A stretch of 64,000 nucleotides of DNA from Bugula neritina. Taxonomy: Eukaryota; Animalia; Bryozoa. Under the pieces are notes generated by a model. It searched no databases and was not told the DNA's origin. It saw nothing but the letters and a program-made list of their open reading frames with translations. Positions 1 to 64,000 of the stretch are shown here, piece by piece (the first letter of the stretch is position 1; each line of letters starts with the position of its first letter). Made by a program: the position numbers and the translations under genes. The stretch is taken from positions 18,476,995 through 18,540,994 of the forward strand of contig OZ037765.1 in assembly GCA_964035545.1 (NCBI GenBank). Reading direction: 5' to 3'.

Positions 1-238
1 GGCTACCAAGACAATTGCTCTACTCTCAGCTGAAAGAGGGTAAAAGAAATACAGGGCGACCTAGACTCAGACTTAAAGATGTTGCTAAGAGGAATATGAA
101 ATGGAGAGCAATAAACTTGAGTTCATGGCAGCAGACAGCTGACAACAGAGCTGCGTGGAGAGTTGCAACCAAATCTAAGCTTAATCTATAAAACAGTCAT
201 AGTCGTATCGACTGACTGCAAGAGAGAGAGAGAGAGAG
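1..238 (+). mobile_element. 3' end of an RTE-clade non-LTR retrotransposon (ORF C-terminus, short 3' UTR, (GA)n tail), probably in a Haspin intron
   Basis: The frame from base 3 reads LPRQLLYSQLKEGKRNTGRPRLRLKDVAKRNMK...WQQTADNRAAWR to TAA at 189-191, typical of an RTE ORF C-terminus. A (GA)n run follows at about 221-238. Confidence 0.8.
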
Positions 239-1465
239 TGGAAACAGACAAAAACGTGCGCTAGCTGTATTAGATAGTGCCTAAGTAATTAAATTAACAG
301 ATTCTATCATCAGACAAAAGTGATTAATAAATAGATGCAACCTGATTTGAGTGTCAACTTTGCTTCAGCATTTTCTCAAAACACCTCAAAATTTCACCTA
401 GTATATTTAGTACTTTATAGTGTCCATCTCATACTAAAATATACTCTAAACTTAGACTATAAAATGATTGTCTGCACCTAAGCATTTGGATGTATGTTAT
501 ATTACATTTTTTAGAATATGACAGCTTTAGCTTTGCTAGTTAAACATAATCCATCAGATTAATTCTTTAAAGTCAGTTTTATAATTGTCAGAAAGAATTT
601 AATGAGTTCTTTTTACTAAACTGATTTATTAAAATTCAACTTTTTGTACATGAAGTAGAGTGTTGCTTACAATTAGGCCTCCATACTGAACATCCATATA
701 TAAATATAAAGAAATCTTACTAATAATTGAAATGTGGTAGCAATAACCTATGATTCCGAAGAAACTCTGCAAATTCATTGCAGTTTTTCACTCACATCGA
801 TTTTCTATTGTTTGAACAGAGCAAATGAAAAGATCATTAATTATTTGTCAAAAGCTAGCTCTTCCAAACAAGACAACTCCCAATAAATCAGTCATTTTTT
901 GATAAATGCCAATCAGTTGGCAATGCAAAAATACATGACCAGCATTAGTGGAGTTTTAGTAATTATTTTTGTCTTTACTCGGCTCACCGTGCATATATTT
1001 TTGTTAAATTTAAATCACTAGTTTCACAACTTTTGAATCTACAAAAGATTCCATTTGACTACAACTCATCTATTTGCATGAGTCAACTGAGTGGTAACAG
1101 CCTACTGAGTAACCATTGAGTTAACTTCAGCTCATATTGGCAGAAGTTTCCATTGATCAGCATGATAAGGTCAAATTGCATAATGCAAACCATGGAAATG
1201 TTAGCCATAGCTGTATGGGGTATTTGCTGCACTATAAAAGCACCAGTAAAGTGGAATCTGGATAAAATTACTCAATAAAAGCTTTGAAACGATGTTTTAA
1301 AGCCTATAACATTAACACTTTGAAATACTAAACGTTTTTTTAAAATACATAAATCTGTGCTTTAAAATGTTTTTTAGTAAAATATTTTACAAAACATTAT
1401 TGACACATTCGTCAATGATATGAAATTGTGTCAAAATGAATTTCTTTTTGAACTCAAATCTCACC

Positions 1466-4400
1466 TGGCCTGTCATTTTCTGATACTTTATGCGTTGCAT
1501 AGTAATCCCATTTATTCAACAAAATCTCCGGATATTTCCCCTGTGTGCAGACAACTCTCTTAGTCGTTACAAAGTTGTAGCCAAGTTCACTCAACGTTCT
1601 ACAATTCATCAACAAATGCACATGCAGAGGTCAGAATTTTCTTTAGAAACTGGACCAGCTAACCAGCTGAGCAGACAGACAGATAAAAAACTAAAACTAA
1701 ACTAGTAGATTGTTTATTGAGGCTAAGTGTGTCAAGACATGAAAGTAGCAGAACTACAGCACCAAGGTGAGAAAGAGCTACTCAGTCTGCTTGCAATAAC
1801 TACCCAATATGTTGAACTTTTTATATTGAATGTCTACTTTGGAATACAGCATCTATTTCCATATAAGCACAGGTGGTGATCATGATTTTACTGGTTAGGT
1901 CAACTGACAGGACCTGACTAGTAAATCACTACCTTGTGATGAGATATAGCAGCTGTACATCATACTAGTTGCACCAGAAAGAGTTGAAAACTCATTTACT
2001 CGAGAATGTAGACTTACTTTGTCACTAAAATCTCCTTTTTCATTTCGTGAAATCGTTTTTGAGGCTCGTCATTCACCCGGCAGTCTCCTTCCATCGGCAC
2101 CACCTGCAGAGCAAAACAACCAACACATAGTCAACAACCAAGCCAAGCAATCATTTTACCAAAGCCATCAGAGCACCGACTAGGCTGCTGCTAATGAAAC
2201 ATGAACTTGAACCTGGGTTAGTGGTAACGTGTTCTTTTAGACATTAGAAGAGTAACTCTGCAAGTCGATGCATTTTTAAAAATAATGATTTTCAATAATA
2301 TGGTGACCACATTATAATTTATAATATAATTTAATTTGCTCTAATAAATGTGTAGTACCTTTATAATAGAAACATCGCCATCTTCAGCTTCATACTTGAA
2401 TACTTCACCATAAACCCCTTCTCCGATCTTTACTAAACTATTCATCTTTCTATATAAACAAAATATTCTTATATTCTTCTATTTGGTTTAAAATGCTGGT
2501 TCTATGCTAGTAAATACAGTAGTACTTACTCGTCATCCATATAATCTCCCCATGATATAAATGTCCTCTGAAGACACTCTCTCAGCACAGACCTCTCTCT
2601 GCGCTTGTAACTGAGGTCAGTGAGTGAAGGTGATTGAAATTGCTAGAAAAAACAGCTCAATTTATTGCACAAACCAAGCTACACTGCAAAACAGAAACAT
2701 TATAGCAAACTTGAACTGATTCTTAGTATTACAAAAGTATTACGAAAATACTAAGACTTATTGAATAATAGATGCTTTGGTTTTCACCTGTTAAGAGAAA
2801 CTAAGTCTTTACAGCTGAAAAATATTTGCCAGAATTGGACAACAAAATCACAATGAATATTACTAGTTGCTAGGTTGAGTACAAGCAAAGATCCTTTGCA
2901 AGGAACATGAGTTAGCTGAGAGGCTGCTCAGGTAGCTAAACTAAAGATAAATTTCAGATGCAGCAAGTAAGAAAGGAGTGATTATTACGTGACAGCAGAG
3001 TTCCCTACAATATCATATTAAGTCATCATTCCTAGAGCTCTTATATAAATGCAGAATTGGAAATTTGTATGCTATTACGAACACATACTCAAATAATATG
3101 TCTATTAGCATTACAAGAAAAAGATCACAACTACCAGATCAATCAGCAACACGAATAACTAGTGTACAGCACATAGGAAATAACTGTTCAAATATGCAAC
3201 GAACTTTTAAAAATTAATTTTAAATTCTAACCTTAAATTCTTGTCCCAGAGACTGCAGATATGATTTTGATAGCTCAGAACCATCTATAAAATATTGCAA
3301 CAAAGACAATGAAGATTGTTCCCTATTCCAAAAGTATTTTTGCTTAATTGTAATATTAGAAGAATTGAGGAGCATTTCAGTAATTTTGCCGTAATTTTGC
3401 CCACTGCCAAGAGCTTTGAAGTTATGTTACACACAGCATGTGCATGAATCAACAATATTTTTTTGATAAAGCAAATGGTAACAATTTTGGTCAACAATTC
3501 ATAGCTCTCTAACCTGCTACCCGAACGGGACAAAGCGGAGATATGTGAGAGAAAAAATTCATTGCTCTCTAACTAATGATGACTTTTATACTCGTAGAAC
3601 TAAGCTTGAATCACTCTTTCCTCAGGGTAATGGTAACAATGCTCAATATAGATACAAACCTGGTGTTATTCTATGTAGTACAACAACGGGATGCTCTTCA
3701 CCTGTGTGATAAATACTGGGTGGAGATTCTGCACACTCAGGTTCTGAACCCTCTTCCTCTATTATACTATCTAACTGAGACACACTGTTCCTACTAAACG
3801 TTATATAGACAATGTGCATCATTAAAACTAATTAGCTAAAAATTTAAGATGAGTTGACCTGCTTCTCCCATACTGTGAATGTACAATTGCGACATGAAAC
3901 AATAGCACAGAAGAAATCATTTTTAGTACACAAAACAGAGTTGCTTATGTAGTGAATATATCACCTGAATGAAGGAGAAAATAATGAGACACTATGATGA
4001 GAAAGTTCAATAGAATTCGCTCTTTGACTGCTCTCGACACTGTTAGATGGTGCATGGCAATGCATATCTGAGTCTGATGGGCTCTTTTGATGATCGGAAG
4101 ACTCAATGTGGTCTCGAGGGTCATTTAAAGATATATTTTGTATGCTAGACACTAGGTCTTCTTCAAGATCGAGAGATGAAATATGGGATATGTTTGTTTT
4201 TAGTTCAGGGGATTTCAACCTGTAACGAAATATAGAATATTTCTCTATGGTTAGCCAGGATACGCTGTGGTGGTACGAAATATGGTACGAAAAAGAACCT
4301 TATCGAGCTCACCAATTTACCTCATTGCCTTTCTGTTAATTTGCTCAGGGGTACTGGTGTTGATGGAGCCAAAAGAATCGCCAAGTCTCTGCCTCAAGCG

Positions 4401-5500
4401 CTTAGCCCTACGTGTTTCCAAAGGAATTCCATTGTTACAGAAGCTATGATTAGTTCCTGCAGGACTGTTGTTTATTTCACTGAAGTTAGCAGCTCCATGT
4501 TTAGGAGAAGAAGTGGCAAGAGAGTCTGCACTATGCCCTTCTAAAGCTGTTAGCCATTCCTGAGTTGGCACATTCCAGCAATCATCAGTCGACGTTGAGA
4601 CTGATATGTGATTTTTTGCTGGTGTAACAGGCTGTACAACCAAATTGTAGTCATCAAACGAGTCAAAGCACGGAATATTTTCTGCTAAAATAACTTTGGA
4701 CGCTTTATTTAACCTCTTTCCACCTGCTGTCACCTTTGGCACATTACTAAGATCTGAAAGAGCTTGGGTCTTCCTGTTACCCCTACAAAATTATTTATCC
4801 TCTATAAAATGATAGGCTGGCTTTGGAGTGAACTGTAAAGCAGCTAAACAACAACTAATAAAATTTTTGGTGATGGTTAAGTTGGTAACATTGGTTAGTC
4901 ATGGTGCCATACTGAAAGACACCACATGACAATGTTATATTGCGAAACCTAGCCATAAAAAGCAGTGCTCAACTTATCAAGTGCTGTACATAATTTATTG
5001 GCAATGTAACTACCTGCTTTAAAAAAACCATTCACAGAGCTCAATCAAATGCATTTTTTATTTGGTATACACATGCAACTCAGTTTTTAGTTTGACCATG
5101 GTCAGTGTCCTCGAATAAAAACAAATTTTGAAATTAAAGAAAGTTATTTTATTAGGCAACTGCAGTATAAGTTTGACATTGAATCAACAAACTGCCTATC
5201 TAACTTTTTTATTTTTTTATAAATTAGCGACATGAAAGTAGTCCAAAAGATTCAGGAGCCATTCATGATCTTAAATATTAAACAAAATCAATTGAGCGGG
5301 ATTTTATATTATATATTTACATTAATTAACCTTTTGTTTGTAAGCTTTTTGGACTTATTGTTTACACTGGTGTCAGTAGGCACACTGTCTGAAGAGCTAG
5401 AATCAAAAGACTTTGTTCCATCAGAAAATACATCATATGTTGGACGATTTTTTGCTACAATAGCAAAAAATGGATCCTTCTGCCTATATGCTTTGCTCAT
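1466..5500 (-). CDS. HASPIN: Haspin (histone H3T3) kinase, multi-exon, 3'-partial. Exons ~5331-5500, 4321-4782, 3965-4219, 3660-3794, 3232-3284, 2530-2642, 2359-2449, 2018-2103, 1466-1598; the rest of the kinase domain lies left of the window
   Basis: Phase-compatible GT-AG exons give a low-complexity N-terminus followed by VLRECLQ..., KIGEGVYGEVFK, IIKVVPMEGDCRVNDEPQKRFHEMKKEILVTK and VVCTQGKYPEILLNKWDYY...SENDRP, matching the Haspin N-lobe. The start at ATG 5500 is tentative. Confidence 0.9.
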
Positions 5501-7626
5501 GATAAAAGGCGTTTGTCTAAAAAATATAAACTTGGATAATGAACAGATTCATAGATACACAAATCAGCAAACATTAACTTTAAAAAATAATTTTAAAAGA
5601 ATAACCAAATAAGTACATTTCAAAAGTTGGAAGGCTGTGGGCATTTGCTGAAAAACAACCAAGAGCCTTATACCAAACCAAAAGTCATAAGACCAAGCAA
5701 CACATGAATGTCTATGTGACAACAGAGGATGCAAAGCACTCATTAGTTATTAATATTTTTTGATGCAATACATACCTTATAAACTGACTCTAAGGTAATT
5801 ATTAGCTGATTATCTATTTCAGTTCAAGAAAGGTCTTTCTTACTTTAAGGGTGTCACAAGGATGAATTCCAAGACCTGCCTTCTCCATCTAATAAAATAA
5901 TGACTTGTCAATGAGCTTATCATGTACAGTGAGACTTTACAAAGCTTCCATTGCAAGTATTGTCCTGAATAAACAGACAATCTCAGCATGTAAGCTCAAA
6001 GCTCTATCGTGCTAAAAATAGGTAAAAAATGAAAAACCCCTATTAGCCATTAGAGGTTTTCACTAAACAGTAATGTCAGCAAGATGCTGTAAAAGTGAAT
6101 CAGAAGACTCTTGCCTAACAAAGAAACAAAAGGCTTCATTATGAATTGCCCAAAAGCTGTTGAGAAAATTCTAGTTGCAGTTTGGTGGAGGTAATAAACT
6201 AGCAGCCACATTTATTAACTCCAAATGTAAAGCTTGTACAAAATCTAAAGCTAGCAATATTCAGAGAACCAGCAGAGCATCGGTGTGAGATTTTGATGAT
6301 TTAATGAGCAACCGCAAAGCTTAGGCCTTAGAGCCTCGCTTAAATGAAGCCTTATACTAGCTTTTAACTCGAAAATTATAATGATCTAATCTTTAAAATA
6401 ATAGCTGTGTTTCAGTTTAAATTTTTATTCTTTTAGTATAGACCCTTTTTAGTGGTCTCCAATGTCCCCTTAAAATTAAGAGTTGTGTCTTTCCAACATG
6501 CAAAGATGTTGCCTAAAATATGCTTGAACGCATTTTTGTGGTTTCCGTTGCTGGGCAATGCAGAAATGGCAACTATGATTAAGTCTCAATTATCGTTTGT
6601 TGTCCCGTCTGTTATGGCCATGCAATTTATAGCTGAATTGACCTTTCAACTCTGCAGTGGTCCAGTTTCACCGCTAGTTACATGTAATTACTCACATGCC
6701 TGCTCAGCAGCTTAGCCGTGTTACAGCATGTACACATAATTATACTTTGAAGAGTTTGTACATTATGTTCAAAGGACCGGCAATGCTTTACATAGTTTCA
6801 TGTTATAGCTAAAACTTTTTTAAAAGAAAAATATTACTGAGAGAAGCAAAGCTCAGTTTGAGCAAAAATTTATTTAAAATATTTTATATAGTTGATTGAT
6901 TTATTGCATATCACAGACATGACAACATGTTGCGAAATTCAGTGTAAATACTGGCTATAATACAAGTAGGCATGCATGAACAAAAATGAAAGAAAAAAAA
7001 GTCAAAACTCTGTAAGATTATTTAAAATAGAAGCTCATTTAAAGTATTTACAAGAGGCAGACATCTTTTAATCCAATATCATCTTGAAATATTTTGTCTG
7101 CCCTATATCTTTATTGCATGTTTTACAACAGGTCTAATAGTTTTATTTGAAAGTTTTAATTGATCGATATGTTATACTTGGTGTGAACTTATCCTCGATT
7201 ATGCATAACATTTTGTGACCCAGGATCAGCCAAGCCAGCTGTAAAACTACAGCTAAGTTTCAATAAGACTAGCTGATGTAGATATTTAGAGCATGAGAAG
7301 TTGAGAAGCTATAACATTTAATGATTTCACTGAAAGCCCAAGCAAAAAGTTAATCACTCAATATTTTCAACATACTTTTACTGCTTCCTTTATCAGAATC
7401 TGCTTCATACTTTTCAACCAGAAATTCTTTCAGAAGCGGTTTTCAGATAATTCAGTTTACCTATGTTGCAATTTGATGAGTTGGGAAACTTGGGTTTTCA
7501 GGTTCAGTAGTGGCTGGCTTAGCTTGGCCTTTTACCTATTTCATTATATAACTATGTTTTAACCTACCACCTACATTAACTAGGACCTTGAGTCTACTGC
7601 AGCTGACAGAGATGACTACTACACAC

Positions 7627-7794
7627 GAGTAGGTGCAGTAATGGAGAAGTGAGTAGGTGCAGTAATGGAGAAGTTGAGAAAAGCCTGCGTTCCAGATTAG
7701 AAATGTAGCAAAAGAAGTTATGTTATGAGCAACACCAAAATTTATAAAGAAATTCAAAAAACTTAGGCTATCTCAATTTCTTCCCTACTGCTCC
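7627..7794. mobile_element. MITE-like element, family A, copy 1 (one end tandemly duplicated by 24 bp)
   Basis: Imperfect ~30-bp terminal inverted repeats (ggtgcagtaatggagaagttgagaaaagcct ... aggctatctcaatttcttccctactgctcc). Related copies at ~33959 and ~40021. Confidence 0.75.
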
Positions 7795-8989
7795 TATACT
7801 ACAAGCCACAGTCATAATATTAAGAAATAACAAAACTGTAACACAAAAACCTGAATGCCAACAGCTAAAAGGCTATCGGGGTTTATCTAGATATATTTAT
7901 TTGAGCACAATTGTTGCAAGTGCAATAGATGCATTTAACCTGCTAGAAAATTAAACGACATGTATTAATCCACATTTCATATTCGTTTGATGATACAAAT
8001 TTAACCAGTCTATTTAATAATATATCGTATATCTATAGTTTTGTGAGAATGCTTCTTGAAAATGATGGGTATTGAGGTAGGTAGTTTAGCTATTCTCATA
8101 ACATAAGTGCATAAGTATATAATTAATTGAAAATGCTAACAGCTAATCAGCCTAATCTGCTGTCTCATTCACTAGCAGAGCTTTAAGACTGTGTTAACAG
8201 CAGATTCTGACCAAAAAGTTGAAAGGTCAACAGCTATAAATTTAACATGACAGCCAGTACAAGAAATAATTAATGAGACTTGTATCATAGTTACCACTTC
8301 AACTTGCTCAGTAACCAAAACCACAAACATGCTTTGAAGTTTATTTTTCTCAAGATTTGTGAAGAAAGAAAATTTTTAAAAATTTTCTGGAACTGCTATT
8401 ATGTATGCTTAGGCCAAAATATTTATCTCAGAAAAGAAAAAACTCATGCTAGCAATAATCCTCACACAAACCTTAAATTTCTCCTGATTTTATGACTTTC
8501 TATATATCATGAAGACTCCCCCATATACCGGGAGGAGACAACTTCAAATTATAAAAGCCCCTAGAGGGACATTTGAAAATAAATTTGGAAATAAAATGAA
8601 GTTTAATTAAATTCAAATAAAGAATGAAACTTGAATAACTACTTTCATTATGCAATTAAACAATTACTGTTAAATTATTATTGGAATTAAAATTTGATAA
8701 TATCCTAATCGTAATGATAAGTTGGCTTTTAATTTAAATTTATATTAATATTAAATTACTCTAAACAATATAAATACTAAATCTACTCTGTTGCTATTGG
8801 TAATCTCAAAGTCAGTAGTATTACCATCACTATTAGTAATACTATTATAATATATATATTATAATATTATTATTATTATCAATACTTCAAGTATTAGTAT
8901 TAGTTAGAGATTACTATTACTATTAACTTAATTAAAATTAGAACACTCTGCTAACACCTACAGGCACAAAATTATGAGTGCCCCTTATG

Positions 8990-10080
8990 CTGCGTTTGTT
9001 TGGGTTTATCATATGTTGAAATGCATCTATTCTAGCATGTAGCTAAGTTTGGAAATTTAAATTGTAATGTATATGGTTTTAGCATATAGCTAAGCTGAGT
9101 TTGTGTTATAAGATGGTGTCCTCAAATCTCTAATGCTTTAAGGGAGAAAGCTGTTGTGAAAGGTCTGCGAGGATGCAGAAATTGATGTTGGTTCTCCTCT
9201 CTTGTCAGATCGAGTGTTTATTGACCAATTTGAATTTAACAGATCATCATAAGCAGATGAAAGCGTTTTATGGCGCTCTTCATTTGAGCGTATTCGTTGG
9301 CTTGCAAGAGTTTTAAGCTGCAATTCAGTGCGAGCCTTCCTTTGAGGTGAGCTATAAACCTGATGGCTTAATTTTGAACATGTTCAATTTGTTTACAGGC
9401 AATTTTGTTAGTTGGATCCCACAACTTGTCTGCATACTCAAGGATAGGTCTACATAGACTAAGGTAGGCAATTAATTTTGCCTTCATGAGTGCATTGTAT
9501 ATCGTATGCTTGATACAGCCAAGTATTTTGTTTGCATTGTTGACTTTAGATGTAATATGTCTGTCAAAATTTAGATTGGACTGCATGATTACACCAAGAT
9601 AATTGGCCTCTTTAACTGTTTTGAGAGTGGTGTCACCAAGTAAATATAGATAGGAGGTGTCATCTGTTTCACCAAATATGATCACTTCACACTCATCAGT
9701 ACCAAATGGCATTTTCCATTTAAGTGACCAGCTATAAAGTGAGTTTAGGTCCCTCTGAAAGGCTTGCTGTTGTATTTTGTTGTGACCTTCAGCATATAGA
9801 AGTGTGTAGCCGACATATAGATCAACTTTGCATGAGACAGATTGAGGGAGATCATTGATGTAGATTAGGAAGTGTTGGCCCAAGAACTGACCTTTGAGGG
9901 ACTCCAGATGTTACACCTAGTTTAGATGATTCCACCCCTTTGATCACCACTTTTTGACTTCTGTCAGACAAAAAGCTCTGTATCCAATTGGCAATAAAAG
10001 GGTCAATTCCTTTAATTCGCCTGATTTTCTCCATGAGTAGTAAATGGAGAACTTTATCAAAGGCTTTTTTAAAATCTAGA
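8990..10080 (-). mobile_element. 5'-truncated, decayed CR1/L2-type LINE reverse transcriptase fragment
   Basis: Reads LDFKKAFDKV, WIQSFLSDRSQKVVI, SGVPQRSVLGP, then a frameshift, then FLIYINDL, a degenerate YADD (YVGY), YLGV, AYLSLCRPILEY and TFHNSFLP. Several frameshifts and stops. Confidence 0.9.
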
Positions 10081-10799
10081 ATTAAATTTACTGCATGGGT
10101 ACTGTAGTAGTATTAGTATCTTACTTACTAGTTACTTACTAGTTACTTACAAGCTTAGGAGATATGTTAAATAATATTAATTATAATCACTTATTCTTAA
10201 TCAGTTAAACTTAATGTACCTCAACCTGTAAGTGTATTTGTAGTTGACTAGTTGTAGTACTAGTAAAATATCAATATAAATTGTTGTTGTTGTTTTGTTA
10301 GAACCTTTAGACCCCTATATATGGGGAAGTGAAGGTCTTCAGACCTGTGATTGTTGATTACTACAAGTCTTATGATCTTAAATCTCGTGAAATGCGATGG
10401 ACAAAACTGTTGTGCAAAAAACTGTTACTCGCAGCAAGAGCAGGTGGTAACTCTTTGGTGGCAGATCTAGTCTGGACATTAGACTTAGTTTTGGAATCAC
10501 AGGCCACAAGTTTATCAAAAGAATAATAAAGTTAATATTAATTCATTTAACTCATTAATATTATCATTATCATTATGATTATCAATATGAATATGAATAT
10601 GAAAATCAAAATTGAAATTGAATCTGAGAGTGAGATATCACTTAAATTTAATATTATAATATTTAAAAGTTAGTTAGAAGTATAACTAAGTAGTTACATT
10701 GTGATTGCCTTTAGCGTTATGATCAAGTTCAGATAACATAAATATGTTTCTCAAGTCAAAAAACGTATTCACTATTTTACAAGCTAAACTTAGTTTCAC

Positions 10800-11380
10800 G
10801 ATAACATCATTTTTAAATGTAGCGGTGAACTATAATACGTTAACCTTTCCGCAAAACCCATGCATTAATTTTATTGGCTTTCTGTCTGATTAGGTTTCTT
10901 GCGGAAATTATTTCTAATTCTGGTTGACCTATTTAATTGAGCAGTTACAATTTTGATTAGTTGATCTTTCTACCTCCCTTTAAATATTTAGCAGTTATAG
11001 TAGTAATTTTGTATAATTCTTGTAAATATAATAATTGAAACCAATATAAAATAAAATTCAATTTTCTAAAATGCGTTTTTAAATAAATATAAAATTGTAA
11101 ATAATATAGATTTTAACTTTATAAAATAATCATTGTTGCGACGTTCACTTCACGAAGCCATTGGACGGCAAGGTCTCCAATAAAGAAACAGCTTCTCATC
11201 AGCCACAGTTTCGATAGGTCGTCCAAGTGACCATTGAGGAACGAGAGGGGAGATATTTTGTGGCCAATCATAGATTCTGGCCGAATTGAACACCAAATTT
11301 CACTCAACAAATATCCACTTCTAAAAGAATTAAACATCACTTACATTTCGTGTGTTTTATAAATTTATCGATATGATAAT
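10800..11380. promoter_or_regulatory. Putative bidirectional Haspin / NF-YA promoter
   Basis: CpG-containing island between the divergent genes. CCAAT/ATTGG at 10873, 11041, 11160, 11177 and 11264 (GGCCAATCA); TATCGATA (DRE-like) at 11366. Flanked by AT-rich tracts. Confidence 0.55.
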
Positions 11381-13156
11381 GATTATCATTATGAATATCA
11401 AATTTAATATGAATATCAATATGAGTATGACAATAAGTAAAAGACTAATACTAATAGTAATACTAATAGTAATACTAATAGTAATATGCACATCCAATTT
11501 CATAATCAATATCATTAGACATTACTAATACTTTAAGGTTTGTCTTTGGTCCTAGAAGTAGATTTAGTCCTCGCGGTTACCAATATTAAGTTAATATAAA
11601 ATATTATTAACTAAGACTTAGACTTGGAGGGATAGACTCAGACTGTTAGTGTTAGTGTTTGACATTAACTTACTCTTAGTTTTACTTTTAGTTTTAGTCT
11701 TATGATCATCACCAAGTCCAACACTAGTATAAGTATTACTATTACTATTAGTAATAGTAATTTACTCATAGTCATACTGATACTGTATTAAATTTAATAT
11801 TATTTGCATTATAAATTTAATATTGATATTATAAATTTGTAATTATACTTATTAAATTAATAAATCATTATCCAGTGATGAGAATTTATTTCTATGACTA
11901 TTGAAATAATTATTTTATATTTCTACAGTATGAGTGTGAGTATCAGTAATTCACTAATACTCATACTGATTCTGAGTAATGATAATACTAATAGAGTAAT
12001 TCTTAATACTAACTCAAATACTAGCTTTAAATTTAATAGCAATTATTCACTTTCTGGTACCACTAACAATATTCATCTCTGTAATATCAATAGTATTCAT
12101 TATACTTATATTTATATATTCATATTTCAGAATATTTTCATATATTTATAAGTATTCATATTTCATTATAAGTATTCATATATTCAGTATTCATATATGA
12201 ATAGCAGAAATATTCATATTTCTGCTAATTTTAATAAGTTTATAATTAATAGTGTTATTTTTTATATTTAAGACAAAGATTCATAGTGATAGTAATATTT
12301 ATCAATATCTATGTGATCATTTTAGTATTAATACCGTATCATTACGTTGCTATTCATAATTGGTGATAACATGCATTCTTTAACATAATTATCAGGAACT
12401 TTAAATTGTGCTCAAGAGCTATGTAATAAAGCTATAAGTTGAAAGCACCAAATTTAGTTAATATAATTGCATGTAGTTTTACTTTTTTTACTTGCTAATT
12501 AAACTTTATTACCTTCAACATTTCACTCTTACTGCATTTGATAATTCACTCTGGGAATTCATTTAAAACCACTTGGTGACAAAGAAAAAAGTACATGTAA
12601 TGTAAATGATAGACTAATTTTTAAATTAAACCTAACTAATTTGAATGAAACTGGGTCTATGTTAACTTTCAAGTTAAAGCCAGTTTGTTCAATTTTTTTA
12701 ATTGAAACAGAAAGTAGCAGTTATGAAATTTGATACTTTAGGCTTACATCTTTTTGAAAAAAAAATCATTTATGTTATTTTCTTTGACTGAACTAGGTGT
12801 ATTTAAAATGGTTCTAAAAAATGACAGTTTTTGTTGTTACTACAATTTCATTCTAAAAAGCTTTTAAATCTCCATGTGTAAGTTGCATAATATCTTAATT
12901 CTATATAGCATGAATTGTATTAAATTTTAGACAAGTTGTCAAGTACTTGGGCTCTGGGAAGCCCAATTAGTGTTACTCATATGCATTATAGGTCTTTGCC
13001 TGGTTAATTGTAATTGGACACTTCTTCAACTTTACTAATTAGTCTTGCTCTATATTTTCTCAAAAAAATTTGAAGTCATGAACTTATTGCTTTTGTTCTA
13101 TTTCATTCAGAGATCTTTTGATACCTGTTTTGAAAGAGGAAACCAATTATTGTAAG

Positions 13157-14840
13157 ATGGCAGAAATTGCCGATTATCAATCTGCTGCCACCTCCACTTC
13201 TGCTGCTGTCACTGCTGTAACCAGCGCTGACCAGCAAGCATCGCAGACTCAACCAATTTTGGTCCAGACAGGGAATACTTCTCAGGCTCAGGTTGGGAAT
13301 GTAATATGGTTCAGTAATCTCCTCAAACCATTTGCCTTATGCACTATTTAGTTTTGTTAGGTATTTTATCTGGCAATGTAGTGACTTGCTACATAATGTA
13401 TGATAAGGTGTATCTTTGAAACAATTTGCTGGTGCAAAACTTGAAGTTTTAGCTCGCATCAACATTTTCAAAATAGTACTTTGTATTCTCACATCACTGC
13501 ATGATAATTTTGTATACTGCGTATCCAGGTCTTTCAATTGGCTCAAGGCAACCAAGTGCTGCAAGCCCTGACTAGTGCAACTGGTACCCAGCAGCAACAG
13601 TTTATGACTGTACAGACAACTACACAGGCTGGGCAAGCTCAATATCAACAGGTATGCTTCCTCTAAAAAAGTGTATTTGAATTTGAGGTGTTCTGGTGAT
13701 GTAAATCAATCAATGGATGTTTTTTTACAAAATTAATCGTGTTTCTAAATAAATCTATCTGGCGAATGTGGTAAAGTTACAAGTTTAATTCAAAGCTACT
13801 TTGCAGCTGTATGCAAGTGTTTGCATAACATTCTTAATGCTCAGCTTTCCTGTTTACAAAGGCCTGTATGTCAGTGAAATGTGTAACCATTTCACCTTAC
13901 TATGTTCCAGTGATGCGGTAACTTGACCTTTTTGCATATATTTGTGTTCTACACTGTAGTTTTCTTATAGGTTCAATTGGTGAATGGTCAAACGCCGCAA
14001 AATGCTGTGATTGTACAACCAGGTCAAACTGGAGAAAATCAAATTGTCTACCAACCAGATGGCTCTGCACAAATTCAAACAGGTTATTTTTTGGCATATT
14101 CTATTTTTAGTTTTTCTTTCTTTAGTTTACAAGTGTTTTTGAAATATTGAATGGCTTCCTGTTGATGGTGTGCTGTTTTCTGTAGGGGGAGGAAATGTGA
14201 TATCATTACCAGCGTCATTCACTTCACAACTACTAGGCGGTGCTGGAGGTAATACCCCAGTCATGGTCGTTGTAGCTCCTCAGGCCGCCTCTTCCAAAAG
14301 AGTTATTGGCGGTGTTCATGTGAGTACTTGTGGTCATTATACATGCAACATGCTTTACATTTTCCATCACTATGTGTGACCTGATTCAACTGCAGTTAGC
14401 CCATCCTTGTGAAATAGACTTCCTGATAATTATAATGCATTTTGTTGCCTGACCTACAATTGCTACTATAGTTGGAGTTGTCTTTTCTAAGATCAAGGGC
14501 AAACAACTTCCACTTATTCAACAGGTTACATTTTGCGTCATCTGTTTAGGAGGTAGCAACTGATGATCCCCCTCTCTATGTCAATGCCAAGCAGTATCAC
14601 AGAATATTGAAGCGGCGTCAAGCTAGGCAAAAACTCGAGGCTGCTGGTAGAATAAGCAAAGAACGTAAAGGCTATCTACACGAGTCTCGGCATAAACATG
14701 CAACCAACCGTAATAGAGGGGAAGGGGGTCGCTTTATGTCTAAAGCCAAAAAGGAGGCTGCTGCTGCTGCTGCTGCTGCTAAAGCTGCAGGGTCTGCAAC
14801 AGATATAATTACAAATGGTTCTGAATCTATGGTGAGCTAA
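13157..14840 (+). CDS. NFYA: Nuclear transcription factor Y subunit alpha. Exons ~13157-13291, 13529-13651, 13971-14082, 14186-14319, 14551-14840
   Basis: Q/V-rich activation-domain exons are followed by [23 protein letters not shown]...[21 protein letters not shown], the CBF-B/NF-YA core. Splice phases are consistent. Confidence 0.96.
14756..14780 (+). repeat. (GCT)n coding microsatellite giving poly-Ala in the NF-YA C-terminus
   Basis: About 8 GCT units directly visible. Confidence 0.9.
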
Positions 14841-16248
14841 AAACTGTAAATAAATAGTTATATGGAAGTTGTCTGGAAAAGTAGTCTTTTTCCCCATATC
14901 CTCAATTGGGTAACTGATAATTAAATTAATTTTCAGCAAAATTTTATCTGAACAGAAATTTAAAAAACTCATATTTTTAGAGTACCTCTGCGAGAGTGAC
15001 TCTGGCGGCACCAACATTGTAGCTTCGGTATTTAACCTTATGACCTGCTCATCTACCATCTCATTTTTTCCCACAGACCTTATGATAACAATAATTTCCA
15101 CTCAATTTATTAGCAATGGAGAAAGGAAGTTGCAGTGCATGTTGCTGACTACCATTTCATATTTGGACAACTACTGTTAACTTTGTGTGAACAGCCAAGT
15201 GTTCAATGGTGAAAACATTTTTTATATGTAGCTGTAAATTAATTGAATTATTATTTTGATATTGCTGTACATAGTCCTTTGTATTACATTGTATAGAAAT
15301 TTGTATGTATTTAAATAACATTTTTATCTCACAAACTGACAAATACACACAGTATCTTATTCTGTATAGTTACAACACAAACTGCAAAATATTTGACAAA
15401 AAGACATCTTTATTTATGAGTTGTAAAGCAATGTTGCAGAAATTCTACAACTACATACTTTAATTATATCATCTATAGCACAAAACAACAAATGGAATAA
15501 TTAAACAACCCTGTTGAGAGTGCCAGTCAAAGAGTAAAGCCTTAACGGTTTTATAAAAATTATTTGCAGCTTACTACAGAATTGATTACACTAATTATAA
15601 GGACAAATATTCAAATAAATTCTTTTGTCTACCAGTACATCATACACATTTGTAAAAATAAGTGCTGGACATTTTAGATTGTCAAAACATCGTATTAGAT
15701 TTGTAAAGGGCTCTAAGTAGTTTAAATATCTCCAGTAATCAAGGGACGACCATACTGAGTTGTACCCCTTTTCGTCAAATACTATAAAATTTGCACTGGC
15801 TAATTACACAGCTGACTGATTATTTAAATTTGTGAGTTGTATAGGATCTAAATGCACTAATTATTTGAATTTGGCAAGAAAGACCACGCCAATAAAAAAT
15901 TAAGCAAAAATATAGTACTATACGCAACCTCTACATAACTAGAACAATGGTAGAATATATATATTAAGCCATAGACTAGAAAAATGAAACATGATTTATC
16001 GGAATTGTAATAACAATATAAAGAACAACTAGTAAATAGAAATAGAAGAGTAATCAGCAGCAACCACAGATGACCATCACCAATCCTAGTCCTGGTTGAC
16101 ATAACAAGTGATTGGTGCTTGATATATGTAGTAGTCATTGGCTTGCATATAACCTTAATAGCAAGCTGTAATGCTAAATAACTAAGATATTTTTTGTATA
16201 TTACAGTTTTATTTCAACAGCTTATAGTAGGTTGTTGAACAATATATT

Positions 16249-19200
16249 TCACTTTCTGGTTTCTGAGGTTAGACTCAATCGTTGAAGGCCTCTGGGACTC
16301 AAGCTTGGTGACAAAGACTGGTCAGTAATGGAATCACGGGCATGTTCAGGAAACATAGGCTGTTCTGAAGCAGCTTTAGATTCTGAACTGTCCACTACAA
16401 ATTGTAATACGCTTGTTTCAAGAGACCAGTATATTCAAATCATTTGTATTTTACCTATGCATTCAAATAAAATACCAACTGCATGCTTATAACACATTAG
16501 CATTTCACCTTTATCATAAACAGTGAAATCATTTCAACTGATATGCTATGAGGTTATCATTTTTAAGAGATCCCATTTGACACGCAAAGGCAAAATTATA
16601 GCTAGCATTTCATACCTTCAGCTTCCATATCATACATTTTGTCATTATCCCACCAAAGCCGTTGCATCTCATGTCTTTTATTTCTCATCAAGTTCTTATA
16701 TTCTGATATACGAAGCTTTTTGCCATCGACGATACATGTTCTCTTTGGCCGAGGTCTATTAAAAAAGAATAGTGATTACTTTTGCAAATTGGATGGATTG
16801 TTTCAAATAGATATGAAATCAGTCCCAGTTTATCAGTATTATAATTAAAGTTAGGACTGCAGTGATAGCAATAATCAACTGCCAAGTGTAAAAACAACTG
16901 CAACTAATTGATAGTAATCAACTCTTCTTTGTTACTCAAGCTGTAATGTCAAAATCACCTGTATCTGTAATCAGGGTGATTCTCCATATGCTGCTTGCTC
17001 AGTCTGGACTGTTCTTCATAGTATGGCTGTTTATCAGCGTTGGTCATCTTCTTCCACTTAGCTCCTATAAACATGTAAAGTAGCATTGACTTAGTATGCA
17101 TTCAAATGCACACAAAATATTTCACACAAATTTATTTATATACCAGCAGGGAGAGACACGCTTGCGGTTCTCTTGGTTCAGGTCTACAAAGTTCACTGTA
17201 TGACATACTCATCTACTACTTCTTACTCACCCAATAGTTTGCTTATATTGGAGTTGTGCATGTCTGGACACTGTTTGAGAATAGCTCTCCGCTCTTCTCT
17301 AGCCCACACCATAAATGCATTCATAGGTCGTTTAATATGCGGCTTACCAGCATCTGATTTGTCTTTAGGTGATCGAATCATTTTTGCTGAAAAAGAATTA
17401 CAGTTAAGCTTTAATTGTACTGATTAATATTGTATTTCTTTCTGCTGTGGCATAATAATGTCAATGGTAAGATATGTACAGTAACGGAAAGGTTAAATAT
17501 TGTTTACTTCCATCGTATTGAGACACTAATAAATCATAATAAGTGATTTTATAAAATAATTTGATGAATTGAATATTTTTATAACATAATTTCTAAATAT
17601 ACTGTAAAAACAATAAGATAAGAGACTGTTGAAACAAGAACGACATTTTAACTTAATATAAATTCTTTTAACTTAATATATTTTCACATAAATCATAATT
17701 TAAGGTTACTAATTTCTGATGTTGTAGTCAATAATGATTTTTTTAATACCATGAGAATTTTAAATTAGCTGTTTCATATAAAAAACATCTTCCGAAAACA
17801 TGAATGATTGGTTAGACAATAAGCTCATTGAGAAGCTGTAGCACTTACCTTGAACTTCATCATCGCTGCTCACACTCTGGTGTCTTGTATTGTTCATCAT
17901 TTGTGGAGCATGCATTGGCATAGAAGGCATAGTTGGCATAGCCATAGATAGTGCAGCATGAGGCATTTGCATGTTTAATGCATCTTGCACCAATTTTTCC
18001 TACAAAAATAGTCATAATAAAAACTGATGTCATCTCAACAATGAATGTTAATTACATTTTTAGACAAGTGGTTGATATAGCAGCATTTAGTATAGTTAAG
18101 TGTGTGTCTGCACGCATAAGGTGTGTGTAATGTAAAATATATAGTGTATAGTATACAGTGTATAATACGTAGTGTATAATAATATATGTAATGAATATTT
18201 AGTGCATATGTGGCACATACATAAAAATTAAAGAGTTGAGATCTAGAGTAGAGGGTCAGTCATCACCTACAGGTGATACTCTTATAAAATATAAAGCAAA
18301 CACAATACTTTGACATCCTGTGATTAACATTCTACTGTTGAGAGAGTTGATGTCCAACCAGCTACTCATTGCTAGTTGCAGCACACAGTTAGCCTACTAT
18401 TTATTAAAACAACATATTAGCAAGTTAGAGAAATGCAGTTAGACATTTACCTTGTCTATCATGTTGCCGGATGTTGAAGCCATTGATGCTGCCATAGGTA
18501 AAGACAGGTGCAGGCCAGGAAATCCAGGCAGAAAGTTGGTGGCTCCTGGCAAGAATTGAGCCATAGATGCTTGGATGCCGGAGGCAGCCATGGCTAAGTT
18601 AGTGGATAGCTGAGTGGGCAAGGAGGTCTGTGGCATAGGAGCTTGTCTCATCAAGTGAGAATTTGTCAATTCTGCAACAACAAATGTTAACTTATATTTG
18701 GGATAAATATGCCTGCCTGGGATTGTCCCCTCTTATCTCAACTGAACTGTCTAGGGAAAGACAACATCTCCTTTAGATAGCAGCAGAATAATAATGTGTG
18801 GTAAGAAAATTCTATGCGCATTGTAATTGCTGACTTAGTAATGTACAATTTTCATAGGCATTAGACTAATGGAATTCTAGAAAAATTGATTTCTATTAAT
18901 TTCAAAGCCGTAAAGATTTAGCCCCAAGATGATACGGCCAACACCATAGCATTGTAGTAAAGGAAATCCCTGGAGTCTAGCTAGAGTTGGTTCAAAGACA
19001 ATCAGCAGTCAAACACTGGAATCAATAACTCAGTTAGAAACAAAAACAAATTATGCTTTTGATTATAACATGGCAAAGGAGACATTAGAATAACAAAGGC
19101 AATCCTTGAGCATTATAAGCTTAAACTGTTTTGAATTTAAATGACATACTTTCTCTGGTATATGGTCTACAGATTTTATAATTTCATCAGTTGAAATGTT

Positions 19201-22200
19201 TACCTGTTTTCTGGTTGTTAGTGAATCTTTTAGATTCTAATTGGTCGTTATATGCTTGTAGAGAGCTAACATGTTTGTCAGCTTTTGTCCTCGGCTTACT
19301 TAGGTTCAGTGGTGCACTGTGACCTCCTTCAAGAACAAATCAACACATGGAATTATATATTCATTCAACTTGGAGCTCTGCTTGTACATCATCAGCGCTC
19401 ATTACATAATATTATATAATACTTTTACACAGCGGCAGTTACAGTTCAGATATCTGTTAAATTGTAGTAATGTTAGTAAATCTGTATTTTAGTGTAATAA
19501 TAAACAACTTCTGCCCAGCACATGTTACCGGAAGTCAAATTTATTACTGTTATGTGTAAACCTGCAATGTATGGAGCTATAATAGATAGCACCGTTGCGT
19601 AATAAGATGCACCTTTTATAATGCTTTTGTATAAGACAATCTATTGATAGAAAAGTGTTCCCTACAGATGAACGCACAAGCATGGTTTCTGACTTTTGAA
19701 TAATCATTAAACACCCAACAATTGTTATTAGGGGATACAGGACCCATCGGTAGGTTAGGATACCATCTAAAGAACTGATTGTAGGTTATGCCATCTAGAA
19801 ATTGTGGTAAACAATGTGAATTGGTAACCATTAATAACAGCCATTGCAAAGTTAAATATATTATAAGCACTCTAACAACCTTATACATTCAAATTCTTAA
19901 AAAAAAGGCTATCAGACCCGAAATCATAGAGCTTACTGAGTCTCTTCCATTGCAGCTTGTAAATATGCATATTGATTATATATTTTATTTTACCTGCAAC
20001 TATAAACTTGTACTATTTTTTTCAAGAACATAATATAAAGCTTAAAAACTGTTATATGATAATTGGTATTTTTCTGAAGAGTTTAGACTACATTGTTGTG
20101 CTAGTTCAACATTAAAGTATTGCCGACATAATATGTAAAACCAAAAGATTAGTTCAGCATTCAAATTGGAATATTAAATTTTTAGCATTATTTGTTATCT
20201 ATTTTACTGAAGAATGATTTGGCAATGAACTAACCACCTGGACACACTCTGCTAGACTTAGTGCCTAGTATTACACCTCATAGGAGAATGGGTTGTGTAT
20301 AGTTGAGGAGTTGTCAGATCTGTAACTGAAGCCTTCACTTTCTATGACAAGTTTATGCAATAATTGAAGTGATTTATTGGCAGCCTAGGATCAATGAAAA
20401 ATGTTTCAGCACACTTGAGTTCTTCATGTGAAAAAGCTATTTTCAGGCTCACTATACAAGGTGTGGTCGTGGAATGGTGGCAAGCTACTGTAAAAATTAT
20501 TCATGTAACATAATTTAAACAACAATTGCTTATAACTCGGATACCTGAGTTAATTCTTGAGATACGTTTACTTTTAACATTACATTAACATCTACTAACC
20601 AGGCTCACAAGTTCCATCGCTGTTTGGGCTGGTCGTGCCACTTCTGCAGTTATCCTCACCAGCTAAAAAATACAAACTAAATGTAAAAAACTGGTTGATT
20701 TACAATTTCATTTTTATTAATTTCATATGTAGGTGTTACAAAGCTTTGCATTGTATTTCATCCAGTCATATGCAACTTGAGAGCCTGATAATAATTGAAA
20801 CAAGTACTTGCGTAATCTTAAGAATGTAGGCATAATATGGCAGAATTCTTCACAATTGATATTCAGCTAGCAGTAAATTAAGGAAGCTTTTGTTAGGGAC
20901 TGCATTGTAATGGCCATTGTAGCTTCAGGCTTCTTAAACCTATTCTGTATGGCTATTGATCCATCGCACACATTCAATTGAAAAGTGCTGTACCAACTCC
21001 TCTTACATGCAATGCATAGTCAGCTAGGCAAACTCACCATTGTTATTGCTCGCTTTTTTTAGCTGGTTGTCTCGTGACTCATCCGAGTTCTAAAACAATG
21101 ATAAATGACATGACATGAAGAGATGGTTAGGCATTTGAAGCATCACCCAGTAAGTGAAAAGTGAAGAGAAAGAGAGAGGCAGCTTATTGTTTATCCTGTT
21201 GAGAATGGCATCCAGAAACTAAACAAAGTAGAGTGTATTAGAAGGCTTTGTTTGTGATAGATATAACAGCTACTATTATTATATAGCTGCCACTATGTCC
21301 TACTGTGCAGTAAGCAGCAGTGATGTAATGATCTAATAAGAAAGCAACTAGTAAATACTTATATTAACAAATTATCTGATTATAAGTGAGGTGGGAGCTA
21401 GCAGAGTCGTACAACAACTGAATGGTATGGACTAGTACGGGCTGAATCCGGTTGCCACCTAATTACTGAATATGGAGCTACAACACCATCAAACCACCGC
21501 AGCTTTTCAAACAACCTCAGCAGTAATTAAGAGTCCAGAGTTAAATGTGGTATATAAAAATATACGATGTTTTTGAAGCTTAAAAACTTGCTAAATTGCC
21601 ATTCCAATAGCTTTTTGATCTCTTATTGGCACACTTTATTGAGCATTGTTGGTTGCTGGTAGCATAACATTTCACACTCAGCTACAATGGCAAGGGTAGA
21701 GTGACTAACTGCTATCTGTACAAATAAAAGAGAACAAATAATATTGTGCCCGGTTTGAACCCAAATGAAAGCAATGGTGCAGGACAGAGTCACCTTGTAC
21801 AGAAGAGAAGCACATGGGTGGAGTGTGGCAGCCCCAGACTACATTGATGGCTACAACATTTGGAAATTCATGCATTCAGTGATAAGTCAACAGTCATCAG
21901 TCATGCCAAAATGATGATATTGAGCAAGTTGCTCCATTATTATTAGTTTGGCAGGATATCTAACAACCAGTATTGTTTTGACCAAGACTGAGAACCTTGA
22001 AAGCGTTGAATCTAGTATGATTATAGTCACCCACCCTTACACAAACTAAATGTGTCATTCAACAGCAATCTGGCGAGATGCTAAAATAGCAACATCTGGA
22101 CTATGATTTGACAGATCCCATTGTTTTTGTTGAAACCAAATGATAATTTGACTAGTCTTACTAGAGAATAGAGCGAAGCACAATTCCATTATTTTATAAT

Positions 22201-22807
22201 GGTGATATTTTTGTCATTGTTTTAGACATTAGCTTTATAGTAGTCTATTTAGAAGAATATGCCCCAGAGTCAAACTGAAGTAAGGCACCAGTGAATTGAC
22301 ATTTAGTAAGCTAACACCAATGCTGAGCAGTAAAAGCTAATTTGATAATGAATGAGTGAATGATTCACAAGACATTAAAATGGCTGAGCGGTAGCACACA
22401 AAATTTCACAGATAATAATGAAGCCAAGTAACGGAAACTTCGACTATTACCTCATTCCGTACCAGATTCTTGGATAGATGCTGGAGACTAGTTATGATCT
22501 CACTGAGGATACGCTGCTTCTCCGTGACGCTGTCGCCACTGTTGAGCACAGTCTTTTCTACTATATTTCGAACATCCTCCAAAGGGAAGGAGGCTACACT
22601 TTTCTCAATCATGGAAAGAGATGTTTGGTTATCTTGGCTACAGTCATTGACTGAGCTGCGTTTAGAGTTAATATCAACAGATATGGGTTCTTGGTCACCA
22701 TAAGTCGAAGTGAAGTCAGGCCGAATGGAGCCATCGTCTATATTATTCAATTTAGGCATGGTGGGTGAGAGCTTGGTGGGCACGTTCTTCCTTTTAGATG
22801 AGGACAT
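16249..22807 (-). CDS. SoxD: SoxD-group HMG-box transcription factor (Sox5/6/13-like). Exons include ~22451-22807, 21038-21089, 20600-20662, ~20452-20486, 20277-20341, ~19204-19316, 18450-18672, 17849-17999, 17231-17387, 16960-17064, 16616-16755, 16249-16394
   Basis: Contains MSSSKRK at the start, a coiled coil ([15 protein letters not shown]), PLNLSKP, and the HMG box [93 protein letters not shown], whose tail is diagnostic of SoxD. The middle exons are less certain. Confidence 0.95.
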
Positions 22808-24675
22808 ATCACTGAAAGAAAATTGTATTAGACAAACACTAGGATTAATGATTAAGATGCAGAAAAACTAAGTGCAATATGAATACTTACAATGAGCGAT
22901 AAATTGACTGACAATGCCTGGTGTCAGGCAATTAGGAAACTATTAGAAGATAAAATAATGTTGAAGGTGATATTAATTGTATCCGAGCAGTGAGTTTGCA
23001 GCAGCAGAGCTCAATGATGCTAGATTACAAGTTTGTGTTAACCAGAACAAAGCAACTGTATCTTAATAATGAACACTTAAAACAAGAGATAAGATTTCAA
23101 TAAATTATACATGATATTAGCAGCTTATCCAAACAAGCAAGCAATTACTTTATCATTGAACAAAAGAGTAGAGACAACTTGGGCTGCTGCTAGCCTATTG
23201 TACATTAGTAATCGATATAAATAACAATGAATAGAGACCTGTATATAGAACAATAGGCATTCTAATACAGTATACAAATCTAAGGAATCCACACGTAACA
23301 AATACAAAAATCAATGCATCTCTTTTAGTCTTGTATAGATTGCTGTTGTCATGTTATAAAGGAATCACAATACTGACATTATTGTTGTATTGACTACAAT
23401 ATAATATGGCATACAAGCTGTTGGCACTCTATCAACAATACAATTGTGTTTCAAAAAGAAGGCATTAATGTGTACTGAGGATACAGATGGCACTGCCTAG
23501 AGCTCCATAGATTGTAACCTTACCTGCCTTGCGTACCATCAAGACTATATATAGAAATACAAAGACTAAAGCCACAATATATTGTAAATAGTTTCTCTAA
23601 ATGAAATACTAACTACCCAGTAACAAGTGATCTACAAAAACAACATCAAGCATGGAGAGAAATAAGATACTAAAATTTCACTTAAGGCTGTAAATTTGGA
23701 GTGGAATGAAATTACATACACTATTATCAGCTTTCACTTTATTTGTCTCCCTTTACATTCCAACAGAAATATCTTCTTAAATACCAAAAAACTTTTCAAT
23801 TTTACAATTGTGCGAATACTAAGAGAAGAAAAAACAAAAACAATAAAAGCTCCAAAACAGCCTCATTTACAAGAGGAAAGTTTGTTCATTAAACTAAATT
23901 TACTGAAATAGTCAAGTGTTTACCTGAAAAATGGCAAATCTGTAGCTATCCAACAGAGTATACATAGTCATAAGATATAAACTTATAATATGAAGACCTA
24001 ATATGAATGCTTCTTTTTTCAACAAAACAAAGCAGCACTTCAGCTTTCAACAATAGCCACTAATATATCAATGATCAGAGCCGAGCAGAGGCAACCGAGT
24101 GATTGTGAAAAGAAAACATGACTGTCTTGACACAAAAGACTGCTCCATTTGATTACAAATGTTAATAACACAACCTCACAGCATAGTGTACTGTATACTG
24201 ATCAATATATGCATATTATTATTATGCGCGTGATAATAATTGTATGAAAGACAATAGCCTGAATTAGCTTAGTCCCAAACGATAGAGGGAGAGAATAAGA
24301 TTGTATAGCAAATCAATGGGGATTGTTATTAGTGGAGTTTGTATTGGTTGACTTGACTAATAAGATAGAGCAAGCCATTATTACAGATTTAGTTAGCTAT
24401 GTATAGACAATAGTATTGTATAAGATGTTAATTTACTTTGAAGCCTGTTCACTCACGCTCAGTCCAATGACCATAGCACCATAGCCATGGGATAGCTAAA
24501 TATAAATGTTATTCTGTAACTAGTATAGTGTTGACAATAATTAAATTTACTAAATTTTCACCCAAGTAAATATCTATCAACTTTCAATAAGTAAAGAGTA
24601 AAGACTCAAAAGAAACTAAATATAAAATAGTTTACAATCACAAGTAGAAGTTAGCGTTACTGTTAGTTAGCTCAC

Positions 24676-24990
24676 CAAAGAGTGGGATATGGGATCCAAT
24701 GCAAGCGCATGTTTACACTTTTTGTCACGGGAAATTGTGAAGCTAAAAATAAAAGTTGAAAACACCACAGTTCTTCGTCTGGCTAAACTCTCCCTTTCTC
24801 TCGATTGCTACGCTGCGTTGGTACGATTCATCGGAGTTGGGCTGTTGCCTTCACTGTATGTACAGCCAGCTACTAATGACCTTATATTGTTGATGATGCA
24901 TTACTAACCGAGAGCGTTTTTTGTGTTGTGAGGTCGGCAAGTGGTTAGGAGGTCAAATGTCACAATGAGAAACAATCAAAGGAATGCCAA
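24676..24990 (-). promoter_or_regulatory. Candidate proximal SoxD promoter and non-coding first exon
   Basis: CpG-richer segment ending in a minus-strand donor GTGAGC at ~24675. Upstream are AGGTCA, AACAAT and ATCAAAG motifs. Confidence 0.35.
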
Positions 24991-27900
24991 ATAAATCAAC
25001 ATTATTGTACAACATTAGCAGGGCTACCAGTCACGGACATCAAACGCTGTAGATTGCAGTGTGGAGCTTCTATTAGTTGACTGTATTTTTAGGTGCACAC
25101 AATCAACTTCTCAGTTTCTCAATCAACAAATTAATAGCAGAATAAGTTGATTCAGCTCTTAAACAACTAGACTAATTAAATTTGATCAGAATAGTACACT
25201 ATCTTACTGAATTGCAATCTACTGACAAGAAAGCACAAATAAACCAGCTGACTGTCACTAAAATCATGAGCTTGTTCAATCCCAAGTGCAAAATTTAAAA
25301 CCTTCATAAATCATAATGATTACAAAAGAGTCAGTTGAAGTAAAATCAACTAGCTAGGAATTGTTCTCTTTTCAATTACCTAATATTATCGATAGTTGTT
25401 GGTAGAGTTTGTACCGAAGAGCTTGCAAAAACCTATGCTGTATTATATTCATCCTCCAGGATGTAGCAAGTTTTAGTGGAATATAAATCTAGTTACTTTT
25501 TTATGCCTTGCAAAAACTTCTAGTGCTGTTCACTAACTGCCTTTCCCTATTTTTTGCTCACTTCAACACCAATGCCGGCTACAAAATTGTGTTAGTTGTG
25601 TAATGGAACTTTTTACAACAATGTAAGTAAAGTATTATCACATGTGTATTATATTATACATAGTATAAAAATGCAATAGTTGATATATTATTTTCTTTTC
25701 ACATTATATGGGAACTTTGCCAAGATACATTTTCTAATGACAGTTTTAAAATTTTGGTTGTATTCCAAAGTCAGACAACTCCTTTTGCAAGACTGTATTT
25801 TAGCCAATCTCGAAACTAGTAACCTAATAACTTGCCAAGTAGAATTTCCTGCTTTGTACAACTTTAGTTGAGATAATAAATGTTATTAGAAAAGTTAAAA
25901 AATTACATTACACGCAGAAAAACTCATCTGGGGCTAAAAAGCATATAATATTACTTATATAACATATAGTAATATTTGCATACAGATAGATACAGATAAA
26001 ACATACAGTGTGGAAACATTGATAAAGTCAAGATTTGGTATACATTTTAATATTTTAAACTTGTGTTACCTTTATTAAAACATTTGGATATTATTCCTAA
26101 CAAGATTGTATTAGCTTTGGGAGTATAGGCAGAGTTTTTCAGCAGAATTCCAGGAAATAATTTCATGTACGAAGTTTAAGTGTAAGTGTAGGTGTTCCTG
26201 GTAAGTGAAATATGCTCATATACAAATTATATGTCATTGTTTCAACATGTGTAGTAAGGGCAATAGAAAGAGAGGACAGGTGATTGAATGCATCGCCACT
26301 AAAATACTCTTTCAATAAACCAAAAGGTTTGAAAAAAGACATTAGCATTGTTGAATATAAAAGATTTTTGTACATTCGTACTCATCAGTTACTTTAATTA
26401 TGCTATGGGCAGCCCACATTTTTAGCCTAAGGGCTTTTTTAAATTAAAGTTTGATAAAAAAAATCACTATAGCATTTAATGAACAAATCAAAACCAAAGA
26501 ACTATCACTTGTTTCTCAGACTACTGATTCTCATTGCACGATTTTTCAAGACGTTACATTCAGATCAAAATTTTATGAGTCAAATATTTATAGAAATAAA
26601 TAAATAGAACTCATGTTTTTCCAAATATTGCAATCATTGTTTCGTTAACTACTAATTGTGCAAACTCAATTACTCAATTATTTTTTAATAAGAGAGCTCT
26701 TTCTTTGAAACCTATTCCGATTAAAAACACATACAATTTTTTCCAACTCAGCTAGTCAAAAAAAGTGCAACATGCAGCAACCTAAAAGCTGCATGTAGCC
26801 CTGGCTTAATTAGACAACACTATCTGGCCTTCTATATTTTATTAGTTACAAACAAATTTATTAAAAATTAAATTAAAAATAAGTTACTCAAATATTCCTT
26901 TACAAATCCTAGTATAATAAGTTTGTAAATTTGTAAGACAAATAAACCTACTTACTACCAAAACTGTTTAAGAAGCCAAATTCCCAATAAATCCTCAATT
27001 AGATGTGGATATTACAGTCCAGTAAGAGAGATAACAACCACTACAGCAGCGTTCTGATGAAACAGCAGAGCATACTGAGCTTACAGTATCAGCAGACTAC
27101 GTAATCATGTAAAAAGATGTACATTGTTAGGAAAGTATTTATAGCACTACTAACTGAACAATGATGATGCCTAAGTAATTATGTAATAGAAAGCATTGTG
27201 ATAATAAAACTCAGCTATTTGATAGTGCGAATGTTTGAAGGTAATTTGCCTAGTACCAGAGTAATAGAATAAATGGCATTGTCTGCCTCTAGATCACATA
27301 TATAAACTAGATTATAATGGCTCTCAGTGCTAATGCATTGCAGCTTACCTTTACAAAAAGCATGCAGAAAAGACTATTTTACAAGACGAGTATTGTAAGT
27401 TTTCCTAGTTGCTGCAATCGAGGCGATTCTGTTCCAAGTAGTGCTGCAAGAGTAGAGCTGTGTGGAGGTTATGTGCTAGCTATTCACAATAGGACGACAT
27501 TCATTTGAACCTATACAACATGGATAATAATAGGCCTTTGTTGCATGGTTAGCTATTGCGCAAGAAATAAAAGATTTAATAGAATTGTGTGGAATTAAAA
27601 TCAAATAACAATGGCACCTACAATGAAGCAAATAAGTGAGAATATGAATTAGAAAAACAACCTAATCTTTCCAGATCACAATAGGGCTATGATTAAAAAC
27701 CATAGTAATGAAGGACTACTTCACAAATCAGCCATTGTTCGGGAGAAGAATGATTTTTTACTGCAATAAAAGCATTACGTGACATTCTATACAAGCATTC
27801 TATTGTTGGGTGGCCAAATTTCATGAAATGAATGTTTTCATTATTATCTCAATTCAGGTATTTATTGTATGAGAGTTCAAGAGCAGCAGCTGTCGCTATA

Positions 27901-30900
27901 ACAATAAGCAAAAGTATGAATTATAAAGGTTCAGAACATTTTTTGTTATCAATTTCTGAGCAGCCTGAAATCTGAGTAAGAATATCGATTCTACTGCACA
28001 TCATAGTCTCTGTCTATAGCCCAACTAGCATCAAATATATAGGCTACCTTGTATGTAATAAACTGTATTATGGTCACACAATAGTCAGCACATTTGCTAG
28101 CAGTAGACATGTTTCCGTTCAGTAATCATCTTTGACATAAGACTTGGTAAAGCAAATTTTTTTGCCAATATAAGTAGTATCAGTAATCTTTAGCCATACA
28201 AAAGCAGTATTTTTTAATTTTAGCTTCTTTTCTATCACCAATACAGTCATAATTAAAAATGTATTTAGTGTATTTTCCAGAACAGCAAATTGTATTGACT
28301 TCAACTTGTGACAAACAACTCCTTATTTTTTAAACTAGATGCAGTATCAGTCCAAAATATTGCATAGAATTAATATGCTGATATTAGTTTATTTCTTGAG
28401 TTTTTTAATTATTATTTCAAGAAAAACTGCATTTCACATTTTGCTTATAGTTTAAATAATTCAATTAATCCATGCAGTATTTTTAGATCTGCTCAGCTTT
28501 ACATAACTTTCATTCCCATTTGAAAAATTTTTGATTGATTTTTCAAATGCCTATCGGTAACAAATAAGTAACATAGCCTCCCTTATACATTAACTTTATC
28601 ATAAAATATTTCAATGAGCATAGACTATAAACATGTTGCATTGTTTCATGATGAATAATAAATTGCACTTTTATGTTCTTTCCTTTATGAAATGTTAGAC
28701 GATAAAGTTTTACAACATAGACACTGCACTAACAAGTAGTGCCATGTCTAGAGGTAGAGTTTTTCTATTTATTTGGTGAAATAAATAAATGCTTAATATC
28801 ATGGGTGTCATTTGTAAATAATTTAACATTCAAACAATTTCTATTGCCCATATACGTCAACAGGCCTTACTCTCAACCCTACCAAGTCAACTATTAGTTT
28901 CCATTATATAATGTTACCTATTATACTATTTATTACCAAAAGCACATTACTTGATTTTTAGTTGAAGCCATAAAGTGCATTGGAAGTGTACTTTATAACT
29001 TCAGTTAATGCTATTCAATGCATCCAGCTTTATATAAACCAGCAGTTTTCAACTGTGGTATGTAATAAATATTCTTTTATCTGTAGTTTTAAGCATTGCT
29101 GTTCTTCTTATGAGATCTGAGATTTTATTAAAAATGGATACTGGTGAGGCTATTCTGAGAGTTGGAAAAAAAGAGTTGCAATAAATTGAGACTGGCAAGA
29201 GTTCACATCATTCTAGATATCAAAGGGTTTAGAACTATGTCACTCTTCCATATTGAGTTTTTTGCAGAGAAAAATCTGCGTATATTTTTTTCTTTAATTT
29301 CTCTATAATAGCTAATTTTAAGCAATTGCAAAAACAACCCAAAAATGGCTCAATTTTAAGAAATGTGGTTTAGGCTTAGACAATATCTCTGGCTCTTTGA
29401 AGTTCATTATTTAATGGTTCAAACTTGATAAACCGGAATGTTACAGTAGTTACCATGATCAAGAGTTGGCCACTGTGTTTAAAGCCTTGAAAAGTGTATA
29501 GATAGCTTCTACCACGTTTGCATGCTATTGTTAGACATTTTGAATGCCCGATTGTAGCTTAGTCATTGTGTACAATTTTGACAGTGTCTGAGAGTACTTC
29601 CAATGAATATTTGCTTTTCAACATGAGAAGCAGAGATTTTATTTTTAATTATGCAATGCCAGAACAATGAAAGTAACAATATGAACTAACATATTATACT
29701 TGTAGCCTCTATAGAAGTTGGCCACATTAGTTCTACCAAATATTTTCTTACTGGAAGAAAACACAACTTTTTTAAAATTGAAAACTAAAAAGAATTGGAG
29801 CCAGAGTCCTACAGTAATTTAACATCTGTATTGAATTCTAGTTAGTAAAGCAAAACCAGTTTTAGAAGACTAAATTTGCCATGAGGTGCTGACGTAATAA
29901 GTGTCATCATGAGCAATTGAGGAAGATGCAAAAGCTTATTTATCATTCACTGTATAGAAAGAAAAAGGTGGTCTAAAATGATTTTAAACAAATTTTTAGG
30001 CTATATGCTATTTTAGCAAGTTTAAGATTTTCCCAGACTTTCTGGTTTTTAAAACCAATGTAAGCAAACCCACAGCCAACCCTAGAAAAAATATTTTGCT
30101 TGGCCTTACTATTTGATGCAAATATAAAGTGGCTGTTCCATTCGAACATGACAACTATTGGCCATTTTTAATGTGTCCAGGCAGATGTTCTCAAAGTCAG
30201 CGATTGGGTAGAGTTTATGACACCTCATTGGACATTTATATTCGATAAGATGATGCTGTCCCAATAAAAGGAGACAGGGAGACAAACATCTCCTGTCCAA
30301 TAAGAGCCAGGCATAACTTTTTGAATCAAGCAGTGTTTGATCCTCGATGTACTGCAATGTCGTAGGTCAACTCGGCCATTTTTAAAAATGGCTGACATAA
30401 GCTGTTTCGGTCCACTTTACGGCAAAGTGTATCTGGGCTGTAACTGAAAAGTACACTTTTCATCTCAATTCTCCCTAAACTAGCAGCCTAAATCCGATAT
30501 ACTATATAGCAACTCGGTATTTTACTGATGCTGGAGTACAGTATTTGCGTATATGAATAAATCACAGTCTATTTACTCTTTTTGTGAATAGTTCAAATAA
30601 CTAAACTTAGTAAGGATTAGTTTAGTTATTTAAAAGTTTTAGAGTAGATAAAGCTGTTTTACTAAAGCTTACATCTTGCAGTGATTTAATTAGTAGATAC
30701 TCTGTAAATACCCAAAATAAAACTTTAACTGTTACTATAAGTATATATATGTGATAGTAATACTAATGCTGACTGTTGAGTTTAACTGTTCTCCCTCCCC
30801 AAGACAAAAGAAATCAATGTTGGTAACTTAAAATTGCACCATCAACAAATTGACTTGATAGTGCCTAGTTAATCAATATTATAATACAAATTATAATACA

Positions 30901-33540
30901 AAGCACACGTGATCATATATATAATTAAATTTTTCTAAATGGACTACTAGCCTAAAGATAAACTTACAGGATTTTAAATTGTTTGATTTTTATGTCTAAA
31001 TGGGTTGAGGCCAGAAATAGTACTAGTTTAGAACCATCCATGCATACATAATTTATGGATAACCACAAATATTGTAAAATTCTGTAACTTTAATTAGTGT
31101 TATACTGACTAGATGAGAATCACATTGATATAATTATGAAATAAAAGTAAAAAAAATCTATTGGTACATTATAGCCTTAAATAAGTATAACCAACATTCA
31201 CTAAGTGACAGTATCAGTATGACTGTAATATCATTACAATATTCATAATGAAAATGAAAAACATATTAGTACTTTAGCTACATACTCTATCCCTCCATGC
31301 ATCAAGTATCAAGAAACAAAATAAAGCAGATTTACTGCGTAGCTGTAACCTGGCAAAACACCCTCCGAATAGTTTAGCATAAGCTTATAATCATGTTTGC
31401 ATTGCTCACAAAAGAAAGATCTTATAATGCAGATAGATAACAATGGAGACAATGAAAGCTGAATAAATTGTTAGATGTGTGTTACATAATGCCTTCTTTG
31501 TTTAGTAAAGCCTTAGAGACAGCCTATGAATATATTGACAACACAATATAGACACTGAACAATACAGCGCACAATGAGGCAAGACTACAATAAGCTGCCA
31601 GCATACAGGGATCATGGCTGCTATATTATACTACTGTACTAAGATGTATTGGCCAAGTTATGTAATCGTTCTCAAAATTGCAGACACTATTGTTCATTCA
31701 ACTGGTATGCTTATAGGTTTTGTTAGAAGTAATATCCCGCACTACACTAAGTTCTAATTATACGTTACAATTGGTTAAACACCCCAGATGATTCTACACT
31801 ACAGTAGGTGGAAAATCGGCTGACTGCATGCATCAGTTGCATAATAGTTTATCTCATGCATTGTTAATAACAGTGATTGTTGCAGAGTTTTAATTGCATG
31901 CATTATTATTTAGAAATCCATAGGCCAATAATCTAACCTACGTATAATACAATAAAAGCCAAGAAGAAAAGCCTTGTTACCATTAGCATAACCTCCGGGT
32001 GTGCGTATCATACGTATAATTTATATGCATGCGTTGTTCGATTATATAACAATAAGCAGGAATGCAGAAAGTATAACCCACTGCTGTATAAGTTGAGGTA
32101 ATTGTATATTATAAACCACAAATTACTAGTTATGCTCTGATGGAACATAATAGCAGTACGCCTGAGAACGAATTTGAGATGGGAAGCATTTTTCGTATCT
32201 GATAGTAGGCTGAGTAATCAGCCTCTGTATTATAATACAACAATTTACTCATTCCTATAAACTCTAATATCTTTTGTTAGCATATCCAGATGTGTTGAAA
32301 CTAAACCGACTATTACTTACCAGCATGTCATAGTTATTACACATAATAAAGAAACACTTTGTTAATTCTAGCAGCTGTATTTGCTCAAAGTTGGCAATAG
32401 TTGCAAGGAAAAGACATCAAATAATAAAACAATGCCACCATACTTGGTGGTGGTAGTCCAGGACAAACTAGAACAAAGTTTCTACATTACAGGCAGGCAG
32501 TAATGAGAGCATATTTTTGATTTGATATCAAATGACATGCTTGTATTATTATGGAACAAGCCACTGCCATCAATAATCTTTACTAACTTACTTACTATCA
32601 TTGTTAGATTTGGTCTACAGATATTATACAAGAGTATACTTATACATTATATACCATTAGACTAACCTTTTGTCATCGGTGACAGCTGTACTGCACTGCA
32701 AGCATGTATTGTGCTAAGTACTTGATGCTCACCACCTCATATTTCACTGATAACAAGAAGTCTATTGTTATGCTGCCTTATCTATACCTCATTAATAACG
32801 CAATCATCAGCAAGTTACTTCTCATCAAGGAAAACAAACATAGTGCAGAAGATAGGAGCTAGCAGAGGTAAACATTGTACGCTCTAGCTTACTTTTCTCA
32901 AAGACAAAGACCAAAAATTATACAAATAAAGTTCTTAAAAGTAAGATAAGGCCTGTAGTACTGCATCTTTAGTTATCACTCTATTATTTCATAGCTCTAA
33001 AAAGAGTGAACAAAGTCCAAAGAGCTAAATTTACCCTTACTCTGTGATCAAAATTCGTAGTTATATTAGGATTTGTAGCATAAATAATGCTGTTACCTTA
33101 TTTCAGCTTAGAGAATTTTGTTATACTTTACATTGTAGTAAATACATTGATGTCTATTATGGGCTCTGATATAAGCATCTGGATAGCTGAAGAAGGATCA
33201 ATCGTTGGCAGGTTGAGGACAAAAGAGTTACTATTAACTCCTTCTATTGTAGAATAGAATATAACATTAGTATAGAGAAAAGATGCTAGAGTTCCTTTAG
33301 TTGGCAATGCAAGTACAGGTGTTAAGTCTTTGTTAGTTCAAAGGAGCCAACATTGTACACAAAATTCACAGTAGAGTAAGGAGATTGCATGCTTCAGATT
33401 AGTATTATATTATAATATTATTGTTGCTGTAGCAAGGTAAGGAGTAAAATATACTTAGGTATTCACGTTTTCAAATGCTTTACTCTTCATGTTTGCATCT
33501 ATTAGAAAATATCAATTAGAAAGCACTTACTAGGAACACA

Positions 33541-33875
33541 AATCACCAATAGACAACTCGAAAAAAAAGCATTTAGGAAATGCACAATTGGAAAATAGAT
33601 GTTTAGAAAAAGACATTTAGAAAATGAAGAATCTTTAACATGGCCTAGTCCGGAGAGGGCTTTCAGCATCTGTTTGAGTCTAAAATAGCTTTCAAAAATA
33701 AATGTAAAGTAAAATAAGCAAAATGAGTTACCAGCTAGTTCTAATTTAATATTACCCACACTTACAATAAGCTATTTTGAACCCGCCCAGATGCTGAACA
33801 CCCCTTCCAGACTAGGCTATGTTGAAGATTCTTCATTTGCTAAATGTCTATTTTCAAGTTGTCTGTTGGTGAATT
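33541..33875. repeat. Long imperfect inverted repeat (foldback/MITE-like)
   Basis: Arm ~33541-33692 is the reverse complement of ~33769-33875 (e.g. gacatttagaaaatgaagaatctttaacatggcctagtc vs gactaggctatgttgaagattcttcatttgctaaatgtc). Confidence 0.75.
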
Positions 33876-33958
33876 GTCCGCCTGTCTTCCAAATATGTGT
33901 TTTCTAACTGTCATTTTCAAAATTTCATGTCACCGTTTGTCTAAATAATTCAAATTTG

Positions 33959-34118
33959 GAGGTAGGTGCAATAACGGAGAAATTGAGAAAAGCCTGTGTT
34001 CTAAATTAGAAATGTAGCAAAGAAAGTTACGTTCTCGCAAGAATTTCAACCCATACCCCAAACCAAAAGTTATAAAAAATTTTAATGAACTTAGGCTATC
34101 TCCATTTCTCCACTACTA
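33959..34118. mobile_element. MITE-like element, family A, copy 2
   Basis: Same TIRs and internal sequence as 7650-7794. Confidence 0.75.
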
Positions 34119-35136
34119 TTTTTGAGTTTGTAGCACTAACTATTGTCCAACGAAAATCTAAAGAAATAAAATTATTAATGTACCTATAAAATATGTAAAT
34201 AAAGTTTGCTGAATGAATAAAATATGTGAATGAAATATCTAAATGAATGTGTATGATATGTGTAATGAGTGTAAAAGGATGCTTGTAATTAATTAAGCTT
34301 GAACACAATTTTTTGAACAAGAAATTTTGAATGTCATTCAGTTAAACTAGGATATTACTTAGAATGATATTGGAGTTATCTTCACTTAATACATGTTAGA
34401 TTTTTGGTTTGGCTTTAGCAAAATTATTCATGCTAAGATAATGTGTGTGGTTCAATGTGTGTGTAATGGTAGCAACTCTGAACTTTAATTTTCAGGAGGC
34501 AAATTTAAAACCTGCCCCTCCTCCGCAGAGTAAAACTATAAATTATGTTCTTGGTTTGTAAATATCTATTTCATGATAATAATGTGGAAACAAAATTACA
34601 GTAATAATAAAGATGATAATTAAACCAAAAGAATAAGAAAATAATTTCAGCAATGTTTTGAAATCTTGCTGTGTAATAGGATACTGACGACTTAAAAAGT
34701 TAATAAGCCTTCAAATATGAATTTTGTGTAGTTTCAACATCAATAATTAATAAAATTTCTCACTAAAAAAATGGTTTTTATAAATTTTTGCTGCTTCTGC
34801 CTGCTGCTGTCTTTGTCTGCTGCTGTGCTTCTTCTTAATGATGTTCCCTCAATAATGATGATAACAATTTTCTGTCTGCTGTTTTATAATCTCCTTGGCA
34901 GAGTCTCGGGCTCCAAGGTATCGGTGATAACAGGCAGATAAAACTTGTTAGGTAAGTTGCCAGTTGGCTTACAACAACAGATGGGGGCTGGTTAATGTAA
35001 ATAGGAGTTGTTGGTGATAACTTGTTGGCTCGATCATCTTTGTATGAGGATATTTGAATTATAATATATGTTACATCAATACTAATGTCGTACCACAACC
35101 CATAACCTGAAGTATAATTTCTCTGAAAGCTATAAG

Positions 35137-35251
<115 letters not shown>

Positions 35252-37186
35252 ATCTAATGCATTAGCCACATTGTTCACATGTTGACTTTGTAACATGATG
35301 TAACTATTAGACTATATCAAGGCTACATGATTTATCAAGCATATAAAATATTGCACATCATTCATACGTTAGCATGACTGCACATATATAAATTCCAACT
35401 TAGTTTATTCCTGTTTGTTTACCAGTTAATGTTTATATAAAGGGGCAAAAATCATAAATTCCAACACGTGAACATGGCAATGTAATATTACCATAATATC
35501 ACAATTACTTGCATAAAACCATATTACTAAGCATATCATAGTTGCATTATTTAAGGAGTTATGTAATCATATGTCTGGTATTCCTTAACAAGACCAATTT
35601 TCATGTAAAATTACATTTACTTCATTTAAATTTTGCATATTTCAACTTCTCTATCCAAATAATAAGTCTATTGCTTACAAATATGCATTTCTTACTTCTT
35701 CTTGAAACGTTGTAGGTACACTGTAATCTACATACCGTGATAGAGCAGATGTAATAATTTATAATTACATCAACCTGTCCCAGCAGTCATCGTATTGCAA
35801 GTCTCCAAGAAATGGGCAAACTTCAGCATTGAAAGAACCATATTTTAATGGACTGGCGGAATATTTTGAAAACACAGCTTGTGAAATACAGAAGTAAGAG
35901 TTAAACAGAAACATTCCATTTTGCAGAAAGCTCACTCTCATTGCAAATTTATCATCACCAATTCCATTACAAATGGTGTTGGCAGACTCCATAGGAGTTC
36001 CACTGTATTCACCACCCTATTCTTATTTGCATAATTAAAATGAGGTATAAGGCGGATAGCCACTTTAGATCAAAGTTGCACACAATAGAATAGTTTGTTC
36101 CAAAAGAACTCTCATGAGGCATGATTTACCTTTGGTGCCAACAAATGTGGGCAAGGCTTAAAGCTGTTCCAGTTCTAATTAATAACAATGGGATAGTTTT
36201 TGTTTTAAAATAGCTGTTTTTGAAATGTGACCTACCTTTAATAGTGATTAATTTAGTGTCAACCAGTTTTACTCCAAATTATAAACTTTACTACAATTAC
36301 TAGTATTACTGGCATATCAGTTATTATTATATTACTTTTAAAATAAATGCAGTATCTACTCTGCAAAAGATAAAATACATGGTATTTTTTTGATCTGGCA
36401 CTATGCTTTTGATTATGAACTTTTTGTTGGATTGACACCTTCCAGTTTTATTAAAATTCAAAACACCAAAGCAAGAGATACTAATTGCTAAAATACATTT
36501 AATTTTATCCAATCATTTAAAATCAACAAACTGTACTTTTTGATTTTCTGCTTCAGTTAAGAATTTATTGCTAAGATTTAAAAGTCGCTAGATTACTTTT
36601 TTTAGTTTAAAATATATTAAAAATTTATAAAAATTACATAATCGCATGACTTGACTTAGTATAGATTCAATGCATTAAATATAGTACAATAGATAATTAA
36701 TTTTACATGTGTAATAAACCTCCTGGTTCTTTTGGTTGAAACTATCGTACACACCCACACATGGACGGAAAGCACGGTATTGTCTGAAACTGGTTTGTCA
36801 TCCACTTTATCATTTATAAAAGGCCGTGCCGTTTATTTCAGGACTATTGATTAAAACTGGGTGGCGCTTATATAATTGTCTAATGCATGGCTCTTTCATT
36901 ATCGTGACTCTTCTTTTAGTTTTGAGCAGACAATTTTCTCAAGTGTTGTTTCTCTGGAAATGATAAGGGTTATCTTCTTTTTCAAAAAGCTATAAAACAC
37001 AAAGATACAGAAAATACAATTAATTACAAAATCCTATACATATAATGACCCTTCTGACTTTTAAAGTTTAAAAATCCTCTTACACACCAAAGTATAGAAA
37101 GAAACTGTGTGTTTTATCTATCATTGATTATCAGCCATGTTGTTTACTCTTGATTAGAGCTGAGGTGATATTTATGATTGTCTACA

Positions 37187-37277
37187 CTATGCTATGCCAT
37201 ACCCGCCACCCCCCCCCCCCCCCCGCAGGACCACGGCGGTGAAAGGTGACCAAGGTAACCACGCTATGCTATGCCAT
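37187..37277. other. 63-bp GC-rich insert with a C16 run, flanked by a 14-bp direct repeat
   Basis: ctatgctatgccat at 37187-37200 and 37264-37277; poly-C at 37209-37224. Confidence 0.7.
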
Positions 37278-38039
37278 GCATGACTCTCAAACCATTATAT
37301 ACTCTTTGTTTTCATTTTGAATAAACATGTAAATTTTTTAAAAGCAGCAAAAAGTAGAAACTGTTACAAAAAGCATGTGTAATAGTATATATACTTGGGA
37401 ATTTTGTGATTTATTGCAAACAATTGCTTTGTGTAACTACATTAATGACATAAGCAATTATAACGAATAGCATTATATTGGGTTCTAGCTTTAAAAAGTT
37501 CTCAATTTCTTAATACTTTTAAACATTATTTATGCAATAATTTTAGGCTGTTTAAATGTCACAGCAGTTGCATAACATAATATTATAATAAAAACATGTC
37601 TGTCAACTTAGCTAAGTATATTTAAGTATGGACATTCGTAGGTGCTTGGTGTACTTTGCCTCTTTTTAAAAAGAAGTTTTCATCAAATTTAAAGGTGGGG
37701 GCTGAACTTGGTGAAAGTGACGTAAATATTTCTGGTGCATTTGGAACACTCATCGCTACTCTATTATTCAAATTATAGCTTCTGCTTCTGCTTACTGTGA
37801 GACACCATGAGTTTAACATATTATTAAAAAATTCGAAAAACTATAAATAATTGTCAGCCTAAATATATGCTATAGGGTACTAACTACAAAAATAAAAGTG
37901 AAAATCATGGAGAAAAATATATTATACCTATGATTCAGTTGTAATAAATTTTGTGTCAGAATGTCAGAATGTAAACTACGAGACTTATTTTAACCAAACT
38001 ATAGCTGCTATTTGAACTTGATATATTAGTACCAAACAA

Positions 38040-38300
38040 TCTTTATATCTGTCCAACGTCAACCAATGAGATTACAGTGTTGCCCTGGAAGATATTAGAA
38101 TCTGAGGCTGATGAAGAAATCTTCATTCTCAACCTATTATATATTATAGGTTGAGAATGAAGATATTATATTGATGTATCAATATGCGTTTTACGTTTAG
38201 CCTTCCTTCCGCCCCGGTCTATTATAAACTTTATGTTACTATTAAATTTCAGCTAGATGTCAAGAACAGCTAATTGCAGTCGGCATGATTTAATAAGATT
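38040..38300 (+). promoter_or_regulatory. Candidate PNLDC1 promoter
   Basis: CCAAT at ~38063, GC box CCGCCCC at ~38209 and CpG enrichment, followed by an AT-rich tract and an acceptor at 39772 just before the ATG. Confidence 0.4.
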
Positions 38301-39774
38301 TAAATATTTTACACTTTTAGCTTTTACTATTACTATGTCTATTGGTATTAGTTTTGTTTCAAATATTTAATTGGCAAGTTACTGAATTTTTGATGAAAAT
38401 CTTGAGTTAATTATAGTTGTTAGTATATTAACAGATTTTGGTAGCACAGATGTTACTGATTAGAAAACTTAAACTGTAACTACAATAAGTATAACTATAA
38501 GTATAACATTAACTATAAGTATAAGTGAATAGCTTGAGTGAGTACGAGTATGAGTATCACTATAACTTATAGTTAATGTTATAACTTTAACTTATAAGAC
38601 ATAAGTCTAAGTATAACTAGTTAACTAAAACAATAACTATGACTCTAAAGTATAAGTATAACTATAAGTATAAGTATTACTATTAGTATTACTATTAGTA
38701 TAACTAACTTATAAAAATCAGATTGAGTAATATAAATAAAATAACATAAAAATTGAATATTATTTATAAATTATAATTTAAAATGTATTTTACTATTAAT
38801 AATAATAGTATTAATATAAATAATTATATTTATACTTATTCACTAATCATTGTAATAAATTTGATAGAATTATTAAAATATTTATAACAAATTTAATTTA
38901 CGATAGTTATACTTATACTTATAGTTATACTTATAGTAGTAATAGTTGTACTGATTACTATAAGTTGAACTATAAGTTATACTTACACTGTTAGTGTTAT
39001 AGTTATGCTTATACTTATAGTAATCAATAAAATAAGGTCTCGGTTTTTCATTCTGTGATTGTCATTATCACTCTGATTATGATTATTATAATTATTGTTA
39101 TTAATGTTATTATAAAATCACTCGTAATTGTCATACGTTGTAAACTCAGCCTTTAAAAATTTCAGATTTAGATTGAAACATTTAAAATCGAAATGATTAT
39201 AATTGCCATTCATGTTTTAGTTTACCTCAGGGGTTCTAAAGTCACTCTCATACTCAAAGACAAACATGAGACAAATATGAATTAGACATTTAAATCAATA
39301 TGATGGCAATGATAATTGGCTTCTTAAAATTGGCTTGAGATTTAAAAATTTACTTAACTTATAGTATATAGTGGTTTTATTGGTTGATGTTAAAACTACT
39401 GTTACACATCATAATTAGTAGTAGTAGTCAGAGTCTTGCTTCTAATGCACTCTTACCATAACGTCAACCACACTTTTGAAATTAGTTCTTACTTTTAGGA
39501 CTTACTCTAAGTCTATTTCTTTTTGAAGTAAATAATTATTAGAACTTGTTCCAGTCATGATGAATGTTATTGTTTTAAGTCTAAGTCAAATAAATTATTA
39601 GCTTGGGTTAAATTGCATCAATTTGAATTGACCTGCTAGTTGCTAGACTTAATAGGCCCATAATGTAATGGGGTAATTTTTTAAAAATATGGTTTTGCTT
39701 ACAGTAAGGATCACGTTAGGTTTGTAGGATGTTTATGATTTCAATTTGTTATCTGTTTAGTATTCCACACAGGC

Positions 39775-42700
39775 ATGGCAAGAGTGAATGTAACAAAGAA
39801 AAACTTCATCAGCATCTTACCAATGATAAAAGATTGCATAGACCAAGCTGCTTTTATATGTAAGTAACATCATTTTTTACATTTTGAATTAAGTTTGATA
39901 GCAGGTTGTTTTTTGCATGGATTTATGCATATGCTGCAAGCAGTGAGCTAGTTAATGGAATAAGGTGTAATTGACCTTACAGCTTCTCAAAAATGTTTAT
40001 ATTATGCTCTGTACAGTTATGAGCAGCAGTGGTGAAATTGAGATAGTCTAAGGTTTTTAATTTTATTATTAAATTTTGGTTTGAGGTGCGGGTTAAAATT
40101 CTTGCAAGAACATAACTTTCTTATGGTACATTTCTAATCTAGAACACAGGCTTTTCTCAGTTTCTCCATTACTGCACCTACCTCGCTGTCTATCAGATGC
40201 AGTATAACATATATAAATGCAGGGTGTACTTGTTTGCCAATAAATATGTGTAGCTAATAGCTATAGAGCTCTGAGGCACTTGTAGTAATGGTTGTAAATT
40301 CTTTTTAGCTATCGATTCTGAATTTACCGGACTCAATATCAATAATTCCACCAAATCTAGGTTTGTATTTGTTTACTATCTGTTACTAGTCACCTTCACA
40401 TGTTTCAAGTGTGGTAAAAGTTTTATTTGAAATGTGCTTACATGACTATTTTAATTTATGTTATATAGCTACTAGTAATATTTGATATGCACTTAAAAGT
40501 GACTGATCATTTTTATTTTGCAGTTTATTCGATTCTGCAGAACAAAGATATTTAAAAGCTCGACTGAATGTCCAAGCTATTGCTTTAGCACAATTTGGTA
40601 TGTATAACTCTCGTTTTCCAGCATTATTCACCTTATAAATGCAGGACACTATAAGTTTTTTGGTATTATTCAACTCAAGGTGTTGCATAAATTACGTACA
40701 GGGGCTGCTTAGTAGTGGTAACCATGGTTAAACAGCAAGTAGTTTAATAAATAATAGTAATGATAACACTATTTTTATATTATAGCAAATTTTTATTTCA
40801 CCTGCAGATTTTGTTCCTTTCAAAATTATATTCCCAGTGTATATATTAATTTGAAACTACTTCCTTCCGGAGATCAACATTTTATAAATGTTTAGTTGAT
40901 GTATTTTTATACAATGATGGTTAAATTATTCCTAACACACTTCATTAATGCAGTATTACAGTATTCATATATATTTTATTAGCTAACATATACAGACTGT
41001 TTGAGGGTTGAATGCTCAAACAAATATGTTTTATAATAAGTTTTGTATTTATACCTCAAATCTCAAGTGTCTTTTACTCGATTCTGTCTTGTTTTGCAAA
41101 TTTAAACTAACTTATTGACATCAATTTTAAGCCATAACTGATCTTTATTTTAACACATTTACCATACTAAATGTACTATTATTGCTTTTAGGGTTGACTG
41201 CCTATGTGAGTGTCGGTGCAAACAGGTCAGTTGAGAAATTGAGCGGCTCTGCAGTTGAGTAATGCAATGTAATTTGGACGCAAAAATTATGTAGTTGTTT
41301 GGATGGAGTTTTTGGCACCCATACTTGTTTTATTTGTATCTTGAATATCGAAACGGATTTTAGTGAGAATAGTGAAGTATTCCATGTTGGAAGAACTCTT
41401 GCATTCGACAAACATACGAAGCTTGATTGTAAATGTGCAGAACATGTTATATAAAGTACACATGCATGTATGTTAAACAGGCAATACGGACTTATATTTA
41501 TTACGAAAATTGATTATTCTCAGTGTTTGATATCATTGAACAATTCTGTGAATTCAGTATAGATATCCTTCGTTTCATGTGGATAAATTTGATTATATTT
41601 TTTTTCAGGTATGATGCTTATATGTACAACTTTTACTTATTTCCTGAGGTAATTGGTGGCATTGATACCAGGTTTACAATGCAGGTATTAATAAGTTTCA
41701 TTATAATATAATCTCAACTGTCACTACTTGTTAAGTTATTAGATTTCATTCTTGTGCTATAGGTTGTGCAGTGACACACCCTGAGTCTGCAGAGCACCCT
41801 TTTAAACTTCCCTGCAACTGACACAAACTCTCACAAATCTTAGTAACTTTGTCAACTATCAACATCCTGCCTGATTTTTGAAACCTTTACATGGAAACAC
41901 TTGATACAGATAGCATAAATTAAATTATCAAAGTATTACTTGTTCATGTTCATCAAACTTATGTTTGTTTAAAGTTTTTATCCAAGCTAAAAGCACTCTC
42001 TCTCTATATTTGTAACAAATTTTGTGAATTTTCATAAACTCTTAAGCAATTGTAACCAGATGCACTTCTTGACATTACCAATGGCCCTGATGGGATTCAA
42101 ACCTGTGACCATACTAGACCGGTGCTATAACTAATGAACCGCAGCTTTTCCTTTGTTTATTCATTACTGGAAATTATATCATAAAGATAAAGATTCTCTC
42201 TGTGTAGTTCTTTTTCTGCTAATGTGTATGGTATTTCCTTTTCAACACGCATTTCTAGACTATGGCTTCAAGTGATTGACAATAACTAGATGTTAGCTAC
42301 ACAACAAGTCAATTTTTGCAGCTGTTCACCTATTTGTAATTATTTGTTTTAGGCTTCCTCTGTCCAGTTTCTTACGCAATACAAATTTGATTTCAACAAG
42401 GTAAGATTGCTTATCAATAATTATCACAATAATATTATATTATAAAAATAATAATTACTATATAAGTATATATTATATGTACTATATTGATATGATAATA
42501 ATATATCATGATATTATGATACTAGTACACATTTTATAGATGATGTATGAGGGTATTTCATTTTTAAACAAATCACAAGAAAACCGCCTTAAAGACTACT
42601 TGAGAGCAAACAGCGGCGTTTCTTCTAACCTGACTGATGCTCACCAAGCTTTGCTGAGAAAGTACTGCTCAAAAATAGCGAGGTGGCTCATACATGCTAA

Positions 42701-45700
42701 AGAAGACGATGTATTCACTCTAGAAAAGCATTTGGGTGAGCTCGGAGTTGGAATTTATCTTTACTCTTTACAACACTTTCTCCCCAGGTCATGCATGGCT
42801 GTATTTCTAGTTCTATCTGCTAAGTATGTTGTGAATATTATGTGCAGAAAACTATGTTAGGTGACGCATTTTCGTGCCTTTATCACTTGTATGACTTATA
42901 TTTCTCGTCCCATATAATTTGCTCTGTGAACTCTGTATCTGGGCATATCATCAGGCCAGGTGTTACCCCAATCAAATTCTTTTGAACTAGTCTAAGTTGG
43001 CTATCAATAAATTCTTGGCTGTTATAGAGGATGGAGAGGTGGAGCTAAGTAATGAAGTGCTTCACCGTATCTTGATTAATAGAATTGACAATATTTGGCC
43101 ACAACCATCTGCCGATAATGTAAGGAATGTATTTCTTGAAAAAATTGTCATGATTTTTTTAAATGAGTAGGTTATAATTTTTGTGATGTTATTGATAAGT
43201 TCAACAGGTGTCAATCCTCAACATGTTGACATATTTCAGGTACTTATTGTGGAAAAAGTCTCTCCTATTAGAAGAGCTGAGCTGATAGAGCATTGGTCTG
43301 TGGGGGAAACAGATTACGAAAAGTATGCACTCGTAGCTTAATGTATTTTGTTAATCTACATGTACCACTGAAGCTCACTATGTTTGTATTTTATAAGAGA
43401 TCTTAGGGAAGTAAGAGTAGTGGGTGCTAATGGTATCTATGTTGATGCACAACTGCTGGTTACTTGGAGCATTTCTCTGTGACCATGTTGATTTAAATGC
43501 ATTTTGCATGATCATACATGTTGTCTGCTGGTGTTTTAACTGAGCATTGTACTAGCTCTAATTACTCATTATACAACCTTCCACACTTGCAAATGACTTC
43601 AATCTTACTAGTCTTCTAATAAGCTCTGTTTCAATCTCATGCCCAGTCGTTCTAATTACATAGTTTTTAATCGGTGGAATAGAATGTTTTTAGTTATATA
43701 TTGTTTTCAGGCTTGTAACTATTGCCTGTTGGGACTACTACAATTCTCCTCAGCTATACCTCAATGAAAGCAGTTTTAGGATAACCAATGATGTTAATCT
43801 TTTAGAAACTGTAGTAGTGTGCTTCATGAAGTGTATCGTTTCTATTAGTCTGTGTGATTTAGGCTATGTAACTAAGTGGTTTAATTATTGATTCAACTAC
43901 TAGCTAATTATGAATTGGTTTCTTATCAAGATAAGTAAATTTTTTTCAAAGAATTTTGAAAATGTAAGCAAAGGTTCCGAGAATTGTGTTTTAATTTTTT
44001 AGTAAATAGTTGCTTTAAAACAGTATTTTTATGACTACTTGAAATGACTGCTGGTATGCATGTATAACTGTAACTGACTAAAGTAATAACCAACACTAAA
44101 GCCATGCCTAATAGCCTGTTTTTATTCATAAAAACAAGCATTTTAAAAATATATGGTCTGCAAAACTTGTAAAAACTTATTTAAAAGTATAAATATTTCT
44201 GTCTAAAAATTGACAAAGCCATAGCTACCCCTCAAGTAGTAAACTTGTTTCATTCCTGTGTGAAGATAACATGTTTTTAAATTCTTCAAAATCTATGCTC
44301 CACAATTGCTCATTGAAACATATATTTGTATTTTTGGAGTTACAATGTGCTTAGTTGATTGAGTTATTATTTCTGCTTTAGATCTTTAGAAAGTTATAGA
44401 GGATTCACAAATGTGATAGATCATGTCATAAAGAAACAGAAGGTGAAATTAATATGTTTAAATGATATTACATATGTTACCTGGTTCAGAATTATTTTAT
44501 AATTGACTGGCTCAGTTTCAAATAATTGTTTCTTTAAAAATTAATTTTGGTTGCAGGTGATGGTTGGCCACAACCTATATTTAGATTTGATGCTCATCTA
44601 TGATAAATTTATAGATTATTTACCAAAGTCTTATCAGGAATACAAAGAACGTCTGCACAGCTGTTTCCCTCATATATATGATACCAAGTATATGGCTTTA
44701 CAGCTAAGAAAGGTAGCTTGTAGTCTCCCAGTTATATAATAGTTCTCTCCAATATATCTGTGGTACTTTTTTGTAGTAGTCAATTGTTATTATCCTGCTA
44801 GATGGTCACTAAACGCAGAACTCATTTGTGGCTTTGCTATAAAAATTTAAATCAGCTAAAGTTTTTTTTAAAAGTTTTTCACAAGTAATTTCATCTAAAA
44901 TTTTGATTGTCTAATGCTAGTGGTGGTTATGGGATCGTGAAAATAACTGTTAATATCTAATGATTAGAAACATAAAAGTGACGTTCAAATAAAACACTCT
45001 TTAAAAATTATCAAATTCACATTATAAGATTATAATTTCATATTCAGCTACTCTACACACATTGTGTTATTGCTCAGGTCTTCTGGTTGTCACAGAACCT
45101 GGTACAGTAGGCTGTTAGCATGGTGCAGCTGACTGGTTTGTAACACAGTTTTCTATTCGTTGTACAGGAGTTTGCTGACACAGTCCACTCATATGATGCA
45201 ACTAGTTTATCTGAGTTGCATGCTGCTATGGCAGATCCCAAGTGCACTACAGCCTTACTCTTCCCTCCAACTGTAGCCATGGCTGTTTCACATAGTGAGT
45301 TTCTCATCTTTATAGAAAGTTTCCATTATACTTCTTCTAAACCTATGCTCTCCTTTTTTGCTATTTGCTGCAAGTCATTAAACCTACTCGTATAATACAA
45401 AAGAAAATTCATTTGATGTAACAAATTTTTTGAACTTAAATTTTCACATAGACTGTTAAAAGAATAGTACTACAGATTATAAGGTTTTTTTTGCATTTAC
45501 CTTGTAATCATTGTCTGTATATGGCTGTGTTATTTGAGACCAGCTTGTTCCTGTTGTGTTTAGCGAAAGATGATGAATGCGGACAGTCAACTGAGATTGA
45601 AACAGACACTCTGGGAAATATTCATGAAGCTGGTTATGACTCATACATGTGTGGACTCGGTATGAAATATTTTGAGTAAATTATGTATACTTGTTGTGTC

Positions 45701-48700
45701 ACTCCCAATATTACAATTGTCCTCGTTAATTACCCTTTATCTTAAATTTTAGTTTTATGTTGTTGCCATGAAGTTGCCTTTTTCAGGCACACAGTATGTG
45801 GAATATAGTTTATCTGCAACAAGTTTTTGAAACCTTGAGCCAACTGCTGCCAAGCTGAGTGCATATTCGCTACACGCCGGACCACTATGAGTAATGGAGG
45901 CTGTTTTTGTTGTTGGTCTAGTAGTGATTAATATGTTAGCTCTTTTTAATAAACATTGCTTTTAAACCAGTAGCATAACATTTCAAACTTAAATTTTACA
46001 ATTTATAATTCATTTGGTCTAGTGTTTAGTTCTAGCTAAGTCAACATTGAAACTTCAAATCTACATGTAAATAGATTAATTTTTGTTATTGTCATTTGCA
46101 TTATTAATTCGTTTATCAAAATATATTAATAATACAATTCTAATATGTAGTGTGTTGTTTTCTTTAACTAGTATCTACTAATCATATAATATATTGTAGT
46201 GTTTCTTCGATTGGCACATCTAGTTACCATCAATAAGCTGGAGTAAGTACAATCTCTATCTCTAGATGACGAGAAATAAATGCAGTAACCTGAAGTTGTA
46301 GCTGAATGCATACATGTCCTTTCTCTTCTGAGTATATTGTGTTGTTGCGTCATTACAGGCCTGCGTTATCTGCACACCCTATTTCATTCTATGACTATGA
46401 GCATCACATTGCCCCATTCAAGAACCATGTTAACCTTATTAGAGCCACTCTACATAATATTGTAAGTCTACAGCATATAAGTAATACATGAAATGTTATA
46501 TTTTGTCAGGGTTGGGGTAACTGTAATTTGTAATGGTAATTAGTTGTAATTAATTACATTTTTTCAAGCAATTGAATGTAATTTGTAATTGATATATAAA
46601 ATAGTAATTGTAACTAATTACACAGCTAATGTAATTGATTTTTACAATTACTTTATAATTAAATGTCAATTACTTCATAATTTTAAATCTTATAAAATTT
46701 ATACTCTTCCTGGCATGCCTACTGTTTAATAAAAAGCCCAGATTAATTCAATATAGTAGTCTATCACCTTATTCATTACTATTGAGAACAAAGAAGGTTC
46801 GCTGCTGTCAAAATGGCCTGGGTAGTTGGACCCCAGGAGTCAGGTTATATAATTTCTGTTTTTCCCTTGTGAGAACAAAATTAATTGTAAATGTAATTAA
46901 TTACATTACCATATAATTGTAATTAATTGCATTCATATGCAATTGACCCCAACAATAAGAGAGTTCTTATGCTTTACAGTGTTTGGATGGAGCAGATCCT
47001 GAGCGTAATCGCACTGACAGGCTGTTCATTAAGGCAAAGAAATCTGCTCTGCTCAGGCCGGAAGAGGTCAGGTTTACTGTATACTCACACTCAGGTTTAC
47101 TGTATACTCACACTCGGGTTTACTGTATACTCACACTCAGGTTTACTGTATACTCACACTCAGGTTTACTGTATACTCACACTCAGGTTTACTGTATACT
47201 CACACTCAGGTTTACTGTATACTCACACTCAGGTTTACTGTATACTCACGTACTGTAGTGTTGAGATTTCTCAGTAGCCCCTGTGGTGTAATGGTTAGCA
47301 CGCTAGCTTGCAAGCTGAAGGTCGTTTGAATTTCAGTGGGGGCAGATACTTTTATGCTTGCACTCAGGTCTATAAACTGACATCACAAACTCTCCTTCTA
47401 TGTACATAATTATAGATTCTTTAATTTCTTCACTCAATCTCAGTAGACTAAGACATTTGATTTTTAACTATTAGTCATTTGAAAGTCATTAACTCCAATT
47501 TGTCATCAAAATACACAGCAAAGCTAAAATTTACAGAGGTCTTTACTTTGTCAATTTTAAACCTTGAGAACAGTTAAAGAGAGCTATATTTAGTTTCTAA
47601 AGTTTAGCTTGTTTTTCTAAGACCTGCTCGAATATTTGCATCTAAATTATAACCCATGTGGCCATCATATATACTGCAGCTGCATACATACTACATGATT
47701 GATTCACCTGAAACAGTCTTTACTGCAATGGGTTATCTTAAAACATTGAAACATGACATTATAATAACCAGTAGCTGCCAATAAACTGTAATAGTTTATT
47801 CAGCTGTATTTATTCATCAACAGATATGTAATATAAATATAGTGTGTTGCACACACTTTCATATTATATAGAGATCAGTAAATTGCAATACAACTATTTA
47901 TAGCATTTGTAACACATGGGTGACTATCTCAATAACATATAGTTGTTTTCATTCAAATGATCTCACCTCTGCAAGCAGTTTGATCATGATAACACTCATT
48001 GTAGAATACAATAAAACTGTTCAAACCACAAACTGTGTAATTTACTCAAATATAATTCTTTTGTACAAATATTTTGAGAAAGATGATTATATTTTGATTA
48101 AAATTAAACCTATTAGGCATGTGAAGAATCAAATATGGAATATATAATTTTCATCCTTTAGCTCACCAGGTAATAGATGCATAGATACAATTTCAAAATT
48201 CTATTATGGTGAATAGAGACTTTGTACATTGTTTTTATGCTGGTAACAATACAGTAAGCATGATATATGAATCACTTTTTCTGACTAAATCAATATGTTT
48301 CTTAGCTTCTATAACCTTCAAGTCACACTATATATATGTATGTATTGTACCGCAGAATGATTAAAAGAATATATTGGATGTGATCTTCAAGTAAAAAAGG
48401 GAAAAATCACATATTTTTTATGCTCTCTCAGCTGTGTGTTACACATACACCCACTGCTACTTGTACTTTTAGGTGTCATTTCTTCTTTCTTCTTATGGTG
48501 CTGTAGACATTAGCAAAATCTCTCAAAACAAAGCTGTTGTTATTGTCTCTAATCAAATTTGGTGAGTTACACTTTTCAGCTGTAGGAATATAGTAGAGAT
48601 AACAGGTGTTATGCGTATACTCACCGTATAGTGCTTTAGCTCCAAGGCTAGTCTCATGTCACTTATTTTGTATAACCATTTAAGCTAACAAGAGTAATTA

Positions 48701-50258
48701 TCATGAAAGATGTAAAGTGTGGATATTTAGAGGTTATATAGAGAATTGAAATTTAAATCATGATAAACAAGTCTAATTTTAACAGTTCCTATATAGTTGT
48801 AGTAAGGTATTATTTCAGCAAGCATTGTTGAAACTATATAAACTAATGAACGTATGTATTGCTAATGATGTGAAGTGTGGATATTTAGGTGTTATGTAGA
48901 GAATGGAAATTTAAATGGTGATAACCAGTTGCTGCAAAATGTGTTGTTTTTTTATTGAAATTTAGTGCTAGAAGAATATTAGAAGCTTTCCAATCTCACG
49001 ACAAATATGCCGTGGTCAGATATAATCCTTGGAGACACTCCATACTTGCTAACAGAATTCTATGGTAATATCTTACGGCTGTAGTGAGTGTATGACATAA
49101 CTTGTAGGAGGCAACTGTAACAATACAAGGGCACACAATTACTGAGCTTGCTTTTGAAAATTTTTGCTTCTTTCAATGCATTTTCTTGTGAAACTTTTAG
49201 ATGGGTTAAATAATTTTAAATTTTATTATATTGCATGATATTATGATAAAATATAGCATGGCATAATATAATATATTATTCTAATATAACCAACTCATTA
49301 ACTGTGATTATTGATAAAAACCCAACTCTTGTGAACAAAATTGAATGCACTGCAGAAATATTTGGAGTTATGTCCACTAAGTAATGGCTAGCAAAGTATA
49401 TGTTATATAACATATTATAGGTGGGTACTATGGGGACTTTAGTATTGTAGGAACTAGGAAATACTGTGCTCTAAGTGTTTTTCTAACACCAGTTAGTAAT
49501 TTATTCATATATGTAAGTTCTCCAGGAAATTATTTAAGGTGCTTTTCATTTTTCATTTTGCCTTAGGGAACACAACCTACTTCTTTGTAAATTGCTGCGT
49601 CCAGCATATAAAAGTTATGCAAGTCATCACATTAACTAATACATGTATACAACCTTTAGATTGTGCTATTATATATGTTGCTAATCAGGCTCTACACCTT
49701 GGATAATAAGTCACCAAAATCTACTGTTTTGTGCAATAACAAAATTAAATAGTTCATAATAAGTAGGATAACTTTGGTGCTGGATTATGTTTCCTGCCAT
49801 TTTTTCATAAACTGATTATTTTATCAACTGCTATTCATTTAATTGGTTTTTAACCATTAGATGATGATGCTTGTTTTTACAGTACACTACCAATTCGTGG
49901 CATATACACTATCTTTTACTAGCTAGCAACATTGTGGACCATTGAAAGCAATAGTACCAATCAAACTTTGTAGTAATATTAGGTAACTGTATTATATTTT
50001 TCTATTACTTTTTTTGATGATGGAAGCAAGCTTACTTCAAGTTTTATATGCTAATTATTACTAATGGCAACCAATTTTAGCTCATTTGAGTTCTTGTTGC
50101 ATGCTATCACCTGTTACCTTAGCCTTTACTGCAAAGTTACAGCCCAGCTGCTATTATTTATAAGTTATGTATGTATTTGCAGGACTGGTGCAATATTATC
50201 TGCAGGGATATGTACACTGGCGTTAATAAGAAATGTAAAAAAACAGCTACTTTCTTGA
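39775..50258 (+). CDS. PNLDC1: PARN-like DEDDh 3'-5' exoribonuclease with C-terminal transmembrane helix (PNLDC1/Trimmer-like), about 19 exons
   Basis: Exons encode MARVNVTKKNF...AAFI/SIDSEFTGL, SLFDSAEQRYLK, YNFYLFP, ASSVQFLTQYKFDFNK/MMYEGISFLN, VMVGHNLYLDL...FPHIYDTK and HEAGYDSYMCG, then an RRM-like segment. It ends RILW/TGAILSAGICTLALIRNVKKQLLS*. This hydrophobic tail is characteristic of PNLDC1 rather than PARN. Confidence 0.88.
40021..40184. mobile_element. MITE-like element, family A, copy 3 (opposite orientation, in a PNLDC1 intron)
   Basis: Reverse complement of the copies at 7650 and 33959. Confidence 0.75.
46507..46953. mobile_element. Non-autonomous DNA transposon with GTAATT-rich subterminal repeats
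   Basis: Ends gttggggtaactg ... caattgaccccaac are inverted. Many gtaatt/aattac motifs near both ends. Confidence 0.65.
47068..47249 (+). repeat. Minisatellite, 8 x 23 bp (tcaggtttactgtatactcacac)
   Basis: Units start at 47068, 47091, 47114, 47137, 47160, 47183, 47206 and 47229; one A>G variant. Confidence 0.97.
47277..47400 (+). mobile_element. tRNA-derived SINE remnant
   Basis: gcccctgtggtgtaatggttagcacg gives an A box and D arm; the B box is degenerate and the T arm broken. Other decayed tRNA-like heads occur at ~42085-42145 (-), ~52498-52560 (-) and ~63950-64000 (-). Confidence 0.6.
48709..48930 (+). repeat. Diverged direct duplication of about 63 bp in a PNLDC1 intron
   Basis: gatgtaaagtgtggatatttagaggttatatagagaattgaaatttaaat at ~48709 vs gatgtgaagtgtggatatttaggtgttatgtagagaatggaaatttaaat at ~48867. 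Confidence 0.8.
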
Positions 50259-51024
50259 CTGATGGCCACACTTGCATATGGATGGATTTACACGTACTTT
50301 GAATTTTTTTAGACATTGGTGTAGAATTTTGTTTACATTTAGGTGTCAGTAATTGAAATATTTTACAAGTTTTATACAACACTACATCTGCGGCAAAGTG
50401 AAATAAAACCATCAACATATAATGTTTAAACATATTTGTCTTGATTTTATTGGATTCCAATAATCAAATCAAATAGAATGAATAGCGTGAGCTGGGTATC
50501 TAAGTGTAATCAGCGTTTGTATTATTGCTCACTCAAGAATAAAGATAGCTTTTCAATTTTTGTATTCCAGTAAGTAGTTTAATGTTTTCAACATAACATA
50601 GCTCCGTTCATGCCACTGTGGCATTCTTTAGTTTTATATTATTTGACATCACTTATTCATCTTTTTCAAGTGGCAGTAGTATTAGTTTGCAATTTGCATT
50701 TTGTGAGTGCTATATTGACAAAACTAATTCTTATGCCTACTCTAATAATAAACTTTGAAATTACGTTTATTGCGGACAATGCATAGTTAGATTATAAATG
50801 AATCTGAAAGGTTTTAAGCAAATATGTCCTGGTTTGCATTAGCAACTTATTCATATAATATATTATTGGAATCTGGCATAATTGTATAGTGCAGTGTGTT
50901 TTCAACTAACATTAAAACATGGATAATAAGTTGGATATGTTTTAAGTGAGACAATAGAGACTTTTTATTTGAAAAATTATAACTTTTAGTAATTACATGA
51001 TTGTGCTGGCACTGCTACTAGAAC

Positions 51025-54000
51025 ATGGGGGAAGACCGCTCTTGCATATGCTACCTGTTAGGCCTTTCTAGTGACGTCAATATTTCTGCATGGGATGAAT
51101 TTTCAAGTAAACCTGCACCTTTGCAAACTTTGGAGCCAAAAGTGCAATCAACTTTGAAACGACCACCAACAATACTGAAGGTCAAGAAAGTAGCTAAGGA
51201 TAATACAGAAGAATGCTTCTTCCAGCATAATCTAAATCATAGACAGCACATTCAGGATTATAGGAATTTAACTTGCTTTAAGATACTCACGAAGGAGAAA
51301 AGTGAATTATATCCAGTGCTATCTCAATATGACTCCTCCAATAGGCTACTGTAAGTATTCATCATTTAGTAACATGAAATAGTTCATATATATGCAAACT
51401 GAATATTTAGTTTAAACTTTAAACTCTACAGCTGTGGAGATTCTGGCTTTGATGAAATCAAACGAATGTGAACTTCAATTGTTTAGTTTTCTATTTTGTG
51501 AACATTTTATTAGTTTTAAGCAGAAAAATGTATTTATTAGTAGTTAAAATTGGATGAAATGGGCAAAAGCAGAAGATATTGAGTGTGCACTAAATGAATT
51601 TGATCAATTCTTCACAGTTAGTTTAAGGTCATTACTTTCCACATTCAGGCACTGCTTTATGTTATATATAAACGGTTTCCAGGGGATAGCTCGAACAGTT
51701 TTTGTCTCACATTAACAAATTTTACATGAAAAGATAGCTCTTGCATTCCTCTTTCATATACTTTTTTAATTTTTCAATAAAAAAATTTCTGAGAAAGTTG
51801 TTGCATAATAAGTAAAATTTTACACCCTCCATGTTCCACTGCTGTAGCACAGGGGATTCATTTTATAAAGTCTAAAAGTTAAACTTGACATTCCTTGATA
51901 TGTTTTCTCTAATATACTTTCTTTGTTTTTTGAAATTCTGTTTATGCTCTTCACAATTTGGTAAAAACATACACCATATTGCAAGTTTCACTGCAATTAT
52001 CTAAATTCTTCATATGGTGGTTCTAGCTACGCTCCTGTGACTAATTATAACATTCCTAGTACGTTTGCCGCTCTGCGCTATCACAATAACATATAGTACC
52101 CTCTCGCACAAATTGGCAATCTATTGGATTTCTGCCAATATAATGTTCCCTGTTTTACATTAGCACTTAGCTGAATCATCTCACTATGTTACAATAATAT
52201 ATTGAAAATGCCTCAGCACAACATAATTCTTTGTTTGTTTGGCAGAGTTAATTTCAGCTAAATCACTTCACTTTGCAGTCTTGTCAGTAAAGGTTTCTCT
52301 AATTCACATATGATTATTTTAAGTACATTGTATTCTATAAGATCATTTCAAGGTTTAGTCCAGTGTTCAGTATCTAATTATTATGCATGTATGTTGTCTT
52401 ACTGTTGAACAAAAGTTAAAAAAAAACTTTACAATTATAGCCATATTTATTATACATGCGTAGGATTTGCATAAGTTGACAAAAAAATTGCAACAAATCA
52501 GGGTTGAACCATGACCAACCAACTCGTCGCTGACGCCTCTGACCTCTGGACCACGCTGTGATCGTAATAGAGACGCGCATTATATGAGTAACTATGATTA
52601 CATAAATATTTCGCGCGCAAATGGGTTATAATTATTAGGCTGTCAATTCATGTTGATAGCAGTCAACTGTTGCAATAGTCTAATGGAATGCTAATGGTTT
52701 TGAACAAATAACCCAAAAGTTTAAAAATAAGTAGCTTGCGTATTACTAGCTACAAAAACAGGTCTGAAATAGACTGGTAAAGCAAGCTCTTATTGTAGAG
52801 TTTGCAGATGTGCTCTAAAATAAAACTTAAACTGTATGCTATTACATAAGTATTTGTATGCGAGAGATATAAATGGACATTACTGAGTTTCTGGAAAACA
52901 ACATACTTGAAGTTAACTTTGACAATGGTGTTTTCTTTTCATCATAGCTAGCCTATAGCATAAATCTCTAATCATATGAATCTTTATGAAGCCCACAGCT
53001 CATGTAAGGGTGGCAATGTAATTTGAAAAGAACAATTATGTTGCTGCATTGTGTCTAAGGTATATTAGAGAGCAGAATTTGGTTTTACTAGCCTACCCCA
53101 ACGGCATTCTACAATGCAGCTTATATGCTGGCAGTTTTAATAAGTACTGCCAATAGCAAGGTTACTATCACTGCTAGCTCCGTGCAGTATGTAACCTCTT
53201 GAATAATTGCGCCAATTTTAAACTCTTGGAAGTTGGCCAAGTTATCATATTGCAGCCAGCCACCGGAGACAAAGCATCAGAGCTATTCATATAATATTAT
53301 ACTGATGCACTTGGTAGCAGAGTGGCTAATCTAATATAGTTCATAGTTCAACACCCTTTACTTTGGGAATACAGCCTCTTTTTTTAGGTTTACCTTACAA
53401 AGCATGAACATATCTAAACTGATATTCTGATAATTTAGAGGTACATTTTGAAAACTAGGTTAATTGCACTTGTTTGCACAACAACAATAATAAAATAGAT
53501 ATTATGCAGTATAATAAAAACACACATAATACTATATAATATATTATAATGATAATAATATAATATTATAAGTACCATTACTGCATTTTATAAATCACAT
53601 GGTTGCCAAAAAAATGTATCACAAATTTTGTAATTATACATCAAAAATAGAACTAGCTAGGCAGCAGGTTAGAATAGAGTAAATTTTTAAAACATGAAAT
53701 CATGATTTGACTATTGTTTTATTTAGGCCAACCAACCTAGGAATACAAGATTGGGTTTTAGCTGACAGTTTATTATAACATTTAGCTTTTGAGCCAGCAG
53801 CACTGGCACTTGTGAAGTATAGGCAAAGTTAGTGAAGCGAGACTAACAAGCACTCAAATACAAGGCATATTGAGACACAATAACAAGTCAGGAGCGTATA
53901 AATTGATAAGAATGTGGAAGGGGGACTATGTTTTTCAACAAGCTATAACTTAAACATGAATTGGCTTTTGAAAGAAATAAAAAAGTATATTGGAGAACAT

Positions 54001-55523
54001 AAGTTTCTTTATCTTTTCATATTTTTTTTGTTCCTGTGACATTCAACCTGTTCGAGCTATCAGTGGAACATTGTTCATATAGAACATAAAGCACCTGGCA
54101 AAGAGCCAGAAAATGAAAAGTATGACCTTAAACTAACTGTGTTGTGGTTTTTATGCTATAGCCTATACACTATTACTATATCTCCAATAGATTATTTTTA
54201 TATAGCAAAGGATAAATACATCAGTTAAGCAAATATTTTCAGTTCTTCTCATTCAGCTCTACTCATTTTCACAATCCAAGTTTGGTGTATTTACAGAGAT
54301 CGGCAGTCCATGGCAAATACTATTTGTAAAGAAAACACATTTACAAGGTAATGAAAAAAGTCTTACTACAATTATATAGGAACTGATGAGATTTAACTTG
54401 CTTATCATTATCTCTATCCTCTATGTACCGCCTAAATATTCACACTTCATATTTTCAATGATTATTACTTTTGTTAGTTTATAAGGTTTCAACAATGCTT
54501 GCTGGACTAACGGTACTGGTTTTTACTCTCACTTTATGTTTACATTAGGGCTGTTGATGGTGAACAAGTGGCCTATCAGCATTAGCAAATCTTGTATACT
54601 ACTCATCATTGAATGCAATGACACAGTGTTACTAAATATAAGTTATCTATAATAATCTATAATAGTGTGAGAGTGCTTTGATTAGAATACGTCTGTTTAT
54701 TATGTATAATTGTAGTTTGAACAACTCATCTTCAAACGGTATTGATTTGAAACTTTCTGTGACTGTGAAAGATCCCAGGAGACAATTAACATACGAAGAC
54801 ATTAAAGGCTATATTGATGACAAATCTGAAGCTGATGAATGCATGAACAAACCAAGTCTGCTCAAACCAAAAAAGCCAGTCAATATCAATCTAACTGGAA
54901 AGTTTGTGCAGAGAACTGGTAGTGTAGCCAATAGCATATCCCGGTGTGTAGCAACGAATGCTAAAACTGAGCAGGCATCTAGTAGAAAACCCAAGGATGA
55001 CGCAAAGCTGCCTATTCCACTCAGACCAGCCCCTCTGGTTAGTTATAAGATGCCTTCTAGTTTGAAATGTAAAGTCACCATTGAGAGACTCCCAACACAA
55101 TCGGCCAAAAATGTCTACTTGTCTGCTAAAAGTTGCAATTTGGACACATCGAAATCAAGTAGACCCAATACCAACCTATCAAAGACAAGCCGTCACAGCT
55201 GTAAATCTGAATGCTCAATGCATAATGCTAAGTCAACTCAGCAAAGTTCACTCAACAGAAGGTCACTTGATAGTTTGACTTACACCTCTGGCTTTAATGG
55301 AGTCAGAATTCGGACTATAAAAAAAGAGTCGTCAACTTTAAGCAATACTCTAGATGATGATCGAAAAAAGCATTTGCAAGCTTTAGTGAAAATTCTTGGT
55401 GACCGAATGTTAAACCCTTGTTTGAACAACATAAATGTAGAGCCAAAGGCTATTGATTTCAGTGCAGGAATGGGAAAAGCAGAAGCTATTGACTACAATG
55501 TTATTTTTGGAAGCAGAATATAA
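51025..55523 (+). CDS. Uncharacterised Lys/Ser-rich protein. Exons ~51025(or 51062)-51350, 54297-54347, 54716-55523
   Basis: Three exons join in frame with canonical GT-AG sites (phase 2, phase 2). The last exon is an 808-nt open frame in AT-rich DNA. No recognisable domain; 5' end uncertain. Confidence 0.65.
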
Positions 55524-55622
55524 TCTGATATATTTATTTACAAAGAAAAACTGTACAGATTCAGTTCAATACACCGATGGCCACTATTTTCGAACTCATC
55601 ATTTTTTACACAGTCAAGTTGA

Positions 55623-58600
55623 TCATGTGTAAAGTTCAAAGTCTATTCTTTTTGAAGAATAAAAGTCAGATCCTGCTCCAACTTTTCGAACATAGACTCC
55701 ACCAGGAAATTTGTCGTCATCAACAAATTTTTGCATCTGTGAACTGGTAAATGGACCACAAATCTCAGCTGATTCCTCATCAGTCTGTTTGTACTCCCAT
55801 TGTATGTCATCAGTGCTAGAAGGAGCAGCTGCCACTTGCTCAACTTTTCTTTTCTTTGATACTGGCTCATCTGAAATAATGGTTTATCAACTGTATGTAG
55901 TAGTGATTTTGAGTCACACAAGTCAACAATAATACCTACTATAGCTACCTACCAGCTATTGCTCTATTGTTCTAATGTCAATGACTTTGTTACTAGATGT
56001 TATTGTAGTTGTCATTTGTCAAGAAGTTGAAACATCTATGTAATCCCAAAAAGGTTTCTAATAAAATCACCAGCTTTACACTTAAATTTGCCTTTATCAA
56101 GTTCTAATGCAACACTTATTATTCTATAACTTGAACTTGATCTCAGGTCAAATGTAAAGTGTTCAACAATCAACAGCTGCTACAGTATAGTTATGACACT
56201 TGAATGATGTAAAATATAAAACAATTGTGATTATAATTTGCTGCATGATTGCAAGCACTAGATTGTGAATTTCTAAATCGCAACATATTTCAACAGACAT
56301 TATTTTCACATTCAACAAGATGAAAGTTACAACGCCACCAAATAAACTCTATGCTTGTAGAGTTCATATTTTGCGAAGGAATTTATTTATCGATCAATGG
56401 GGACAGTTCTAGACAAATGAGGCCGTATATCATATGAGCTTAAATTAATTCATTCAGTTGAAGCAAATGGAATGGATGCTAAATCAATAATTAAATCGTA
56501 GCCAAATGAAATCTTTTGCATTAAGAATCAGCAATTTTGGCAACCATCATTTACAAATTGAACTAATTGGGTTTAGGTTTACAATGTCTTAAACTTAGAA
56601 AAACTCGAGGTGGAGTGAACACGAATGTGGGACAGCTAAAACTGAACTAATGTTGGCCATATTTATTCATTGGCCATGTTTATTCATATATATTATTGGG
56701 TATAATGAAAAGATCCATTTTATTGAAGCCTTTTAGAGAGGAGCAAACTCCTTACTAGTAAACCATATGAATGTTTAGGTTTTCATTTGATCTAGCCTAA
56801 ATGAAAATCCATTTGAACACTGTATATGCATTGAATAAAATTAAAATTGAAGTAACATCAATCAAACTGAATGCCAACACACCATTATTTTTAGATTCAG
56901 ATTGTGCAACCTTTTCATCAAATTCTTCTCCAAACATGTCCAGTGCATCTTCTTCATTCTCTGGTAACTTCTCAAGCACCTTTTTTACTGGTTGCTCCTT
57001 TTCTTGAATTTTATACGCAATCTTCTCATAAGTATCGTCATATATTTCCATGTAGCCTTCATAGACAAGATAAAACAACCACTTACCAGAAAGGTAATAA
57101 TTCTGTGTACTTCAACCTATTGCTGCTCTAGTGTTAATAAAGGCTAAAATCTTACAAGAAAAACAAATTATGAATATTCACACACATTTGTAATGTGTGC
57201 ATATACTTACATGTAATGCACTCAATATATTACAAAATGTACATACAAGAGTGAGGTTAAAATTTAGTTTCTGGCAAAATTTTTTTGTTTTTATATGTGA
57301 AAATACATTTATTTCGCAACTTTTTCAAAGTCATTACTACCATGAGAATGTTGACTATGATGCCAGCAACATCCCAATTACAGTCTAACTGGTTGTCCAA
57401 AGCAGAAAACTCTATGAGATGACAACTCCTAATATCTTGCATTGCGGTTAAAGGATTGCTCTATCTTGTCTAATAAATGGCCATTTAGGTCAAACACACA
57501 TAATATTGTGTTTTTCTAAGCATGCATTGACAAAAAGCATTTGACCAAAGGTAGAAAAAGTTAGTTGAAGTTGAGGGTGTAGATTGGTAACAGCCAAAAC
57601 GCCGATTTTGAAATGAGCTGGGAAATGTGACGTAACAGCGCCAGCATTCCTGCTGGTCACATGACTATACAAATGAATAACTATAGAAATATGACTGTGA
57701 GATGTGATCTTTCAGCTCGTAATTTGTATATTTATAGAAGTGCAAATGTGAATTATCTCAATCTATAGTTTTTTGACATGTTAAATAACATGTATGTGAT
57801 AACATTAGGCCATATTTTGCTTGTAAACATAGAAAAAAGCATTGCAAAAACATGCATTCTTTAGAATGAATGCCTGCGATCGATCTAAACTAGGTCAGAT
57901 TGTGCAATGTTACGGGCACACCAAAGCTGACCTATATAGCGCACTGTAACTGCTTGAGCGTTATTGGTTGATGTTGCGCTCAGCAACCTTGAATACTAGC
58001 GTTATAGTTAGCACGTGCAGCATAGTTACTGGCGTTCACACGTCACGTATTAGGCTATTCTTTTTCATGGCTGAAAATTTTACCTCCCTCAAAATTAGAA
58101 TTTTGAAAAGCTGTTTTCTAGGCATATATCCCTTTGCAAAGTCAAAATTGTTTGCATACACATTAGATTATAGTTCATAATTATAATGTGATTGTAATAA
58201 ACTAAGATAGAGCAATCCTTTAATGGTTACTAATAGTCAACTTTTAAGCAACCACAGCAGTAATTAATTCAAAACTATACAGAGACATTGTTTCCAAAAA
58301 CATGACAACTAACCAAATCAGTTTGCAGACCTGACAAAGCACACAGACTACTTGCAGTTTGAAAGACATTATTAGTAAGAGTATGGAAACTCCACAGTTG
58401 GTAAGCAATTAGTCACTAGCAGGAAAGTATGACAAGCAATGTATAATCTTTAGCTGAACAGTTTTTAAATATGGTGGTGTAAGTATCCACTAGCTATCTA
58501 ATGGTGTAGTAAAACACCTAAAATTATCATTCTAATCCCCACTCCTTCTAAATAACTCAACACAATACCTGATTGTATGAATTTATCAGCCAATGAAGTC

Positions 58601-61600
58601 AAAGTCTGAAAGAATTCCTTGTTTTTTATCTCCTCTTCTGTTGGCTTGATTCCAAGTTTCTTAGCCTTTAGCCGTTGAGCTGATGACAGCTTCTTGTTTC
58701 CTCCCCCGAGACGTCTCAAGGACTTGGCGACGGTTTCGCCAGGCAGCATTAAGCTGACCATTTCTGTGGACAGTGTAACAACACAATGGTATCAAGACAA
58801 ATATGGTAATCAATACTGCTGAATTTAGATTTTGATATAGTCCTGGCAAAAGTCTTGCACCTTTTACATCTATGGAAATTTCAAGACATGCTGATTTTAA
58901 TTAGGATAATGTTCAGTACACTGTAAAATATATCTTGCGTTGAAGGAGAAAAGAAATATTTGAATAAATAATCATTCAACTTTATGTAACTCATTCAAAT
59001 CACCACATTGGCTTTCTATATCGTGGTATAGTTTTCTGAAGCTAAGATTATCTCTATATATCAGCGAATCTCAAGTTTTCGAAGGGTATGAAAAGTGTGA
59101 GGTGACAGAAGAGTATTGAGTTGATTTTACTCAATGGCTCTTAAATGCACGTTAAAGCTCATCCTATAGGAATTCAAAACAAAAATAAACTATTTTTAAC
59201 ATGCATTATATCACTATTATCCATATATCGATACCATCTATATATCGCTATAATCTGCATATCGCGATCATCTATACATCACTATAATCTATATGTCTCG
59301 CTATCGTCTATATAACATCGAGATTATCTGCATATTGATAACAACGACAGAGGATCAAATTGTTGAGCAACAAACAAAACTTGAATCAACTAATATCTAC
59401 AGAGTAAGACATGTTATGACTCATACCATAGTAGTAAGCAGACAGTACCACTATCATAAGCAAAAAGCAGAAGTTAAGATATATCACCTTTCCATAAGGA
59501 CAACTCATCAACTTCTTCTGGTTCAGAGTCGGACGACTCCAACTCTTTTTCTTTTACAGCTTTAGCATTCTGTTTAACCTTCACCCAATCTATGTCATCC
59601 ATCCAACTGTCTTTAATTTCAGTCTAAAACACCACAATTCCATTGGTCAGGTCTCTGAGAAAACATGAAATATTAAAATGTGGCAATTACTTCATATTGA
59701 ATAATGTTCAAAAGATTTTGTTGACCATGTGCTTCATTAAAATTTGGACGTTGCCTTTGAGTATAAAAAGTGATTTATGTATTAATAATAGGACATAAGT
59801 CGTACCTCTTTATCAAATATATATGTACCAGTCTTGTCAAAATGACCTGTTTCCATTTCTTCTCTCATATTGAATGGAGTTATAGTTGTGCTGCCATCAA
59901 AAGCTATTGTATCGTCTTCTTGACCTTTGTGACACAAGAAAAGGCTGTGTTTGTTAGTAAATTCTAATGCTTTTTATATAACAGATTGAGCCTTGAAATG
60001 CCTCAACACACAAGAAAAAAACCTTTTAACTCGTGAAATAAAAACTAGATTATAAAGCAAGTGGTTTTTAATAATTTAGTAATAAAATATGACATAATCT
60101 CATCCACAGTTATTTTGTTTCATTTTTGGGGCCATAAATAAATAAAAATGCACTTATGAGCCATAAAAAGTTTTAGATTCACAAATACCTAAAACTCTCC
60201 ACTTACAAAAATATGCATATCATTAACATCATTGAGTAGTCTCTCATCAAAAACTTTTTATGATTGAAAATATTTTCGAAGATCCTAAATTCAACTTGCA
60301 ACGCATACTTTTGATGATATTATATATAAACTCACTTTGTGTTTTCTAATGCAAGTGAGAAAAAAATATATTATAGTTCAACCTTTGTGTGCATGGTCAG
60401 CTTTACAGTGAAAAGTAACATACAATGGTTCAATAATTGATGCATCTATCTGTGTAAAGTGTACCTTCAATATCATCGTCATCCATTCGGTCATCTTGAT
60501 CTTGTATATCTTCCTCATCACTGTCCAGCGTGTGTTTTTTTATAATATCATCTGCTAATGCTTTAGAATCTCCAATCTACATACAAGAGAGCCATGTTGA
60601 GCACTAAGTAACTGGTAATCAGTGTCTATGTTGATGCTTGACCATTATACAGCAGTAAGACTAAGATGCTTGGATAAAACACTTTTGGTCACCTAATAAA
60701 AGCTATCTGAAGATTTACGAAAGGCGATATGAAACTAGTCTTCCAACTTTTTGCAAAGACATTGGCTACACTCAGGAATGTCTAGTCAGCTAGTCTACTT
60801 TGATTATTTTGATTCAATAAGCTTGACGGGTTAGATTTTATATTAACAGAGAAAATTACATTCAATCAAAAGTTATATAGATTTATTAGACAATTGAAAA
60901 TTAATAACAAAGCAAATCAATTGATGAAATGTGAAAAACATCATGTATGCACAATAACAATAATTTTAATAATTTAATACAGTAGCTTTGGGCTAAAATA
61001 TCTATTAAAAGCAAAAGAATGATTCAAAGTATTATTAAACTCAATTTTATTTTCAAGTTACACTCACAAGACCAGAATTGAATAGCCCACATAACTTAAA
61101 CATTGTCCAGTAAAAATGCTAAATAAAACTTTTATTATTCGATTACTTCTGTTTTATATAAGTCATTAGCCATTGGTGGGACACAAACCATGGTGTGCCA
61201 GTCATAAACATGCCTTTGTGGAAGAAACCAAGCTCTTCCGTATTCCCCAAAGCATGCATATGTAAGTGACTTATGGAGTTGAATGGTGGCCAATGGTAGC
61301 CAAACCTTTTATTATTGCCGGACTGAAAGCCTTGCTGAACAAGCACATTTTCGCCCACTTCAAGCATATGATTAAGTAAACCAAAATTGTCATTCGTTAG
61401 GGTCTTCGGACTTTCTAGATGCTCTTTAGGAACAACCAGATAGTGATGCCTCGTAGCTGGTTTGATGTCTTTAAAAACAACTACAGTTTCATCTTCATAG
61501 AGTATTTCAGTCTCCTTACCATTTACTAGCACTTTATTAACAATGTCACAGAAAACGCATTTCTTGCTATTTGCCATTTCAATTTTCTAAATGAATTACG

Positions 61601-62972
61601 TTGCTTTATTTCTTGTTATCAGAGTGGTTAAGAACAGTCCAAAGTATAAGGATGTTAGTGATGAAGAAGTGCAATCAGATTGATGTATGAAATGACCATT
61701 CATCACTGGAACATAAACATACAGCAATACAATTGCATAATTGAGCTGTCTCAAAAACTTCAAAGTTGATTTAAATTCAACGAAATTAACTTGAATCAAG
61801 TTTGAGTTGAATTGCTTTAGCTCTGAAACATGGCAAAAAATAATATTGAAATTTCAGTCCCACGAATTTAATATGAGTACTCTTTGTTAATTTTCTATTT
61901 GGTTTATATTAATAAAGTACTATCTTATATGCATATGTAAAAATGCATTTATTTACAATATGACTGTAAGTATGAATATAACCATTCATTTTATAGCCAT
62001 AGGCTATAAAATTAATTATCCATCACTTATGATATGTCTTAACAAACTGCATCATTACTGTACAAAATTAAGCTAAATGATTGAGTGATTGTCAACAGGA
62101 ATAAATCTAAATTTAAACTTTGTGATTGTAAATTGACTATATATTGATTAAAAGCAATTCTTTATAGTTCAATAGAAATATCAAAATTATTATTCTTTAT
62201 TGAATCAATGCTGCCAAAACAATATTACTGGTAAATGTAAATCTAAAATAATCACAAATTTGAGCATGTATTTAATTTTCCATTCTATTAGTATTAATAT
62301 TATTAATGATTACAAACTTAGAACAAGAATGAAGTTAAAAAATTAGAAAACTATAATAAAAACAGTACTATAATAATAGCTATTGTAAAATTTATACACA
62401 CCACACTTCAAACTCAAAATATTTTAATCAAATATATATTATTATTACATTATAACTATTATATTAAATAAATAATTATAGTAATTATTATTTATATTGT
62501 AATTATATTGATAATGATATACTTTAGGTTTCAATTTTTATCAAATGCACCTTGTAGATCGAATACTTAAAATCTTATTCAAATTGATCTACGCTGACTT
62601 ATATAATTAACCTTAAGATATTTAACTTCAACCTAGACTTAAAGTTGGTTTCAGATTTGACATTTTCATCAGATCATGATTTACTTTTAGAATTGATTAG
62701 CAACAGCTTTGAGTTTCAATCGGCTCTGATGAAAGTTTTAATAAAGCAATAAAAGCCTTACAACTTTGTTTGTATCTTACACTCAAAAACTACCAGTAAA
62801 GTTATAGTATAACTATAACATTAACAGTTAACTATTAGTATTAGTATAAGTATAAGATTAAGAGTAAGACTAAGTTTAAGTGCAAAACTGAGATTTGGAT
62901 TTAGTTACTTACAATTTGACTTTCAGTTTCACTTGGATTTTTCTGAAAAGACACCTGTTTTTGCTTAGACAT
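55623..62972 (-). CDS. CD2BP2: CD2 antigen cytoplasmic tail-binding protein 2 (U5-52K/Lin1, GYF domain). Exons 62913-62972, 60465-60576, ~59806-59923, ~59488-59623, ~58569-58763, ~56882-57058, 55623-~55870
   Basis: Reads MSKQKQVSFQ, KKHTLDSDEED, EG/QEDDTI...ITPFNMREEMETGHFD, DSWMDDIDW, LMLPGETVAKSLRRLG, GYMEIYDDTYEKI and LDMF, ending in the GYF domain WEYK...GPFTSSQMQKFVDDDKF...FYSSKRIDFELYT. Confidence 0.95.
59211..59340. repeat. Degenerate ~17-bp tandem repeat (tcgctataatctatata-like) in a CD2BP2 intron
   Basis: About 7 diverged units visible. Confidence 0.6.
61143..61577 (-). CDS. HINT3: Histidine triad nucleotide-binding protein 3, single coding exon nested in CD2BP2 intron 1
   Basis: Contains CVFCDI, VVFKDIKPATRHHYLVVPKEH and FGYHWPPFNSISHLHMHAL (HIT motif in a HINT3-type HWPPF context). 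Intact 144-aa ORF. Confidence 0.93.
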   Translation of the reverse strand: MANSKKCVFCDIVNKVLVNGKETEILYEDETVVVFKDIKPATRHHYLVVPKEHLESPKTLTNDNFGLLNHMLEVGENVLVQQGFQSGNNKRFGYHWPPFNSISHLHMHALGNTEELGFFHKGMFMTGTPWFVSHQWLMTYIKQK

Positions 62973-63103
62973 ACTCCACTTTTTAAAATTAAATTAGCGA
63001 AACCGAGAAAAAAGTACTTGATTAAAATTTTTTATAAAATTTAAAACAGTCTTTCAAAGCTGACAGTGACTGAAACGGAGTATAAGCGGTTCAAAAAAAG
63101 TTC

Positions 63104-63258
63104 TATAAGCAACTCCGAGTTGAGGGTGACTGAGTGCAGTAGTTTGAAATTCCCGAGTTTGATGTACGGGGTATAAATTAGAGCTTTGAACCCCCAACTC
63201 CACACTCGAGAGTCGCAAATTACTGCACTCAGTTACTCCCAACTCGAAGCTGCTTATA
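63104..63258. repeat. Inverted repeat (~55-bp arms), MITE-like, just upstream of CD2BP2/HINT3 exon 1
   Basis: tataagcaactccgagttgagggtgactgagtgcagtagtttg ... caaattactgcactcagttactcccaactcgaagctgcttata. Confidence 0.8.
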
Positions 63259-64000
63259 AACTATTCTAGTTTCAAAGATTACACCATAGATGGTTTAAAT
63301 GTAATCGGTGTGACTTGGTGCGGTTATATTTGAAACCAGACACGTATATACTATATAAAATAATATACATCGTCGAAGAACTCTATTATCCCATTCTATG
63401 CTATCATGTATTCTTCGACAAACATTGCCAGGGAGCAACAAGTGATAAGACCATTTTCCACAGTCTAGAAGCCTTCCAAAGGAATTTTGCAATACATTTC
63501 ATTATTAGCATGCATACAAATAGAAATTATATTTTCTTTATATAAGTTTCACTATTTGCCTATATATAGGAACAACAAAATAAACCTTGAGAAAGCAGAA
63601 AGCTTGAGTACACTATAAAATTCCAATTGCAGCTAAAGAAAAATGCAGATGTAAGCGTGGGAAACTTAGCCATGCAGTCAAAGAGATGTTTGTCTACCAA
63701 TGTTGATGTTATAATGTAAATGACTAATTAACTAAAATTTATAGTCCAATGTATATAACTTTCTGCAACACTGATTAATGTACTGTAAAATCCATGCTTT
63801 TTCAAAACAGATTCGCAACTTCTGCTACATGCATTCCTCTATAAAAAGTCATACAAGTTTGGAGTCACTACCCCTGCGAGAAGCCCTGGTGGAAAGGTGT
63901 TGCTATATTTGACTAAAGATTTATTCATATGTGACACAGGGGCAATTTTATGATTGGGGATGGAGCCCACGACCTTAAGTTTACTAAACCAAGCGCTCTA

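Follow-up and report, generated by a model that had tools for sequence, protein, structure and literature searches.

The stretch of Bugula neritina DNA analyzed here (64,000 nucleotides, referred to as the window) carries genes for two unrelated proteins, CD2BP2 and HINT3, on its minus strand. CD2BP2 (U5 snRNP 52K) is a GYF-domain protein that functions as a splicing and snRNP-assembly factor. Its first exon, which is the exon shared by the two genes, spans 62913-63032 (minus strand) according to the sequence and to RNA contigs over 62913-62962 and 62933-63032, and these contigs extend the 5' UTR to 63032 or beyond. The CD2BP2 start codon is located at 62972-62970, with an A at -3. As the initial annotation had described, the part of exon 1 from the ATG to the donor (62972-62913) is 60 nt long and ends in phase 0 at a GTAAGT donor (62912-62907); its 20 codons encode MSKQKQVSFQKNPSETESQI. 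This peptide presumably resembles the N-terminus of human CD2BP2; a comparison of exon 1 with solved CD2BP2 chains gave no match, the query being too short to score. Exon 1 is 96% identical to its counterpart in a sibling genome, compared with 56-68% for the flanks.

Exon 2 of CD2BP2 (60465-60576, minus strand; 112 nt, starting in phase 0) is defined by RNA joints and by a homologous exon in three relatives at a greater distance (L005, L007, and L008), which are presumably bryozoans. The remainder of the gene (55623-59924, minus strand) was delineated by RNA joints together with matches to human CD2BP2. Exon 3 (59924-59806) matches human CD2BP2 residues 74-111 at 2.5e-07, exon 4 (59623-59488) and exon 5 (starting at 58763) were placed by RNA joints, and additional exons follow 3' of exon 5. 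The last exon (55835-55623) matches, over 55835-55626, the GYF domain of human CD2BP2 at 4e-18 and thus holds the C-terminal GYF domain typical of CD2BP2, which is also recognized as PF02213 in the homologous gene of L002-L004. The N-terminal and central regions are collinear with the human protein, and exons 1 through 5 are linked to one another by RNA joints.

HINT3 is an intronless open reading frame (ORF) of 144 amino acids at 61143-61577 (minus strand). In agreement with the initial annotation, its coordinates fall between CD2BP2 exon 1 and the phase 0 start of exon 2 at 60576, placing it wholly inside CD2BP2 intron 1 and on the same strand. The ORF matches the Pfam families DcpS_C (4e-30) and HIT (3.5e-12) and contains the histidine triad HLHMH, in the motif HLHMHAL, with the H-x-H-x-H-x-x spacing. 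Its ATG has a G at both -3 and +4. The predicted protein is 97% identical to a Bugula neritina protein named HINT3 and 38-48% identical to vertebrate relatives. From bryozoans via molluscs to vertebrates, nearly all named relatives are called HINT3, the others carrying generic labels only, and structures of aprataxin and HINT1 match the ORF only at 1e-14 to 1e-12. Judged by protein names and match scores, the nested ORF most probably encodes HINT3 rather than HINT1/2 or aprataxin. HINT3 is present in a single copy, with one match across the 216-Mb genome. We know of no functional link between HINT3 and CD2BP2, and we found no literature naming the two together.

RNA joints from a common donor

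The RNA evidence consists of spliced transcript contigs from four runs, which come from four studies. The contigs are de Bruijn assemblies, which are blind to transcription starts, transcription ends, and minor isoforms, and they represent a different strain, whose lineage diverges from the window by ~5%. Reading frames across joints were followed by counting and by translating every exon by reference; searches and scripts worked on exons left unjoined. The predicted CD2BP2 junction from 62913 to 60576 was seen in 4/4 runs, and the skipped sequence is bounded by GT..AG. The same donor is joined to 61705, upstream of HINT3, again in 4/4 runs. This joint was reported at 61702, with three intervening letters; the letters are the sibling genome's TGG at window positions 61705-61703 and therefore reflect a strain difference (an SNP relative to the window). 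The sibling genome has the same HINT3 acceptor, followed by TGG TGA, and the same 2-nt deletion as the contigs. The acceptor AG in use thus lies at 61706-61707 (minus strand), in the context tgtttatgttccAG. Other CD2BP2 introns are removed in the same contigs, indicating that the material is RNA, and the joint between exons 2 and 3 (60463/60465 to 59922/59924) was likewise present in all four runs. Since the 3' end of exon 1, spliced from one donor, is present in both mRNAs, the first exon is common to the two, and HINT3 behaves like an alternative last exon within the CD2BP2 transcription unit.

Each contig reaches only 19-36 nt into exon 1, and those with the HINT3 joint 30-36 nt. Considering that so little of exon 1 is attached and that the evidence is made up of contigs, the HINT3 joint might be an artefact, produced by chimeric assembly or template switching, or by a trans-splice of the spliced-leader type taken for exon 1. 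We regard this as highly improbable: the same joint recurs in four runs from four studies, at a canonical AG and with the donor that also serves the CD2BP2 joint, and the attached letters are exon 1 of this same locus. In addition, an assembly graph with k=31 gives a 30-nt overhang at a branch between two isoforms, which fits the overhang seen here. Spliced-leader trans-splicing at the AG just before the HINT3 ATG was rejected separately, as what is attached is exon 1 of the locus itself and the splice falls at another AG.

The initial annotation had proposed that exon 1 is spliced to either HINT3 or CD2BP2. The shared donor of this proposal is upheld by the RNA contigs, while its HINT3 acceptor and frame are not. 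The proposed AG (61587-61588, minus strand) does exist 9 nt before the HINT3 ATG, where an in-frame TAG covers it. Splicing there would be in frame by arithmetic in the window and would extend the protein by 23 residues at its N-terminus, and a rare variant of this kind can be dropped from contigs. However, the corresponding junction from 62913 to 61586 was not reported in any of the four runs, all of which join 62913 to 61705, an acceptor 119 nt further upstream that leads to an immediate stop and a different frame. The pyrimidine tract of the proposed AG is also weak (9/20 upstream positions, versus 13/20 for the AG at 61707-61706), and in the sibling genome, which is ~95% identical, the AG sits 1 nt away and would be out of frame. 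Agreement in phase arises by chance in 1 of 3 cases. In-frame splicing at this AG is accordingly very unlikely.

Leader and 3' end of the HINT3 exon

The HINT3 terminal exon (60935-61705, minus strand; 3' end approximate) comprises a 128-nt leader, the coding sequence, and a ~200-nt 3' UTR. In three runs, contigs extend without a break over 61702-60964 and continue for another 17-33 diverged letters. Two AATAAA hexamers noted initially after HINT3, at ~61131 and ~61046, are present on the minus strand at 61136-61131 and 61051-61046; the HINT3 contigs traverse both and end at ~60931-60947. Two ATTAAA hexamers (60978-60973 and 60970-60965, minus strand), located ~20-40 nt before the stop of three HINT3 contigs, are candidate poly(A) signals. 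The RNA contigs contain no onward joint from the HINT3 exon to 60576.

Immediately past the joint, at 61700-61705 (minus strand), the exon 1 frame meets stop codons; the letters read TGA TGA in the window and TGG TGA in both the RNA and the sibling genome. Because the first or second codon past the joint is a stop, the CD2BP2 ATG opens an upstream ORF (uORF) of 20-21 codons on the HINT3 mRNA. The HINT3 ATG follows 128 nt after the acceptor (126 nt in the sibling genome) in a frame different from that of exon 1, and the leader contains a second short uORF with its ATG at 61699. An exon 1-HINT3 fusion protein is therefore not supported, and the in-frame fusion is refuted for the main isoform.

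A probable single transcription unit and its probable origin

We consider it likely (probability of about 0.8) that CD2BP2 and HINT3 belong to a single transcription unit whose first exon, common to both, can meet either of two fates. Joining of the donor after 62913 to the distal acceptor at 60576 produces the CD2BP2 mRNA, while use of the proximal acceptor (61706/61705) by the same donor produces the HINT3 mRNA. The HINT3 exon would be terminal, with cleavage and polyadenylation probably occurring near 60935, inside CD2BP2 intron 1. On this mRNA the CD2BP2 start codon would initiate a 20-21-codon uORF ending at the exon junction, and translation of HINT3 may begin 122-125 nt past the uORF, at the HINT3 ATG, by reinitiation or leaky scanning.

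Alternatively, HINT3 could be for the most part an independent nested gene, driven by a promoter of its own in CD2BP2 intron 1, the form spliced to exon 1 being a by-product of host transcription. Contigs cannot reveal transcription starts, and the intron stretch at 61800-62199 is 85-91% conserved, versus 56-85% (mostly <80%) for the distal intron. Low-depth contigs are also found at 61790-61941 and 62060-62221, and VAChT, a nested gene of comparable layout, has promoters of its own besides shared exons (PMC3053374). Against this, at the acceptor the HINT3 contig enters exon 1 and not the intron in 4/4 runs, and the intronic contigs have a depth of 3-6 compared with 23-65 for the HINT3 contig. 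In run X11, other CD2BP2 introns likewise yield pieces of low depth, so the intronic contigs look like pre-mRNA. We judge a mainly independent HINT3 gene to be unlikely, and favor the single transcription unit, in which an internal HINT3 promoter may nevertheless exist as an addition.

The nested arrangement recurs in relatives. L005, L007, and L008 each carry a HINT3 without introns, located upstream of exon 2 of CD2BP2 and on its strand, and in L007 a homologue of exon 1 (17 codons, then gtaagg) is present upstream of HINT3. HINT3 acceptor candidates picked by eye in these three genomes disagree, one giving an immediate stop and one being in frame. The HINT3 ORF runs without interruption in the window and in L002-L008. 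In the scallop Pecten maximus, by comparison, HINT3 is split into at least 5 coding exons spread over 17.7 kb, so the bryozoan copy is intronless where the scallop gene has introns, as in a retrogene. An ancient HINT3-CD2BP2 linkage was rejected, since neither Pecten maximus nor the sea slug Elysia crispata has a CD2BP2 exon within 10 kb of its HINT3; HINT3 of Elysia is also intronless, yet lies outside CD2BP2. A retrocopy with a living parent was likewise rejected, given the single HINT3 match in the genome.

Most likely, an ancestor of these bryozoans acquired an intronless, retrocopy-like HINT3 in the host intron, after which this copy would have taken up the host promoter and first exon and become the sole HINT3 gene. 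Protein identity among carriers of the nested HINT3 is 54-62%, and at the age this implies for the arrangement, a poly(A) remnant or target-site duplication is not expected. A much more speculative extension, which we consider doubtful, is that the locus forms a conserved bryozoan circuit in two parts. CD2BP2 might control how much of itself is made, with the opposite effect on HINT3, by way of the choice between the proximal acceptor with intronic poly(A) and the distal acceptor, while the uORF ending at the junction might tie HINT3 output to reinitiation and hence to translational stress.

Comparison with known nested genes

First-exon sharing by a nested gene is already known as a kind, from ChAT/VAChT, POLN/HAUS3, and retrocopies that use host exons, and no new mechanism is shown here. 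What the Bugula locus adds, on contig-level evidence, is a clean RNA-supported invertebrate case in which two unrelated proteins share one first exon and probably one promoter, in an arrangement conserved in several relatives of Bugula, presumably bryozoans. Its uncommon feature is that the coding start of the host is turned into a uORF of the nested gene. Existing gene models are corrected as well: for the sibling genome, the public draft annotation lists HINT3 as an ORF standing alone and reduces CD2BP2 to a fragment of 138 aa.

Retrocopies in introns can be expressed in chimeric form, joined to host exons that lie upstream, as with Taf9 in Ak6 (PMC4772013). The Bugula locus resembles Taf9/Ak6 in that an intronless copy in a host intron is spliced to upstream host exon sequence, so that the host promoter would be used; it differs in that no parent of HINT3 survives in the Bugula genome and that its retrocopy origin is putative. 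At the cholinergic locus, where expression uses shared upstream exons and alternative splicing, the entire nested ORF is likewise one exon in intron 1 of the host, in the same orientation, and the arrangement is kept across lineages (PMC3053374). Unlike HINT3 and CD2BP2, however, both cholinergic genes serve one pathway, and documented promoters of its own are a feature of VAChT (PMC3053374). In the vertebrate POLN/HAUS3 pair, the first intron of one gene houses the coding exons of the other on the same strand, and one promoter and first exon serve both (PMC4591814). The Bugula locus shares with it the nesting within the host first intron, the common strand, and the common first exon. In contrast to the shared exon of POLN/HAUS3, which is 5' UTR for both genes (PMC4591814), Bugula exon 1 contains the host ATG and 20 codons and thereby gives rise to a uORF, and the nested HINT3 is a single terminal exon.

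CD2BP2 and HINT3 share a first exon

The coordinates assigned to CD2BP2 exon 1, the HINT3 open reading frame (ORF), and CD2BP2 exon 2 in the initial annotation hold in the sequence. CD2BP2 lies on the minus strand: exon 1 runs from the ATG at 62972 to 62913 (20 codons, followed by GTAAGT) and by phase count ends in phase 0, exon 3 aligns with residues 74-111 of the human protein (2.5e-07), and the last exon (55835-55623) matches the CD2BP2 GYF domain (4e-18). HINT3, on the same strand, is a 144-aa ORF with no intron (61577-61143), with Pfam matches to DcpS_C (4e-30) and HIT (3.5e-12) and the triad HLHMH. The protein is 97% identical to the NCBI HINT3 of Bugula neritina, HINT3 is the name of nearly all its named relatives, and the gene is present once in the 216,009,554-base assembly that carries the window. 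Just past the CD2BP2 stop, the plus strand holds a 281-aa open frame (54678-55523) with no Pfam match on record; its homologues are called as 273-aa frames in two JGI metagenome contigs (L002, L004) and as a 395-aa multi-exon model in an older draft assembly (GCA_010799875.2, locus L003). The public annotation of that draft (5753-7139) gives CD2BP2 as a 138-aa GYF fragment only and HINT3 as a stand-alone gene, with neither the shared first exon nor the upstream CD2BP2 exons.

We aligned Logan contigs from four runs in four studies (X1, X4, X10, and X11) to positions 58300-63300. One run is labelled RNA-Seq, and RNA was guessed for the other three; CD2BP2 introns are absent from the contigs, the sequence skipped being bounded by GT..AG, so the material is RNA. 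Although labelled with the window's species, all four runs show ~4-5% exonic divergence from the AT-rich window (26-36% G+C) and agree with the older draft instead. That draft and the metagenome contigs, here called the sibling genome, are ~95% identical to the window at the nucleotide level. The divergence is consistent with a separate lineage that goes by the same species name; B. neritina is, we presume, a cryptic species complex.

Within CD2BP2, the contigs contain joints 60463/5->59922/4, 59806->59623, and 59488->58763, and all four runs join exon 1 to exon 2 (62913->60576). In the same four runs, exon 1 is also joined to the HINT3 exon, apparently at 62913->61702, with three intervening letters that read CCA on the plus and TGG on the minus strand. 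The sibling genome has ...tgtttatgttccAG TGG TGA... at this place, against ...AG TGA TGA... in the window, and the contigs share with it a 2-nt deletion at 61665, so the contigs are of the sibling type and the true joint is 62913->61705. The acceptor used by the HINT3 mRNA is the AG at 61707-61706, and the proposed first exon common to both genes is borne out in every run. Each contig extends only 19-36 nt into exon 1, as expected from a k=31 assembly graph where two isoforms branch; exon 1 itself is covered by separate short contigs, up to 63032. No onward joint from the HINT3 exon to exon 2 was found in the contigs of the four runs. HINT3 contigs pass both AATAAA signals that had been noted and in three runs stop at ~60931-60947, ~20-40 nt beyond two ATTAAA hexamers (60978-60965), although contigs cannot prove ends. 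Contig depth was 23-65 for HINT3 and 63-189 for CD2BP2, only a rough hint of relative expression; ranking genes by such depths is not advised.

Reading frame and promoter of the HINT3 mRNA

The initial annotation had proposed that exon 1 splices in frame to HINT3 through an AG at 61588-61587. That AG is present, but the corresponding junction (62913->61586) was not reported in the contigs of the four runs, and 9 of the 20 nt upstream of it are pyrimidines, versus 13 of 20 for the acceptor that is used. With tttAAGAAATT in the sibling genome in place of the window's tttAGAAAATT, splicing at this AG would leave 8 nt ahead of the ATG and put it out of frame; in the window, a matching phase is expected by chance in one case out of three. 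We determined frames by phase counting and by translating each exon separately, never joining exons for a search or script. Read from 61705, the HINT3 exon begins with two stops (W-stop in the sibling), and its ATG lies 128 nt past the acceptor (126 nt in the sibling) in a frame different from that of exon 1. A fusion protein is therefore impossible on the observed isoform. The original observation is partly confirmed and its interpretation partly supported: the common first exon stands, the in-frame fusion falls, and the proposed switch between CD2BP2 and HINT3 is a hypothesis.

On the HINT3 mRNA, the CD2BP2 ATG, with A at -3, becomes the start of a 20- or 21-codon upstream ORF (uORF) that closes at the junction. 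Another short uORF begins at ATG 61699, and its length and peptide are not the same in window and sibling. HINT3, whose ATG has G at both -3 and +4, would be translated through reinitiation or leaky scanning. The exon-junction rule for nonsense-mediated decay does not extend to uORF stops in the last exon and would not apply here, because the stop sits there.

A promoter of HINT3's own inside CD2BP2 intron 1 is possible: identity to the sibling is 85-91% at 61800-62199 and 56-85%, mostly <80%, further upstream, and low-depth contigs occur at 61790-61941 and 62060-62221. However, similar low-depth pieces in other introns of run X11 look like pre-mRNA. As for the promoter shared by both mRNAs, it may lie in or beside a palindromic element of ~155 nt (63104-63258; two 74-nt arms with 77% complementarity around a 7-nt spacer) that lies ~130 nt 5' of the CD2BP2 ATG. 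The element looks like a MITE and is found in the sibling genome too. A first look gave at least 612 candidates across the genome at 70-83% identity, and numerous unrelated RNA contigs enter the element (summed contig depth, ~2465 in run X11).

Origin of the nested gene and comparison with known systems

HINT3 is intronless in all three more distant contigs compared, and CD2BP2 exon 2 follows on the same strand in each: L005 (HINT3 at 595-1023, 62% identity; exon 2 at 1976-2080), L007, a scaffold labelled BRYA16 (55%, ATG 1237; exon 2 at 2177-2327, of which the BLAST match covers 2241-2327), and L008 (702-1145, 54%; exon 2 at 1536-1622). L007 also carries exon 3 (2874-2990) and an exon-1 homologue (205-255) of 17 codons (MSGKKSVSF...) that ends in phase 0 before gtaagg. 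A further contig, L006, ends too soon downstream to show whether exon 2 follows. The HINT3 gene of Pecten maximus adjoins a PAP2 gene and comprises at least five coding exons spread over 17.7 kb; that of Elysia crispata is intronless (L010, 10001-10453) and not near CD2BP2. No CD2BP2 exon was found within 10 kb of HINT3 in either species. A nested HINT3 without introns is therefore a derived condition that arose inside the sampled bryozoan lineage. A HINT3 retrocopy probably took over the host promoter and first exon and replaced the parent gene. The intronless Elysia gene, lying away from CD2BP2, implies repeated HINT3 intron loss or repeated replacement of the parent by retrocopies.

Our literature search found no paper naming HINT3 together with CD2BP2, and the arrangement belongs to a known kind. 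Vertebrate POLN and HAUS3 have a common first exon and apparently one promoter, with the HAUS3 coding exons within the first POLN intron and alternative splicing setting expression (PMC4591814). The VAChT ORF occupies one exon within ChAT intron 1, an arrangement kept from nematodes to mammals (PMC3053374), and 13 human and 14 mouse intronic retrocopies, such as Taf9 in Ak6, are transcribed as chimeras that include host exons lying upstream of them (PMC4772013). Two features are particular to HINT3/CD2BP2: the shared exon, coding in the host, turns into a uORF on the guest mRNA, and the host is itself a spliceosomal factor.
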